From the sequence record MH051917: a DNA stretch of 64,000 nt. One strand, 5' to 3'. A program made the translations under genes and the position numbers. Source of the DNA: Enterobacteria phage vB_EcoM_IME341. The notes beneath the pieces are model-generated. The model had not been told where the DNA came from. It made no database searches and saw nothing but the letters and a program-made list of their open reading frames with translations. Of the stretch, positions 1-64,000 are shown in pieces (within the stretch, counting starts at the first letter, position 1; every line of letters begins with the position of its first letter).

Positions 1-204
1 ATGACAAACTTTAAAGTGAATATTGATTTGTTCGATAAAGCAGTCCATAAAGAATTCCGGCTAATCCAGCGTTTTTTTGATATCAATGCAGCTGAGGATT
101 TTAAAGAACGCTTTAAAGAAATCAGATATAAAATACTCAACGACATCGCTACTAAGGACGAGCTCCTTGAAGTGGCAGATATTTTTAAACGTAACCTGAA
201 TTGA
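1..204 (+). CDS. small protein at rIIA.1 position (may be truncated at window start)
   Basis: ORF ending 8 nt upstream of rIIA; synteny only. Confidence 0.3.
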   Translation: MTNFKVNIDLFDKAVHKEFRLIQRFFDINAAEDFKERFKEIRYKILNDIATKDELLEVADIFKRNLN

Positions 205-211
205 GAAAAAT

Positions 212-2422
212 ATGATTATTGAAACCGAAAAAGAACAAATCATTGGTAATGGCGCTAAGTCCACAGGCTTTACTATCCAGGCATCGCCTAAGGTCTTTAA
301 AATTCTGTCATCAGACCTTTATAGTAATAAAGTACGTGCTGTAGTACGTGAACTAATTACTAACATGATTGATGCCCACATGCTGAATGGTAATACCGAA
401 CGCTGGAAAGTACAGGTTCCTGGTAAACTGGACCCACGTTTCGTATGCCGTGATTTCGGACCGGGTATGAGTGATTTCCAGATTCGTGGTAATGATGAAG
501 AACCGGGTCTGTATAATTCTTATTTTGCTTCTTCTAAAACCTCTTCTAACGATTTCATCGGTGGATTTGGACTTGGTTCAAAATCTCCATTCAGTTATAC
601 GGAAACGTTTAATATCACGTCATGGCATAACGGTGAAGTTCGTGGTTATGTAGCTTATATGGACGGTGATGGCCCGCAGATTAAACCTACATTTGTAGAG
701 CCTATGGGCCCTGATGATAAAACAGGCATTGAAATCACAGTTCCTGTAGATGAGTCAGATTTCCGTAAGTTTGAAACCGAAATTCGTTATATCATGCGCC
801 CATTTGTTGGTCTTGGCGATGTTGACGGTGTTGAAGTTGATTATTTCCCTGAATTCGAAGACTACTACCCGGTAACTGATACAGGTTACGGCGATTTCGA
901 ACGTTCAGGTCTTTATGCTGTTTATGGTGGCATCGTCTATCCATTAGATTCAGCTTATAATAAAGGCACATGGATGCGTACTCGTCACGACGTAGTTTAT
1001 ATTAAGTTCCCTATGGGTTCACTGGATATTGCTCCGTCTCGTGAAGTGCTGTCTCTTGATAAACGCACGATGGAAAATATTGCAACCCGTATCGAAGCAC
1101 TGGATTCTGTAGTCTTTAAAAATGATACGAAGGAATGGGTTGAATCCGATAATCCACGTCATGTTTATCGTGACCTCTCTAACCTTGGTTATAGCGCTCG
1201 TGATTATCTTTCTAAAAGAGGCGTTACTAAACAGTTCACAACTGAAAAATTAACATACGAGAAATTATACCAGCGTTATACACTTCAAAACGACCTTCTT
1301 AATTTAGGTGTGGTTTACGAAGTTTGTATGGACCCGCGTTTGAAACGAATTAAGTCAAGTGGTAATACTTCTTCAGTAGCAGGACTTAGTAGTTTATTAG
1401 GCATTAATAAGAAAGAAATCCATGTTGTTTATGATGATGAAAAGGGTCGTGTGCCATTAGTTCGAGGACTTTGGGCGCTGGCAATGGACAACAGTGCTTC
1501 AGCCAAGAATATTGTTAAAGAGCACAATATTCCTAAATACGGAACAGACCTTATTTTTGTCAACCCTAATTCAATGTTGCAAATGCAGCAGCTTGAAAAG
1601 GTTAAAGAACTTTTTAAAGGTGACACAATTCATTTTTATAAAGTCTCTGAACTGAATAAAATTGTTAAGCCATGGATTCCGGTTACTGTTCGTTCATCAG
1701 AACCTCGTCCTAAAACACCAAGTGCTTATCGTTGGTTCATTAAAGATGGGCGTTGGCAAACAGAGACCATGTATTTGACCGCCGCAGAAGCAGAAGAAAT
1801 TACAGGTTATGTGCTGTTTGGCAGTCGTTCTGATATTATGGGAATGGACGAAGCTTATGGTATCTTTGACATCAATACCACTACCATGTGTCGTATGGCT
1901 AATTTGATTGGTGCAACAGAATTCCATATCATTCGCCCTCAGATTGCCAAAAAGATTAAAAAGTTAGGCCAGTGTGAATGCTTGATGGAAGCTACATTAG
2001 AAGCCTATGCCGAAGCCCTAGATGCGGTAGATGTTGATGATTACCTTGGTAGTAATACCCGTGCTCGTTATTACCTTGAAATCATTGCCAAGTTCCCTGA
2101 GCTCGGTTTCATGACCAAGTATTTTAGCGATAAGCCAGTGACTGAAGCATATACTCGTCTGAGTAATTTCTATGATATATTCCGTTATATGAATTTCCAT
2201 GGTTATATCACTGATGACAAGCTTTCCGTTATCAAGAAAATTTGTAACACCACGTTTAATACGTTAACCAATAATGCTTCAAGCAACAATGATAAAATGA
2301 CTGTACAGTTTGAATCTGATTACCATTTAGTTTCGGACTACATGTATCGTCGTGGAACATCCATTACCGAGGCTTCTGTAGCTCAAATCGTTAAATTCAT
2401 GAAAGCCGTGGAAGCGGCTTAA
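212..2422 (+). CDS. rIIA: rIIA membrane-associated protein (lysis inhibition / rex exclusion target)
   Basis: 736 aa; N-terminal GHKL-like ATPase region; size and position match T4 rIIA immediately upstream of rIIB. Confidence 0.9.
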   Translation: MIIETEKEQIIGNGAKSTGFTIQASPKVFKILSSDLYSNKVRAVVRELITNMIDAHMLNGNTERWKVQVPGKLDPRFVCRDFGPGMSDFQIRGNDEEPGLYNSYFASSKTSSNDFIGGFGLGSKSPFSYTETFNITSWHNGEVRGYVAYMDGDGPQIKPTFVEPMGPDDKTGIEITVPVDESDFRKFETEIRYIMRPFVGLGDVDGVEVDYFPEFEDYYPVTDTGYGDFERSGLYAVYGGIVYPLDSAYNKGTWMRTRHDVVYIKFPMGSLDIAPSREVLSLDKRTMENIATRIEALDSVVFKNDTKEWVESDNPRHVYRDLSNLGYSARDYLSKRGVTKQFTTEKLTYEKLYQRYTLQNDLLNLGVVYEVCMDPRLKRIKSSGNTSSVAGLSSLLGINKKEIHVVYDDEKGRVPLVRGLWALAMDNSASAKNIVKEHNIPKYGTDLIFVNPNSMLQMQQLEKVKELFKGDTIHFYKVSELNKIVKPWIPVTVRSSEPRPKTPSAYRWFIKDGRWQTETMYLTAAEAEEITGYVLFGSRSDIMGMDEAYGIFDINTTTMCRMANLIGATEFHIIRPQIAKKIKKLGQCECLMEATLEAYAEALDAVDVDDYLGSNTRARYYLEIIAKFPELGFMTKYFSDKPVTEAYTRLSNFYDIFRYMNFHGYITDDKLSVIKKICNTTFNTLTNNASSNNDKMTVQFESDYHLVSDYMYRRGTSITEASVAQIVKFMKAVEAA

Positions 2423-2436
2423 TCTAAGGAAATATT

Positions 2437-3402
2437 ATGTACAATATTAAGTGTCTGGCTAAATCTGAACAAGAGAAAGTAGTTTCCCTCTATAAATCTG
2501 GTAACTATACTCAGCAAGAATTAGCTGACTGGTATAGTGTTTCGGTTGATACCATTCGTAAAGTCCTGAAAAATGCTAATGGAGCTGGACAGGCCCAGGT
2601 AGTTATTACCGGAAATATCAAAGTAACAGTTCCTAACGAGCCTCGTGTAGTTCCTGTTGATGTTACTATCGGTGGTTCTCGTCCAGAAATTATCTGGAAC
2701 GCTAGTTCTAAATTCGTGTCCATCACCGAAGGTCGTACAGTATGGAACACCACTAATAAGAACAAACATTTTGATGCCATCGTACAGGCTCTTAAAGAAT
2801 CTCGTTTTGACGACGCGATTAAACTGATTTCTATTAAAGAAGCTGTTAAGGCCTTCGTCAAAGGCAACGTTCGTATTGAAGGTGGACGTCTGGTTTACCA
2901 AGGCGTTGAATTGCGTTCAGGGTTGATTGACCGTATTATTGCTTCAATGGAAAATGGCGAAGACTTCGAATTCTACCTGCCTTTCCTTGAAAACCTGTTA
3001 GAAAACCCAAGCGAAAAAGCTGTACAACGTTTGTTCGACTTCCTGGTTGCAAACGATATCAAAATTACTGAAGATGGTCACTTTATTACGTGGAAGGTGG
3101 TTAACTCTGATTACACCGACTGCCGTACCGGCACGTTTGATAACTCACCAGGCAAGCCGGTTAAAATGCCTCGTTCACGTGTAAATGACGACGACACAGT
3201 AACTTGTTCAAGCGGTCTGCATGTTTGCTCTCGTAGCTATATCGGCGCATTTGGTAACTCAAACAACCGTGTAGTTTCATGTAAAGTTAACCCACGTGAT
3301 GTTGTTAGTATTCCTGTTGATTATGGTGATGCTAAAATGCGCGTATGTTATTATGAAGTTCTGGAAGACGTTACCGAACAGTTTAAATCAGATTTACGTT
3401 AA
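2437..3402 (+). CDS. rIIB: rIIB protein
   Basis: 321 aa; N-terminus MYNIKCL..SGNYTQQELADW..VSVDTIRKVLKNA matches recalled T4 rIIB. Confidence 0.9.
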   Translation: MYNIKCLAKSEQEKVVSLYKSGNYTQQELADWYSVSVDTIRKVLKNANGAGQAQVVITGNIKVTVPNEPRVVPVDVTIGGSRPEIIWNASSKFVSITEGRTVWNTTNKNKHFDAIVQALKESRFDDAIKLISIKEAVKAFVKGNVRIEGGRLVYQGVELRSGLIDRIIASMENGEDFEFYLPFLENLLENPSEKAVQRLFDFLVANDIKITEDGHFITWKVVNSDYTDCRTGTFDNSPGKPVKMPRSRVNDDDTVTCSSGLHVCSRSYIGAFGNSNNRVVSCKVNPRDVVSIPVDYGDAKMRVCYYEVLEDVTEQFKSDLR

Positions 3403-3410
3403 AACTAAAC

Positions 3411-3426
3411 GGAGGCTTCGGCCTCC
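3411..3426 (+). other. UUCG-tetraloop hairpin GGAGGC-TTCG-GCCTCC immediately 5' of Shine-Dalgarno (no T-run)
   Basis: perfect 6-bp GC-rich stem, ttcg loop, followed by taagaggaaattATG. Confidence 0.6.
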
Positions 3427-3438
3427 TAAGAGGAAATT

Positions 3439-3636
3439 ATGTTAGGTTACCAAGCACGTGTAGTTGAAGAATATGACCAATTGGTTCTTAAAATTAATGC
3501 ACTAGAAACCTTTATTAAAGGCGGTGTTTTTGAAACTCTTGATATCCGTCAACAAGGGTTACTGATTGCCCAACTGGACGCGATGGGTGCATACGCTCAT
3601 TGTTTAGAGGTTCGTATTTCTTATTTCGGTGAGTAA
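3439..3636 (+). CDS. hypothetical protein
   Basis: 65-aa ORF with strong SD (gaggaaattATG). Confidence 0.4.
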   Translation: MLGYQARVVEEYDQLVLKINALETFIKGGVFETLDIRQQGLLIAQLDAMGAYAHCLEVRISYFGE

Positions 3637-3637
3637 A

Positions 3638-3937
3638 ATGATTAATTACCTGAATGTCGGTGAACGTGATATCAAGATTTCTAATTTGCGTGGGTTCCAT
3701 AAAGCGGGTACTGTTTATTGTGCTAAGCTCGTTAAGCATCCTGGCGATGTTCATTACGCTTTTTTAGAATGCGATGAGGTGGTCGAAGGTGAATTTCCTT
3801 TAGCGGATTCTGATACTTTAGAACCCGACGACCGAATTTATTACGGTGAACTTCATATTCGAGGCATTTATGGTGAAGACGAACCCGGGACTACTCCGAT
3901 TGGCAGCGATGCCGACATTTACCCTGAAGACATCTGA
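3638..3937 (+). CDS. hypothetical protein
   Basis: ATG at 3638 right after previous stop; track ORF starts at GTG 3629. Confidence 0.4.
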   Translation: MINYLNVGERDIKISNLRGFHKAGTVYCAKLVKHPGDVHYAFLECDEVVEGEFPLADSDTLEPDDRIYYGELHIRGIYGEDEPGTTPIGSDADIYPEDI

Positions 3938-3950
3938 TTTAACAGGTGAA

Positions 3951-4427
3951 ATGAAGGTCAAGATTAAGGATACCGTATTGTATTCCTTAAGCCAAGACCC
4001 GTCCCAAGATAAGAAAGAAGTATTAACTCGGTGTGTCATTGCAACGTATGCCGAGTACATGGTTGCTGATTGGTTGAAAGGATACGTTAACAGTGGTCTG
4101 GAAGACCATGACGACCCTTATACCTATGCATGGGATGTTTTAGCTCATCCTATGTATTGTGGACTACGTGTAGAGGTCAAGACCCATCAGTCGGATTCTA
4201 AGTGGATTTCCTGTACTACAGGATACTCTGGTGACTTCCCTTATGGAACAGGGATTAACCTGGGTCCGCTCTTGAATCATAAAGTTGCAGACTGTATAAT
4301 CATATTCGACACTTCAGTAAATGGGGCAGGCGACGTCCTGTTCACTCCTAAGTTCTCTGGCGACAGAGAAGCCATCAAAAAGCTGGTCCGTAAGAGCAAT
4401 TACAACGGCTGGTATCTCGCCTTATAA
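3951..4427 (+). CDS. hypothetical protein (occupies denB region of T4 map but no nuclease motif recognised)
   Basis: ATG 3951 with SD aggtga; alternative in-frame ATG at 3909. Confidence 0.4.
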   Translation: MKVKIKDTVLYSLSQDPSQDKKEVLTRCVIATYAEYMVADWLKGYVNSGLEDHDDPYTYAWDVLAHPMYCGLRVEVKTHQSDSKWISCTTGYSGDFPYGTGINLGPLLNHKVADCIIIFDTSVNGAGDVLFTPKFSGDREAIKKLVRKSNYNGWYLAL

Positions 4428-4439
4428 TTTAAAATAAGT

Positions 4440-4469
4440 GTTTACATACACCATGGATGGTGTTACTAT
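4440..4469 (+). promoter_or_regulatory. T4-type early promoter (GTTTAC -35, TACTAT -10)
   Basis: GTTTAC 4440-4445, TACTAT 4464-4469, spacer 18. Confidence 0.55.
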
Positions 4470-4497
4470 CTTCCTATCAACTAATGAGGAGAACAAA

Positions 4498-4764
4498 ATG
4501 GATATCAAATTGTATTACGCTAAACACAAAGTTACAGGTATGGTTGTTGCCGCTATGTATGATGCATCGGGTGAAGGTGATGATGTTACTACAGAGTTAT
4601 CTCTTTCTGAATGTAAATTTCTCCGTCCTTTGGTTGCATCAAAGGAAGATTTACAAAAACTTATCGACGGTAAACTAGATAATGTTGACGGCATAGATAT
4701 TCTTTATGACCTCCGCACTGCATTGTACAGGGGATTGATTGAGATAAAAGAGGTGGTGTTTTGA
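4498..4764 (+). CDS. hypothetical protein
   Basis: ATG 4498 after SD aatgaggag; 88 aa. Confidence 0.45.
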   Translation: MDIKLYYAKHKVTGMVVAAMYDASGEGDDVTTELSLSECKFLRPLVASKEDLQKLIDGKLDNVDGIDILYDLRTALYRGLIEIKEVVF

Positions 4765-4854
4765 GTAGCAAAACGTGGTGCCTTATTTGGATGGCCTGTA
4801 TCCCAGTGATTTGCGTATGTTTTAGTTTATTGTTGTGGAAATTGGCATAAATCA

Positions 4855-4906
4855 GTATACATCTCCATTAGACATGATATTATAGACCTATCAACTAATG
4901 GAGATG
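4855..4906 (+). promoter_or_regulatory. early promoter embedded in stem-loop (PeSL-type)
   Basis: GTATAC 4855-4860, TATTAT 4878-4883; perfect 11-bp inverted repeat catctccatta (4860-4870) / taatggagatg (4896-4906). Confidence 0.55.
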
Positions 4907-4909
4907 ATT

Positions 4910-5020
4910 ATGAAAAATTTACTTAAAGCAATTTGGAACATGTTTGTGTTGTTAATGGTATTGAGCATTTTCCCAATCGTTTTTATGATTGACCATGTAC
5001 GTGTATTCTTTAACTTCTGA
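4910..5020 (+). CDS. small hydrophobic peptide (36 aa)
   Basis: short ORF MKNLLKAIWNMFVLLMVLSIFPIVFMIDHVRVFFNF downstream of promoter; below track length cutoff. Confidence 0.25.
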   Translation: MKNLLKAIWNMFVLLMVLSIFPIVFMIDHVRVFFNF

Positions 5021-5030
5021 GGAAAATATT

Positions 5031-5243
5031 ATGAAACTTTTTAAAGATGTTGCAGTTGGTGAGAGCTTTGTATTACATAATGGTCAACAACTGATTCGCA
5101 TTTCTCCTTTGCAAGTCGGGACCGAATTACAACCTGTTAATGCTACAGACCTTTACGATTCAACTAAGCGCTTTTGTGTAGGCCCCAGTGTACAGTGCCT
5201 TACCGTTGATGAACTGATGGCTATTTCTGTTGACGCTGAATAA
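5031..5243 (+). CDS. hypothetical protein
   Basis: ATG 5031 after SD tgaggaaaa; track ORF begins at TTG 4989. Confidence 0.4.
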   Translation: MKLFKDVAVGESFVLHNGQQLIRISPLQVGTELQPVNATDLYDSTKRFCVGPSVQCLTVDELMAISVDAE

Positions 5244-5253
5244 GGAAATTATC

Positions 5254-5598
5254 ATGTCTAAAATCTTTTTTGGTAATGCTAAGGTAATGTTCTTTAAACA
5301 ACTCAGCCTTCAGGATGCATCGGTGGCATTCAATCAAAGTATGATTCCTGGCGTAGATTCAAAAATTATGACGAGTGCTGATTTCGTTTTTGTTCAAGAC
5401 CCGGAAACGGGCTTTTATCGGTTCATTAAATTTCGTATGAGTATGGACCCGTATTATCATAGCGGCTATTATGTGAGTTATGAAAATGTTATCAAAGAAC
5501 TACATGATACTTACGGACAGGCTTTGAACCCACTGAACAAGGTTTATAATGCTACCTTTTATACAAGCGGATTTATTTTAGAACAGCTACAAAAATAG
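5254..5598 (+). CDS. hypothetical protein
   Basis: ATG 5254 after SD aaggaaa; 114 aa. Confidence 0.45.
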   Translation: MSKIFFGNAKVMFFKQLSLQDASVAFNQSMIPGVDSKIMTSADFVFVQDPETGFYRFIKFRMSMDPYYHSGYYVSYENVIKELHDTYGQALNPLNKVYNATFYTSGFILEQLQK

Positions 5599-5634
5599 TT
5601 TACAACCTCGAGAATCATGTTATAATGGTTCTCG
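5598..5634 (+). promoter_or_regulatory. early promoter with -10 inside short hairpin
   Basis: GTTTAC 5598-5603, TATAAT 5621-5626, spacer 17; stem cgagaa (5609-5614) / ttctcg (5629-5634). Confidence 0.6.
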
Positions 5635-5675
5635 TTGACTGGATAACAAAACATTAATCTACTGAGGAAATTGAT

Positions 5676-6125
5676 ATGAATACTTATATGACTCGCCGTA
5701 ACGTTCTGTCTGCTGGTGCTACTACTGTTGCTTATGTTAAGAATGGTGAATACCAAAATGGTAAACCTTCTAAAGAAATCTCTGCTCAGCCAGGCTTCTA
5801 CTTCTTTGTTAAAGGTGGAGCTGATTCTCGTGTCGTAGCGGCTCGTTTTTATGTCGGTAATCAACGTTCTGCTCAAGGTCTTGATGGAATCGTGGCTAAC
5901 ATTCGTAAGAAACGTTCTCAATCAGCTCGCACTATGGCAGTGAACGGTGTGGTGTATGAAGTTCTTTATGTACCGGCTTCTAAAATGAAACCTCTGACTA
6001 CCGGTTTTGGTAAGGGTCAAATTGCAATGGCTTTCACTCGCAATCATAGTTCCGATCTCCAGACACTGGAAGAAATGAACCGCATGTTGGCTGATAACTT
6101 TAAATTCATTCTGCAGGCTTACTAA
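5676..6125 (+). CDS. ndd: Ndd nucleoid disruption protein
   Basis: 149 aa; [45 protein letters not shown] matches recalled T4 Ndd. Confidence 0.85.
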
Positions 6126-6298
6126 TGAAAGCTCTATTTGTAATGGGTTACCTATTAGTTTTAGCCTTATTCACAGTGACCGGAGCCTTTATGGCTTTAG
6201 GTCTACCTCTTAATGATAATGTGGCTGTCGTTATGTGTGTAGGTGGTGGATTTATTTGTTTTGAACGTTTATGCAAAATGTGTGGTGTGTATGAGTAA
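6125..6298 (+). CDS. small membrane protein (57 aa)
   Basis: hydrophobic ORF, ATG overlaps ndd stop (TAATG); below track cutoff. Confidence 0.35.
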
Positions 6299-6368
6299 TT
6301 TCCATAATGAACATGTGATGCAGTTCTATCGTAACAATCTTAAAACCAAAGGCGTCTTCGGACGCTAA
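6291..6368 (+). CDS. stp: Stp peptide (activator of host PrrC anticodon nuclease / anti-restriction peptide)
   Basis: 25-codon ORF translating [25 protein letters not shown], matching recalled T4 Stp. Confidence 0.7.
6352..6365 (+). other. UUCG hairpin GCGTC-TTCG-GACGC overlapping stp 3' end, immediately 5' of next SD
   Basis: 5-bp stem, ttcg loop, followed by taatgaggaaaatATG. Confidence 0.5.
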
Positions 6369-6378
6369 TGAGGAAAAT

Positions 6379-6540
6379 ATGATTATCCTAGTTTTTATTG
6401 AACTTATTATGGCTATTGTCTGTTCAGTTTGCTTCTTTTTAGGCGTGTGGACCCCTGGTCCGATATTCTTAAGTTTTCTGTTTATTGGCTGGATTCTTTC
6501 TACTTCTGTCGGTTTACTTAAGATGATTAAAAATGATTAA
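6379..6540 (+). CDS. small membrane protein (53 aa; ac-like position)
   Basis: hydrophobic ORF with SD aatgaggaaaa; T4 ac maps between stp and 52. Confidence 0.35.
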   Translation: MIILVFIELIMAIVCSVCFFLGVWTPGPIFLSFLFIGWILSTSVGLLKMIKND

Positions 6541-6673
6541 GAAAATCTTGGGCTACTTGTTAGCCCTTGCTGCTTTATTAGTAGCACTGTATTATGGAGT
6601 AATGTTCGGACTTATCCAAGTTGTGCTTTTTATTTCCGATGTTATTATGGCTATTCATTCACTAGTATGGTAA
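6533..6673 (+). CDS. small membrane protein (46 aa)
   Basis: hydrophobic ORF overlapping previous stop. Confidence 0.3.
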   Translation: MIKKILGYLLALAALLVALYYGVMFGLIQVVLFISDVIMAIHSLVW

Positions 6674-6677
6674 AATT

Positions 6678-8006
6678 ATGGAATTAACATCTCGTGGTTT
6701 AAAAAGTATTATCGACAACGAAGCATTGGCTTATGCAATGTATACTGTCGAAAACCGAGCCATTCCAAATATGATTGATGGCTTTAAACCTGTACAACGT
6801 TTTGTAGTTGCTCGTTGTCTTGATATGGCTCGTGGTAATAAAGAAAAATTCCACAAACTGGCTTCTATTGCTGGTGGCGTGGCCGACCTTGGATATCACC
6901 ACGGTGAAGGTTCTGCTCAGGAAGCAGGGGCTTTGATGGCTAACACATGGAACAACAACTATCCATTGTTAGACGGTCAAGGTAACTTCGGTTCTCGATT
7001 GGTTCAAAAGGCTGCAGCCTCTCGTTATATCTTTGCACGTATTGGAAGTAACTTTGCAAAAGTTTATAAGGACACAGAATATGCTCCGGTTCATGCGGAT
7101 GTCGAACATAAGCCACCGGCTTTTTATCTGCCTATTATTCCTACTGTTCTTCTTAATGGCGTTTCCGGTATTGCAACTGGTTATGCAACTAATATTCTTC
7201 CTCATAGTTTTGATTCTGTTAAGAAAGCTGTATTGCAAGTTCTTCAGGAAAAACGCGTAACCAAACCCAAAGTGGCTTATCCTGAATTCCGCGGTGAAGT
7301 TGTTGAAATTGAACCAGGTAGTTATGAGATTCGTGGAACGTATAAGTTCACATCCCGAACCCAAATGCATATCACGGAAATTCCTTATAAGTACGACCGT
7401 GAAACGTATGTGGCTAAGATATTGGACCCTCTGGAAGACAAAGGGTATATCACATATGACGATGACTGTGACGAGAACGGTTTCGGCTTCAAGGTTAAGA
7501 TTCGTAAAGAATACGAATTGCCTACTGATGAAGATAAGAAACACGAAAAACTCATGAAGGACTTCGGGTTAATCGAACGTCGTTCACAAAACCTGACTGT
7601 CATTAATGAGAAAGGTAAACTTAAGGTTTACGAAGATGCAGTTGAACTGATTCGTGATTTCGTTGAGGTCCGTAAGACCTTTGTACAGAAACGTATTGAT
7701 GGTAAAATCATCGAAACTGAAGAAGCTTTCAAACTGGCATTGGCTAAAGCCACATTTATCAAAGATGTTATTGATGGTGTAGTGGTTATCCAAGGTAAGA
7801 CTCGCAAGGTTTTAACCGAAGAATTGGCTAGTAATAAAGTCTATGGCGAATACGCTGATAAACTAGTGGCCATGAACATTTTCCATATCACATCCGATGA
7901 AGCCAAGAAACTGGCCCTCGAAGCCAAAGCTAAGAAAGAAGAGCACCAATACTGGAAAACCACTGATGTGGTAACTGAGTATGTTAAAGATTTGGAGGCT
8001 CTATGA
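6678..8006 (+). CDS. 52: DNA topoisomerase II medium subunit gp52 (GyrA-like)
   Basis: 442 aa, same length as T4 gp52; N-terminal GyrA-like motifs (AYAMYTVENRAIPNMIDGFKPVQRF). Confidence 0.9.
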   Translation: MELTSRGLKSIIDNEALAYAMYTVENRAIPNMIDGFKPVQRFVVARCLDMARGNKEKFHKLASIAGGVADLGYHHGEGSAQEAGALMANTWNNNYPLLDGQGNFGSRLVQKAAASRYIFARIGSNFAKVYKDTEYAPVHADVEHKPPAFYLPIIPTVLLNGVSGIATGYATNILPHSFDSVKKAVLQVLQEKRVTKPKVAYPEFRGEVVEIEPGSYEIRGTYKFTSRTQMHITEIPYKYDRETYVAKILDPLEDKGYITYDDDCDENGFGFKVKIRKEYELPTDEDKKHEKLMKDFGLIERRSQNLTVINEKGKLKVYEDAVELIRDFVEVRKTFVQKRIDGKIIETEEAFKLALAKATFIKDVIDGVVVIQGKTRKVLTEELASNKVYGEYADKLVAMNIFHITSDEAKKLALEAKAKKEEHQYWKTTDVVTEYVKDLEAL

Positions 8007-8107
8007 GCCTTGGAGTCGAGTTCTTGTTACTCTGTATCTTTGCTGTTATTCTAGGCCTGGCAACAGGCTTAGCTATAGGTTTAATAGCAGCCCACTTTAA
8101 AAAGTAA
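8003..8107 (+). CDS. small membrane peptide (34 aa)
   Basis: MSLGVEFLLLCIFAVILGLATGLAIGLIAAHFKK; ATG overlaps gp52 stop. Confidence 0.3.
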   Translation: MSLGVEFLLLCIFAVILGLATGLAIGLIAAHFKK

Positions 8108-8129
8108 GGAACCTTCGGGTTCCTTTTTT
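8108..8129 (+). terminator. rho-independent terminator
   Basis: ggaacc-ttcg-ggttcc hairpin followed by T6. Confidence 0.7.
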
Positions 8130-8147
8130 GGGTTTAGTGAAAAAAGT

Positions 8148-8176
8148 GTTTACTTCTGCTTTAAACATGATACTAT
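8148..8176 (+). promoter_or_regulatory. T4-type early promoter
   Basis: GTTTAC 8148-8153, TACTAT 8171-8176, spacer 17; followed by conserved tatagacctatcaa. Confidence 0.6.
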
Positions 8177-8214
8177 AGACCTATCAAAACAACAGAGTGA
8201 AATGGAGATACAAA

Positions 8215-8436
8215 ATGAAAACCTTAAATATTAATTCTTTTTTCTACAATGCTAATACCGATCATGCAATGTTCTTTGATTGTGATTTAGATACTTATAT
8301 CCATGTATGGGGTGTTAAGTCAGATAAAGTGGTTGTTAAGAAAAATTTAAAAACCGGTAATGGTCGTGGTCAAGCTAAAATTTCTTCCAAGAAAGTTGTT
8401 GAAGCTTATGTTGATTATGTTAAAAGCGCAATTTAA
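8215..8436 (+). CDS. hypothetical protein
   Basis: ATG 8215 after SD ggagata; track ORF starts at GTG 8197. Confidence 0.4.
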   Translation: MKTLNINSFFYNANTDHAMFFDCDLDTYIHVWGVKSDKVVVKKNLKTGNGRGQAKISSKKVVEAYVDYVKSAI

Positions 8437-8447
8437 TTAAAAAATTA

Positions 8448-8482
8448 TATACAAAGGTCTATGATAATGTTATTATAGACCT
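8448..8482 (+). promoter_or_regulatory. early promoter in stem-loop (weak -35)
   Basis: TATTAT -10 at 8471-8476; inverted repeat aggtctat (8455-8462) / atagacct (8475-8482). Confidence 0.45.
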
Positions 8483-8511
8483 ATCAAATAAATGGTTATC
8501 GGAGATACAAA

Positions 8512-9144
8512 ATGTCTAAAATTACTTATATCATCAAAGCTTCTGAAGACGTCCTGAATGAAAAAACTGCTTCGATCTTAGTACATATCATCAAGCATAA
8601 CTTCATCACTTCAGGCGAAGTCCGTGAAGCCCTGAGTGAGCATTTTAGTGCTGCGGTAGTTAACTCTAACATCGGTGTATTGATTAAGAAAGGGTTCATC
8701 GAAAAATCTGGTGATGGTTTAGTGGCTACAGGTGAAGCAATGGACTTGGTTCAAAAAGCTGCTGACCTGTTCGCTTCTGAAAATGCTCCAGAGATGTTGG
8801 AAAAACGTAAAACACGCAGTTCACGTGGTGTTACTCCTGAAATGGTAACACTGGCTGATGAAGTTAAAGCTTTATTAGAAGACCGCATCGAGATTCGTGA
8901 AATTGCTGAAAACCGTAGCAACCTTGAAGTTCGATTCGCCAAACGTACCAATGGTATTCGTCAAATTGAAGTCCGTCGTGATGGCATGATGCGCATCTTC
9001 GGTTATAATATGACTGATAAAGAAAAACAAGTGTTTACTTCCTTGAATCTTGATGTTAAGATTAAGACTGGTGGTAAGAATACTTATATCGACTTCCAAA
9101 ACGTATCATCTGAAGTTATCAAAACCGTAACCAATGCAATTTAA
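8512..9144 (+). CDS. motA: MotA middle-transcription activator
   Basis: 210 aa; MSKITYIIKAS.DVLNEKTA..VVNSNIGVLIKKG..EKSGDGL matches recalled T4 MotA. Confidence 0.85.
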   Translation: MSKITYIIKASEDVLNEKTASILVHIIKHNFITSGEVREALSEHFSAAVVNSNIGVLIKKGFIEKSGDGLVATGEAMDLVQKAADLFASENAPEMLEKRKTRSSRGVTPEMVTLADEVKALLEDRIEIREIAENRSNLEVRFAKRTNGIRQIEVRRDGMMRIFGYNMTDKEKQVFTSLNLDVKIKTGGKNTYIDFQNVSSEVIKTVTNAI

Positions 9145-9162
9145 CTGACTGAGGAAATTATT

Positions 9163-9492
9163 ATGAACAAGCTGAATATTGTTAATGAACTTCGTCGTTG
9201 TGCAGAACCTACTCAAGAAGGTTGGGACATTTGGTACCACGGTGCTTATCTCGGCACTATTGTTAAGATTAAAGCAGGTAAATACTTAATCATCCGTGGT
9301 GGTTCTGAAGCTTCTATGGGAATCCGCAAGAACTTTATGGCAGCAATCAGCACCTTTGTTCCAGCCGCTTATGAAGTCTATAAAGCCGACTATAAAGAAT
9401 ACCAGGAATCACAACCAGTTATTCGTTCGATTGGTGTTAATAAAGCTCAACAGAAAACTTTATGGCAGCGTGTTAAAGGATGGTTCAAATGA
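9163..9492 (+). CDS. hypothetical protein
   Basis: 109-aa ORF with SD gaggaaatt. Confidence 0.45.
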   Translation: MNKLNIVNELRRCAEPTQEGWDIWYHGAYLGTIVKIKAGKYLIIRGGSEASMGIRKNFMAAISTFVPAAYEVYKADYKEYQESQPVIRSIGVNKAQQKTLWQRVKGWFK

Positions 9493-9827
9493 TTCCTATG
9501 GAACTTAACTGGGACGGCGAAGGCCATTCTCTTAAATTGATTGAAGAACAACGTAATGATTGGGATGAACGCGTAGCTCTGGTAAATGGTATTAAGAAAA
9601 TTTATCAACTTAATCTCCAGATTGATAACGTTCATCTTGAATTTGGTATGCAGTTATTGCGATTTCTTGAGATTATTTTTATAGAAAAAGTAAATATAAC
9701 TTCGTATGGCGAAGGCCAAACAGTTTATATTAAATTATCGTCCTATTATAAAGGTGATTTAATTGAAACCACCACTAAAATTCAAGAATTTGCTAAAGAT
9801 AACGGTCATAAGGTGATTTTCAAATGA
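9489..9827 (+). CDS. hypothetical protein
   Basis: ATG 9489 overlapping previous stop (ATGA). Confidence 0.4.
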
Positions 9828-10312
9828 ATCCATTAAAAGGTAAAGAATTATCCTTTAAAGACCGAATGGCTTTATTAGATAAAGCTCTTTCTCGTGAGAC
9901 GCCCGAAAGTCTAGCGGCTAAATTACAGGCCTATGGCGATTACACTGAATATACGGAAGAGGATGTTTTAGAAGAGGTTCCTGAAATCTGTTGGCAGATT
10001 GCTCATTGGAACAATAATGAAAAATATCAACGTCGAATTGTGTGTGCAGCCAACCGCTTTAAGTTAAAAGATGGTGGGACTCTGGTTATTCCTGGCGCTC
10101 GTCATTATTCTAAAGATATGGCAGAAGTTCTTGACCAGGTAAGTGATAAACTTGTGTCAGACCATGTTTGTGGTGATGACCAAGGATTTATTGACCAATA
10201 TTCAAACTATTGGACTCGCGAAGAAGCAATGATTATTGCGACTTATGCTGGACAAGTTCGTATTGAACGTGGTGGTAGTGAAAAAGAACTTTACTCTGAG
10301 GACCTTTACTAA
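9824..10312 (+). CDS. hypothetical protein
   Basis: 162-aa ORF, SD aaggtga. Confidence 0.45.
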
Positions 10313-10593
10313 TGAATCTTAAACAACTCCAGATTGATGCAATCGAAGCCCATATCAACCATATTAAACGTCTGAACGTTATGCTGGAAGACAACTGGGG
10401 AACTTATGTCAACCAACCCGCGTGGGATGCATTGGACCATGAATATATAAAGAATATTAGTTCTAAGACAATCCATGGGAATATGGAAGGGTTGAAGCCA
10501 TTCCTACGTGATATGTATATCGCAACTAATAAAGAAATTATTAGCTCTCTTGAATATCAATTAAGGAAATTACGTGAACAATCTGGTAGCTAA
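10312..10593 (+). CDS. hypothetical protein
   Basis: 93-aa ORF overlapping previous stop. Confidence 0.45.
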   Translation: MNLKQLQIDAIEAHINHIKRLNVMLEDNWGTYVNQPAWDALDHEYIKNISSKTIHGNMEGLKPFLRDMYIATNKEIISSLEYQLRKLREQSGS

Positions 10594-10682
10594 GCACGAT
10601 TTCAATAAGGCGGCTGTCCATAAGGATAAGAAGAAAAACTTTAAAGAATCTAATCGCAAACAGAAACATAAGGGTAAAGGCT

Positions 10683-10964
10683 ATGATTACTAAACTCCAA
10701 ACATGCGAAGCAACTGAACTGGTTATTCTCATTGACGAGCTTTTTAAAATTCATGCTGCTGTTGGTGACGAAATCTATGCAGAAATTCTTTGTGATTTGG
10801 ATAGCTGTTTTGGTTATATCCAACCGGAATATACAATTCGATTCTCTTGTGAACGCCCAGGTTATGCCAAGGTAGTTTTTGGCTCCGGCCTAGATGAAGA
10901 ACAAGTATTAAGAGAAATCCAAGAAGAAATTGATGATTTCGGTTTAGAAGATTATATTGATTGA
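10683..10964 (+). CDS. acidic protein, possibly Arn-like DNA mimic (anti-McrBC)
   Basis: 93 aa with strongly acidic C-terminus; position between motA and asiA where T4 arn lies; no sequence-level confirmation. Confidence 0.3.
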   Translation: MITKLQTCEATELVILIDELFKIHAAVGDEIYAEILCDLDSCFGYIQPEYTIRFSCERPGYAKVVFGSGLDEEQVLREIQEEIDDFGLEDYID

Positions 10965-10974
10965 GGAGCAATCT

Positions 10975-11133
10975 ATGAGTCATAACTTAGAGAATACCGT
11001 AACAGGCATGCGTACGCGTGAGCAGGAGTGCTTTGAGGAATTCCTGGGAGCTGATTTTAAGTTCCAGGAACCAATAGAAGAGATGTATCAGGAATATGTT
11101 AAAAAGAACGAAGGACATGTTTACAATCCCTAA
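10975..11133 (+). CDS. small hypothetical protein (52 aa)
   Basis: ATG 10975 after SD gaggagc; below track cutoff. Confidence 0.25.
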   Translation: MSHNLENTVTGMRTREQECFEEFLGADFKFQEPIEEMYQEYVKKNEGHVYNP

Positions 11134-11147
11134 GGATATGTTAGTAT
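11119..11147 (+). promoter_or_regulatory. T4-type early promoter upstream of asiA
   Basis: GTTTAC 11119-11124, TAGTAT 11142-11147, spacer 17. Confidence 0.55.
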
Positions 11148-11188
11148 AGCCTTATCAGATAATGACGTACTGAATTGAAGAGAATATT

Positions 11189-11464
11189 ATGACTAAAATT
11201 GAAATCGTTTCCGAAATTGCCACTATTGTTTCCATTTTGATTAAAACGGATTGTGAAGACATCATGCAACGTCGTGATGAGTTTATTGCCTTTTTGAATG
11301 AGTTGGGTATTCGTAATGAACATGGAAAGGAACTTAATGGACTATCTTTTAATAAACTCTTTAAGTCTTTAACTGAAGATGAACGTGATACTCTTATCGA
11401 GCAATTTAATGAAGGGTATGAAGATATACACCGTTACCTAATGATGTATACCTCCAATTTTTAA
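11189..11464 (+). CDS. asiA: AsiA anti-sigma70 factor
   Basis: 91 aa; IVSEIATIVSILIK..FIAFLNE..LTEDERDTLIEQFNEGYEDIHRYLMMYT matches recalled T4 AsiA. Confidence 0.85.
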   Translation: MTKIEIVSEIATIVSILIKTDCEDIMQRRDEFIAFLNELGIRNEHGKELNGLSFNKLFKSLTEDERDTLIEQFNEGYEDIHRYLMMYTSNF

Positions 11465-12114
11465 CGAGTTCGACCTAATGTCCTTCCGGCTTGACCGCAC
11501 ATAGACGAAAGTCTAGGAAATCCTAAATCCGGTTTGATATCATACCAGTACAACGATATCGAGCCGGCATAGATGTTATCCAAATTAAAAAACGGGCATG
11601 AAAACATATACGTGAATTGTGTTTTCTTCTTTGTAGGAAGGAATACAGTTTCGGTACTTGATTCAAAATAGTTCCCGTTAACTCCCGCCATATATTCTAC
11701 TGACGTTTTGTCAATTGGAAACCCTCCCGTATTTTTTGCGTCTACCGTTTCCGGTAATTTACCCTCGTAAGCCACCATATCCACAAAATAATTCATGTTG
11801 GTTGGTCTAAAAGAATATATTGCTGTGAAGTCTGCGCCTGAAGAAGAATGCACTATTCGGAGCTGCTCGATAGCCGCAATTTTAAATCTATTGTCCTGGT
11901 CTTGTCTAATCATTTCAGTATAAGAGGCATAAGTTGTCTCTTTGTAAAAGTTTAGAATATACTCGCCTTTATACCAAACCAGTGCCATAAAGAACAATAA
12001 TACCACGACTAGGACCCGGGAAAAAACTACTTTCCCGGAAGAAGTATCTTTAAAAATTCTATCAAGAAGTCCAAAAAGTAGGTCTGATAATGAAAATCCT
12101 ACTTTTGGTTCCAT
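11461..12114 (-). CDS. t: holin T
   Basis: 217 aa; LFGLLDRIFKD..GKV..SRV..VVLLFFMA..W and C-terminal NLDNIYAG..LYWY match recalled T4 holin. Confidence 0.9.
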   Translation of the reverse strand: MEPKVGFSLSDLLFGLLDRIFKDTSSGKVVFSRVLVVVLLFFMALVWYKGEYILNFYKETTYASYTEMIRQDQDNRFKIAAIEQLRIVHSSSGADFTAIYSFRPTNMNYFVDMVAYEGKLPETVDAKNTGGFPIDKTSVEYMAGVNGNYFESSTETVFLPTKKKTQFTYMFSCPFFNLDNIYAGSISLYWYDIKPDLGFPRLSSMCGQAGRTLGRTR

Positions 12115-12132
12115 ACTTTTCTCCTTTAAAGA

Positions 12133-12140
12133 TATTTATA
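12133..12140 (-). promoter_or_regulatory. late promoter TATAAATA upstream of t
   Basis: plus-strand tatttata = TATAAATA on minus strand, about 20 nt upstream of holin ATG. Confidence 0.6.
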
Positions 12141-12151
12141 ATACAGAAGTA

Positions 12152-12940
12152 TTACACACGGCTTCCGTAGATGGTTCCTACGTTCTGCCAAGAAGGAGCA
12201 TTGCCTGTAACGGCTGCACCAGCTGAACCGCCTGCAGAGGTATAAACGTTTTTGCCCCATCCTCGTCCACCGCCAGCACCAACATTACCGCCGTTACCTG
12301 CGCCGTATTGGACCGTGGTACCACCTGAGCCAGCGGCAGTTAGAGATGCGTTTGCACCGGACAATATGGCATCAGACCCTATTTTCCCACCGACGCCGAA
12401 TGGTCTACCACCACCGCCGCCACAGGTACCGTTAGTCGGATAGCTGTTCTGTAACGATACAGCACCGCCACCGCCGCCACCGCCAGCGATAGCACCATTG
12501 TTTCGAATACGCAATTTGGTTCCAGCGGCGTTATGGATTGCTGTACCACCTGCTTGGCCTGCAGAACCATTAGTAGAACCATTACCTCCTCGACCATAAA
12601 CAGTTACGCCACTATTAATGGTAAGTTGAATATACGCATTAGGAAGATTACTAGGAAATTCCAGACACGGGTTTCCGCGGCTATTTGATACTATGTTGCC
12701 GGTAATTGTGATAACGACAGGCGCACTGCCTTGGGCTCTCATCCAATTAATTAGCGTATTTCTGTCATAAGAGTTATTAGCCCCTATAGATAAGTAAATT
12801 TCTTTTGATTGGTTAGCCATCGAACCCATCCAACCCGGAACAGCTACACGAACATCTCGCATTGCTGCATCCATCCAACGTTGACCTGTTTCGTCAACTG
12901 CAGATTGTCCGACCCAACCAGGTAATCCTACGATTGCCAT
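12152..12940 (-). CDS. 38: gp38 tail-fibre adhesin (T2-type, glycine-rich motifs)
   Basis: 262 aa; N-terminus MAIVGLPGWVG; multiple poly-Gly runs (GGGGGGG, GGGGG) alternating with variable segments. Confidence 0.8.
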   Translation of the reverse strand: MAIVGLPGWVGQSAVDETGQRWMDAAMRDVRVAVPGWMGSMANQSKEIYLSIGANNSYDRNTLINWMRAQGSAPVVITITGNIVSNSRGNPCLEFPSNLPNAYIQLTINSGVTVYGRGGNGSTNGSAGQAGGTAIHNAAGTKLRIRNNGAIAGGGGGGGAVSLQNSYPTNGTCGGGGGRPFGVGGKIGSDAILSGANASLTAAGSGGTTVQYGAGNGGNVGAGGGRGWGKNVYTSAGGSAGAAVTGNAPSWQNVGTIYGSRV

Positions 12941-12952
12941 AATAAATCCTTA

Positions 12953-12966
12953 GGGCCCGAAGGCCC
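12953..12966 (-). other. UUCG hairpin between gp37 stop and gp38 SD
   Basis: minus-strand gggcc-ttcg-ggccc followed by taaggatttattATG of gp38. Confidence 0.5.
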
Positions 12967-12971
12967 TTTTC

Positions 12972-15900
12972 TTAATTTAATTTAGCTTCAAGTTCTCTAA
13001 CTTTAGCCGACAGGGTTTTAACCGCTTCAATTAACAGAGCAACTTGTGCCTGAGTCGAAACTGTTAGAACCGTATTTTCCTGTGAATCTAAAGACTCATG
13101 CACCGCTTCAGGTAATACTTCTTTAAGATTCTGAGCAATAACACCTGCTTCAGTTTGAACCGCTTCACCACCGATATATTCAGCTTTATCATAGATTAAA
13201 CCATCGAGTTGTTCAACCTTTTCAAGAGCATTTTCAATAGGCTTGAAGTTAGATTTTAAACGAATATCAGAACGAATATAAACGTTAGGAGCATTTATAT
13301 TTTTATATGAATACAAATCACCGTTTTGGAAACGGAAAGTCTGTACGCCATTCGCATATATGTCTAATAATCCATCGCCATTTTGCTTAATACCGGTATC
13401 ACTATCGCCAAATGTTATACTACTTCCACCGAGTGAGTTAGTTGTATTAACACCAAAGGCACTTGTTTGTGGCATCTGTACTTTACCAGGGCAATCTAAA
13501 AGACCGTCCATTGTAAAGCGCCATCTTGCTTGTTGGCCGGTAGCGTTGTCGCCACGTATACGAATAATGCCATCGCGCCAACCAGCTGTGGTACCAGTGC
13601 CGACCCATCCAAATTCAAAGGTTTGACGATAACCCGCTGAACCATAGTTACTCCACGCACCGACAATAGGATAATAACTACCCGAATTGGATAAATCACC
13701 ATGGTCTGCCATAAAGGTGATTTTAGATTTCGTGGAATCTGAGTTATCAGCCCAACCGCCCGGCGCGCGTGCAGATGAAACCACTCGCGAAGTAATATTG
13801 CCAAGGTTAGTATTACCACCGGTAACGTTTAATCCGCCACCAGTAATATTTAACCCGTGGTTCATGCCAACACGGCCATCGGCCATGTTGATAGAGAAAG
13901 GTCTTAAGCCATTCCACAGCCCGTCAGTTGCATTTGGGTTTTCTGCCGTGTTTTTATCTGTAACTAAAATATAAAAACTTCCACCGTCGTTTCTAATCAA
14001 AGCAGCATTAGAACCTATATCATTACCACTGGATTTGATACGCATACCTTTTTGATTATTGGTAACGTATTCACCACGTGTAACAATATCCGATTCGCCA
14101 GCAGCAAACATTCCGTCAATGTTGTTCAGCATTCTTACAGATTTACCTACAACATGACCTTCAGGTAATGTTTCTACCAAAGGCTGGACATCGCTATTAA
14201 TACCCACTACGGTTACTTTACTATTGCTACTGCATGCATATTCTACTACCAAAGAATTAGAATACCCACCTAAGTAAACGTAAATATCATAGATATCATC
14301 GCTTGTGTTAACCGAAGCAATCTGGGAAATAGCTTCAGAAGTTCTATTCCACAACGTAGCATTAAGGCCTTTAGGATTATTATTGCCGGTTCTAAGGACT
14401 ATTTCGGCTATTGAAGCCTGACCATAACTTTTAAAATTAAATCCAGACCCACCTGATATTTTAAAGGATGCTGTACCCGCACCTTGTGGAATTTCTACAG
14501 TAGCAAATTTATACCAACCTGTAGCAGCGCCGCCTTGCCAACCGCCTGTGTTAACTTTACGGTCTAACGTTGTGTTCAGGTTTTTAAAGTTTTCTAATGC
14601 AGTGCTGCCTGTAATATTACCGTCAGGACCAATACGAACATCGGAACCAATTTTAAGTGCCTTGGTTATATCAACAGTATCAGAGTTTAATGCAATACCA
14701 TGGGAGTATGTATAGTTATGTAAACGAACAACGTTACCACCATCGCCAATACCTAAATACCATTTTGTAACATCGGCTTTACGTCCTTGGATAAAGTTAG
14801 ATGCCGCCTGGGATGAAGCATTTACCACAATGGCGTCGGAATCCATATTAACACGCAGTCTACAGTCGGTCTGAACAAATTTACTTACGTTGTCTACTGT
14901 AAAAAGTGGACCACCTGTAGAAGTTTTATTACCCATTATAACCGTGCCATTAGCCAAATTAATGGAAAGCGGGCGAAGGTCGCTTATTCCACCGTTTTCA
15001 CCAGCGTTCTGGAGAGTAGGAATAAGATGGAATGAAGCAGAAGAACCTGTTTCTGAACGACGGAAAATCATACCGTATTCGGCATTCCAAATTCTTAATG
15101 CGTCAGCGGTACCGCCCATTTTAACTTGCCCGTTAATTGAAGCACCACCTTGGACAAACAGGCCATTAGTCATGGTAACATTGCCACCAAAAGAACCTGT
15201 ACCAGAGGCACTTATATTACCAAGGCCTATGATATGGCCTGTTTCAACAGTTCCGTTAAACTTAAAATTAACAGGTCCCACACCACCAGCAACAGCTGGA
15301 TTGGTTCGTTGGGCATAAAAATAATAACCTTGTGAATCTGAAACTTCCCAAACAGTTTCTCTATTACCTTTTTCAGCATTAAATGAGTTACCCCATGCTT
15401 TAAGTATAACAGTGTTTTTGTTCTGACCTGCGCGAGTACCTGAATCCCAATTAAGGGTTTTTGTCCCGTCAACGGCTGTAGGAGCAGTGAAAGCTAAGGC
15501 TGAAGTGTTATTATTAGAATTAAGAACAAGGCCATTATTAATTTGCAGACGTTGGGTCGAGGAAACTGTGCCATCGGCTCTAAGATTCAGTTCATTAACC
15601 CCGGTTTTAATATTCAAAATACCTGGTTCAATAATCATGCCTTCTGCCATAGAAATGGCTACACGACCTGTACCACGGAAATAATGATAAAGTTTACCAT
15701 TAGAATTATAACCTAAATGGGTTTGACCATCCCCAGAGTTATTACCGTCTATTTCGGTTCTAATAGAAACCATAGAAGAGTTCTGGCCAGGCAGAAGCCA
15801 AGTAAGACCTTGGTCATTACTACGGCCAAATATGGTTTTACTAGTCCCACGGAAGCCGTCGGAAGTAACAGAAGCGACAGAATAACCTCCACCTACTAAA

Positions 15901-16841
15901 TCAAAATTACCTTGTTTAATATATTTCAGACCAGTTACAGTGTCACCTAGAACAAGATACTTATCGCCCATTACACCGACGTTACCATAATCACTAGACG
16001 GGAAATCTGTAGTGAATGTACCTAATGCAAGGCTATTACGGCCTGCCATTCGTCCGTCATTACGAATGCCATATTGTTTAGATGACGGAGTATTACCTGT
16101 CCACCAAGACAGTTCATCAGCTTGACCTAATTGGGCGGTGCAAAGCTCGTGCCACATTGTGCCGCCGGATTTAGCACGAACTTTACGAAGATAGTTTACA
16201 CCATTCGTTTCACCGGTGCCTGGATAAACATACTGAACTAATGATTGTGAATCGTATTGTCCAAAGGCTTTAGAATCATGATTAATTAAATTAACACTAA
16301 TAGTTGGTGTACTAATAGAAGTTAAAGCAGTTAATTTGCGTGCCTGGAAGATGCCGCCATCTGTAGAAATAAAATGAAACTCTGAGTTCTGTGCGCCGGC
16401 AGCAGTACCTTGACGAACTCGCATTGTTGCTACGCCTTCATTTTCAGATTGGGGCTTAGCATATAATACAGCGCGTTCAGAACCGTTGGTATTTTCAAAC
16501 CACAAATGAGCATTAGAAGTATCATTAGATGCTCTAGCATAAAATGAACCATTACGAGCTCGGAAAACTGGGGCAGTAATACTACCTTCAGTTCTCATAC
16601 CCGCGGTACTAGTTTGAACAAGTTCGCCATCTAAAGTCAAACGGCCGTTAATAGTTACATCACCATCAACCTGACCGCCCTTTGCAAAACCTAAATCAAT
16701 AATCTGTCCCTGGTCTGACTTAGTAAAAATAGTGCGGTCACGCAAGTTAATAGCCAGTTCACCTTCATCTAACTGGGCTGCAGTAGGCTTGGCTCCTGCT
16801 ATTTTACTTCTTTTAAATTGTATCGATTTTAAAGTAGCCAT
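12972..16841 (-). CDS. 37: gp37 distal long tail fibre subunit with C-terminal intramolecular chaperone domain
   Basis: 1289 aa; N-terminus MATLKSIQFKRSKIAG matches T4 gp37; C-terminal ~100 aa carry SDIRLK motif and coiled coil; position between 36 and 38. Confidence 0.8.
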   Translation of the reverse strand: MATLKSIQFKRSKIAGAKPTAAQLDEGELAINLRDRTIFTKSDQGQIIDLGFAKGGQVDGDVTINGRLTLDGELVQTSTAGMRTEGSITAPVFRARNGSFYARASNDTSNAHLWFENTNGSERAVLYAKPQSENEGVATMRVRQGTAAGAQNSEFHFISTDGGIFQARKLTALTSISTPTISVNLINHDSKAFGQYDSQSLVQYVYPGTGETNGVNYLRKVRAKSGGTMWHELCTAQLGQADELSWWTGNTPSSKQYGIRNDGRMAGRNSLALGTFTTDFPSSDYGNVGVMGDKYLVLGDTVTGLKYIKQGNFDLVGGGYSVASVTSDGFRGTSKTIFGRSNDQGLTWLLPGQNSSMVSIRTEIDGNNSGDGQTHLGYNSNGKLYHYFRGTGRVAISMAEGMIIEPGILNIKTGVNELNLRADGTVSSTQRLQINNGLVLNSNNNTSALAFTAPTAVDGTKTLNWDSGTRAGQNKNTVILKAWGNSFNAEKGNRETVWEVSDSQGYYFYAQRTNPAVAGGVGPVNFKFNGTVETGHIIGLGNISASGTGSFGGNVTMTNGLFVQGGASINGQVKMGGTADALRIWNAEYGMIFRRSETGSSASFHLIPTLQNAGENGGISDLRPLSINLANGTVIMGNKTSTGGPLFTVDNVSKFVQTDCRLRVNMDSDAIVVNASSQAASNFIQGRKADVTKWYLGIGDGGNVVRLHNYTYSHGIALNSDTVDITKALKIGSDVRIGPDGNITGSTALENFKNLNTTLDRKVNTGGWQGGAATGWYKFATVEIPQGAGTASFKISGGSGFNFKSYGQASIAEIVLRTGNNNPKGLNATLWNRTSEAISQIASVNTSDDIYDIYVYLGGYSNSLVVEYACSSNSKVTVVGINSDVQPLVETLPEGHVVGKSVRMLNNIDGMFAAGESDIVTRGEYVTNNQKGMRIKSSGNDIGSNAALIRNDGGSFYILVTDKNTAENPNATDGLWNGLRPFSINMADGRVGMNHGLNITGGGLNVTGGNTNLGNITSRVVSSARAPGGWADNSDSTKSKITFMADHGDLSNSGSYYPIVGAWSNYGSAGYRQTFEFGWVGTGTTAGWRDGIIRIRGDNATGQQARWRFTMDGLLDCPGKVQMPQTSAFGVNTTNSLGGSSITFGDSDTGIKQNGDGLLDIYANGVQTFRFQNGDLYSYKNINAPNVYIRSDIRLKSNFKPIENALEKVEQLDGLIYDKAEYIGGEAVQTEAGVIAQNLKEVLPEAVHESLDSQENTVLTVSTQAQVALLIEAVKTLSAKVRELEAKLN

Positions 16842-16849
16842 AATGCCTC

Positions 16850-17497
16850 TTAATAATATCCAAAATCTTCAGATGTACCTCTAAGAACAACCTGGTCAAT
16901 ACGAGGAACGTGTTCGTTCAATGTTCCTGGGTTCCTAGATATGAAATTCGGGGCTGAAAGAACACCAGCCATAGATTGTATGTTACTATTATTTATTTGG
17001 ACCTGTTTTGCGTTATCTACATCACTTAATCCAACTTGGGCTTTTGTCGGAGTATTCCCTGGAGAAAACACTCTTCCGGATTCGTCTTTAATTTGACGAC
17101 CTAGGATATCACCCATTACAGTAAGACGGTTAGCTCCTACTGTAGTGGTAGGGTCAAAGATTATAAACGGGGTTCCTGTTTCAGTTTCAAGGCCAAAAGA
17201 CCCTTTAATCTTAAATGAAGCGGTAAAAGGTTGTCCACCTTCTCTGGAGCCCAATTTAATAGCATACCCAGCAGAATCATTAAAAGTTATACCTTTTTCA
17301 AAATTAACAATACCTTTATATGTGCCTCCAGCGGCTTTAGAAACAAAGTCGTTATCTGCGGCTTGAGGCTTATTAAATTCAGTATAGATTTTGTAGGTCT
17401 TATATAAAATATCATTTGATACCGGCGTCAGCGGAAAATTGCCTTGGTGCCATATAACGGAACCTCCAGCGGTTGAGCCTAATTTTAAATCAGCCAT
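16850..17497 (-). CDS. 36: gp36 tail fibre hinge connector
   Basis: 215 aa between 35 and 37 (T4 gp36 about 221 aa); synteny. Confidence 0.7.
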   Translation of the reverse strand: MADLKLGSTAGGSVIWHQGNFPLTPVSNDILYKTYKIYTEFNKPQAADNDFVSKAAGGTYKGIVNFEKGITFNDSAGYAIKLGSREGGQPFTASFKIKGSFGLETETGTPFIIFDPTTTVGANRLTVMGDILGRQIKDESGRVFSPGNTPTKAQVGLSDVDNAKQVQINNSNIQSMAGVLSAPNFISRNPGTLNEHVPRIDQVVLRGTSEDFGYY

Positions 17498-17522
17498 AGT
17501 TATTCCTCTTTATTAGATAGTG

Positions 17523-17530
17523 TATTTATA
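17523..17530 (-). promoter_or_regulatory. late promoter TATAAATA upstream of gene 36
   Basis: plus tatttata at 17523-17530. Confidence 0.55.
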
Positions 17531-17553
17531 GCAAAAAGGGACCATAAGGTCCC
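17531..17553 (-). terminator. rho-independent terminator after gene 35
   Basis: minus-strand gggacc-ttat-ggtccc hairpin followed by T5, directly after gp35 stop. Confidence 0.6.
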
Positions 17554-18678
17554 TTAATATTTTTCTTTAAATTCTTGAACAAATACTTTACCTGCATTAC
17601 CAGATGATTTGTCATTCAATTGTGCAATAACATTACCCATTGAACGGGTTTCAGTACCATAGCTCATACGAATACCATTAACACCAATTTCAGCGGATTT
17701 AGGAGTATCTTCAGGTCTAGCTATTTCACCAAACATAACATTCCTAACACCTCCTACTCCGCCTGAGACAGTTTTTCTACAATATAATGTAAAACCAATA
17801 GCATTCGGCGGAACTTCTATTACGCGCTCAAAAGACATCCATGCACCTGCCGGTGGAGAGCCCGCTCCTACAGGAATATTGATATCAGTGGACTGAATCA
17901 TTTCCTGGCCATTAAAAAATCGTATGGACATCTGGGTCGTTCCTAAATCTTTTAAAGCCTGGTCGTAGGTCATTTGAAATTTGAGATAAAAGAAATCTCC
18001 AGGAACCATATTATAACCGGCACAAGGAGTTATAGTGGATTCGGTAGGAAACCTTTTAATTTCTTGAGTAGCTCCACTATAGTAAGTGTTTTCATCTTCA
18101 ATGACTCTAACAGGGAACCCAGTTCCTCCTACATCATTAAAGTTGTCATAAACGACTTCTAATGGGGTGGAAACGTCTTCTACCAAAACGCCGTCGTTAT
18201 AAAGCACGTGTTCCATTACTATAGCATTCCTTCCTGAAACATAAAAAGCTGAATAAGAAGTATCCACTTTATCAATGAGCCACTTATCCGGGAACGCTGT
18301 AGAACCAGAAGCTCTAAACCAATCAATTAATACCTGTGAGGCGTTTAATTTGCCGGAAGAAATAAAGCAAACAATTCTCCCGGCAGGTATAGAAGAAATA
18401 TAAGTTATAAACGCTTGGGAAATAACATCATGGTCTTTGGTAAAGGCATATGATTTTGAAGACACTATTGTGTTATTGGTCGGGTCTATTTCAACCAAAT
18501 TTAGACCAGATTGGAAATTCTGAGGACCGAAGTCCTCATCTTGAAATTTGATATAAGCCTTTTTAGTGGACTTAGTACAGCTCCCTGCTATACTAAGTTT
18601 ATAACTAACGGCATTATTTTCAGATAGTACAGGAATTTGAACGTAATCTTGTCCAAATTCGGCCATAAATCTTTCCAT
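17554..18678 (-). CDS. 35: gp35 tail fibre hinge protein
   Basis: 374 aa between 34 and 36 (T4 gp35 about 372 aa); synteny. Confidence 0.7.
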   Translation of the reverse strand: MERFMAEFGQDYVQIPVLSENNAVSYKLSIAGSCTKSTKKAYIKFQDEDFGPQNFQSGLNLVEIDPTNNTIVSSKSYAFTKDHDVISQAFITYISSIPAGRIVCFISSGKLNASQVLIDWFRASGSTAFPDKWLIDKVDTSYSAFYVSGRNAIVMEHVLYNDGVLVEDVSTPLEVVYDNFNDVGGTGFPVRVIEDENTYYSGATQEIKRFPTESTITPCAGYNMVPGDFFYLKFQMTYDQALKDLGTTQMSIRFFNGQEMIQSTDINIPVGAGSPPAGAWMSFERVIEVPPNAIGFTLYCRKTVSGGVGGVRNVMFGEIARPEDTPKSAEIGVNGIRMSYGTETRSMGNVIAQLNDKSSGNAGKVFVQEFKEKY

Positions 18679-18686
18679 ATTACCTC

Positions 18687-21600
18687 TTATGGTGTATCAA
18701 TCCATTCGAATTTAACAGAACGAGTTACCGGGTCAGGAACTATACGAACGTTACCAATACGTAACCAGTCACGAATGGTCAAGTTACTCATTGAAGCGTT
18801 GTCTGAAGGCAGAGCACCGATATCAGACGGTTGTGGTGGGTTACCGCCATCAAATACCTGAACAAATCCAGACCAAGCATTTTTATTTTGCTGCCAAGTA
18901 CGAGTCCAACGAGTAGTGCTTCCGTCTGCAGTATTTGGATAGGTAATCCAATCTTGGTAAAGTGAGTTCAGAGTATTACCAAACTGAGTTAACGTACCAG
19001 GCGATTTAACTTCTTCACCGCGGACCAGATACGGCAGTCCGGTTACTTCGTTGGTCTTTTCAACCATTTTAAAATAACCTGGGAACTGATTATATGTGGC
19101 TGAATCATTAACGTCAACAGACCAGAAGCCTGTATTATCTGCATCAGGTTTTCTCGAATAAAGGTCAGCAGGTTTAGTACCCTGTGAACGAATTCTAGAA
19201 TTAACAGTTAAACCACCTGAGTTTATAGTAGCACCTTTAGCAATAACAAGCCCTTCGGCAATTGTAACCTGGCCGGATGTATTATTAATAGCTAAAGGAC
19301 GCAATCCACTAAATCCGCCAGTCTGGCCTCCTGGATGGGTTAGCAAAAAATAGGTATTAGTGCCATCATTGCGAATAAGGAATCCGTAATCACCACTAAT
19401 TGCTCTAAATGCATTTGCAGACTTGCTAATGAATTCACCATTGGCTGTAACTGAACTACCAAATGTTGCAACGCCGTTAGCGTTCAAAGAACCTGAAGCG
19501 TTAACATTTATCGGCATCACAGTACCATTGATACTAAACGTTATATTCCCAGCTTTATTACGTTGAGAATAAAAGTGATTAGACGTTTCATCACCAACTT
19601 CAAATACAGTAGAACGTGTTGTATCTGAACCGCCACCATACTGGTTACCCCATACACGGATGCTCATTGACTGTGCTGGGTTAGTTCCTGTTTGAGGACC
19701 CTTTTCAAATACTATACGAGTAGCCACCCCTGTATTACGGAGGGTAAATGTACTATTAGCAGCTAAAGAACCGCCAAATTCACCGGTACCGCCTGTAGCC
19801 AACTGGCCATCCACTCTGATGTTTTTACGAAGGGTTAATGTTCCTTCAACTATTTGGTCGATATCTCTCCTGACGAACTGAGAGCTATCCAGGTTGTCCA
19901 ATTTATCGGAATCAAAAGCCTTACCTTTAATAGGAAGATAATGAGTTAACGCGGTGTTCATTTGAAGAGGAGAAATGGCAAAGCCAGCATCTTCAAAATT
20001 ATCCAGGTTAGCAACAGAACCGCTAGTATCATCACCTTCCCAAGTGGCTGTACCTGTGGTTAATTTAACATATCCTCTACGAGCAGAAGTAGCTTCCCAG
20101 GATTTTTCCTGTTGGACGATATATTTGTAATGCTTAGGACTAAACGCTTTATTACTTATCGTACCATCAATAACTTCGGCCTGAGTAGCGAGTTGGATAA
20201 TGCCTTCAGCGTTTTCGGTAGCCTTTTTAGCTTGAAGCTTAAGTGGGGTGATGATTGTTTTGTCATCGGTGCCAGTATTAACTTCAGTTTGGGTAGCCAA
20301 ACGAGCCGTACCACGTTGAGTATTACTTGCTTCTCGGATATCTAGTGTATAATGGTTCCATAAGGTTCCTGATTCAACCAAACCGCTGGCTGCTGAGACA
20401 GAAGTTCTAGCAGTATTATTAAAACGTGTTTTAATTTTCAACGGAGTTGAAATAACATTATCTAATACACCTGCATCAAATTCTACTTGAGTACCAATAC
20501 GAGCAATACCAGTTAAAGTCTCTGTAGCCTTTCTATCATTTAACGTCTTAGGCGTTACCGCACGAGTATAATCAGTTCCAGTATTAGTCTCTACTTGCGT
20601 AGCAATTTCAATTAAACCGTGATTAGTATCAGTAGCACGACGAGCACCTAATGTTTCAGGTGTGACAACCGAGTTACTAAAACCTTGGTTAGTAGCACCA
20701 GCATCAACTTCGGCTTGCGTAGCAAGATATACAGTGCCTTGGTTATTTTGGTCAGCTTTATATTGGTCCAAAGCTTTAGGAGAAATAACTAAAGTAGTTG
20801 TGTTCTTATTATAAACGTTGGTACCTACAGTTGCTCTGGAGTCCGCAGGAGTGGTTCCTGTGGTGGATACATATTTTACTATACCGGACAGGGTTTCAGT
20901 TCCCTGGCGCGTCTGTAGCTTCTTAGGAGTAATAATGGTTGTATCATCAACACCTGCATCAGTTTCCTGTTGCGTAGCAATTTCAGCTACACCACGACGA
21001 GTTTCGGTAGCAGTACGTTCGTTTAATTTCTTAGGAGAAATAATCAAATCGTCCTGGAATGCAAATCCAGTATTCTGGTTTACCTGAGCAGTTGTAGCAA
21101 TACGAGCAATACCACGACGTGATTCAGTCGCTACACGATTAGCTAAAGTCTGTGGAGTAATAGCCAGTTCTTTTTCAGGATTATTTTCATGGTCTACGTT
21201 TGCTTGGGTCTGTGACGCCAGAGCAATAACACCGAGACGAGCACGGGTTAAATCGTCCTTAGAATCCACACGTTCTACAGTAGGAACGTTCTGGGCAACA
21301 ACCCAATATTTAGCATCTGTAGCAGTGTCTTCTATATAACTCAGTTCAATAACCGGGGTATAACTCAAGTTACCATTGAAGGTCAGCACATCATTCAGAA
21401 CCCATTCAGTATCTGGTGGATATTCAGAACGTTTAGGGAACTGGAGCAATTGAACCGAAGAAGCTATTTTATCTCCTACAGCGGCCTTAATATTTACTGT
21501 CTGGGCTTTACGAAGATAGTTCAACGCTATTTTAATTGTATCGCCCTGCGCTACGTTAGTAGGTAAAGTGATATTAATAGTTTGTGGAGTCGTGTTATTA

Positions 21601-22586
21601 GGGCCAAAAACAATAACGCTTTCGTTAGCTAAGAGCTCAACATCGTCACGAATTACACGTAAACGAGTTTGACGGTCCCCGTCCCAAACATACCATAATT
21701 TTTCAACAGAGTTATAAACAAAGAATCCATCACCAGAGGTACGGAATTCCATGCTATGCTGGCCAGGCTTACCTAATGAAGACGAGGCATCAAACGTTTC
21801 GACGATTAAATGGAACTTACTTCCTAAACCATCGATATCAACGGTTTTAATCATATCACCCTGGTTTGCATACTTAGGAAGAGTAAATTTAATTACTGCA
21901 CCTGAAGTATAACGACGTAAAACATTATCGCCTGCTTGTGATTGGAACTGGGCCATGTTCGGTTCTACACGGATACCACGTTCTTCATTACCCGCTTCCC
22001 AGAAATGCCAAAGACGGTTAGCAAAGATAAGCATGTTATAAGAAAAAGGCTTAGTTATCAGGGTTTCAGAGAACTGATTACCAAAACGAACAATTTTCTG
22101 GTTACCACCGCCAGGAGCAGAACTAGATTGGACCTTGATTTCATTATAACCTACTCGTCCGCCGATATCCTTGATTACGATGGTATCACCATCAGTAGGG
22201 TTTGGAGGCAGGGTAAATGTAGTAAAGCTAGCAGCGGAATCCACCGCAATATATTCACCGGAAGCCAGCTGGCGTGTAGGAGACGCTACAGTAATCCATT
22301 TAGGGTCAGTACGGGTAGCAGTCCAATAGCCAGGAGTAAAAGTTCCTGCAGGAGCATCGATATCACGTTGAGCAACCCAGATACGTTGGTCATGGATTAC
22401 TGCAAACCCTTTCTTATATCCGCGCGTCTCGTCGTACGCCTGGATGGTGTTCTCATCTATAAAGAATTCAACGTTGACGCCATCATCTAATACATTGTAA
22501 TCGGCTTTGGCAACATTGATAACTTTCTCGCCCGCAGCATCGAGTCCGGATGTAGCACGGAATGCAGGTTTTAAAATATCAGCCAT
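18687..22586 (-). CDS. 34: gp34 proximal long tail fibre subunit
   Basis: 1299 aa; N-terminus and repeat region (RRGIARIATTAQVNQNT, RRGVAEIATQQET) and C-terminus ALPSDNA.M.NLTIRD..RIGNVRIVPDPV match recalled T4 gp34. Confidence 0.9.
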   Translation of the reverse strand: MADILKPAFRATSGLDAAGEKVINVAKADYNVLDDGVNVEFFIDENTIQAYDETRGYKKGFAVIHDQRIWVAQRDIDAPAGTFTPGYWTATRTDPKWITVASPTRQLASGEYIAVDSAASFTTFTLPPNPTDGDTIVIKDIGGRVGYNEIKVQSSSAPGGGNQKIVRFGNQFSETLITKPFSYNMLIFANRLWHFWEAGNEERGIRVEPNMAQFQSQAGDNVLRRYTSGAVIKFTLPKYANQGDMIKTVDIDGLGSKFHLIVETFDASSSLGKPGQHSMEFRTSGDGFFVYNSVEKLWYVWDGDRQTRLRVIRDDVELLANESVIVFGPNNTTPQTINITLPTNVAQGDTIKIALNYLRKAQTVNIKAAVGDKIASSVQLLQFPKRSEYPPDTEWVLNDVLTFNGNLSYTPVIELSYIEDTATDAKYWVVAQNVPTVERVDSKDDLTRARLGVIALASQTQANVDHENNPEKELAITPQTLANRVATESRRGIARIATTAQVNQNTGFAFQDDLIISPKKLNERTATETRRGVAEIATQQETDAGVDDTTIITPKKLQTRQGTETLSGIVKYVSTTGTTPADSRATVGTNVYNKNTTTLVISPKALDQYKADQNNQGTVYLATQAEVDAGATNQGFSNSVVTPETLGARRATDTNHGLIEIATQVETNTGTDYTRAVTPKTLNDRKATETLTGIARIGTQVEFDAGVLDNVISTPLKIKTRFNNTARTSVSAASGLVESGTLWNHYTLDIREASNTQRGTARLATQTEVNTGTDDKTIITPLKLQAKKATENAEGIIQLATQAEVIDGTISNKAFSPKHYKYIVQQEKSWEATSARRGYVKLTTGTATWEGDDTSGSVANLDNFEDAGFAISPLQMNTALTHYLPIKGKAFDSDKLDNLDSSQFVRRDIDQIVEGTLTLRKNIRVDGQLATGGTGEFGGSLAANSTFTLRNTGVATRIVFEKGPQTGTNPAQSMSIRVWGNQYGGGSDTTRSTVFEVGDETSNHFYSQRNKAGNITFSINGTVMPINVNASGSLNANGVATFGSSVTANGEFISKSANAFRAISGDYGFLIRNDGTNTYFLLTHPGGQTGGFSGLRPLAINNTSGQVTIAEGLVIAKGATINSGGLTVNSRIRSQGTKPADLYSRKPDADNTGFWSVDVNDSATYNQFPGYFKMVEKTNEVTGLPYLVRGEEVKSPGTLTQFGNTLNSLYQDWITYPNTADGSTTRWTRTWQQNKNAWSGFVQVFDGGNPPQPSDIGALPSDNASMSNLTIRDWLRIGNVRIVPDPVTRSVKFEWIDTP

Positions 22587-22618
22587 TTTATTTCCTTTTC
22601 GTTTTCAGGGTATAGAAC

Positions 22619-22626
22619 TATTTATA
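22619..22626 (-). promoter_or_regulatory. late promoter TATAAATA upstream of gene 34
   Basis: plus tatttata 22619-22626, about 33 nt upstream of gp34 ATG. Confidence 0.6.
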
Positions 22627-22633
22627 GCAAAGT

Positions 22634-22691
22634 GTTTACTTCTTCTAGGGTCATGATATAATGAACCTCTACACTAATTGGACAGAGGTTC
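22634..22691 (+). promoter_or_regulatory. early promoter plus 5' UTR hairpin upstream of rnh
   Basis: GTTTAC 22634-22639, TATAAT 22657-22662, spacer 17; stem gaacctct (22663-22670) / agaggttc (22684-22691). Confidence 0.6.
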
Positions 22692-22693
22692 AT

Positions 22694-23641
22694 ATGAACG
22701 ATTTAGATTTTTTACTTCCTGAAGAAGAACGTCAAAAAGATGGATTCTTGTTGTTAGACTTTAGCCAAATCATTATGGCTGCGGCATTCCAAGAATTTGG
22801 TGAAAATGCTGGATTTCCTAAAGTAACTACAGCAATGCTTCGACACCTCGTGTTGAATTCAATTAAGAAAAACATTAAAGACTTTAAAAAACAAGGTTAC
22901 AACCAACTGGTTATTTGTGTTGACAACTCTAAATCAGGTTATTGGCGACGTCGCTATTCACCTTATTATAAGAAAAACCGTGCCAAGGCTCGTGAAGAAT
23001 CATTATTTGATTGGGAAGGTTTATTTACGGCAATGCATTTGATTATTGATGAGCTTGAACATAACATGCCTTATATTGTTATGAACATCGATACTGTCGA
23101 GGCCGATGACCATATTGCTGTTTTGACTCGTATCCTTACGGCTTTAGGCCATCCGGTAATGATTGGTTCTTCGGACGGTGACTTTACTCAACTCCATAAA
23201 TTCCCTGGCGTTAAGCAATGGTCTCCAATGCAGAAAAAATTCGTTAAAACAAAAACCGGTGACTCATTACTGGATTGTGTAACTAAAGTGGTTAAAGGTG
23301 ACCGTAAAGATAACGTCGCGAGTATTAAAGTTCGTGGTGATTACTGGTTAACAATGGTTGAAGGCGAACGTACTCCTAGCACTCGTGCCAAGGAACTTGA
23401 AGCAATTGCTCTTAATTATTATGACCATGATATAATTAAAACACTTCTTACTGAAGAACAATATGAACGTTTCTGTGAAAACCAAATCTTAATTGATATG
23501 GACTTTATTCCAGATGATATTGTTGCTTTAATTACTGAAAGATATAATAACTACGTCAAACCTTCGAAATCTAAAGTTTATCCTTATTTCGTTAAATCAG
23601 GTTTGTCTAAATTAACCGCTACAGTAGCTGATTTCTATTAA
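22694..23641 (+). CDS. rnh: RNase H (FEN-1 family 5'-3' exonuclease)
   Basis: LLDFSQI..RHLVLNSIK..VICVDN.KSGYWRR..YYKKNR.KAREES.WDWEG match recalled T4 RNase H; start moved to ATG 22694 because track start lies in the promoter -10. Confidence 0.9.
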   Translation: MNDLDFLLPEEERQKDGFLLLDFSQIIMAAAFQEFGENAGFPKVTTAMLRHLVLNSIKKNIKDFKKQGYNQLVICVDNSKSGYWRRRYSPYYKKNRAKAREESLFDWEGLFTAMHLIIDELEHNMPYIVMNIDTVEADDHIAVLTRILTALGHPVMIGSSDGDFTQLHKFPGVKQWSPMQKKFVKTKTGDSLLDCVTKVVKGDRKDNVASIKVRGDYWLTMVEGERTPSTRAKELEAIALNYYDHDIIKTLLTEEQYERFCENQILIDMDFIPDDIVALITERYNNYVKPSKSKVYPYFVKSGLSKLTATVADFY

Positions 23642-23651
23642 GGTGAATATA

Positions 23652-23921
23652 ATGGCTAAAGAAAAAGTGAAAGTTGAATTCAATCAAGAAGAACATGGCA
23701 ATACCCTTGCTCAGTTGATTAAAACCGCTTCCGATACTAAATTGAAAATGGAAGCTTATGGCGACGAAATTAAAGATATCAAAGATCGTGCTAAGACTGA
23801 ACTTGGTGTAGACGGTAAAATGTTTAACCAACTGTTCTCCCTGTATCATAAAGGCACTCGTGAACGTTTCGAAGACGAAAAAACTGAAGTGGTAGAACTG
23901 TATGACACAATCTTTGAATGA
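23652..23921 (+). CDS. dsbA: DsbA dsDNA-binding late transcription enhancer
   Basis: 89 aa (same as T4 DsbA) between rnh and 33; SD aggtga. Confidence 0.55.
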   Translation: MAKEKVKVEFNQEEHGNTLAQLIKTASDTKLKMEAYGDEIKDIKDRAKTELGVDGKMFNQLFSLYHKGTRERFEDEKTEVVELYDTIFE

Positions 23922-24204
23922 TTTTGATGGAGCGGTTAATACCGCTTCCGAACCTGTCCATGTATTGGTAAACAAACAACAGAATGGCCTTGATATTGAG
24001 GCCTTTGTTGAGGCTGAAGGTTGTAGTTACCTCGAAGCGGCTACCGCATGGTTGGAAGAGAACAGCATCCCTGAAGGTAACTTTGCTCGTTATTTGCCTG
24101 CAGGAATTATTGATAAAATTATGAACGAAGCTATTGATGATAACTTGCTTCGACCTTCAATGGCTCGAACGCAAAAGACTAATACCCTGGATTTCTTGTT
24201 ATGA
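23902..24204 (+). CDS. 33: gp33 late transcription co-activator
   Basis: C-terminal SYLEA..A.LEENSIPE..FA...P.GII.KI..EAID.NLLRPS..R..KTNTLDFLL matches recalled T4 gp33. Confidence 0.85.
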   Translation: MTQSLNDFDGAVNTASEPVHVLVNKQQNGLDIEAFVEAEGCSYLEAATAWLEENSIPEGNFARYLPAGIIDKIMNEAIDDNLLRPSMARTQKTNTLDFLL

Positions 24205-24854
24205 TTAAGATTCGCATGCCACCAAACAATAACCGTATGGTGAATGGTAAGAGCGTATATTCACTATACTTAATGCTCAAACATCACTTCAATGCCAAAT
24301 ACGACGTTATAAAATATAACTGGGTCATGCGAATCTCTGATACGGCTTATCAAAAACGTCGTGACAAATATTTCTTTGAGAAATTGAGTGATAAATACAC
24401 TTTGAAAGAGCTTGCTCTTATCTTCATGAGTAACTTGGTGGCTAACCAAGACGCATGGATTGGCGACATCAGTGATGCTGACGCCTTAGTCTTTTACCGA
24501 GAATATATCGGTAGACTTAAAAGAATAAAACAAGTTTTTGAGGATGATATCAAAAACATTTATTATTTTAGTAAGAAAGTGGAAGTTCAAGCGCTTTCTG
24601 AAATTTTTGATTATAATAAAAAAGTTAACTCGAGCTATATTTTTAAGCTCCTTCAATCGAATGTGATTTCATTCGAAACGTTTATTTTGCTTGATTCATT
24701 TATGGACATAATAAATAAACATGATGAACAGACCAATGATTTAGTGTGGTCTAAGTATTCGACTAAATTAAATGCTTATAAGAAAATTCTTATAATCGAT
24801 AATTTAGAAGCTCGTAAATTGTTCATTGAAACTATCAAATCTTGTAAGTTTTAA
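24201..24854 (+). CDS. 59: gp59 helicase loader
   Basis: 217 aa; GKSVY.LYLM.K.H.N.KYDVIKYNW.MR.SD.AYQKRRDKYFF matches recalled T4 gp59. Confidence 0.9.
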   Translation: MIKIRMPPNNNRMVNGKSVYSLYLMLKHHFNAKYDVIKYNWVMRISDTAYQKRRDKYFFEKLSDKYTLKELALIFMSNLVANQDAWIGDISDADALVFYREYIGRLKRIKQVFEDDIKNIYYFSKKVEVQALSEIFDYNKKVNSSYIFKLLQSNVISFETFILLDSFMDIINKHDEQTNDLVWSKYSTKLNAYKKILIIDNLEARKLFIETIKSCKF

Positions 24855-24879
24855 TGCTTCAAACCAACTGTGTTAATAT
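24853..24879 (+). promoter_or_regulatory. MotA-dependent middle promoter for gene 32
   Basis: MotA box aaTGCTTcA (24853-24861), 12-nt gap, -10 TAATAT (24874-24879). Confidence 0.5.
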
Positions 24880-24943
24880 ACTAACTCAATCTGTTAAAAA
24901 CTGTTAATAAAATACAACTGCTAAATCTGCTAAGGTAAATAAA
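24880..24943 (+). promoter_or_regulatory. gene 32 translational operator (autoregulatory leader)
   Basis: A/U-rich leader with repeated ctgttaa / ctgctaa elements upstream of gp32 ATG, as in the T4 gp32 leader. Confidence 0.5.
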
Positions 24944-25849
24944 ATGTTTAAACGTAAAGACCCTTCCCAACTGGCTGCTCAACTGTCTGCAATGAAAGGT
25001 GGTTCTTCTTTCTCTTCCGATGATAAAGCTGAATGGAAATTGAAAGATGACAACGGTGTCGGTACTGCGGTAATTCGTTTCCTACCTTCGAAAAACGAAG
25101 AAAATCCATCTCCATTCATTAAGCTCGTTAACCACGGCTTCAAGAAAAATGGTCAATGGTACATTGAGAACTGTACGTCTACTCACGGTGATTTCGATTC
25201 ATGTCCTGTATGTAAATACATGAACCAGAATGATACCTTTAATACTAATAATGCCGAATACAAACTGATGAAACGTAAAACTTCCTTCTGGGCTAACATC
25301 CTTGTTATTAAGGATAGTGCAGTGCCTGCTAACGAAGGTAAAGTGTTTAAATTCCGTTTCGGTCAGAAAATTATGGATAAAATCAACCAGATGGTTGAAG
25401 TTGATACCGATATTGGTGAAGTGCCAGTTGACGTAACATGTCCGTTTGATGGTGCGAACTTCGTACTGAAATCTAAGAAAGTTGGCGACTTCAAGAACTA
25501 CGACGATTCCAAATTCATGGGTCAGTCTGAAATTCCTAACATCAATGATGAAGCTTACCAAGCTAAATTGATGGAAGAAATGCACGACCTTTCTAAACTG
25601 CTCGATTTCAAATCATTCGAAACTAACGAAGCTAAGTTTAAGAAAGTTGTTGGTACAGCTGCTCTTGGTGGTGCTGCCGCTAAAGCTTCTGCAGCCGCTG
25701 ATAAGATTGGTGATGACCTGGACGCATTCAGTGCAGACCTTGATGCATATGATTCCAAACCGTCTACACCAACTCGTTCCACTACTCCTGAGCCGTCAGT
25801 AAGTCCTTCTGATGACGATGGTTTGGACGACCTGTTAGCTGGTCTATAA
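24944..25849 (+). CDS. 32: gp32 single-stranded DNA-binding protein
   Basis: 301 aa as in T4; [38 protein letters not shown] zinc-binding core and acidic C-terminus. Confidence 0.95.
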
Positions 25850-25865
25850 GTTATTGATTTATAAT

Positions 25866-25891
25866 GGGAAGACTTCGGTCTTCCCTTTTTG
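25866..25891 (+). terminator. rho-independent terminator after gene 32
   Basis: gggaagac-ttcg-gtcttccc hairpin followed by T5. Confidence 0.75.
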
Positions 25892-25901
25892 GCATTTAAT
25901 G

Positions 25902-25930
25902 GTTTACAACTCCTTTAAACATGATACTAT
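25902..25930 (+). promoter_or_regulatory. T4-type early promoter
   Basis: GTTTAC 25902-25907, TACTAT 25925-25930, spacer 17. Confidence 0.6.
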
Positions 25931-25959
25931 AGACCTATCAACTACATGAGGAAATAAAA

Positions 25960-26340
25960 ATGGAAATCGGTAAAAAATACGAACTTCGCCCTGAGCGTAT
26001 CAAAGCTTTTATTAATATTAGCCCTATCAATAATAACGATATGGTGGACATTATCCAAAACAATGGCGGTTGGTTTGAAGTGAAGGATACGATGACCTCG
26101 GATGGGGATAAATTTGTAACTAAAATCAAATGTGCAAATGGCGAGATTTTTAGTGATGATGGGTTACTAGAGAAATATTTTGAATTGCACGAAGATGAGT
26201 TCTATTGCTTCCGTGAATATTCTGAACAAGACGAAGTTGAACCTGTTACTAAGGCGGGCGTGACTCAAATCCATTGCATTGTCACCGAACAGAACGTTGA
26301 TCAAATCATTGAACTTTTGCAAAAAACTTTTAAGGCCTAA
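25960..26340 (+). CDS. hypothetical protein (paralog A of 26951..27325)
   Basis: 126 aa; shares EYFEL.E.EF..F.E and C-terminal pattern with the ORF at 26951. Confidence 0.5.
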   Translation: MEIGKKYELRPERIKAFINISPINNNDMVDIIQNNGGWFEVKDTMTSDGDKFVTKIKCANGEIFSDDGLLEKYFELHEDEFYCFREYSEQDEVEPVTKAGVTQIHCIVTEQNVDQIIELLQKTFKA

Positions 26341-26341
26341 T

Positions 26342-26602
26342 ATGACTAAAGATGATTTCCTGGATGCAGTAGAAAAAGCCAGTGAGAAATTTGAAGTGAT
26401 GGGTGTACGAGTTCATAAAGATAGAAATTATGGGCTTGATGTCCAAACGTATTCGTTATGGCTTGTAGGTGAACATAGTCTTGTAACCACTTTAGTTATG
26501 GGTGTTGATGCACAACCTTTACTAGTTAAATTCAGAAGTATGGAAAAAGCTACCAAAGAAATGATTAAACTTGGTAAATGGCTTGATAAAATTAAAAAAT
26601 AG
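26342..26602 (+). CDS. hypothetical protein
   Basis: ATG 26342 right after previous stop. Confidence 0.4.
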   Translation: MTKDDFLDAVEKASEKFEVMGVRVHKDRNYGLDVQTYSLWLVGEHSLVTTLVMGVDAQPLLVKFRSMEKATKEMIKLGKWLDKIKK

Positions 26603-26603
26603 T

Positions 26604-26638
26604 GTTTACAAGGTCTGTAGATATGATACTATAGACCT
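26604..26638 (+). promoter_or_regulatory. early promoter in stem-loop
   Basis: GTTTAC 26604-26609, TACTAT 26627-26632; stem aggtct (26611-26616) / agacct (26633-26638). Confidence 0.6.
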
Positions 26639-26664
26639 ATCAACTAATGAGTGAGGAAAATAAA

Positions 26665-26892
26665 ATGGCTAAGGTTAATATTGATATCGTTGATTTTGAA
26701 TACACTTATGAAGTTATCCGTAACCGTTATCCTTCTTTGAGTATGGCTTACATTAAAGATACTCAATTCTTTAGTATTCAAATTGAAGTCCAGGGTCCTC
26801 TTGAAGACCTTACCCGCTTTATGGCTGATGAGTATTGTGACGGTATGCATGCTGAAGACGCTGAATTTTATATGGGCTTAATTCGAGCGTAG
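26665..26892 (+). CDS. hypothetical protein
   Basis: ATG 26665 after SD gagtgaggaaaa. Confidence 0.4.
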
Positions 26893-26927
26893 TATACAAA
26901 CCAACGGGAACATGATAATATGTTCCC
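26892..26927 (+). promoter_or_regulatory. early promoter with -10 in hairpin loop
   Basis: GTATAC 26892-26897; perfect 8-bp stem gggaacat (26906-26913) / atgttccc (26920-26927) around a 6-nt loop gataat (26914-26919). Confidence 0.5.
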
Positions 26928-26950
26928 TCAACAAAAATGAGGAAATTAAA

Positions 26951-27325
26951 ATGGAAACTGGTAAATTTTACGTATTAGACCCTGCTGCTAAAAAACAATT
27001 CATAGCTGGTAGTCCTGATGATAATTATAATTCATGCATGGTCAAGTTGATGGAACAACACGGCAATTCCTTCAAAGTCCTGGATATGAGTTATATTGAA
27101 GGTGATTATTTTGTTGAAAAAGTTGAAATGAAAGATGGCACTATCCTGAATAGTATGGGTGGGCCTGATGAGTACTTTGAACTCGCTGAATGGGAATTCT
27201 GTCACTTCCTGGAAGTTGATGGCGATGCCCCTGATATTGATACCCAAACCATTCATGTACAAGTCAATCACAAAAATGCCGCTGAAGTCATTGCCCTGAT
27301 TAAAGCAACTTTTGATATTCAGTAA
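26951..27325 (+). CDS. hypothetical protein (paralog B of 25960..26340)
   Basis: ATG 26951 after SD aatgaggaaatt; 124 aa. Confidence 0.5.
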   Translation: METGKFYVLDPAAKKQFIAGSPDDNYNSCMVKLMEQHGNSFKVLDMSYIEGDYFVEKVEMKDGTILNSMGGPDEYFELAEWEFCHFLEVDGDAPDIDTQTIHVQVNHKNAAEVIALIKATFDIQ

Positions 27326-27331
27326 AAAGTA

Positions 27332-27361
27332 GTGTACACCCAAATGGGGCTATGATATAAT
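27332..27361 (+). promoter_or_regulatory. T4-type early promoter
   Basis: GTGTAC 27332-27337, TATAAT 27356-27361, spacer 18. Confidence 0.55.
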
Positions 27362-27403
27362 GGTCCCATACTGAGTTAACAACTAAAACAAGCGGAGAAT
27401 AAA

Positions 27404-27652
27404 ATGAAATTACAACGTGAATCAATCAAAGATTCTGAAGTTAAAGGCAAATGGTACTTCACAATCCAAGGTAACAATCCGGAAGCTCTGGAAAAAGCTG
27501 AACAAGCTTTGTGTGAAATGGGTTGGAAAGATGAGTGTGACGGTTGTCCTCTTTATGAAGATGGTAGCTCATCTGGTTTCTGGATTCACCACTCTGATGT
27601 TGACCAATTTAAAGCTGACTGGAAAGTCGTTAAGGCAAATAAAAATGCATGA
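27404..27652 (+). CDS. hypothetical protein
   Basis: 82-aa ORF, SD gcggagaat. Confidence 0.45.
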   Translation: MKLQRESIKDSEVKGKWYFTIQGNNPEALEKAEQALCEMGWKDECDGCPLYEDGSSSGFWIHHSDVDQFKADWKVVKANKNA

Positions 27653-27835
27653 TTTATTTTTCCGCTTTTTAAGAACATGTCTTTCTGAAACAGAAAAGGA
27701 ACAGTATTCATTCCTTTCCTCTGGATGTTCCGCGGTGCGTTTGAATGAGTGTCCTAAACGTCAGATTTGGGTAATTGATTCCAAAATGTTTGAATTTCAA
27801 TATTATATGGTTAAAAAATATTTGAGGAAAATATA

Positions 27836-27836
<1 letters not shown>
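27645..27836 (+). CDS. hypothetical protein
   Basis: ATG 27645 overlapping previous stop; 63 aa. Confidence 0.3.
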
Positions 27837-28945
<1,109 letters not shown>

Positions 28946-28958
<13 letters not shown>

Positions 28959-29818
28959 TGAAACAATACCAAAATTTGATTAAAGATATCCTGGAAAATG
29001 GCTACGAAACTGACGACCGTACCGGCACCGGTACAATTGCACTGTTCGGTACTAAATTACGTTTTGATTTAACTAAAGGCTTCCCAGCGGTAACAACTAA
29101 AAAATTAGCATGGAAAGCCTGTATTGCTGAGCTCCTTTGGTTCTTGTCAGGTTCGACTAATGTTAATGACCTCAGAGAACGTACTCATGGCTCGCGTACT
29201 GAAGGTAAAACTATTTGGGACGAAAACTATGAAAATCAGGCAATTTCTCTGGGATATTCTGATGGCGAACTGGGTCCTGTGTACGGGAAACAATGGCGAG
29301 ATTTTGGTGGTGTCGACCAGGTTGTAGAAATTATTGACCGTATTAAAAAGATGCCTAATGACCGTCGTCAAATCGTATCAGCATGGAACCCGGCCGAAAT
29401 CGACCAGATGGCTCTTCCACCGTGCCACTGTTTTTACCAGTTCAACGTTCGTAATGGTCATTTAGACCTCCAATGGTATCAGCGTTCTGTTGACGTGTTC
29501 TTAGGATTGCCATTTAATATCGCCTCTTACGCCGCTCTTGTGCATATCGTAGCTAAGATGTGTAATCTTATTCCAGGTGATTTAGTGTTCTCAGGCGGCA
29601 ATACGCACATCTATTCTAACCATGTTGAACAATGCCAGGAAGTTCTTCGTCGCGAACCTAAAGAACTGTGTGAACTGGAAATTAATTGGCCTGAAGGATT
29701 CGCAAACTGGTCTACCACGTTACAACTTTATTGGGTTACAGAACGAATGAGCCACGAAGATTTTAAACTCATTGGTTACGAATCACACCCTACTATTAAG
29801 GCTAAAATGGCTGTATGA
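28946..29818 (+). CDS. td: thymidylate synthase (uninterrupted, no intron)
   Basis: 290 aa continuous ORF with conserved TS motifs (DRTGTGT, active-site region ALPPCH). Confidence 0.95.
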
Positions 29819-29859
29819 AAATTCAAATAATCTGTACTCTGTTTTTGGTTATTATGGTC

Positions 29860-29916
29860 GGACTGAATTTCATTCTATAAATATCAGTCCATGCTTAACA
29901 GGTTCTATGATAGAAT
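29860..29916 (+). promoter_or_regulatory. promoter region upstream of nrdA: hairpin with TATAAATA in loop plus MotA-box-like middle promoter
   Basis: stem ggactga (29860-29866) / tcagtcc (29884-29890); TATAAATA 29876-29883; TGCTTaA box 29892-29898, 12-nt gap, TAGAAT 29911-29916. Confidence 0.35.
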
Positions 29917-29946
29917 AATTGTAGAACCTAACATATTGAGGAAATT

Positions 29947-32202
29947 ATGCAAGTACAAAAAAGTAGCGGTGTATCCCAAGATTTTGACGCACAAAAAATT
30001 ATTAAAGTTCTGACTTGGGGCTGTGAAGGAACCCAAATCGACCCCTATGAATTATACGAAGAAATCAAATCTCATCTTCGTGATGGTATGACTACCAAAG
30101 ATATCCAGAATCTGACTGTTAAGGTCGCAGCCAACCTTATTTCGGTTGAAGAGCCTGATTACCAATATGTTGCTGCAAAGCAATTGATGTTTGCACTGCG
30201 TAAAGAAGTTTATGGCCAATTCGAACCACGTAGTTTTATCGACCATATTTCCTATTGTGTTAACGAAGGTAAATATGACCCTGAATTGCTGTCTCGATAT
30301 TCTGCAGAAGAAATTACTTTCTTAGAATCTCATATCAAGCATGAACGTGACTTTGAATTGACCTATGCCGGCGCAATGCAGCTTAAAGAGAAATATCTGG
30401 TTAAAGATAAAACAACCGGTAAAATCTACGAGACCCCTCAGTTCGCTATCATGTGTATTGGTATGGCCTTACACCAAGAAGAGCCAGGTAATCGTTTAGC
30501 ACATATTATTCGTTTTTATGATGCTGTAAGTACTCGTCAGGTTTCGTTGCCTACCCCTATTATGGCTGGAGCGCGTACACCGACTCGCCAATTTAGTTCT
30601 TGTGTGGTTATTGAAGCAGGCGACTCGCTGAAATCTATTAACAAAACTGCTAACTCGATAATTGAATACATTTCTAAACGTGCAGGTATTGGTATCAACG
30701 TTGGTATGATTCGTGCTGAAGGTTCTCGTATTGGCATGGGTGAAGTCAAACATACTGGTGTTATTCCATTCTGGAAACATTTCCAGACTGCTGTTAAATC
30801 ATGTTCACAAGGTGGAATCCGTGGCGGCGCTGCTACTGCTTATTATCCTATTTGGCATTTGGAAGTTGAAAATCTGCTCGTTCTGAAAAACAACAAGGGT
30901 GTCGATGAGAACCGTATTCGACATATGGACTACGGAATCCAGTTGAACGACCTGATGATGGAACGTTTCGGTAAGAATGATTACATTACCCTGTTTAGTC
31001 CTCATGAAATGAGTGGTGAGCTTTACCATTCTTATTTCGAAGACCAAGACCGTTTCCGTGAATTGTATGAAGCGGCTGAAAAAGACCCTAGTATTCGTAA
31101 GAAACGTATTAAAGCACGTGACCTTTTTGAATTGTTCATGACTGAACGTTCGGGAACTGCACGAATTTATCCACAGTTCGTTGACAACACTAACAACTTC
31201 ACACCATTTATTCGTGAGAAAGCTCCTATTCGTCAGAGTAACTTGTGTTGTGAAATTGCTATCCCAACTACTGATGTGAATAGTCCGGATGCCGAAATTG
31301 GCTTGTGTACGTTGTCTGCATTTGTGCTGGATAACTTTGATTGGCAAGACCAAGACAAAATCAACGAGCTGGCTGAAGTACAAGTACGTGCACTAGATAA
31401 CCTGTTGGACTACCAAGATTATCCTGTTCCTGAAGCTCTTAAGGCTAAGAAACGTCGTAACCTCGGTGTGGGTGTTACGAACTACGCCGCTTGGTTGGCA
31501 AGCAACTTTGCTTCTTATGAAGACGCTAACGATTTAACTCACGAACTGTTTGAGAGATTACAATATGGACTTATCCGAGCATCAATCAAGTTGGCCGAAG
31601 AAAAAGGACCTTGCGAGTATTATTCAGACACTAAATGGTCTCGAGGCGAATTACCTATCGACTGGTACAATAAAAAGATTGACCAAATCGCAGCTCCAAA
31701 ATACGTTTGTGACTGGACGTCGTTGCGGGAAGACTTGGCTAAACATGGCATCCGTAATAGCACATTATCAGCACTTATGCCATGCGAATCAAGCAGCCAG
31801 GTTTCCAACTCTACAAACGGTATCGAACCTCCGCGCGGCCCAGTAAGTATTAAAGAATCTAAAGAAGGTAACTTCCGTCAGGTAGTTCCTAATGTAGAAC
31901 ATAACCAAGGGCTCTACGATTACGCTTGGACCCTCGCTAAGAAAGGTAATAAACCTTATCTTACCCAAGTGGCGATTATGTTGAAATGGGTATGCCAATC
32001 TGCATCAGCTAACACGTATTATGACCCACAGATTTTTCCAAAAGGAAAAGTTCCGATGTCTGTAATGCTTGATGACCTGCTATATTTCTGGTATTATGGC
32101 GGAAAAAATCTCTATTATCACAATACCCGTGATGGTTCTGGTACTGACGATTACGAAATCGAAACTCCTAAAGCCGACGATTGTGCAGCATGTAAGCTTT
32201 AA
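29947..32202 (+). CDS. nrdA: ribonucleotide reductase large subunit
   Basis: 751 aa; class Ia RNR alpha motifs including C-terminal CxxC. Confidence 0.95.
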   Translation: MQVQKSSGVSQDFDAQKIIKVLTWGCEGTQIDPYELYEEIKSHLRDGMTTKDIQNLTVKVAANLISVEEPDYQYVAAKQLMFALRKEVYGQFEPRSFIDHISYCVNEGKYDPELLSRYSAEEITFLESHIKHERDFELTYAGAMQLKEKYLVKDKTTGKIYETPQFAIMCIGMALHQEEPGNRLAHIIRFYDAVSTRQVSLPTPIMAGARTPTRQFSSCVVIEAGDSLKSINKTANSIIEYISKRAGIGINVGMIRAEGSRIGMGEVKHTGVIPFWKHFQTAVKSCSQGGIRGGAATAYYPIWHLEVENLLVLKNNKGVDENRIRHMDYGIQLNDLMMERFGKNDYITLFSPHEMSGELYHSYFEDQDRFRELYEAAEKDPSIRKKRIKARDLFELFMTERSGTARIYPQFVDNTNNFTPFIREKAPIRQSNLCCEIAIPTTDVNSPDAEIGLCTLSAFVLDNFDWQDQDKINELAEVQVRALDNLLDYQDYPVPEALKAKKRRNLGVGVTNYAAWLASNFASYEDANDLTHELFERLQYGLIRASIKLAEEKGPCEYYSDTKWSRGELPIDWYNKKIDQIAAPKYVCDWTSLREDLAKHGIRNSTLSALMPCESSSQVSNSTNGIEPPRGPVSIKESKEGNFRQVVPNVEHNQGLYDYAWTLAKKGNKPYLTQVAIMLKWVCQSASANTYYDPQIFPKGKVPMSVMLDDLLYFWYYGGKNLYYHNTRDGSGTDDYEIETPKADDCAACKL

Positions 32203-32237
32203 TAAAATCTGATTATAATTGACTCATGGATGAGTCA
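32193..32237 (+). promoter_or_regulatory. putative middle promoter plus 18-bp palindrome upstream of nrdB
   Basis: aGCTTtA box 32195-32201, 12-nt gap, TATAAT 32214-32219; palindrome tgactcat-gg-atgagtca 32220-32237. Confidence 0.35.
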
Positions 32238-32255
32238 CTAACAAATGAGAATAAT

Positions 32256-33395
32256 ATGTCTACAGTTTTTAATACCACCCCAGTTGATGTTTTAGTCGAA
32301 CCGATGTTCTTTGGTTCAGGATTGGGTATTGCTCGTTATGATATCCAACGTCATAAAGTATTCGAAGAGCTTTGTGAAAAGCAGTTGAGTTTTTTCTGGC
32401 GTCCAGAAGAAGTCAACTTGATGATGGATGCTGCTCAATTTAATAAGCTTCCACAGTTCCAACAAAATATTTTTACAAATAACCTGAAGTATCAATCACT
32501 TCTGGATAGTATCCAAGGACGTGCTCCTTCTGCTGCACTCCAAGCCTTGATTTCAGACCCTAGCCTTGATACTTGGGTGGCAACATGGACCTTTAGTGAA
32601 ACCATTCACTCTCGTTCATATACCCATATCATGCGTAACCTCTATACAGACCCATCTAAGGTATTTGATGAAATTCTGTTAGATGACGCTATCATGAAAC
32701 GGGCTGAATCTATTGGTCGTTATTATGATGATGTCATTGAGAAAACTCGCCTTTATCAGAATGCTTTAGAAGAATATCATGAGTTTAGCGAAGGCGTAAA
32801 ACAGGCCAAATACGAACTAATGCGTTCTCTTTATCTTTGCCTGCATGTAATCAACGCCCTAGAAGCTATTCGTTTTTATGTATCTTTTGCATGTACCTTT
32901 AACTTCCATAAAAACATGGAAATCATGGAAGGTAATGCTAAGATTATGAAGTTCATTGCACGTGATGAACAGCTCCACCTTAAAGGCACCCAGTACATTA
33001 TTCGTCAGCTTCAACTTGGTACTGATGGCGACGAATGGGTTAAAATTGCTCAAGAGTGTGAACAGGAAGCGGTTGATATTTTCATGGAAGTTAACCGTCA
33101 AGAAAAAGAATGGGCCGCCCACCTGTTCAAAGATGGTACTTGCCCTGGATTAAATACTCAGAACATGGGTGCTTTTGTCGATTACCTGACAGTTTCTCGT
33201 ATGAAGCAATGTGGCTTACCGTGTCCTATTACTGATGCTCCTACTCGCCATCCTTATCCTTGGATTCGCGAATACCTGAACTCTGATGCTGTACAGGCTG
33301 CTCCTCAGGAAGTGGAAATCAGTTCTTACCTTGTAGCACAAATTGATAACGATGTTGATGAAAAAGTAATGGCATCGTACAAGAAATATTTTTAA
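32256..33395 (+). CDS. nrdB: ribonucleotide reductase small subunit (uninterrupted, no intron)
   Basis: MSTVFNT start as in T4 NrdB; continuous ORF; track start 32226 lies inside the palindrome. Confidence 0.9.
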   Translation: MSTVFNTTPVDVLVEPMFFGSGLGIARYDIQRHKVFEELCEKQLSFFWRPEEVNLMMDAAQFNKLPQFQQNIFTNNLKYQSLLDSIQGRAPSAALQALISDPSLDTWVATWTFSETIHSRSYTHIMRNLYTDPSKVFDEILLDDAIMKRAESIGRYYDDVIEKTRLYQNALEEYHEFSEGVKQAKYELMRSLYLCLHVINALEAIRFYVSFACTFNFHKNMEIMEGNAKIMKFIARDEQLHLKGTQYIIRQLQLGTDGDEWVKIAQECEQEAVDIFMEVNRQEKEWAAHLFKDGTCPGLNTQNMGAFVDYLTVSRMKQCGLPCPITDAPTRHPYPWIREYLNSDAVQAAPQEVEISSYLVAQIDNDVDEKVMASYKKYF

Positions 33396-33400
33396 GGAAT

Positions 33401-33414
33401 GGGGCTTCGGCCCC
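33401..33414 (+). other. UUCG hairpin GGGGC-TTCG-GCCCC immediately upstream of denA
   Basis: 5-bp GC stem with ttcg loop between nrdB stop and denA ATG. Confidence 0.5.
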
Positions 33415-33422
33415 TTATTGCT

Positions 33423-33836
33423 ATGAAAGAAATCGCAGACGAATTTAGCTTTATCAAGTACGTCACCCTAGAACTCCAAGATGACGCCACCATAGCTCCA
33501 CTCACAGTACCAAATAAACAAAATGTCATATATGCTATAGCGGTTGATGATATACTAGTCTACATCGGGAAGACTAAAAATCTTCGTAAGCGCATCAACT
33601 ACTACCGAACCGCTATTAATCGTAAGGACCAAACGTCAGATTCGACTAAGTCCATTCTGATTCATGAAGCATTAATGGCAGGTAAAAAGGTAGAGTTCTA
33701 TGCACGGCAGTGCTTTAATCTGTCGATGACTAACGAACTTGGAACTATGTCAGTTGAGACCATGTCTCTTGAAGAGCCAATGTTCATAAAGAAATTTAAT
33801 CCACCTTGGAATACCCAACATAGGATAAAGCAATGA
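33423..33836 (+). CDS. denA: endonuclease II (GIY-YIG family)
   Basis: MKEIADEFSFIKY..NVIYAIAVDDILVYIGKTKNLRKRINYYRTAINRKD closely matches recalled T4 EndoII. Confidence 0.85.
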   Translation: MKEIADEFSFIKYVTLELQDDATIAPLTVPNKQNVIYAIAVDDILVYIGKTKNLRKRINYYRTAINRKDQTSDSTKSILIHEALMAGKKVEFYARQCFNLSMTNELGTMSVETMSLEEPMFIKKFNPPWNTQHRIKQ

Positions 33837-34981
33837 TTGAATTATATGATAACTTGATGGCCCTGGTTAAAAACTCGACTAAATCTAAGTTCTTCTTTAA
33901 AGACTTTCAGAGTGCGCTAGGAGTCAACTATCGCATCTTTAGTTATAACTATGCATCGTACAGTGATTGGTTGGAAGACGGCGCCCTAGAGTGTCGAGGC
34001 ATTATGTTTGAAATGGACGAGAATGGTCCGGTACGTATTGCTGCTCGTCCTATGCAAAAGTTCTTTAACCTCGACGAAAACCCTATGACTATCGGTCTGG
34101 ACTTGTCGCCAGAAAATATCGACCTCGTAATGGCTAAGGAAGATGGTTCTCTGATTTCTACATTCATGGACCGACAGTATCTTTCTGTTAAATCTAAAGG
34201 CTCTATCCATTCGTCAATGGTGCACGATTCTTTACGTTTCCTTCGTCTCCCTGAGAACGAGGCTTTTGCCGCACGTCTAGAAGAAATCACCAAAGCCGGG
34301 TATACCTGCAACCTTGAATATGTCGCACCTACCAACCGTATCGTGCTGGCTTACCAAGAAACGAACCTCATCCTGTTAAACGTTCGTAATAATGAAACAG
34401 GTGAGTATATTCCATATGCTGAACTGTTTAAGGACGGCGCGCTGCGTAAGCATTTGGTTGAAAGTTATGACCTCACCGAAGGTGATTTCGTAGAAAACAT
34501 CCGTAAACAAGAGGGTATTGAAGGTTTTATCTTTGTACTGAAAGATGGTACGTTCTTTAAACTCAAAACTGCATGGTACAGTGCACTGCATCATACCAAA
34601 GATTCCATTAACAATAACGAACGTTTGTTTGAAGTTGTAGTGGCGGGTGGAACTGATGACCTTCGTGGTCTGTTCAGTACAGATTCGTTTGCTATCGAGA
34701 AAATCGATGCCTTCGAACGTATCCATTTAGATTACTTAGAACAATCATTGGCTTTGTTGGAAGCAGCTTACTCTCAACTCAAGGGCCGCGACCGTAAAGA
34801 CTACGCTGTTACTGGACAGCTAATCCTTAAGGACTTCCCAGGGTTGTTCTCTATTCTTATGCAGGCGTACGTAGGCGGTATTAATTATGATACGGTTGTA
34901 GACCAGATTAACTCTGTGTTCTTGAAAAACCATAAAGCCCAAATCCCTGAAAAATATTTGAAAGAAATTGCGGTAGAGTAG
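33833..34981 (+). CDS. rnlA: RNA ligase 1
   Basis: 382 aa; YRIFSYNYASYSDW..ECRGIMFEMD..KEDGSL (adenylation lysine motif) match recalled T4 Rnl1. Confidence 0.9.
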   Translation: MIELYDNLMALVKNSTKSKFFFKDFQSALGVNYRIFSYNYASYSDWLEDGALECRGIMFEMDENGPVRIAARPMQKFFNLDENPMTIGLDLSPENIDLVMAKEDGSLISTFMDRQYLSVKSKGSIHSSMVHDSLRFLRLPENEAFAARLEEITKAGYTCNLEYVAPTNRIVLAYQETNLILLNVRNNETGEYIPYAELFKDGALRKHLVESYDLTEGDFVENIRKQEGIEGFIFVLKDGTFFKLKTAWYSALHHTKDSINNNERLFEVVVAGGTDDLRGLFSTDSFAIEKIDAFERIHLDYLEQSLALLEAAYSQLKGRDRKDYAVTGQLILKDFPGLFSILMQAYVGGINYDTVVDQINSVFLKNHKAQIPEKYLKEIAVE

Positions 34982-35032
34982 TTTACATCTCCTCATGATG
35001 TGTTAGTATAGACTTACCAACTAATGAGGAGA
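34981..35032 (+). promoter_or_regulatory. early promoter in stem-loop (PeSL-type)
   Basis: GTTTAC 34981-34986, TAGTAT 35004-35009, spacer 17; 9-bp stem tctcctcat (34988-34996) / atgaggaga (35024-35032). Confidence 0.6.
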
Positions 35033-35039
35033 AAACAAA

Positions 35040-35540
35040 ATGAATATGCAAATGATTACTAACGAAATGGTTGTTAAGGCTTTTGGTGACTCTACTGACG
35101 GTATCCAAGTTTTTAAAGGTTCTCGTGCAGTAGGTTACCTGACCGATCTTCGTGTTACTTTAGCTAAAAATGCTAAAAAGAAAATCAAGCAAAAAGAATA
35201 CTCTACCCGTTATGCAGAAGAAAAGCGTGAAGCCATGCCTGAAGCTGTTAACTCTATGGTTGAGTTTCTCCAAAACAACCTTTCCAAGTACGATGCCGAG
35301 GTATTCATTAATATTAGCCAACCTAATGTTAAAATCTCAGGCATCACTTTCTATTTGATTTGTGACCCATTAAGCGACAAGTTTAATCGCCTTGGCATTT
35401 CAAGTCCTTACCATACCGCTGAAGAATTATGTTTTATGTTCGAAACGTACAAAATTCAGTGCGAAAATCCTAAAACGGTTCTTATTAATTCCCTGTCACG
35501 TGATGACATCATCGAGATTATTACCAAATGTCTAAATTAA
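35040..35540 (+). CDS. hypothetical protein at alc (unf) position
   Basis: 166 aa between rnlA and the spanins, where T4 alc (167 aa) maps; synteny and size only. Confidence 0.4.
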   Translation: MNMQMITNEMVVKAFGDSTDGIQVFKGSRAVGYLTDLRVTLAKNAKKKIKQKEYSTRYAEEKREAMPEAVNSMVEFLQNNLSKYDAEVFINISQPNVKISGITFYLICDPLSDKFNRLGISSPYHTAEELCFMFETYKIQCENPKTVLINSLSRDDIIEIITKCLN

Positions 35541-35881
35541 GTATTTACCTTTTAGCTGGAGCCATTGCAGTAGGTGCTTACGGTTTTATTTCGTATCAAT
35601 CAAGTCGTATTGATACCCTTACTGAAGAACTGAAAACTACCCAGCAAACGGCCAAACAGAATGCCGAAGCCGTGGATGACCTACGTGGCCAATACTCGGA
35701 TATTGAATTCCGCACTACTGAAATGAATGCCCGATTGGATAAAATTAAGGTAGAAAATGAAAAGCTCCGTAAAGATTCGAAGAAGGCGCACGTGGTGGCA
35801 AGTAAGCCAGGACTGGTCGAAAAACAAATCAACAAGTCCTTCGATTCCTTTACAGAAGACTTCAGGAGCATTACAGAATGA
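35528..35881 (+). CDS. i-spanin (Rz-like)
   Basis: 117 aa; N-terminal TM helix followed by coiled coil; paired with downstream lipoprotein ORF. Confidence 0.7.
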   Translation: MSKLSIYLLAGAIAVGAYGFISYQSSRIDTLTEELKTTQQTAKQNAEAVDDLRGQYSDIEFRTTEMNARLDKIKVENEKLRKDSKKAHVVASKPGLVEKQINKSFDSFTEDFRSITE

Positions 35882-36168
35882 TTAAATTATCTGTAGTAGT
35901 ATTATCTATTGGCATGTTAGTTGGATGTGCCCAGGACATCCCTGTAGTGCCTAAGCAACAACTGCATCCTTCATGGCCACAACCTATTGCCGAACATAAT
36001 GTTAAGTGGCAGGTTAAGGTAATCGACGGTAAGGCCTGGGTTGGAATGCCGTTTGAAGATTCCCAAGAACATCGTATTTGGTTGAATGACGTAAAAAGAT
36101 ATGTACAAGACCAGAAATCTATGTTATGTTATTATCGTTCCGGGTTAAAAGAGGAGAAGTGCAAATGA
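35878..36168 (+). CDS. o-spanin (Rz1-like outer-membrane lipoprotein)
   Basis: 96 aa; signal peptide with lipobox LVGC; overlaps i-spanin stop. Confidence 0.7.
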   Translation: MIKLSVVVLSIGMLVGCAQDIPVVPKQQLHPSWPQPIAEHNVKWQVKVIDGKAWVGMPFEDSQEHRIWLNDVKRYVQDQKSMLCYYRSGLKEEKCK

Positions 36169-36269
36169 TTGAGTGTAGTCTTGGTTGGGATGCCGTTAGA
36201 TTAGCTATCGCATTCTTTTGCTTCGGGATTGCGTTCAGTATGTGTATTGATGGTCTTTTTGGAAAGTAG
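36165..36269 (+). CDS. small membrane peptide (34 aa)
   Basis: MIECSLGWDAVRLAIAFFCFGIAFSMCIDGLFGK; ATG overlaps o-spanin stop. Confidence 0.25.
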   Translation: MIECSLGWDAVRLAIAFFCFGIAFSMCIDGLFGK

Positions 36270-36303
36270 TTTACAAACTCTTGGGAGCAGAGTATAATGC
36301 TCC
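36269..36303 (+). promoter_or_regulatory. early promoter with -10 in hairpin
   Basis: GTTTAC 36269-36274, TATAAT 36293-36298; stem ggagca (36284-36289) / tgctcc (36298-36303). Confidence 0.55.
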
Positions 36304-36333
36304 TACGGATTATAAAAAATTGAGGAAATTATT

Positions 36334-36812
36334 ATGACTTTACGTGATAACAGTTTTGTGGCTAAGCCTGAATACATTTCAGGTGTTAAATCTCCTGCAT
36401 TACAAAAGCTCCTTAAGCTAGGGTCCTGTGCAAGTACACCACTTGAAAAGAAGGCAACTTTCGATTTTGCTTGGGCTATGGTAGACGGTATTGATGTAGT
36501 AAGACAGGTAACTTTTTATGCTCCAGGGTCTATTGAGCCTTCGCAGATTATTAATTTGGATGGAAGTAATTATATTACCATCCAACAATGGTATCGTATG
36601 ATGCGCCCGGTTTGGGAATACCCTGAATTCGTTGAAGAATATAATGAAAAAGAACGTATTCGTGAATTGGTGAAAAGTTTTGAATATGCGGCTAAACGCC
36701 ATGGTCAAATGCAATCCGCAGTAACCCTTGGCGATGTTCCTGAAAGTGTTGCTTACGAATCAGGTAAAACCCTTAAAACTTGCCGTGAAGAACTTTATAA
36801 GGAACTTGGCGT

Positions 36813-36816
<4 letters not shown>
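36334..36816 (+). CDS. hypothetical protein
   Basis: 160-aa ORF, SD tgaggaaatt. Confidence 0.45.
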
Positions 36817-38016
<1,200 letters not shown>

Positions 38017-38017
<1 letters not shown>

Positions 38018-38214
38018 TGAATAATATCGAAAAGATTTTTCGTACAATCGAAGAAATTGAAAAACGTAAATGCTTTTTCTTCGGCGTATGGCCTTTAACT
38101 GATGGACGTATTGGCCTGGATGTTATGGACTATAAAGATGAAGACAAGGTCGATGGTGGTATTTTTAAATCCGCTCCTGAACTCCTTGCCTTCTTGGAAG
38201 AACATTATGTATAA
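38017..38214 (+). CDS. hypothetical protein
   Basis: ATG 38017 overlapping pseT stop (TAATG). Confidence 0.35.
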
Positions 38215-38422
38215 CAAACACCATGAAGTTGAAGAAGAAGCTTATAAAGAGCTTCAGAAACTGGTAGGTCAGAATATGTCTCCTACCCTCATTAACTCAC
38301 TAGCGGCCCTTCGTAATGACCTCAACGAACGTTACAAAGGCGAGTACTATGTTGAGTTTGTTCCTCTGACTGAAGTCGTTGACCGGTTTATTGTTAACGT
38401 GAAGGTCCATACAGTACACTGA
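38207..38422 (+). CDS. hypothetical protein
   Basis: ATG 38207 overlapping previous stop. Confidence 0.35.
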   Translation: MYNKHHEVEEEAYKELQKLVGQNMSPTLINSLAALRNDLNERYKGEYYVEFVPLTEVVDRFIVNVKVHTVH

Positions 38423-38429
38423 GGTAATT

Positions 38430-38708
38430 ATGTTCCCCACTTATTCTCAAATTGTTAAAACCGTTTTTAGTCAGATTGTATCTGATTATCTATACGAAAC
38501 CGTCGACGTGTCGACTGAACTAAAAGTGCACGGACGTTTGTCTGCTATTCTGGAAATCATGTTCCCAGATGCAGTTGATGCAATCACTGTTCAACTCACG
38601 CCTGGTGCAGCATTTGCAATTGTTCCATTTAAAATTGATAACCACATTTTGGCTATTTCATGCAAAATGGACTTCCAGAAACAAACGGTAGTTGTCGAAG
38701 CAATTTAA
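38430..38708 (+). CDS. hypothetical protein
   Basis: 92-aa ORF, SD tgaggtaatt. Confidence 0.4.
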   Translation: MFPTYSQIVKTVFSQIVSDYLYETVDVSTELKVHGRLSAILEIMFPDAVDAITVQLTPGAAFAIVPFKIDNHILAISCKMDFQKQTVVVEAI

Positions 38709-38710
38709 GT

Positions 38711-38740
38711 GTTTACTTTCACCAAGGACGGTGATATGAT
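38711..38740 (+). promoter_or_regulatory. T4-type early promoter
   Basis: GTTTAC 38711-38716, TATGAT 38735-38740, spacer 18. Confidence 0.5.
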
Positions 38741-38770
38741 GACCTTACCGAAACAAATGAGGAAATCGAA

Positions 38771-39325
38771 ATGAGTAAGTTCTTTGAAGAGCGTAAGTTT
38801 TACAAGTTCGTTGGTGAATACACTAAAAACAAATTCACTAATAACGGTGCTTATGGCCTCAATACAGCTTTTGCTAAGTATGTGGGTATGAATCCGTTTG
38901 AAGTTGAAATTGATTACCATAATGGGCGTGAACGTGTAAGCCGAATTCGCGTATATGACGAGATGATGTTTGTCGACCCGAGCAAAATGACAGGTAATCC
39001 TGACGATGCAAATAGTGTTCTTTTTAATTCAGCGGGCTTTTTTAGCCATGAATTCGAATACTTTATCGAAGTGGTAGACCCTAAAGAAGTGCAGTTAGTT
39101 TTCCAGAACCCTGAAATCAAACCTATTAAAACTCCAGCCGATTGGAAAGTGCTTATTGTTAAAAATGGTAAGATTGAAGTTCATTCTCGCCATAACACAA
39201 AGGAACAAGCCGATCGTCAGGCTGAAGAGCTTTTGACCAGTTCGTTCCAACAAGTGTGTTATATTGTTAAAGGCGATGTTACCCAAGCTACCACTACCAA
39301 ACAACTTAAGTTGGAGACAATCTAA
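38771..39325 (+). CDS. hypothetical protein
   Basis: 184-aa ORF, SD aatgaggaaa. Confidence 0.5.
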   Translation: MSKFFEERKFYKFVGEYTKNKFTNNGAYGLNTAFAKYVGMNPFEVEIDYHNGRERVSRIRVYDEMMFVDPSKMTGNPDDANSVLFNSAGFFSHEFEYFIEVVDPKEVQLVFQNPEIKPIKTPADWKVLIVKNGKIEVHSRHNTKEQADRQAEELLTSSFQQVCYIVKGDVTQATTTKQLKLETI

Positions 39326-39561
39326 TGCTGAGCGAAAACCCTATTACTGTAGAGCAGTTCCACGTTAAAGTTAAAGAATTTGCTCAGGCCCTGATTAATA
39401 AGGTTTCTGTACGTTTTCCTGATGCAACTCTGCGAGTAATTCAGGAATCACCGCGTGCGGTATTGGTTATCGTTAATCCTAAAGACGGCGACCAGATTAC
39501 CCAATTGAAACTTGGTTCTGATGGTCTGGTCGAAGCACAGCGGGTTTATATTGATGCTTAA
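39325..39561 (+). CDS. hypothetical protein
   Basis: 78-aa ORF, ATG overlaps previous stop. Confidence 0.4.
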   Translation: MLSENPITVEQFHVKVKEFAQALINKVSVRFPDATLRVIQESPRAVLVIVNPKDGDQITQLKLGSDGLVEAQRVYIDA

Positions 39562-39892
39562 TTTAAAACTAGCAGTTAATGCCACCTTACAATCTGACGA
39601 AGACGGAGACCATCGAGGTCTCTCTGAAAAGGCTACTCAGTACATCAAAGACCTTTTTAAACTGAGTGAAGATTTCCAAAGCATCCATACTTCAACATAT
39701 GATGCTGTGCTGGCTACTGTTCTTCCGGTTGAAATTGGTGATCGAATTCCGGCGGCGGTATTTTTCGATAAACAAAAACGCTTCCCAGACGGTTATGGTA
39801 TATTAACCTCACGTGTGAAATCTATCACTAAACTTCGTACCGATTTATATCGTGTCGAAACCAATAATACAGCTTATCTAGTGGTGATGTAA
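39554..39892 (+). CDS. hypothetical protein
   Basis: ATG 39554 overlapping previous stop (ATGCTTAA). Confidence 0.4.
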   Translation: MLNLKLAVNATLQSDEDGDHRGLSEKATQYIKDLFKLSEDFQSIHTSTYDAVLATVLPVEIGDRIPAAVFFDKQKRFPDGYGILTSRVKSITKLRTDLYRVETNNTAYLVVM

Positions 39893-40437
39893 TGAAAGCA
39901 AGCACATACCTTCAGATTGCATATCTGATTTCTCAAGAATCAAAATGTTGTTCATGGAAAGTGGGTGCGGTTATCGAAAAGAATGGTCGCATTATCTCTA
40001 CAGGCTATAACGGTTCACCGTCTGGTGGTGTTAACTGTTGTGACCACGCTGTAGAACAGGACTGGACTCGTGTTGTGTATGACCCAGCTCGAATGTCGCA
40101 TAAATCCGTTCTTCTTAAAGAACACCGTATGGCTCACGCTGCATGGTCATCTAAAAATGAAATCCATGCTGAACTGAATGCTATTTTGTTTGCAGCTCGT
40201 ACCGGAAGTTCTATTGATGGCGCTACGATGTACGTGACGTTATCTCCGTGCGCTGATTGTGCTAAGTCTATTGCGCAGTCTGGAATTAAAACATTGGTTT
40301 ATGCTGAGCTCTATGACCGAAATCCTGAAGGTTGGGACGATATCCTCCGTGAATCAGGCATCGAAGTTATCCAGTATAATCGTACAGGGCTCCGTTCTTT
40401 GAACTGGGAATCAATTCAAAACTATTGTGGTGAATAA
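39892..40437 (+). CDS. cd: dCMP deaminase
   Basis: 181 aa; CSWKVGAVIEKNGRIISTGYNG, HAE and SPCxDC zinc-binding motifs match recalled T4 Cd. Confidence 0.9.
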   Translation: MKASTYLQIAYLISQESKCCSWKVGAVIEKNGRIISTGYNGSPSGGVNCCDHAVEQDWTRVVYDPARMSHKSVLLKEHRMAHAAWSSKNEIHAELNAILFAARTGSSIDGATMYVTLSPCADCAKSIAQSGIKTLVYAELYDRNPEGWDDILRESGIEVIQYNRTGLRSLNWESIQNYCGE

Positions 40438-40670
40438 TGAAATTTCGTCTAGTTAAGTTTTCAGGTCTGAACTCAAAAGGTGAAAACCTGGTAGCCTATT
40501 CAGTAGAATACAAAAAGTACTTTTTCTCTCGATGGAAATCGTACTATAAATCCGAGTGGGTTTATGCCAACATGAATTACAAAACAGTACCTATTCTTGA
40601 AAATTGCCATAGTCTATTAAGAGCTCTAAAAGAGCGTAATGCAACCACTATTAAAACTATTCTGGAATAA
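40437..40670 (+). CDS. hypothetical protein
   Basis: 77-aa ORF overlapping cd stop. Confidence 0.4.
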   Translation: MKFRLVKFSGLNSKGENLVAYSVEYKKYFFSRWKSYYKSEWVYANMNYKTVPILENCHSLLRALKERNATTIKTILE

Positions 40671-40672
40671 TT

Positions 40673-40972
40673 ATGATTTTAACTGAACAAGAAACAATTC
40701 GTCTCCGTGAAAAAGTCAAGACTATTTTGTCTGTTGGTTTTCACGAAGTCCTGTTTGAAAAAGCCGATGGTAGTGCCCGTCGTATGACTTGCACACGTGA
40801 CTTAGACCTGCTGCCGTATAAAGAAGTCCAGGCCCCTGGGCCAGAAGCCAATAAAGAACCTGTTAATTATATCAGAGTATTTGATACCAAGGCCAATGAT
40901 TGGCGCTCATTCCGTTTCGATAAGCTGATTTCTGTTAACGGCCTTCAGTCCGAAACTCTGCTTGTCCTGTAA
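40673..40972 (+). CDS. hypothetical protein
   Basis: 99-aa ORF. Confidence 0.4.
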   Translation: MILTEQETIRLREKVKTILSVGFHEVLFEKADGSARRMTCTRDLDLLPYKEVQAPGPEANKEPVNYIRVFDTKANDWRSFRFDKLISVNGLQSETLLVL

Positions 40973-40999
40973 TATGCTTTAAGAATAGCGTGTTATTAT
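40973..40999 (+). promoter_or_regulatory. MotA-dependent middle promoter for gene 31
   Basis: perfect MotA box taTGCTTtA (40973-40981), 12-nt gap, TATTAT (40994-40999). Confidence 0.5.
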
Positions 41000-41030
41000 T
41001 AATCTATCAACAAAACAATATGGATTAAAT

Positions 41031-41354
41031 ATGGAACTTCCTATTAAAGCGGTCGGAGAATATGTTATTCTCGTTTCCGAACCAAAACAAGCTGGTGATG
41101 AAGAAACTACTGCATCTGGTATCGTTATTGGTAAACTTCACCAAGGTGAAATCCCTGAACTTTGTGAAATTTATTCTGTAGGACCTGATGTCCCTGAAGG
41201 TTTTTGTGAAGTAGGCGATTTGACTCCACTTCCTGTTGGTAAGATTGCTAACGTGCCTCATCCGTTGGTTGCATTGGGTATTAAGCAGCCTAAAGAAATT
41301 AAACAGAAATTCGTTACCTGCCACTATAAAGCAATTCCTTGCTTGTATAAATAA
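41031..41354 (+). CDS. 31: gp31 co-chaperonin (GroES analogue)
   Basis: 107 aa; [21 protein letters not shown] and C-terminal [23 protein letters not shown] match recalled T4 gp31. Confidence 0.9.
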
Positions 41355-41492
41355 AATTACGAAGAGGTTGATGTCATACAGAACTTCGGTTGGTGTATGG
41401 GGTTAGCCTCTTCCATACGGCGAGATACAACTCAGCTGGAAATACTGAGACGAACGTGCTCGCCAATCTTTATCTCGAATTGAGAAGCTAAA

Positions 41493-41741
41493 ATGAACAA
41501 ACAACTGAATCACGCTCTTGAACTGCAACGCAACGCTTGGAACAACGGTCACGAAAACTACGGCGCATCTATTGATGTTGAAGCCGAAGCACTGGAAATC
41601 CTGCGTTATTTCAAACATCTGAATCCGGCTCAGGCTGCTTTGGCTGCTGAACTGGAAGCTAAAGATGAACTGAAATTTGCTAAGCCTTTGGCTTCAGCAG
41701 CTCGTAAAGCAGTACGTCATTTTATTATTACCCTGAAGTAA
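41493..41741 (+). CDS. rIII: rIII lysis inhibition accessory protein
   Basis: 82 aa (same as T4 rIII) immediately downstream of gene 31. Confidence 0.6.
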   Translation: MNKQLNHALELQRNAWNNGHENYGASIDVEAEALEILRYFKHLNPAQAALAAELEAKDELKFAKPLASAARKAVRHFIITLK

Positions 41742-41751
41742 AATCGAGGAG

Positions 41752-41821
41752 CCGTCGAATTGTCTGATTATCGATTTACGAATCGGTATGTTTTAGAAGT
41801 ACCGCCCCGACAATTTTACGG
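41752..41821 (+). other. long-range imperfect stem-loop immediately 3' of rIII
   Basis: ccgtcgaattgtc (41752-41764) pairs with gacaattttacgg (41809-41821), about 12 of 13 positions paired including one GU; encloses an inner cgatt/aatcg hairpin. Confidence 0.35.
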
Positions 41822-41849
41822 TGTACCTCTTGAATGTATTTTGTACTAT
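41821..41849 (+). promoter_or_regulatory. T4-type early promoter driving a ~155-nt leader
   Basis: GTGTAC 41821-41826, TACTAT 41844-41849, spacer 17. Confidence 0.45.
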
Positions 41850-42004
41850 CACGCGTCAGAAAAAGGTTATCTGTCTAAGCCGTGGTTGGTATGATGACGA
41901 GGTTTATGGTTATCCTGTCGTTAAATATCCGAAACCTATGTTCCCCTTGAGGGCTTGCGCAGGCAACGCCAATAAGTCCTGCATTCTAATTTAAGAGATT
42001 TAAA

Positions 42005-42166
42005 ATGGCTAAGAAAGAAGTTAAAGTAGTTGACGGTACCTCTAAACGCGCTGGTTACAAGCGTGCGTCCAACAAGCGTATCGATCAGGTAGTTGATAAG
42101 CTTCAAGCTCGTGCTCGTGCGGTATTGCGTGCAGATGCTGCTTGCTTTGGTAAGCCTCAGGCATAA
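42005..42166 (+). CDS. small basic protein (53 aa)
   Basis: MAKKEVKVVDGTSKRAGYKRASNKRIDQVVDKLQARARAVLRADAACFGKPQA; lysine/arginine-rich; followed by strong terminator; below track cutoff. Confidence 0.35.
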   Translation: MAKKEVKVVDGTSKRAGYKRASNKRIDQVVDKLQARARAVLRADAACFGKPQA

Positions 42167-42171
42167 GTTAT

Positions 42172-42196
42172 GGGACTCTTCGGAGTCCCATTTTTG
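42172..42196 (+). terminator. rho-independent terminator
   Basis: gggactc-ttcg-gagtccc hairpin followed by T5. Confidence 0.75.
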
Positions 42197-42217
42197 TTTC
42201 TAAATCTTTAAAAAAGG

Positions 42218-42246
42218 GTGTACATCTCCGGTAGGCATGATACTAT
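42218..42246 (+). promoter_or_regulatory. T4-type early promoter (cassette copy 1)
   Basis: GTGTAC 42218-42223, TACTAT 42241-42246, spacer 17. Confidence 0.6.
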
Positions 42247-42292
42247 AGACCTGTACCAAATAATACGAAAACAAACTGGAGAATAAAATGAA
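42244..42292 (+). repeat. 49-nt direct repeat copy 1 (promoter -10 through start codon)
   Basis: tatagacctgtaccaaataatacgaaaacaaactggagaataaaatgaa identical to 42687-42735. Confidence 0.85.
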
Positions 42293-42656
42293 AATCAATC
42301 TTAACTCATATATCAAATGTAAAGACCACGACGGTTACAAAGCAATCGAAACTAAAGAAATGCAATGGCGCTTGTACAAAGAACAATTTGAATTTGTAGG
42401 TTGCATGACTCCGGAAGGTCCTTCTGATGACTTCTCTTGGAAAATTATGGTAACAAACTTTTTTACCGGTGATACCTACGAACTGAAAACTATCGTAATC
42501 GGTAAGATTCGTTGTAAGACCTATGAAGATGAAGAAACCGGTTATTCTGAAGATGTTACATGGTACCAAAACGGTCGCACCACTGCTGATGATTTGATTG
42601 AAAAAATGAAAGCCAAAGGTGAATTAAATTTAGATAATTGGATTAAAGTTGCATAA
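42288..42656 (+). CDS. hypothetical protein
   Basis: 122 aa; contains CMTP motif shared with the next ORF. Confidence 0.5.
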   Translation: MKINLNSYIKCKDHDGYKAIETKEMQWRLYKEQFEFVGCMTPEGPSDDFSWKIMVTNFFTGDTYELKTIVIGKIRCKTYEDEETGYSEDVTWYQNGRTTADDLIEKMKAKGELNLDNWIKVA

Positions 42657-42660
42657 AACA

Positions 42661-42700
42661 GTTTACTTTGGTACAGGTTGTGTTATTATAGACCTGTACC
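42661..42700 (+). promoter_or_regulatory. early promoter in perfect stem-loop (cassette copy 2)
   Basis: GTTTAC 42661-42666, TATTAT 42684-42689, spacer 17; 9-bp stem ggtacaggt (42670-42678) / acctgtacc (42692-42700). Confidence 0.65.
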
Positions 42701-42735
42701 AAATAATACGAAAACAAACTGGAGAATAAAATGAA
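42687..42735 (+). repeat. 49-nt direct repeat copy 2
   Basis: identical to 42244-42292. Confidence 0.85.
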
Positions 42736-43096
42736 CTACAACAACTTCGAACGTAAATATGTTTCTAACGGTATCCCAGGTTCTTCTGAAGTTATTTGCC
42801 TGTGGAAACACAACAACGGCACGGTGTGCGAAATCGAACAGTGCATGACTCCTAACTACGTTTATATGCGCTTTGAAAATGGTATTACGGTTTCAATCAC
42901 AATGGAAGGTTCTACTTTTAAAATCGCTTTAGATGACGATTTCCGTCAACGTGATTTAGGTACCCATCCTTGCTGGAACGGTGTTAATCGTAAGCTTCTG
43001 GTTAAAACCTGGATTCGTCACATCCTGAGCAACCGAGCTAAACCTGAACACCTAGAAGCAATCTTTGATGTAGTTCTGAACGAATTCGATATCTAA
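42731..43096 (+). CDS. hypothetical protein
   Basis: 121 aa; CMTP motif; possible distant paralog of previous ORF. Confidence 0.5.
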   Translation: MNYNNFERKYVSNGIPGSSEVICLWKHNNGTVCEIEQCMTPNYVYMRFENGITVSITMEGSTFKIALDDDFRQRDLGTHPCWNGVNRKLLVKTWIRHILSNRAKPEHLEAIFDVVLNEFDI

Positions 43097-43106
43097 TCTT
43101 AAAAAT

Positions 43107-43122
43107 GGAGGCTTCGGCCTCC
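43107..43122 (+). other. UUCG hairpin GGAGGC-TTCG-GCCTCC, identical to the one at 3411-3426
   Basis: same 16-nt sequence, again immediately 5' of SD tttgaggaaaat. Confidence 0.6.
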
Positions 43123-43137
43123 TTTGAGGAAAATATT

Positions 43138-43425
43138 ATGTTTATGACCACTTATTTTGATACTCGTAAAAATTTCTGTGAAGTTGTTTTCTCTAAAGCA
43201 GGTAAAGATGTTCCTGCCGACAAACAACCTACTCGTGAATCTATTAAGGCTTATGCCGATGTTGTATGCCCGGTAGAATTCCGTACTGTTAATGGTCGTG
43301 ATACCCTAGCAATCACTAAGCTCAACCGTGATATCAATATCGACCCAAGTGTCGCCCGTGAAGTCAATACCTCTGACATCTATGGCGGTAATGTTAAATC
43401 GCACGGCTTTCAGATGAGGTTCTAA
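43138..43425 (+). CDS. hypothetical protein
   Basis: ATG 43138 after the hairpin and SD; track start 43105 lies upstream of the hairpin. Confidence 0.4.
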   Translation: MFMTTYFDTRKNFCEVVFSKAGKDVPADKQPTRESIKAYADVVCPVEFRTVNGRDTLAITKLNRDINIDPSVAREVNTSDIYGGNVKSHGFQMRF

Positions 43426-43619
43426 TGCAATTATTCTTATCACAAACTGTTCAGCTAAAAGGAGTGGGTATTCCTGGAATGATTTCTAAGGTTTTGCCTG
43501 CTTTTAAATTCGGTGGTATTGTAATTAAAGAAGCCTATATGGTCCTATGGGTCGATGGAACTGAAGACGTTCGCATGGGCGGTGAACTGTCTGTAATCAA
43601 ATGTTTAAAGCGAGGATAA
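43425..43619 (+). CDS. hypothetical protein
   Basis: 64-aa ORF overlapping previous stop. Confidence 0.35.
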   Translation: MQLFLSQTVQLKGVGIPGMISKVLPAFKFGGIVIKEAYMVLWVDGTEDVRMGGELSVIKCLKRG

Positions 43620-43620
43620 T

Positions 43621-43836
43621 ATGTTTAAGAAATTGATTCAGAAATTATTAGGTACGGAAATGGTCGAAGTGACTTATCGTGTGACTGATGTTTCTCCTCA
43701 TACGGCAGACCATTTAGAACCTTATATCACGACAATTAAAATGCCGAAATATGACGGTGGGTTATCCATTGAAGACCGTCTGCCGGGTTACGGGCACTGG
43801 GCTGATGTCGAAATTATAAGTGTCAAAGATGTCTGA
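43621..43836 (+). CDS. hypothetical protein
   Basis: 71-aa ORF. Confidence 0.4.
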   Translation: MFKKLIQKLLGTEMVEVTYRVTDVSPHTADHLEPYITTIKMPKYDGGLSIEDRLPGYGHWADVEIISVKDV

Positions 43837-44287
43837 GTTAGAAATCAGAAGTAATTTCCCGTGGCCATCATGCGCATTAAGTAACTTTGCTAAATGGCCT
43901 TTCGTTATGGATGGTATCCAATTTGGTGGACTCGAAGGATTCCTCCAAGGATGTAAGGTGAAAAATCATGAACAGCAAAAACGTATATTCAGAATGTCAG
44001 GCCTGGACGCACAAAAAGCTGGACGAACTTATGCTAGAGCTCAGGACCGTGGGACGCTGTTCTGGCTTGGAACTCCCATTTCAAGATACTCTACAGCATG
44101 GAAAGAGTTGTACGAAAATGCTTATTTTGAAGCAGCGATCCAAAACCCAGGATTTCGCGATGCGTTACAATCCACAAAAGGTAGGGTTTTAAAGCATTCG
44201 ATGGCAAGCCACCTTACAGAATGTGATACAATACTAACTGAAAAAGAGTTTATCGACATCCTAAACAAATTGAGAGATTTATTATGA
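43829..44287 (+). CDS. NADAR-like (YbiA-family) protein, putative ADP-ribose / N-glycoside hydrolase
   Basis: SNFAKWPF..DG..F...EGFLQGCK resembles the YbiA/NADAR signature (FSNFA.WP..DG.....EH.FQA.K); assignment from recalled motif only. Confidence 0.45.
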   Translation: MSELEIRSNFPWPSCALSNFAKWPFVMDGIQFGGLEGFLQGCKVKNHEQQKRIFRMSGLDAQKAGRTYARAQDRGTLFWLGTPISRYSTAWKELYENAYFEAAIQNPGFRDALQSTKGRVLKHSMASHLTECDTILTEKEFIDILNKLRDLL

Positions 44288-44922
44288 AACCAGTTATCTT
44301 AACAGATATCGATGGAGTATGTTTAAGTTGGCAGTCTGGCTTGCCTTATTTCGCACAGAAATATAATTTGCCTTTAGAACATATTTTGAATATGATTCAG
44401 GACGAACGTTTCTTATCTCCTGGTGAGCTGTTTAATTGTGATAATGAATTAGGCGCTCGTTTAATCGAGAAATATAATCAGTCGGATTTTATTCGTTATC
44501 TGTCTCCTTACATGGACGCATTAAAACATATCAACAAGCTCAAAAAAGACTTCGATTTTGTAGCCGTGACTGCGCTAGGCGACTCAATTGATGCACTGCT
44601 GAATAGACAATTCAATTTGAATGCTTTGTTCCCTGGCGCATTCAAGGAGATTCTGATGTGTGGTCATTCAGAATCAAAAGAAGACCTCTTCATAAGAGCT
44701 AAAAATACGTACGGTAAACGTATTAAGTTTTATGTTGATGATTTGGCTCACCACTGTGATGCCGCATCTAATGTTCTCATGGATATCCAAGTTTATTGGT
44801 TAGCTCGTGGTGAACGTGATTTTAAACCTAATTTAGCCGTAAAGGTTAATTCATGGGACGATATCGCAGCAATCGAATCCCTTCGTAATAATGCCGCAGT
44901 TGAATGGATTGCTCGAGGTTAA
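44284..44922 (+). CDS. HAD-superfamily hydrolase (putative nucleotidase/phosphatase)
   Basis: motif I ILTDIDGV (DxDG) near N-terminus and later FYVDDLAHH (motif IV DD). Confidence 0.5.
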   Translation: MKPVILTDIDGVCLSWQSGLPYFAQKYNLPLEHILNMIQDERFLSPGELFNCDNELGARLIEKYNQSDFIRYLSPYMDALKHINKLKKDFDFVAVTALGDSIDALLNRQFNLNALFPGAFKEILMCGHSESKEDLFIRAKNTYGKRIKFYVDDLAHHCDAASNVLMDIQVYWLARGERDFKPNLAVKVNSWDDIAAIESLRNNAAVEWIARG

Positions 44923-44923
44923 T

Positions 44924-45202
44924 ATGTTTGTAGTTCATACAATTTCAGACTATGGTCCTACCACTACAATGGATTATGGTCATGTAAACCAGTTTATTCG
45001 TCATGTGAATCATGATTACTCATTTGATGTAAATCCGGCTAAAGACCATCCTGTTTGGCGCGAATGCGTCGAACAGGGATTCATTTATGTCCATTTTATG
45101 TCCAAGTTCAAATCTGATGGGCGAATGAGATTTGTGTTCTCTTATCATAAGCGATTAGACTTGCTTTTGGCTGATGTGGCTTATAATAGAATCCATGACT
45201 AA
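44924..45202 (+). CDS. hypothetical protein
   Basis: ATG 44924 right after HAD stop; 92 aa. Confidence 0.4.
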   Translation: MFVVHTISDYGPTTTMDYGHVNQFIRHVNHDYSFDVNPAKDHPVWRECVEQGFIYVHFMSKFKSDGRMRFVFSYHKRLDLLLADVAYNRIHD

Positions 45203-45212
45203 TGAGGTGATT

Positions 45213-46718
45213 ATGATTTTAGATATCTTAAACGAAATTGCTGCTATTGATTCTACTAAAGCTAAAGAAGCCATTATTGCTCGTGAAAAGGACAATGAGC
45301 TTCTGAAACGTGTTTATCGTATGGCTTATACCCGTCGTTTGAACTATGGTATTAAAAAGTGGCCAGAACCTGGATTTACGTCTCAATCCTTTGGTATGAT
45401 TACTCTTGAAGACCTTCTTGATTTCGCAGAGTTCACATTAGCCACTCGTAAGATTACGGGTAATGCGGCTATTGAAGAACTGGCTCAAATCATTGCTGAT
45501 GCTAAGGCCCCGGATGCCGAGGTATTACGTCGTGTAATGATGCGTGACCTTGAATGCGGTGCATCGATTTCTATTGCTAACAAGGTTTGGAAAGGTTTAA
45601 TCCCTGAACAACCTCAAATGTTAGCTAGTTCTTATGATGAAGATTTGATTAAGAAAAATATTAAATGGCCAGCATTTGCTCAATTAAAAGCTGACGGTGC
45701 TCGTTGTTTTGCCGAAGTTCGTAACGATGGTGTGACATTCCTTACTCGTGGTGGTAATGAATATCAAGGGCTTAATCTTTTGGCTGCTGAATTAATGGCC
45801 ATGACCGAAGAAGCTCGACAACGCCATCCTAATGGTGTTATGATTGACGGCGAATTAGTTTACCACACTCCTAAAGTAGAACCTAAAGCATCTAATGATT
45901 TGTTTAGTATGTTTGATGAGGAACTTCCTGAATTAAGTAAGGCTAAGGAATTCCAAACTGTCGCCGATCGTTCCACGTCAAACGGCTTGGCTAACAAGGC
46001 TCTTCAAGGGACTATTACTCCAGCCGAAGCCGATGGTATGGTATTACAGGCATGGGACTTTGTTCCACTGGATGAAGTTTATTCTGAAGGCAAAATTAAA
46101 GGCCAAAAATACGATGTTCGTTTAGCGGCATTAGTACAAATGGCTGAAGGCTTTACACGTGTCGAGCCTATCGAAACGCAATGGGTTAATAATCTTGAAG
46201 AAGCTAAAGTCGTTTATAAAAAATATGTCGACCAAGGTCTGGAAGGCATTATCCTTAAGAACATGGACTCCTACTGGGAAAACCGCCGTTCTAAGAATCT
46301 TATCAAGTTCAAAGAAGTAATCGATATCGCTTTAGAAGTGGTAGGTTATTATGAACACTCGAAGGACCCTAACAAACTAGGCGGTGTCGAGTTGGTATCA
46401 CGTTGTCGTCGAATTACAAGTGACTGTGGTTCAGGCTTTAAAGATACTACCCATAAGAAAGATAAATCAGGTAAAAAGGTATTGATTCCATTGGAAGACC
46501 GCCCTGATTTAGACCGTGAACTTCTTATGAAGCAAGCTCGTGAAGGTAAGTTGATTGGACGTATTGCTGACTGTGAATGTAATGGTTGGGTTCATTCTAA
46601 AGGACGTACAGATACTGTAGGTATTTTCCTTCCAATCATTAAAGGTTGGCGTTTCGATAAAACAGAAGCTGATACATTTGAAGATGTATTCGGTGATTGG
46701 TCTCAAACTGGACTATAA
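45213..46718 (+). CDS. 30: ATP-dependent DNA ligase
   Basis: MILDILNEIA start; KADGAR adenylation motif; long collinear identity with recalled T4 ligase; track start 45174 is upstream of the SD. Confidence 0.95.
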   Translation: MILDILNEIAAIDSTKAKEAIIAREKDNELLKRVYRMAYTRRLNYGIKKWPEPGFTSQSFGMITLEDLLDFAEFTLATRKITGNAAIEELAQIIADAKAPDAEVLRRVMMRDLECGASISIANKVWKGLIPEQPQMLASSYDEDLIKKNIKWPAFAQLKADGARCFAEVRNDGVTFLTRGGNEYQGLNLLAAELMAMTEEARQRHPNGVMIDGELVYHTPKVEPKASNDLFSMFDEELPELSKAKEFQTVADRSTSNGLANKALQGTITPAEADGMVLQAWDFVPLDEVYSEGKIKGQKYDVRLAALVQMAEGFTRVEPIETQWVNNLEEAKVVYKKYVDQGLEGIILKNMDSYWENRRSKNLIKFKEVIDIALEVVGYYEHSKDPNKLGGVELVSRCRRITSDCGSGFKDTTHKKDKSGKKVLIPLEDRPDLDRELLMKQAREGKLIGRIADCECNGWVHSKGRTDTVGIFLPIIKGWRFDKTEADTFEDVFGDWSQTGL

Positions 46719-46719
46719 T

Positions 46720-46893
46720 ATGAAAGCTTATTTAGAAACAATTGTAATATCACATACTACGGCTGCCCCAGCCGTTTCTCAAACCATTTTAGAATTCATA
46801 GATGAAGCCGCATATAATAAATTTATTGAGGTCTTTGATGGCTATGAAAAAGGCCCGACATTCGAAGTATACCGTACGTTGCTACCACTTTAA
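46720..46893 (+). CDS. small hypothetical protein (57 aa)
   Basis: ATG overlaps ligase stop; followed by terminator. Confidence 0.35.
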   Translation: MKAYLETIVISHTTAAPAVSQTILEFIDEAAYNKFIEVFDGYEKGPTFEVYRTLLPL

Positions 46894-46909
46894 GGCCTTC
46901 GGGCCTTTT
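46893..46909 (+). terminator. rho-independent terminator
   Basis: aggcc-ttcg-ggcct hairpin followed by TTT. Confidence 0.6.
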
Positions 46910-46913
46910 CTGG

Positions 46914-46921
46914 CATAAATA
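46914..46921 (+). promoter_or_regulatory. near-consensus late promoter CATAAATA upstream of alt
   Basis: cataaata about 22 nt upstream of alt ATG; one mismatch to TATAAATA. Confidence 0.35.
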
Positions 46922-46943
46922 AGGTTATTAAAGAGGAATTATT

Positions 46944-49028
46944 ATGACCGAACAATTAAATGAAGTGTTTGAGTCCGAAGGCACACTGCCTACAGTAAAC
47001 TTGAACCCTAAACTTAAAGTACCACAGATTTGGAAGATTGGAGACGTAGAGTCTCAATTAGTGGCGCGTATTGTGTCCTACGCTTCTGAAGGCGATGCCA
47101 TTAAACAAGTTAAATTGGGTGACAAATATGCCCACGTTATCCTTATGAGCCTTTCGGCTAAAGGTTCTCCTGCTGAACTTAAAGGCGGCTTAGGCCCTAC
47201 TCCTATTGATGCCATTAATACCATTTTCGACGTAGTATTCGAACAAGTTAAAAAGCTTCGTATGGATGCCGTGATGTTCCGTTTCCCTACCAAGAAAATG
47301 AAAGGACAAGGCCCTATTGTCCAGAGAATTATCCAACGTTTAGTAACTCAAAAAACCGGCGGGCGTTTCAAAGTAGTTCCAGCTATGTACCAATTTACGG
47401 GCAAGCATACTTATATCTTAGTAGTTCGTAAACAAGCTGATATCGAAGATATCAAAGGTATGCCAGGAATTAATGCCGAATTATATACTAAGGTAGATTC
47501 TGATGTCGGTGAAGTTTATATTTCTAAAAAAGAAGGCGTGCAGGTTACTAAAGAAACTGCTATTGCCGGCAGTATTGCTAAAGTTGAAGAACGTCGCACT
47601 GATAAAATGGTTATAACTAAGACTAAGATTTCTCGTCGTGCCATTGCAGCAAGTCAATCGTTAGAATCTTATCGTAATGAAAGTGAACTGTTTAAGAAAT
47701 ATGAAGCAAATGCTGTAGATTTTAATAAACCGGCGACAGCTCCATTAATCCCTGAGGCCCAGGAAATGGTCACTAATAACAATTCTCCTGCGGCTAAAAA
47801 TAAGGTTGCTAATATAGTAGCTGAAGGTACTGCCGAAGAGTTGCATTATGATTATAAAATGTTTCCTCTTCACGGTATAGGTGAAATCCAAGAGAAAATT
47901 AAAGAGAAAATCCTGTCAGCCATCAAAAACGAACCTTTGACATCTGTTAAAGCTCTAGAAAAATACGCCTCTGTTATTAATACCGTTTTCGAAGAATACA
48001 AAGGCGAATGGTTGGCCCAGCATAACAAAACTCGTAAAGGCCAACCTGACGACCTCTGGAATGAATTGACCGAGTCCAAGTGGAAAGCAGCCAAGACCAA
48101 ATTCATTAAAAAACGCGTATATAGTTTTGCTGGTGTAGGTGGCGGTATTATGGTCGATATTACTATTGCTCGTGAGGGCTCTAAATATACCCCATCACAA
48201 AAGCGCGGCATCAGAGAATATTGCGGTTCAGGATATACAGATATCAATAATCTTCTTTTAGGACGCTATAATCCTCATAACTATGATGTAATGAACGAAA
48301 AATCTATTGAATCTGCAGTTAATAATTTGGATTCTGCTTTTGAAAATGGTGACCGTATACCGGAAGGCATTACAGTTTATCGTGCACAGAGTATGACTGC
48401 TCCTATATACGAAGCACTAGTTAAAAATAAAGTGTTCTATTTTAGAAATTTTGTATCTACTTCTTTAACTCCTATCATTTTTGGACGATTTGGTGTTACA
48501 CACGCCGGTATCGGTCTTTTAGAACCGGAAGTTCGCGATGAATTGACGGTCGATAAAAATGAAGAAGGAATAACTATTAACCCTAATGAAATAAGAGCGT
48601 ATAAAGAAAATCCTGATTACGTTAAAGTTCAAATAGGATGGGCGATTGACGGTGCTCATAAAGTTAATGTGGTATATCCAGGAAGTCTCGGAATAGCAAC
48701 TGAAGCTGAAGTCATTTTACCTCGTGGGTTAATGGTCAAAGTTAATAAAATAACAGATGCTTCTAATAATGACGGAACAACATCTAATAATACAAAACTC
48801 ATCCAAGCCGAAGTTATGACGACAGATGAGCTTCAAGAATCTGTGGTGTATGATGGTGACGTACTAATGGAAACCGGCGAGTTGGTCGTATATCAAGATG
48901 ATTTCGATACTTCCGAAAGCCCTGTATCTTTTGATTCATTTGTTAAATCTACACGGTTTGATGTACTGCCTCTTTTGGCTTCATGCATAGACCTCTATGA
49001 CATCCCAGAAAAATTCATCCAAGGGTAA
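46944..49028 (+). CDS. alt: Alt ADP-ribosyltransferase (head-packaged, modifies host RNA polymerase), copy 1
   Basis: 694 aa; N-terminal and mid regions (ISRRAIA.SQSLES) match recalled T4 Alt; R-S-E motifs YRAQ, FVSTSLT, EAEVILPRG. Confidence 0.85.
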   Translation: MTEQLNEVFESEGTLPTVNLNPKLKVPQIWKIGDVESQLVARIVSYASEGDAIKQVKLGDKYAHVILMSLSAKGSPAELKGGLGPTPIDAINTIFDVVFEQVKKLRMDAVMFRFPTKKMKGQGPIVQRIIQRLVTQKTGGRFKVVPAMYQFTGKHTYILVVRKQADIEDIKGMPGINAELYTKVDSDVGEVYISKKEGVQVTKETAIAGSIAKVEERRTDKMVITKTKISRRAIAASQSLESYRNESELFKKYEANAVDFNKPATAPLIPEAQEMVTNNNSPAAKNKVANIVAEGTAEELHYDYKMFPLHGIGEIQEKIKEKILSAIKNEPLTSVKALEKYASVINTVFEEYKGEWLAQHNKTRKGQPDDLWNELTESKWKAAKTKFIKKRVYSFAGVGGGIMVDITIAREGSKYTPSQKRGIREYCGSGYTDINNLLLGRYNPHNYDVMNEKSIESAVNNLDSAFENGDRIPEGITVYRAQSMTAPIYEALVKNKVFYFRNFVSTSLTPIIFGRFGVTHAGIGLLEPEVRDELTVDKNEEGITINPNEIRAYKENPDYVKVQIGWAIDGAHKVNVVYPGSLGIATEAEVILPRGLMVKVNKITDASNNDGTTSNNTKLIQAEVMTTDELQESVVYDGDVLMETGELVVYQDDFDTSESPVSFDSFVKSTRFDVLPLLASCIDLYDIPEKFIQG

Positions 49029-49031
49029 ATA

Positions 49032-51155
49032 ATGGAAAATTTAAACGAGGTTTTTGATAGTGATTCCGCTAAAAACTATCCAGTAACAAATCTTAAACCG
49101 GGTTCCGGTATCCCACAGATTTTCTCTATCCATGCACCAGGTAATGATAACCTGGTGGCTCGTATGGTATCTTATGCGTCTCAAGGAGACGCTATTAAAA
49201 TGGTTAAGCCAGGCGACAAATACATTCATGTTATTCTAATGAGTTTGTCAAGCAAGGGTGCTCCGGCTGAACTTAAGGGTGGCCTTGGTTCTGACCCACT
49301 TGGTACACTGAATACCATTTTCGATACTGTATACGAACAAGTAAACAAACTTAAAATGGATGCAGTTTTATTCCGTTTCCCTACCAAGAAAATGAAAGGT
49401 AAGGGTCCTACTGTTCAGCGCGTATTGGCACGTTTGGCGATGGCTCGTACCGGTGGTAAGTTTAAAGTTGTTGACAACATGTTCCAATTCAGTGGAAAAC
49501 ATACCTACGTTCTTTTAGTACGTCGTGGTTCTAATATCGAAGATATCAAAGGCATGCCTGAAATTGATGCTGACCTTTATACCAAAGTCGATTCTAAAGT
49601 CGGCGAAGTGTATGTTTCTAAGAAAACCGGCCAGGCCGTAAGTAAGGTCGAAGCCGTAGCGGCATCTATTGCACAGGTTGAAGAGAAACGTACCGATAAG
49701 GCTGTCATTACTCGTACTAAGATTTCACGACGTATGGCCGCAGCCGCGCAGTATTCTACTGCTGAGCCTGAAACTTTGCCCCCTAAAGAATTGCAGGTTT
49801 ATAACGAATTTGAAGCTTCTGTACCGGTTCACACTGCCGAAGGCCCTGAGAACGAAGGTATTGAACAGATTAGTCAGAACTTTAAAAAAGGTGCTATTAC
49901 CAAAATGCGCCAGGCTTCTCAGTTTAAATCTAAGAGCGAGGACCTTGCCAACTTTAGATACACCATTGCTCTCACACATGCTTTAATGACTGATAGTAAA
50001 TTTAAACTAAATTATGCTAATAGAGATAAACAAGGGTTTGAAATTTACTCTAAAAATATGGCATTTTTTAATACAGAAGTCGATAGACTTTTAAGCGGCC
50101 TTTCGCAAATCAATACAACTAATAGTCTGGATATTATTAAGAGAATTGTTAATAACCTGAGTGCCCGTTTTAATGGTTCCCCTTCAGAGAAAGCATCTCG
50201 AATTGCTTTCGCTATGGAAGCCGTTTATAAACTGATTAACGATTCTATTGGTGATGCATATGCTTATTCAGGCGAACTCATTAAACCTAAGGACCTAACC
50301 AAAGACGAAAGCAATGCTATTATTGAATATTGCGCAGCTGAATATGCTCCTATGAACTTATTCCTTTTAGGTAAACCTGAATCCGAAAACAATACAACGG
50401 CTATTAGATTGATTAAGGATTTAGACTCGGCATTTACTAAGGGTATTAAACTTCCTAAGGGTACTATTTTGTATCGTGGTCAGGATTTGCCATACAAAAT
50501 TCTGCGTCATAATATCGATAACAAAACATTTTACTTTAAGAACTTTGTGTCCGCCTCACTAAAGCCTAACATCTTTGGTGAATTCGGTAAAAATTATATG
50601 GCCCTCGACAACCAAGCCGTTTTTGTTGGTGGTGAAGGTTCTTTATCCTCCGCTGATGAGTTGTTTAAATTGGCTAGTGGTAGTTCATCTGATGTGGGTG
50701 AAGTCGATGACGAAGAGGTAGAATGGGAAGAAGACGAGTTTGGTAATCCAATTGCCCCTGAAGGTCCTGCGGATAGAATTGCTGAAATAGGCATGGTTAT
50801 TCGAGGTGCTGAAGCAGTTAAAGTTATCGCTCCTGGTGACCTTACAGAATACGCTGAAGAAGCAGAAATCATCCTTCCGCGAGGATTATTGATGAAGGTT
50901 GATAAAGTAGCGGCTTTTGCTATGAATGATAGGGTATCTCACAAATATCTTATGGAAGCTACTGTGATGTCTCCTTCAGAGCTCAGTGAATCTGTTTACG
51001 ATGGTGACCATCTAATGGAAACCGGTGAAGTTCGTCCGATGGATGGCTTTAAACAGTTCTTGGTTAGTGAATCTGTTTCTGAAAGCAACGAGGCTATGGA
51101 AATCTTAGCAGCATCTTTGGATATCTCTTCTCTACCAAATAAATTCAAAATGTAG
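49032..51155 (+). CDS. Alt-like ADP-ribosyltransferase paralog, copy 2
   Basis: 707 aa; N-terminal ~230 aa similar to copy 1; YRGQ, FVSASLK (SAS instead of STS), EAEIILPRG; acidic insert before the ExE. Confidence 0.8.
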   Translation: MENLNEVFDSDSAKNYPVTNLKPGSGIPQIFSIHAPGNDNLVARMVSYASQGDAIKMVKPGDKYIHVILMSLSSKGAPAELKGGLGSDPLGTLNTIFDTVYEQVNKLKMDAVLFRFPTKKMKGKGPTVQRVLARLAMARTGGKFKVVDNMFQFSGKHTYVLLVRRGSNIEDIKGMPEIDADLYTKVDSKVGEVYVSKKTGQAVSKVEAVAASIAQVEEKRTDKAVITRTKISRRMAAAAQYSTAEPETLPPKELQVYNEFEASVPVHTAEGPENEGIEQISQNFKKGAITKMRQASQFKSKSEDLANFRYTIALTHALMTDSKFKLNYANRDKQGFEIYSKNMAFFNTEVDRLLSGLSQINTTNSLDIIKRIVNNLSARFNGSPSEKASRIAFAMEAVYKLINDSIGDAYAYSGELIKPKDLTKDESNAIIEYCAAEYAPMNLFLLGKPESENNTTAIRLIKDLDSAFTKGIKLPKGTILYRGQDLPYKILRHNIDNKTFYFKNFVSASLKPNIFGEFGKNYMALDNQAVFVGGEGSLSSADELFKLASGSSSDVGEVDDEEVEWEEDEFGNPIAPEGPADRIAEIGMVIRGAEAVKVIAPGDLTEYAEEAEIILPRGLLMKVDKVAAFAMNDRVSHKYLMEATVMSPSELSESVYDGDHLMETGEVRPMDGFKQFLVSESVSESNEAMEILAASLDISSLPNKFKM

Positions 51156-51184
51156 TTTACAACACCACAAGGATGTGGTACTAT
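51155..51184 (+). promoter_or_regulatory. T4-type early promoter
   Basis: GTTTAC 51155-51160 (starts on last base of alt-2 stop), TACTAT 51179-51184. Confidence 0.5.
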
Positions 51185-51212
51185 TACCTTACACAAACAT
51201 GAGGAGAACATT

Positions 51213-51503
51213 ATGAAATCTGCATTCCGTTTTAATGGTCAAGAACTGGTAGTTGAAAACGTTATTCCTGCTTCCGAAGAGTTTGACAGTGCCATTGGTA
51301 ATGAATTGCGTCGAGTTTTCGGTGAAGATAAGCAATTTGATATCCGTCCTGTTGAGAACTTTTCTCAGCCGGAACAAACTGAAAATATCTTTAATGGTGT
51401 AGTGACTGGTCAGCTTGAATCCGAAGCTCCTATTTCAGTTACGGTATTTGTTAAAAAGCAACCATTAACGACGGCGGCAGGTTTCATTTCGTTCCGTAAG
51501 TAA
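51213..51503 (+). CDS. hypothetical protein
   Basis: 96-aa ORF, SD catgaggaga. Confidence 0.45.
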   Translation: MKSAFRFNGQELVVENVIPASEEFDSAIGNELRRVFGEDKQFDIRPVENFSQPEQTENIFNGVVTGQLESEAPISVTVFVKKQPLTTAAGFISFRK

Positions 51504-51512
51504 ACCCCTAAA

Positions 51513-51536
51513 GGAGAGCGTATGCTCTCCTTTTTT
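51513..51536. terminator. rho-independent terminator between convergent genes
   Basis: ggagagc-gtat-gctctcc hairpin followed by T6 on plus; sits between the 51213 ORF and gp54 (minus). Confidence 0.7.
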
Positions 51537-51537
51537 G

Positions 51538-52491
51538 TTATAACAACCTCGATATTCCATTATTAATAGTACGCCCACCAAATGTATTAACCAATCCGGT
51601 CAATCCACTAGAAGCTCCTGAAAGTCGGCTTAATTTAGCTACTGAAGAACTCAGTGAATTACTCTCACTTAGGCCCGCCACTCCTTTAAGGACTTTATCT
51701 TCCAGCCATTCATAAGCAGCCTGTTTACCGACTGCACCCGTCTGCACACTTCTATAAGCAAATGTAACATCAAACGAAGCAATTTGGTTATCACCGTCAT
51801 AAGATAATTCGGGCGATGAAACACTCACAGGAACACACCCATTAAGCATTACTACTGTATGAGGTAATCCATTACGAGAATGAAGGTTGACTTGAATATC
51901 AGCTTCAACATCCTCAGGTAATGCTCTTAATTGTGTAATAGGGTCTTGAACACTATTGACCCAATCATTAAAAGCACGGTAGTTAGCAGCTTCAGAATCC
52001 ATACGGAAGCTTAATACCAATGGAGAATATTCTCTTCCGGTAATTTTGATATTAGGCGAGTTGTGGTTCAAATCCATTTCATAGTTCAAAGTATTATCCG
52101 GGATTTTAACGGCATGGACTAAAAGACCTGCCGTAGGATAAGCCATATTGAAAAAATCCATTAGATACGTGCCTACTTCAAACTCTCCTAGTAAGCTCTG
52201 CACAACCCTGGATGACATAGCTCCAATCAGATATTTACTTACGCCTGACTTACGAATGAGCTTCTGAGTGCCCGCTGTCACTAATGTCGTAACACCTTGG
52301 GTCAACTCTCCTTGTGTAATACCAAACAAATCGCTATTCAATGGGATATTGTTAAATAAAGCTCCACCGAACTGGTCGAGGAGCGCTTGGGATTTAGAAG
52401 AAGGAACTGTAGCAAATACTACACTAAACAGATTATTCCTCTGTAGGTCAATATTAATTGCCTGGTTCTGAAATTCTTGTAAAGTATACAT
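51538..52491 (-). CDS. 54: gp54 baseplate tail-tube initiator
   Basis: 317 aa (T4 320); position after 48 on minus strand. Confidence 0.8.
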   Translation of the reverse strand: MYTLQEFQNQAINIDLQRNNLFSVVFATVPSSKSQALLDQFGGALFNNIPLNSDLFGITQGELTQGVTTLVTAGTQKLIRKSGVSKYLIGAMSSRVVQSLLGEFEVGTYLMDFFNMAYPTAGLLVHAVKIPDNTLNYEMDLNHNSPNIKITGREYSPLVLSFRMDSEAANYRAFNDWVNSVQDPITQLRALPEDVEADIQVNLHSRNGLPHTVVMLNGCVPVSVSSPELSYDGDNQIASFDVTFAYRSVQTGAVGKQAAYEWLEDKVLKGVAGLSESNSLSSSVAKLSRLSGASSGLTGLVNTFGGRTINNGISRLL

Positions 52492-53579
52492 TAGAATCCT
52501 TCCGTATAAAGTGAGCCACGGTTCAGAGTAATGATTTCACGGAAAGTAACTTCTAAACTAAACGTAGATGGTAAGTTAGGAGCAATAGCCAATCCGTTAA
52601 AATGGCCATCCGGAGTTTTATCAAATCGTATACTCTGGATTTGGCATGGACCAAAAATATCTTCACGACCATCATATGAACTGCTATCGCCAAAGTTTCT
52701 GATATACCAAATGGTCGGGTTACTTACCACAATAACATTAGAAAGGAAGCTTGTAATACTTTCCCCTAATAGCTTACCGTCAAACTTGTCAATAGCTTCT
52801 TTTTTAAACGTAGAACGATACCAGGTATCAATCTTCTCTTTTAATTCACCAGCGAAGGCTGAGTTGCCGGTTTCACCATAAGAATAGTAATTAAAGATTT
52901 CGTATATTTTAATAATCTGGATAAGGTCTTGGGCGTTTCGTGGGGTCATTTCCCAAGTAAATACCTTAGTACGGTTATCCGGACCTGCGTACATACTACG
53001 GGCGGTAGTGTATATCTGCTCACCTGAATCGGCCATTACGCCATTAGTCACGGATTCCAACGCACCAAATACAGCAGTACTGGCAACGTTACTTAAAATA
53101 CCCGTAGCAGTACCACCACCTTTAGTAATTAATGATTCACCGACATCATTAAATTTATGGGTGACCGAATCTACGTCAGATTTAGAACGTGGGAGTAAAA
53201 TATTTGCCAAAGCTTGGTTGTCAAATTTAACTCCCTTGGAGTTATTACTAAACAAGTTTTTAACTGCACTGAATCCTCCGGTATTACCGGTAAGTTTACC
53301 AGTAGCCTTTGAAAACTTTTTAGTCATTTGACTTGAACGGTCGTTACGCAAATCAGGTGATACACGAGAGCTAAAATTATATGCCGTAAAAAGTAAGCCA
53401 TTTTTATATAAATCGCTTAACACCATATCTGTAGAGGTGTCATTACCGGAGGCCCTTTCTGCCGGGTATTGGGCCGTTACTGTAGTTTGTATCGGTTTAG
53501 CTTTAGACTGGCCGGCGGAGGTCTTTGAACCTCCTTTAAACAAGGAGGCTACATCAAAGTCAAGTTCTTTTACTTTCAT
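52491..53579 (-). CDS. 48: gp48 baseplate tail-tube cap
   Basis: 362 aa (T4 364); synteny 29-48-54. Confidence 0.8.
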   Translation of the reverse strand: MKVKELDFDVASLFKGGSKTSAGQSKAKPIQTTVTAQYPAERASGNDTSTDMVLSDLYKNGLLFTAYNFSSRVSPDLRNDRSSQMTKKFSKATGKLTGNTGGFSAVKNLFSNNSKGVKFDNQALANILLPRSKSDVDSVTHKFNDVGESLITKGGGTATGILSNVASTAVFGALESVTNGVMADSGEQIYTTARSMYAGPDNRTKVFTWEMTPRNAQDLIQIIKIYEIFNYYSYGETGNSAFAGELKEKIDTWYRSTFKKEAIDKFDGKLLGESITSFLSNVIVVSNPTIWYIRNFGDSSSYDGREDIFGPCQIQSIRFDKTPDGHFNGLAIAPNLPSTFSLEVTFREIITLNRGSLYTEGF

Positions 53580-53587
53580 TATTAATC

Positions 53588-55324
53588 CTAATTAACTTTA
53601 GTAGCTTGACGCATACCAGGAGCCGGAGTAGAGGACTGTGGAGGTAAATTATAACTGGTCTTACTCGTTTTCTTGATATTCGTTTGCTGATTTATTTGAG
53701 TTGGAGCTTGCTGACTATATTTAGCATTTTCCTTTGCTCTCATTTGTTCGTCAACCTTTTTAACCTGAGTATTTTCAGGGGATTCCGCTACAGAGGCAGG
53801 TTTAGGCTTTTCGGCTTCGTTAAATTTCTCTAAAGATTTATTCATCTTATCAAGTAATTGCTGGATATTAAGGTCCTTCGGTGCTCCACCTTTAGCCATA
53901 ATAGGGTCAGCCAATTGTTTCTCGATATCAGCTTTATATGCTTTAGCATTTTCGATATCTTTAGAATCAGGCTTCATTATATTATCAGCAGTTTGAGTCA
54001 AACGAATAATATCGGCCTGGGCTTTATCACGTTTCTTGAAATACTCCAAACGTTCTTCTTCAGGGAGGTCACGGAAGCTTGTGTCAATTCCACCTGCGCG
54101 TAATTGGTCAGCTTGTTCTTTAGTAAGATTACCGTATTTCTCTGCCTGGTTTATAAGCTCAGGTTTATTCTTATACTTCTTATTCATTTTCTCGGCTGTT
54201 TCTAAAGCCTCAGCAGAACGTCTATCATGGTACTTGGCTACTTTAGTTTGGTCTTCGTCATCTAAAGTGGCTCCAGTATTTTGCTGATATGACATTAAAG
54301 CGGAAGCCTCTACGTTTTCAGCCAACTCACCCATACCAGGTATTTTGCTTAAAATAGCAGAAATCAACTTAGAAATACCGACCATTAAAAGCTGAGCCAT
54401 ATTTTTAGTAAGATTAACCATACCGCGAATAATAGCTTCGGCCAGGCCTAACCAGTTCCCTTCACTAAACATAGCCTCGGCATTCTTGGCCCATGTCATT
54501 AGCCCTTCAAGTAACGGGCCCCACTCTTTAAACTTATCGTTAAATTCTTTCCACCCTGCCTCAAATTGGTCCATGAAATATTGGAAGTAAACACGAATAG
54601 CATCTATACCAAATATTAAAAGAACTAAACCTGCAGCGAGTTTAGCAGCTTCAGCGGCGGCAGTAATGGTATACTTAAAAAGCATACCTGAAATTCTATC
54701 AGCAACGCCTACAGAAGCTTTAAATCCCTTTTCAGTTATTTTAGTAAGGGCTTCAATTTTCTCGGAAAGAGGAGACTTAGCGCCTTCTTTACCTTCATCT
54801 GAATTTTTAGGAGGCTCGGGAACAAATTCAGCGTCAGGTTTATTGTCTTCCGGTGGAAGAATATCTTCAACAACAGCAGGAACTTTAGGAGTTTCGGCCT
54901 TAGGTTCTTCCGGAATAGAGTCTTCAATAACCTTTAATGAGCTCCCTTCAGGTGGAATAGAAATACCAGAAAATTTAGCCTCCAACATATTAGAAAGCTT
55001 ATTAATCTTTTCGTTTAATGCGTCCGAAAGAGCTTTAGATTGTTGGGTTTGTTCTGATATAGCTTCAGCTGTTAATTCTGTTCCAGCGACAACATCTTGG
55101 ACGCTTTTATCTACTCGGTCTACAGAACTAATAATCTGATTAGACTTTGTCTCAACCACTTCAGAGAGCAATTCAGACGCCGCCTGGGAATCGGATAAAA
55201 CATCTGATATATTTCCTAATTCGTCGTTCTGAGTTTGGGCTAGCGCCTCAGCACGACGCTGAGGAGCCATTTCTTCAATCAGTTTATTGCGACGAAAACT
55301 ATTCTGATTAGATTCGTTCTTCAT
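53588..55324 (-). CDS. 29: gp29 baseplate hub / tail length determinator
   Basis: 578 aa (T4 590); long coiled-coil-rich protein; synteny. Confidence 0.8.
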   Translation of the reverse strand: MKNESNQNSFRRNKLIEEMAPQRRAEALAQTQNDELGNISDVLSDSQAASELLSEVVETKSNQIISSVDRVDKSVQDVVAGTELTAEAISEQTQQSKALSDALNEKINKLSNMLEAKFSGISIPPEGSSLKVIEDSIPEEPKAETPKVPAVVEDILPPEDNKPDAEFVPEPPKNSDEGKEGAKSPLSEKIEALTKITEKGFKASVGVADRISGMLFKYTITAAAEAAKLAAGLVLLIFGIDAIRVYFQYFMDQFEAGWKEFNDKFKEWGPLLEGLMTWAKNAEAMFSEGNWLGLAEAIIRGMVNLTKNMAQLLMVGISKLISAILSKIPGMGELAENVEASALMSYQQNTGATLDDEDQTKVAKYHDRRSAEALETAEKMNKKYKNKPELINQAEKYGNLTKEQADQLRAGGIDTSFRDLPEEERLEYFKKRDKAQADIIRLTQTADNIMKPDSKDIENAKAYKADIEKQLADPIMAKGGAPKDLNIQQLLDKMNKSLEKFNEAEKPKPASVAESPENTQVKKVDEQMRAKENAKYSQQAPTQINQQTNIKKTSKTSYNLPPQSSTPAPGMRQATKVN

Positions 55325-55835
55325 TTAAGATATCCATGATTTTAAGCAATCCTTTGATAGGACCATTAGGACCAGGGATAGCTACAGTAGAAGTTATATC
55401 GTCGGCCCATGTAGCAACAAAGGCAGGCATATCCAGAAAATCTGGTACATCATCACCAAGGTAAAGAGATTGTAATACACTATCAACAGGACCAAATGTT
55501 TGGAATGGTTCGTGTGATTTAAATTTAAACGTTTTACCTTGGAACTGGAATTCAAGTCGCTGGCAGATATAAAGGTCATTTAAGTTATAAGTAAATCCGT
55601 CTTTAGTTACTTTACTTTTTAATCTTCCATTGAATTCTAAAAGGTGGAGAGCGGCAAAATCGGTCTCTGCCGCAGATAAACCTTTATAAATGGAATTCAT
55701 TAATATGTGAAGAGCCTTGTAAGGGTCCTTTTCATCTTTAACCAATTTCTGGTGTTTAAGACCCAATTTAGGAATAGAAATCTCTTTATCACCCAGCGTT
55801 ATTTTCTTGATCGGGAGTATCAGTTTTAAGTTCAT
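55308..55835 (-). CDS. 28: gp28 baseplate hub distal subunit
   Basis: start set at internal ATG ([17 protein letters not shown]) giving 175 aa, close to T4 gp28 (177 aa); synteny. Confidence 0.6.
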
Positions 55836-56958
55836 TTTTAACCTTCGGTGGTTCTTCAATCTTAATAGGCTTACCATTAGTAAACATATAAAGGTTTGTA
55901 ATTGATGTATTGTTACTCACTTCGTGAATAACTTCGTCTACATAAAAATCGTATTGGAACTGGTTTTTAGGGTCATAGAAATTAATCTTATCACCTGGGG
56001 TTAATTCAAAGTTCCCATATACTTTGCAATGAGCATAACCATCGTATTGGGCCATAGTAACCAATCTATCAGCTTCTTCAAATCCGTTTCGGTAGGTATA
56101 ATCAGAATATCCACCTGAACGAGAAACTAATATACTGTTTTGCCCATCACCAAAAGTAATTCGTGTGGCGTTTTTATCCAAGAAGGAATGGGCATATACT
56201 GTAGCATTTTCGTACGGCTTTCTGGTATGCTGGTTAGCTTTAGTTAGCCATTCAAAATCAAATGCGATAGGAGTGTCCATATCTTGGACATATTGGCCTA
56301 TTAAACGAGGCTCACCGACCACAAAATTAATTGGCTCTTGATTAACCATAAATTCGTAGTCCATGATAGAAATACCATCTATATCTTCCCAGACAAATAC
56401 AAATTTATCAGATTCAACGGCCATACCTACTTCTCGTACAAATTCCATATAACGGTCCATTGAATCACACCAAGGAACATTAGGAACGTAAACGTTTATT
56501 CCGTTCAACGGAGGTGCAAGAAGTGGACGGTCTTGGTAAATAACACCAATCATTTCTGTTAATGTTTCTTGAACACTAGGGAAGAACATACGTCCGAATT
56601 TAAGATTTTCTAAAAAGTGGATAGGGGCGAGTTGTATTGTTATGATATTGTCGCCCTTCGAATCCACTCCTACGGCAAAGTGTTTACTTCCATAAATTCT
56701 TGATTGGGTACGTTCTGAGTTAGCGTTCTTAACGGAAACTTGGATAATCTGCTCGCCATCCATTTTAGTATGAAGGTTTTTTGCATCATAAAACTGGAGT
56801 AATCCTTCATTACTACCGTAAAGTCCATCCCTCATTGTTAGGGTAGTAAATGTTGCACCTAGTTCAACAAAACGATGCTCTAACCAGGCGTCATAATCTT
56901 CGTAAAGGCGTATACTAATATTAGGAAAGCCTTCACGCTGCATAGTTTTTGAACTCAT
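55789..56958 (-). CDS. 27: gp27 baseplate hub subunit
   Basis: 389 aa (T4 391); N-terminus similar to recalled T4 gp27. Confidence 0.85.
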
Positions 56959-57707
56959 TTCTTAAGGTCCTTTTCAACCAAAGACAAAGCAATACCGCGT
57001 TCGATTGGAATCATCTGCATAATGCTTTCTAATGAATAATTGTTCTTTACCAGTAAATGGTTTATTTGGTAAAATAAAAATATCTCATCCGGATTGACTA
57101 TAAGCTTAAACACCTCTAAAATATCGGTATACGTAATTGTTCTACGATTACAGCACCCATATTTAAGCTCAAAGTGGATAGGGCTGGTTTGTTTGACTAT
57201 ATCCTCTAAAGTGGATAAGTCTATAGCATCTATTACCGCTAATTGGTCTTCTTCAGAAAGGTCAGTCCAATTATATTTCCCGTTTTCATCTTCTACGGTT
57301 TGGAGGGTGTTCAAAATCAATTCAGATTTGTCGAGATATTCTATTTCCGGAAATTTGAATGTTAGTTTCAAGCCGGCCACTTCAATTGTAGGGTTATCCA
57401 ACTTGGTCTGTTTCAAATTAAATAAAACTTGTCTATCTTTTTCGCACTTACTGCAAGTGTATCGGATAGGAATTTTAGTCTTGCCGAGTGATGACGTATA
57501 CAATTCAATAAACATGTATGGACGCCATGACATAGGGTACTCGCCGAAGTATTCTTCCAGTAACTCATCTAAAATTTGTTTTTGCTCTTCAGGCGATTTA
57601 TTATTCATGTCATTTCGAATCAAAATAAAATCACGATAATCAGCTACTGTAAAAGGTTTAAATCGGTGGACTCCATCGGGCATTTCACAACGTACTATAT
57701 TAGCCAT
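56955..57707 (-). CDS. 51: gp51 baseplate hub assembly catalyst
   Basis: 250 aa (T4 249); synteny 51-27-28-29. Confidence 0.75.
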
Positions 57708-57728
57708 AAGGGTATCCTCTTATTGATG

Positions 57729-57736
57729 TATTTATA
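57729..57736 (-). promoter_or_regulatory. late promoter TATAAATA for the 51-27-28-29-48-54 operon
   Basis: plus tatttata 57729-57736, about 22 nt upstream of gp51 ATG. Confidence 0.6.
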
Positions 57737-57740
57737 AATA
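57733..57740 (+). promoter_or_regulatory. late promoter TATAAATA for genes 26-25 (overlaps the divergent one)
   Basis: tataaata 57733-57740, about 19 nt upstream of gp26 ATG. Confidence 0.6.
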
Positions 57741-57758
57741 AGCTTAAAGGAGAAGACA

Positions 57759-58382
57759 ATGAATTATACTTTTGACGTAAAAATTAAAAACAAAACCATA
57801 AAATGCAGAGCATTTACCCTCAGAGAGTATAAGGACTTGCTCCAAGCTAAATTAGAAGGCAGAATAGAGTCCTTTATCAATGAACTCATTTCGAATTGCA
57901 CAGATGCTCGTGATTTAAACAAGCAAGAATCTGAGCTCCTGGTGATAAACCTGTGGGCCCATTCATTAGCTGAAGTGAATATAGAACGTGAGTGGGTTTG
58001 TAGTTGTGGGCGCTCACAGGTTGTCCCTATGACACTAACTCGCGCAACATTAGGTAAAGAGCCTGATGTTATTAAAGACTTTGGCAACTTTAAAATTGTT
58101 TTCAGATACCCTAAACTCTTTGAAGATAAAAATAGGGCTATGATGGTCGCAGGATGTATCGATTATATTTTAACTTCTACAGGCGAAAAGCTTTTTCTTT
58201 CAGATTTAAGCGATGCGGAACTTGATGACCTTTATTCTGTGATAACAGAAAAAGATATAAAAGAAGTTTATGATGCACTAGTTGCCCCTAAGCCTATTTT
58301 GGCCATACCTATTTCTTGTGAATGTGGTGAACATACTGTCCACGTTATTGAGGGACTTAAAGAGTTCTTTAAGGTGATGTAA
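57759..58382 (+). CDS. 26: gp26 baseplate hub subunit
   Basis: 207 aa (T4 208); synteny. Confidence 0.75.
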   Translation: MNYTFDVKIKNKTIKCRAFTLREYKDLLQAKLEGRIESFINELISNCTDARDLNKQESELLVINLWAHSLAEVNIEREWVCSCGRSQVVPMTLTRATLGKEPDVIKDFGNFKIVFRYPKLFEDKNRAMMVAGCIDYILTSTGEKLFLSDLSDAELDDLYSVITEKDIKEVYDALVAPKPILAIPISCECGEHTVHVIEGLKEFFKVM

Positions 58383-58771
58383 TGAATATCAATAAAATGT
58401 ATTCGGATTTAGACCCTGAAATGAGGACGTCTTGGAATAGAGACGTTGCTAAAGCTATAGGGGCCCGTGCAGTAAAAAATAGCTTGTTAGGCATTATTAC
58501 TACTCGCAAAGGTTCACGCCCTTTTATGCCTGAATTTGGTTGTGACATCAGCAACCAATTGTTTGAGAATATTACTCCATTAATCACAGACACCATTAAG
58601 CGTAATATAGTTTCCGCTGTGCGGAACTTCGAACCCAGAATTTCTGCCCTGGCTGTAGGCGTTACACCTGTGTATGATGACAACTCTATTATAGTGACGG
58701 TCCAGTTTAGTATCGTTGATGACCCGGATACATTAGAGCAAATTAGAATTCAGCTCTCCCAGAGTGGTTAA
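58382..58771 (+). CDS. 25: gp25 baseplate wedge subunit
   Basis: 129 aa (T4 132); synteny. Confidence 0.75.
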   Translation: MNINKMYSDLDPEMRTSWNRDVAKAIGARAVKNSLLGIITTRKGSRPFMPEFGCDISNQLFENITPLITDTIKRNIVSAVRNFEPRISALAVGVTPVYDDNSIIVTVQFSIVDDPDTLEQIRIQLSQSG

Positions 58772-58798
58772 TTGCTGTTCAAATGAATAGTGTATAAT
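58771..58798 (+). promoter_or_regulatory. promoter upstream of uvsY (MotA-box-like plus TATAAT)
   Basis: aTTGCTgTT box 58771-58779, 13-nt gap, TATAAT 58793-58798; box has two mismatches. Confidence 0.35.
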
Positions 58799-58829
58799 GG
58801 TCCTATGGTTATTACACAGGAAACATGCG

Positions 58830-59267
58830 ATGAGTAAAGAGATTGAATATAAATTAGAGTCATTCCAAGATGCTTTGGATGAAGATTTGAAGATTGATGG
58901 GACTCGTTTACAGTATGAAGTACAGAACAACGTTTTGCTGCACAGCAAATGGCTAAGACTGTATACGAATTGTAAGAAAGAAATAATGAGATTAGAAATC
59001 CAGAAAAAGACCTCACTTAAGAAGCGATTAGATTTCTACACGGGACGTGGAGAGCCTGGTGATGAGGTTTGTATGGACCAATATGAGAAGTCTGAATTAA
59101 AGACCGTAATGGCTGCAGATTCTAGTGTAATTAAAATCGATACGTCAATCCAGTATTGGGCTTTATTACAGGACTTCTGTAGTTCGGCTTTAGACGCAGT
59201 CAAAGCCAGAGGTTTCTCATTAAAGAATATGTTGGAGCTCAGGAAATTTGAAGCAGGTGAAAAATAA
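58830..59267 (+). CDS. uvsY: UvsY recombination mediator
   Basis: LQYE..NNV.L.SKWL; RLD.Y.GRG; M..YEKSE.KTV..AD..V.K.DTS.QYW..L.DFCS.ALDA.K.RGF match recalled T4 UvsY; start moved to ATG 58830. Confidence 0.85.
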   Translation: MSKEIEYKLESFQDALDEDLKIDGTRLQYEVQNNVLLHSKWLRLYTNCKKEIMRLEIQKKTSLKKRLDFYTGRGEPGDEVCMDQYEKSELKTVMAADSSVIKIDTSIQYWALLQDFCSSALDAVKARGFSLKNMLELRKFEAGEK

Positions 59268-59946
59268 AAAGTACCATATGTGCTACCAAACTTTAGTATA
59301 CTCGCCTAACGGAACTAGGCGATATTTTGGTAAGCATTCTTCTGATAAAATATCTGACAAGTATGTAGGGTCTGGTAATTACATCTATTATGCAAAAAGA
59401 TTAAAATACCGAATTGAAATAGTCGATAGGACTTTTTTCGATACCGAACAACTTGCTTATGAATTCGAAGAGCTTTTGATAGAAGAGGCTTGGGATAAGT
59501 TTGGTAAAGGTATTCGCTGTATGAATATGAAACCTGGTGGTGAAGGAGGTAGTTGTACTACTCGTTCTCCTGAATCTATTGAAAAGAGTGCGTCGAAAAT
59601 ACGAGGTATTCCAAGGTCTGAATCCACCAAACAAGCCATAAGTGCGGGTCATAAAAGAAATCCATATTCTCATACAGAAGAAGCTAAAAAAGCTATGTCA
59701 TTAGCCAAATTAGGTAAGAAACGTACCAAAGAGGCTAATGAGGCCCATATAGGTAAACATTCACAGCCTAAGCTTTCTATGAGAAGTAAATTATGGGAAT
59801 TTGAAAAGGAAATCCGTGAACTTTGGATAAAGGAAGGAATGCCTAAAAGAAGGAAATTTCAACGCATAATAGTTGAGAATGGATTTCCTGATTTAGATGT
59901 AGGTTATATGGTTAAAACATTTGAAAAGAATTTGGCTAATAAATAG
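59268..59946 (+). mobile_element. free-standing homing-endonuclease gene inserted between uvsY and uvsW
   Basis: Seg-like ORF in an intergenic slot that carries no such gene in the T4 order as recalled. Confidence 0.4.
59278..59946 (+). CDS. Seg-like GIY-YIG homing endonuclease with NUMOD3-type DNA-binding repeats
   Basis: N-terminal CYQTLVYSPNGTRRYFGKH..KYVGSG (GIY-YIG-like); repeated RSESTKQAIS / HTEEAKKAMS elements; start uncertain (track starts at TTG 59248). Confidence 0.5.
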   Translation: MCYQTLVYSPNGTRRYFGKHSSDKISDKYVGSGNYIYYAKRLKYRIEIVDRTFFDTEQLAYEFEELLIEEAWDKFGKGIRCMNMKPGGEGGSCTTRSPESIEKSASKIRGIPRSESTKQAISAGHKRNPYSHTEEAKKAMSLAKLGKKRTKEANEAHIGKHSQPKLSMRSKLWEFEKEIRELWIKEGMPKRRKFQRIIVENGFPDLDVGYMVKTFEKNLANK

Positions 59947-59974
59947 ATATGTAAGTTAAACTAAGGAGACAATC

Positions 59975-60142
59975 ATGTCAGATAAGATTTGCGTTGTCTG
60001 TAAAACTCCAATCGATGCTGCATTGGTTGTTGAAACAGAAAAAGGTCCGGTTCACCCGGGTCCATGCTATAATTACGTTCAAAGCTTGCCGGTTACGGAA
60101 AACACTGAAGAACAGCTGAACGAAACCCAATTATTAATTTAG
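59975..60142 (+). CDS. small Cys-containing protein (55 aa)
   Basis: strong SD taaggagac; CVVCK...GPCYNY suggests a zinc-ribbon-like pair; below track cutoff. Confidence 0.35.
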   Translation: MSDKICVVCKTPIDAALVVETEKGPVHPGPCYNYVQSLPVTENTEEQLNETQLLI

Positions 60143-60172
60143 TCTAGTGTGTATAGCCATTTTATGGTTATT

Positions 60173-60200
60173 GGCCCTTCCGAAAGGTTGGGCCTTTTTT
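60173..60200 (+). terminator. rho-independent terminator between convergent genes
   Basis: ggccc...gggcc hairpin with GAAA inner loop followed by T6. Confidence 0.65.
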
Positions 60201-60202
60201 GT

Positions 60203-60430
60203 TTAGAAATCTTCCTCTTCCTCGTCGTCCATCGACTCCAATTCAGCTCTCTTACCAGCCAATGCATCGCGTACGCTGATATCATCCGAATCACGAAGTT
60301 CGGCTTCCTTACTACGAGTTTTGTAATACTTCTCTAATTCCTCCAGACCTTCCATGGTCTGACACGAACTAATTTTAGACATGAAGCTTTCAATAGATGC
60401 TTCCTGAATAACTTCTTTAAAGGTTTTCAT
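60203..60430 (-). CDS. uvsW.1: UvsW.1 (C-terminal accessory protein of UvsW helicase)
   Basis: 75 aa acidic protein immediately downstream of uvsW (T4 UvsW.1 about 76 aa). Confidence 0.7.
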   Translation of the reverse strand: MKTFKEVIQEASIESFMSKISSCQTMEGLEELEKYYKTRSKEAELRDSDDISVRDALAGKRAELESMDDEEEEDF

Positions 60431-61923
60431 AAATCCACCTGTTTCATTACGTAATTAAATTTCTCATCAGCATAACGTTGAATACGTTCTAAAGCGTGTT
60501 TGAGGGCGTAGTTCAAATGAACATATTTCTTTTTAGCCGTAGCTGATTTAGGCTTAACACCCATGTCGTCGATGATATCCCATACTTGTGCTGTTGATTT
60601 AGAAGCATGTTTACGGAGCACACGACCGATTGTCTGGAGTACAATGATTTTGGATTTTACTGGGTGAGCAAATACAACGTGGTGAAGGTTCTTAACGGAA
60701 ATACCAGTAGAGAACACACCATAACTTGCCACAACAATAATACCCTTACCATTTTCCGCCATTACTTTCAGAGCATTACGCGTTTCGGTATTAACTTCAC
60801 CTGATACGTAATAAACTTCTTTATGTTGCTCTTTAACCATTTCAAAAAGAGTTTTACCGTGTTCGATGTTTTTAAACATCAGGAATACGTTCTCTTCTTT
60901 CTTAGCGAGTTTAACAGCTAAATTAGCAACCCATTTATTACGACGAGTAGCCTTAGTAATGACTTTAATTTCTGATTGGTAATCTTTACCTTTCATCTTA
61001 ACAGTGAATTCGTCTGGGTATCGAAGGAAAATACTGTTGATTTTAAGGTCTGTAACCTGTCCTTCTTCCATTAACTGTGAGGTGGATACCGGCTTAAACA
61101 CATCACCAAACAAACCCATATATTGCATTAAATTAGCTTTACCATCTTTTAAAGAACCAGACAAACCAAATTTAAACATACAGTTGGTTAGGCCTTCGAT
61201 GATAGTAGAAATTGATTTACCTGTAGCCAAATGGCATTCATCGTTCATAAACATACCAAACTGAGCAAACCATTCTTTAGGTTGCTTGATAGCTGTTTGG
61301 TAAGTTGAAACATAAATCATTGCATCCGAATCACGGGCAGTACCTGAACGAATTCCAAGCATTGCGGCTTTAGGGAACAACCGATAATCGATGAAGTCAT
61401 TAATCATCTGGTCAACGAGTGCAGTAGTAGGAACTAAGATAAGAATTTTACCTTCATAGTTCTCAACGTAATATCGACTCAGGAGCGCCTGGATTAATGA
61501 TTTACCTGCGGATGTAGGTAAATTCAGAATTGCGCGACGTTTTGTCAGACCGTTGTATACGGCTTCATTCTGATACCAATGGGGCTCAATCTTGGTAGAC
61601 CCTGAATAAATTTCTTGAGAAGCCACCCATGAATCAAAATCTTCACGTGAAATATCTTCCTGTTCAAGAATACGTGGGTCAATCCACAGAGAGTATTCAA
61701 ATTGTTCAGCGAATTTTTTAATCTGCGGAACCAATCCATAAGGAAGTTTACGGTTATAATCCAGAAGACGAATACGACCATCCCATTGCCCATAACGAAA
61801 TTTAGGGTTGAATTTATATCCATCAGCTTCAAAGCTAAAATAGTCTCTGAGTTCGTAGAATGTGGATTCATCACACTCAATACGAACATGACTAAAATTA
61901 TCGAAATGTACTTGAATTTGCAT
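60427..61923 (-). CDS. uvsW: UvsW DNA/RNA helicase
   Basis: 498 aa; VHF..FSHVRI.C.ESTF.ELRD.FSFEADGY.FNP.FRYG.WDGRIRLLDYNR and helicase motifs (NLPTSAGKS, DECH) match recalled T4 UvsW. Confidence 0.95.
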   Translation of the reverse strand: MQIQVHFDNFSHVRIECDESTFYELRDYFSFEADGYKFNPKFRYGQWDGRIRLLDYNRKLPYGLVPQIKKFAEQFEYSLWIDPRILEQEDISREDFDSWVASQEIYSGSTKIEPHWYQNEAVYNGLTKRRAILNLPTSAGKSLIQALLSRYYVENYEGKILILVPTTALVDQMINDFIDYRLFPKAAMLGIRSGTARDSDAMIYVSTYQTAIKQPKEWFAQFGMFMNDECHLATGKSISTIIEGLTNCMFKFGLSGSLKDGKANLMQYMGLFGDVFKPVSTSQLMEEGQVTDLKINSIFLRYPDEFTVKMKGKDYQSEIKVITKATRRNKWVANLAVKLAKKEENVFLMFKNIEHGKTLFEMVKEQHKEVYYVSGEVNTETRNALKVMAENGKGIIVVASYGVFSTGISVKNLHHVVFAHPVKSKIIVLQTIGRVLRKHASKSTAQVWDIIDDMGVKPKSATAKKKYVHLNYALKHALERIQRYADEKFNYVMKQVDL

Positions 61924-61937
61924 AAGTAATTCTCAGT

Positions 61938-61945
61938 TATAAATA
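61938..61945 (+). promoter_or_regulatory. late promoter TATAAATA upstream of inh
   Basis: tataaata 61938-61945, about 29 nt upstream of ATG 61974. Confidence 0.55.
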
Positions 61946-61951
61946 TAGTTA

Positions 61952-61959
61952 TATTTATA
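61952..61959 (-). promoter_or_regulatory. late promoter TATAAATA upstream of uvsW
   Basis: plus tatttata 61952-61959, about 29 nt upstream of uvsW ATG. Confidence 0.55.
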
Positions 61960-61973
61960 CACTAGAAAAGAGA

Positions 61974-62651
61974 ATGATTATGGACCACCAATATATTGAA
62001 GAGCTTCGTGCACTCGAAGATAAAAAAGAAGCTAAAGCTAAGTTAATCGAATACGGCGAACAGTTCGGTTTAAAACTTAAGAAAACCCGTTCGTTTGATA
62101 ATTTGATTATCGATATCACTGAAGGTCTTAAAGCCCTGGCCGACGAACCACTTCCAGAAACCGAAGGTTTGTCCATTTCTGATTTGATTGATGCTGCTGA
62201 CGAACTTACAGGTTCTAATGAATTTATTGATGGAGCCGAACCTGCTAAAGAAGAAGCAACCCTGTTGTTCGATGCCCCTGAGGCTGTAGTTGAAGTCGTT
62301 GAGGTAGTCGAACTTCCTAAGGTAGAGGTTATTGAAGAGGATGTTCCGTTTGACGAAGAGAAATTCAAAGAGGCTGTAGACAAGGTTGTTGAATTGGAAA
62401 AACCTGTATTCTCTTTACCTGAAAACTTCAGCCCTAATCTTTTGCTTATTGGTAAAAACCCTGGTTACTGTACTGTTCCTTGGTGGATTTATCAATGGAT
62501 TTCTGAGACTCCGGATTGGAAAGAACGTCCGACTGCTTTCCAACATCCTACTGCACACCAAACACTATTCAGCTTGATTTATTACATCAATCGTAATGGG
62601 TCTGTTCTAATACGAGAAACTCGTAACTCATCTTTTGTCACTTTAAAATAA
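61974..62651 (+). CDS. inh: putative Inh (inhibitor of prohead protease)
   Basis: 225 aa between uvsW and hoc, as T4 inh (226 aa); synteny and size only. Confidence 0.45.
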   Translation: MIMDHQYIEELRALEDKKEAKAKLIEYGEQFGLKLKKTRSFDNLIIDITEGLKALADEPLPETEGLSISDLIDAADELTGSNEFIDGAEPAKEEATLLFDAPEAVVEVVEVVELPKVEVIEEDVPFDEEKFKEAVDKVVELEKPVFSLPENFSPNLLLIGKNPGYCTVPWWIYQWISETPDWKERPTAFQHPTAHQTLFSLIYYINRNGSVLIRETRNSSFVTLK

Positions 62652-62660
62652 GGGTTTATT

Positions 62661-64000
62661 ATGGCTTATACCGTAGCTATTGCTCCTTTGGCGGCTACGG
62701 CCGTTATTGGAGCAACAACCAATTTCACTGCAACCGGCTCTGGCGCTGCAGCTGAAGGTGTTGAATCATTTGTATGGACTGTTGATGGCGTTCCACAATC
62801 TTCTGTGACTGCAGCAATGGCTTATGTCGCTGTTGGTCCGGCAGGCAGTAAGACTATTAAAGTTGTTGCAACCACCACTCCGGCAGACGGTGAACCGGAA
62901 ACTGCTGAGGCTGAGACAACTTTAACTGTCCAGAATAAACCAATGCCTGCTATTACATTGACTTTGGACCCTACTTCGGTTTCTAAAGAAGTTGGCCAAT
63001 CTCAAGTTGTTACTGCTAACGTGACGGGCGCGCCTGCCGGTGCAACAATTGCTTATGTTTGGAAACGTAACACTAGTGTAATCTCTGGACAAACTGGTAA
63101 AACTATTACCGTAACCGAAGCGGCAGCAGCAAATTACACTTTAAACTGTGAAGTCACCGTTACTGCACCTGATTATACTTCAGCTACCGCTACTAAAGGT
63201 GCTGCGGTAACTTTTGTTAAGAAAACTATATCAGGTGTTTCTGTTACTTTAACGCCCGCCTCAATTAGTACAGAGAAAGACTCACCTGCACAGTTTAAAG
63301 CGGATGTAGTCGGCGCCCCTTCCGGTGTAAATGCAACTTATTCTTGGAAGAAAAACGGTTCTATTATTCCAGGCGAAAGCAGTAATATTCTTGCTGTTGA
63401 TACGTCTACAATAGGTTCTTACTCTATTGAAGTTTCGGTAGTCCTAACAGGTACGGATTATAATGATTTAACTGTTACCAAAACAGGAAGTGTAACAATT
63501 ACTAAAAAGACTATGGCGGGTGTTTCCGTTAATTTAACGCCTGCTTCTATTACTGTCTCTGAAGGAACCCCAGCTTCTTTTAAAGCCACAGTAGCCGGTG
63601 CGCCTAGTGGTGCTACTTTTGCCTATTCTTGGAAGAAAGACGGTTCACCTGTTGTGGGTACTACAGATACATTAGTAATTGACACAAGCGCCGAAGGTTC
63701 ACAGGTTATTGAAGTTTCTGCTGTTGTTTCGGCGACCGATTATAATCCAGTGACAGTCAAAAAAACAGGTAATGTAACAATTACGGCTAAAGTAGCTCCT
63801 GAACCAGAGGGCGAACTACCTTACGTTCATCCGCTACCAGTTCGTAATTCAGCTTATATTTGGTGTGGTTGGTGGGTTATGGATGAAATCCAGAAAATGA
63901 CTCTTGAAGGCAAAGACTGGAAAACTGACGAACCTGATAGTGAATATTATCTCCATCGTTATACCCTTCAAAAAATGGTAGCCGATTATCCTGAGGTTGA
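62661..64000 (+). CDS. hoc: Hoc outer capsid decoration protein with tandem Ig-like domains (3' end outside window)
   Basis: repeated ~90-aa Ig-like modules (GAPSG.TF.YSWKK.GS...G); capsid-binding region KVAPEPEGELPYVHPLP..SAYIWCGWWVMDEIQKMT.EGKDWKTD matches recalled T4 Hoc; no stop codon before window end. Confidence 0.9.
   Translation, partial: MAYTVAIAPLAATAVIGATTNFTATGSGAAAEGVESFVWTVDGVPQSSVTAAMAYVAVGPAGSKTIKVVATTTPADGEPETAEAETTLTVQNKPMPAITLTLDPTSVSKEVGQSQVVTANVTGAPAGATIAYVWKRNTSVISGQTGKTITVTEAAAANYTLNCEVTVTAPDYTSATATKGAAVTFVKKTISGVSVTLTPASISTEKDSPAQFKADVVGAPSGVNATYSWKKNGSIIPGESSNILAVDTSTIGSYSIEVSVVLTGTDYNDLTVTKTGSVTITKKTMAGVSVNLTPASITVSEGTPASFKATVAGAPSGATFAYSWKKDGSPVVGTTDTLVIDTSAEGSQVIEVSAVVSATDYNPVTVKKTGNVTITAKVAPEPEGELPYVHPLPVRNSAYIWCGWWVMDEIQKMTLEGKDWKTDEPDSEYYLHRYTLQKMVADYPEV

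Follow-up and report, generated by a model that had tools for sequence, protein, structure and literature searches.

A probable free-standing Seg-type homing endonuclease gene between uvsY and uvsY.-2 in a JS98-like T-even phage

The protein encoded directly downstream of uvsY in Enterobacteria phage vB_EcoM_IME341 is probably a genuine free-standing Seg-type GIY-YIG homing endonuclease, and by analogy with the T4 enzymes it is predicted to be active. Its gene lies on the plus strand at positions 59257..59946 (stop codon TAG at 59944-59946) of the 64,000-nucleotide stretch of sequence record MH051917 that was analysed, hereafter referred to as the window. We put the probability at about 80% that the product combines three modules, namely a GIY-YIG domain, a NUMOD3-like linker and a helix-turn-helix domain, and spreads by homing in the manner proposed below. 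The gene can already be found, uncharacterised, in public genomes and represents a new member of the known Seg class at a site, uvsY|uvsY.-2, that is not among the characterised T4 seg loci. Since free-standing GIY-YIG endonucleases of T-even phages are already textbook material, it leaves existing concepts unchanged.

Gene order, start codon and expression

The window belongs to a JS98-like T-even phage of the genus Dhakavirus, with positions 58382-61923 sharing 98.6% identity with Escherichia phage IME08 and 92-97% with other Dhakaviruses. Pfam and PHROG matches support a gene order that begins with gene 25 (58382-58771) and uvsY (58830-59267, plus strand; Pfam UvsY E 5e-53), whose homologues begin MSKEIEYK. 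The endonuclease gene is followed by uvsY.-2, a 55-aa CxxC open reading frame (ORF) on the plus strand (59975-60142; Pfam DUF2685 E 9.5e-29), then by uvsW.1 (60203-60430) and uvsW (60427-61923) on the minus strand, and by inh (61974-62651). Terminator-like tandem hairpins and a subsequent U-run (60153-60200, plus strand; MFE -21.2 kcal/mol, z -3.47) are placed between the convergent uvsY.-2 and uvsW.1. The order in T4 is inh-segE-uvsW-uvsY.-2-uvsY.-1-uvsY-25, in agreement with the earlier statement that T4 segE sits on the other side of uvsW; in the window inh adjoins uvsW directly and segE is absent there. The same comparison contradicts the statement that T4 has no gene at the position of the endonuclease ORF, as T4 carries uvsY.-1 (74 aa), the occupant of its uvsY/uvsY.-2 slot, and then uvsY.-2.

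The original prediction let the ORF fill the whole interval from uvsY to uvsW.1 and noted a 55-aa CxxC peptide and a terminator downstream of it. The neighbours were named correctly and both downstream features are there, but neither belongs to the element. The flank with uvsY.-2 and the terminator is nearly identical in relatives without the endonuclease gene, and the two features are parts of the backbone that lie outside the mobile element. Because uvsY.-2 is conserved in these relatives, the endonuclease ORF occupies the uvsY-uvsY.-2 slot only.

On the plus strand an open frame runs from 59248 to 59946 and, as had been described, carries the GIY-YIG-like segment CYQTLVYSPNGTRRYFGKH...YVGSG and the NUMOD3-like strings RSESTKQAIS and HTEEAKKAMS. 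It contains two in-frame starts, an ATG at 59278 that would give 222 aa and a GTG at 59257 that would give 229 aa. The GTG is probably the start of the gene, which would then overlap the end of uvsY. This choice is favoured because the GTG start adds (V)KNKKYH and with it the His of the family consensus H-x-[V/I/C]-Y-x-T, because the GTG, the Shine-Dalgarno-like motif AGGAAA 9 nt upstream and the 11-nt uvsY overlap are all kept in a 72%-identical orthologue (L018), and because it is used both by gene callers for the 91%- and 72%-identical proteins (P0001 and P0002) and in the IME281 GenBank entry, where the 229-aa form is annotated as a 'putative endonuclease'. The seg genes of T4 begin with AUG, in contrast to the probable GTG overlapping uvsY in the window, and the T4 seg and mob genes typically have initiation regions that are weak or unusual (PMC2988022). 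A GTG start with an 11-nt overlap of the uvsY stop would hold expression low.

No T4 late promoter (TATAAATA) was found within 57740-61938, and a sigma-70 scan upstream of the ORF returned nothing exceeding shuffle expectation. The endonuclease gene probably has no promoter of its own and is read through from uvsY or further upstream transcripts, so that we infer its expression from this arrangement; translational coupling to uvsY is the simplest reading. The flanking host gene uvsY is thus the probable source of both transcription and translational coupling for the endonuclease. Other alleles retain a terminator-like hairpin that lies within the ORF, at its 5' end (59302-59322); since the codons it occupies are strongly conserved and compensatory changes are absent, we do not put it forward as a regulatory element.

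Family membership, motifs and fold

Given that the protein itself falls below the GIY-YIG and NUMOD3 thresholds, its family membership rests on its homologues and its fold. It matches PHROG 314 'homing endonuclease' at E 3e-17, aligns with T4 SegE across the first 119 aa at 34% identity (pairwise E 1e-11), and has 1607 homologues at E <= 1e-3 in an exhaustive HMMER search. The ORF protein gave no match to Pfam PF01541 or PF19835 or to NCBIfam TIGR01453 at E <= 1, and Pfam NUMOD3 reached E 0.08 over residues 137-155 (13.3 bits against a cut-off of 20.4). Even T4 SegE, which scores above the cut-off for PF19835, remains at 21.6 bits against a cut-off of 22.6 for PF01541 and below the cut-off for TIGR01453. 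The proposed search for GIY-YIG and NUMOD3 profiles was therefore unsuccessful for the protein alone, yet successful for many of its homologues. In a family alignment of 64 sequences (60 library homologues, T4 SegE, the KIT01 and VPA32 proteins, and the window protein), NUMOD3 was matched by 44/64, SegE_GIY-YIG by 17/64 and GIY-YIG by 14/64, with a best NUMOD3 E of 1e-28 among the aligned sequences. The missing GIY-YIG match is a sensitivity limit of the models and not a defining biological feature. Together with the identity to T4 SegE and the existence of relatives with empty sites, the homologue matches bear out the assignment as a Seg-like GIY-YIG free-standing homing endonuclease. A word-indexed homology search retrieved two close relatives only, and searches of PDB sequences with either the single protein or the 64-sequence profile returned nothing relevant.

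Residue numbers below refer to the 229-aa form, in which Y10 corresponds to Y3 counted from the ATG. The GIY-YIG catalytic domain (59257..59556, plus strand) spans approximately residues 1-100, with the key residues Y10 (the Tyr of GIY), Y23-F-G25 (YIG), K26-H27, D34, Y36, G38-S-G40, E71, N90 and G94-G95. Across alignments of 64 and 119 sequences the columns of Y10, G25, G38, E71 and N90 are invariant, while those of Y23, H27, D34, Y36, S39, G40, G94 and G95, as well as K26, are near-invariant; Y23 is conserved at 90% or more, and the window protein agrees with every column that is invariant or conserved to that degree. The first motif had been called degenerate on account of its C-Y-Q, a description that does not hold. 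Locally it reads H-M-C-Y-Q-T, which equals the family consensus H-x-[VIC]-Y-x-T; the Tyr is invariant in 64/64 and 119/119 aligned sequences, T4 SegE reads F-V-Y at this motif, and the Cys recurs in other members (HYCYLT, HFCYKT).

The catalytic domain is followed by a linker made of roughly four helical, NUMOD3-like repeats with the pattern S-x-E-x-x-K-x-x-S-x(3-4)-G (59566..59766, plus strand) and by a putative C-terminal helix-turn-helix DNA-binding domain of homeodomain/Myb-like type (59779..59940, plus strand), which consists of three helices and is common to the KIT01 and VPA32 endonucleases. AlphaFold with the 119-sequence alignment gave a confident model (pLDDT 90.4), in which a beta-beta-alpha-beta-alpha N-terminal domain, i.e., the alpha/beta GIY-YIG fold, precedes four short linker helices and a C-terminal helical bundle. 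The linker helices cover residues 105-115, 122-134, 141-151 and 158-169, and the S-x-E-x-x-K...S...G pattern falls on all four. The model obtained from a 3-sequence alignment was unusable (pLDDT 51).

As a lead on the catalytic residues, hhalign aligned the family profile with I-TevI, using a sequence that we take to be UniProt P13299, at a probability of 95% and E 3e-8. Y10, Y23, E71 and N90 were paired with I-TevI Y6, Y17, E75 and N90, and Y23-F-G25 with Y17-V-G19. The I-TevI segment D23-H31, which includes R27 and H31, remained unpaired, and this R27/H31 helix segment has no aligned counterpart in the window protein. The Seg-type alignment contains no invariant Arg, and T4 SegE shares the layout at the R27 position. 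The missing R27 equivalent is a trait of the whole Seg subfamily, including enzymes shown to be active, and K26 and H27 might act as its stand-ins. The two proteins also differ in that I-TevI is encoded in the T4 td intron whereas the window gene is free-standing, in a sequence identity of only ~17-18%, and in that a zinc finger is not evident in the window linker.

The closer likeness is to SegE and SegA-G of T4, with which the window protein shares a 'YIGKHS...D-x-Y-x-GSG ... E ... C/Y-x-N-x-x-x-GG-x-GG' nuclease domain and a modular architecture of nuclease and DNA-binding parts. Like the window gene, the T4 seg genes stand free between conserved genes, are patchily distributed and have a weak translation initiation region. 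T4 segE is found in the same neighbourhood, between inh and uvsW, but at another insertion site than uvsY|uvsY.-2, and its product aligns over the N-terminal 119 residues only, the C-terminal domain of the window protein being different. Full-length homologues with 31-35% identity are KIT01_193 of Escherichia phage KIT01 and orf204 of Klebsiella phage VPA32, which share the H-x-C-Y-x-T motif and the C-terminal W...LW...P...F...G[FY]P helix-turn-helix domain. Their genes also flank uvsY, but between gene 25 and uvsY, and at 195-197 aa the proteins have fewer linker repeats.

The occupied slot and the diverged uvsY end

DNA of the endonuclease gene was found in 5 of 50,697 phage records, which represent the three phages IME08, IME281 and FB. 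All have it at the same site, with amino-acid identities to the window protein of 99.5-100% for IME281 (accession AWD91099.1) and IME08 and of 91% for FB, and the three ORFs are the same gene with no difference of substance. The gene is not present at this site in all relatives: the uninterrupted JS98-type junction occurs in at least 36 database records, including at least 12 aligned Dhakaviruses (the junction alignment covered 16 genomes), and the element is rare, occurring in about 3 of several dozen Dhakaviruses. Such rarity could reflect a recent invasion, but weak drive or resistant targets would explain it equally well.

At the empty sites, a small ORF of 32-36 aa begins with an ATG that overlaps the uvsY stop; it exists in three unrelated or partly related versions of 32, 34 and 36 aa. 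A comparison of the small ORF with T4 uvsY.-1 gave no similarity, which rules out that the two are the same gene and indicates that the slot carries unrelated genes across genera. On the left, homology with the empty-site alleles fades at 59266..59277, where ATGAGACGTACTAAA, containing the small-ORF ATG, reads ATAAAAAGTACCATA; this change converts the uvsY stop from TGA to TAA, and the substitutions at 59266 and 59275 are unique to the endonuclease-carrying genomes. On the right, the endonuclease gene and each of the three small-ORF versions share TAATAAATAG (59937..59946), such that every slot allele ends in ...NK-stop, directly upstream of the uvsY.-2 ribosome-binding site. Because the alleles have this end in common, the slot behaves as a cassette with fixed borders. 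Apparent endonuclease-specific columns at 59749-59813 were discarded as an alignment artefact, the small ORF having been forced against the endonuclease gene.

The event, as read from these borders, is a replacement of the small ORF and not a clean insertion into intergenic DNA. The idea of an insertion beside uvsY is thus supported by the empty-site alleles in relatives, but needs to be amended in its form. The 72%-identical orthologue on metagenomic T-even contigs (L018) also sits between uvsY and uvsY.-2, at precisely this position, within a backbone that is only ~74-78% identical to Dhakavirus and Kanagawavirus. In Kanagawavirus PEi20, a relative of the L018 phage, the site is empty, uvsY and uvsY.-2 being separated by 32 bp. 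Occupation of a single position in distant backbones, each of which also has empty alleles, is the classical hallmark of homing.

The last 78 nt of uvsY (59190..59267, plus strand) form a strongly diverged tract adjoining the element. Between the window and JS98 this tract is 58-67% identical, compared with 90-98% for the rest of uvsY. Mismatches over the last ~78-130 nt of uvsY amount to 22-28/64 against JS98-type genomes and 6/64 against KIT01 and UP19, while elsewhere they number ~0-7/64 and to the right of the element 0-2 per 64 nt in all genomes. The JS98-type uvsY end is nearer to those of PEi20 and T4, and therefore appears ancestral, with the end found in the carriers being derived. 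The derived end is also present in KIT01, UP19 and UGJNEcP3, none of which has the gene at this site and each of which has another endonuclease gene nearby; the tract is thus not strictly linked to the endonuclease gene. It may be the footprint of co-conversion, a target allele that resists cleavage, or a combination of the two. An origin of the diverged end from an L018-like donor is unsupported, as the identity to L018 is 63% for the window and 65% for JS98.

Within 3.5 kb, the uvsY region of Dhakaviruses accommodates at least three endonuclease genes (at 25|uvsY, uvsY|uvsY.-2 and uvsW|uvsW.1) as well as the three small-ORF alleles. A tentative proposal, which we regard as possible but rather doubtful, is that two related endonucleases, whose C-terminal helix-turn-helix domains are of one type, both use uvsY as their homing target, the present enzyme from downstream and the KIT01/VPA32 type from upstream, and that the 78-nt end is a resistant allele that circulates independently. 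If so, elements with a shared target would drive allele turnover in uvsY, a core recombination gene, and the slot between the uvsY stop and TAATAAATAG would act as a general site of cassette exchange. The product of uvsY is a recombination mediator that homing itself requires, and in T4 the gene adjoins oriF.

Proposed homing and the alternatives

The mechanism we propose is drawn by analogy with SegA, SegB, SegC, SegE, SegF and SegG. In a mixed infection, the enzyme would bind a rival genome that lacks the gene, via its C-terminal domain and repeats, and would cut it near the locus, most likely at the small-ORF junction or in the 3'-terminal part of uvsY, which makes 59190-59277 and the small-ORF allele the candidate target region. 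Repair would then proceed by T4-type recombination-dependent replication with the endonuclease-carrying genome as the template, and the repair would transfer the endonuclease gene and adjacent markers to the recipient, resulting in intronless homing, co-conversion and marker exclusion. The carrier genome would be spared, its copy of the site being disrupted, replaced or diverged. Seg enzymes of T4 likewise cut the gene adjacent to their own insertion, leading to co-conversion and marker exclusion (PMC2988022). If the enzyme is active, the uvsY/uvsY.-2 region would become one of the few Seg homing sites to have been characterised, and its activity would account for local mosaicism and for marker bias in crosses of JS98-like therapeutic coliphages.

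The gene is under strong purifying selection, as indicated by a dN/dS between alleles of 0.05-0.16 at a dS of 0.39 against FB and ~2.7 (saturated) against the metagenomic orthologue. Such selection proves usefulness and not cutting, and would also be expected of a domesticated, catalytically silent Seg descendant kept as a sequence-specific DNA-binding protein, such as a repressor or a modulator of the nearby uvsY/oriF-type region. The well-conserved putative DNA-binding domain at the C-terminus, the missing counterpart of I-TevI R27, the infrequency of the element among relatives and the fact that I-TevI also acts as an autorepressor (PMC2988022) are all compatible with a silent protein. We nevertheless consider it unlikely, given that the protein retains every family-invariant nuclease residue, among them the Glu and Asn paired with I-TevI E75 and N90, and that the missing R27 equivalent is common to the whole Seg subfamily. 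Moreover, patchy occurrence confined to a single site across two distant backbones is what mobility predicts, rather than what would be expected of a housekeeping regulator. More improbable still, in our estimation, is that the protein is an active nuclease whose main selected role is not its own spread but phage-phage competition or evasion of host defence, for example through the degradation or exclusion of co-infecting genomes or by stimulating recombination and amplification locally. The uvsY locus, with its several endonuclease genes and small-ORF alleles, has the character of a recombination hot spot, and two studies describe SegB as promoting amplification of anti-defence loci (PMC13096335) and nuclease genes as boundary markers for genetic exchange in other phages (PMC10055350). 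The element itself carries no anti-defence or accessory cargo, however, the replaced unit being the endonuclease gene alone, and a role of this kind is in any case compatible with homing, since the biochemical mechanism would be the same.

Against homing by a functional gene one could also hold a chance open frame or the remnant of a decaying pseudogene, as the protein has no direct Pfam domain match and its gene is unannotated in both the GenBank and the RefSeq record of IME08 and in FB is given as a hypothetical protein of truncated length. This explanation is refuted for practical purposes by the 1607 homologues, by the confident fold and by a frame that is intact across all alleles despite synonymous divergence as high as the dS of ~2.7, at which the low dN/dS is still maintained. 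The omission in IME08, the truncation in FB and the misses of the Pfam and NCBIfam GIY-YIG models indicate instead that the Seg subfamily is under-annotated.

Alternative cassettes between uvsY and uvsY.-2

In Dhakaviruses, the slot between uvsY and uvsY.-2 holds at least four alternative cassettes, which are either the endonuclease gene or small ORFs of 32, 34 and 36 aa (related phage regions L002:2383-2481, L011:1383-1493 and L004:2383-2487). All of them share the same borders, which lie at 59266-59277 (left) and 59937-59946 (right) in the window: on the left, the uvsY stop overlaps the start codon of the cassette, and on the right, TAATAAATAG is common to all, with every product ending in NK at its C-terminus. 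None of the slot cassettes showed any likeness to uvsY.-1 of T4.

IME08 carries the endonuclease gene (L001:2386-3091) in a form that matches the window ORF with 100% identity, but both records of that phage (HM071924 and NC_014260) leave it unannotated. In phage FB (L007:2636-3169), the annotation comprises only a truncated 177-aa 'hypothetical protein'.

Endonuclease genes from gene 25 to uvsW

The 3.5 kb that run from gene 25 to uvsW form a hot spot where endonuclease genes have inserted independently. Seg-like paralogues of the window gene were found between gene 25 and uvsY in one Dhakavirus and one Karamvirus (KIT01, L003:1949-2542, and VPA32, L006:2489-3076), so that related endonuclease genes flank uvsY in different phages. 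At 31-35% identity to the window endonuclease, these proteins share with it an N-terminal H-x-C-Y-x-T motif and the same kind of C-terminal helix-turn-helix domain; their insertion point is on the opposite side of uvsY. In KIT01, divergence is raised at the 5' end of uvsY next to the paralogue, with 15 mismatches in 64 positions in the 58830 bin of the flank alignment.

The interval between uvsW and uvsW.1 carries a third, unrelated type in UGJNEcP3, an HNH endonuclease gene (L004:2967-3749; Pfam E 6e-6). ORFs also occur at this site in PSD2002 and UP19 (L016:1964-2659 and L017:1963-2658), that of UP19 having an existing annotation as 'homing endonuclease'.

Hairpin, promoters and the start of uvsY

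A terminator scan detected a GC-rich 7-bp hairpin followed by TATTTTGG at 59302-59329, within the 5'-terminal part of the endonuclease gene. It is kept in FB and in the metagenomic T-even contig L018, but the codons that it occupies are highly conserved (SPNGTRRYFG), and no compensatory changes were seen in it.

Homologues of uvsY begin at the ATG at 58830, so the 156-aa model in the ORF list, which starts from the ATG at 58797, is probably overextended at its N-terminus. Upstream of uvsY (58770-58800), TTGCTGTTCA precedes TATAAT by approximately 20 nt, an arrangement that, judged by sequence, resembles a T4 MotA-dependent middle promoter. The uvsY promoter region of T4 is also the replication origin oriF (annotation in NC_000866). 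Late-promoter motifs (TATAAATA) lie back-to-back on opposite strands at 57729-57740 and 61938-61959, in the divergent intergenic regions 51/26 and uvsW/inh, and this pairing is typical T4-type late transcription architecture.
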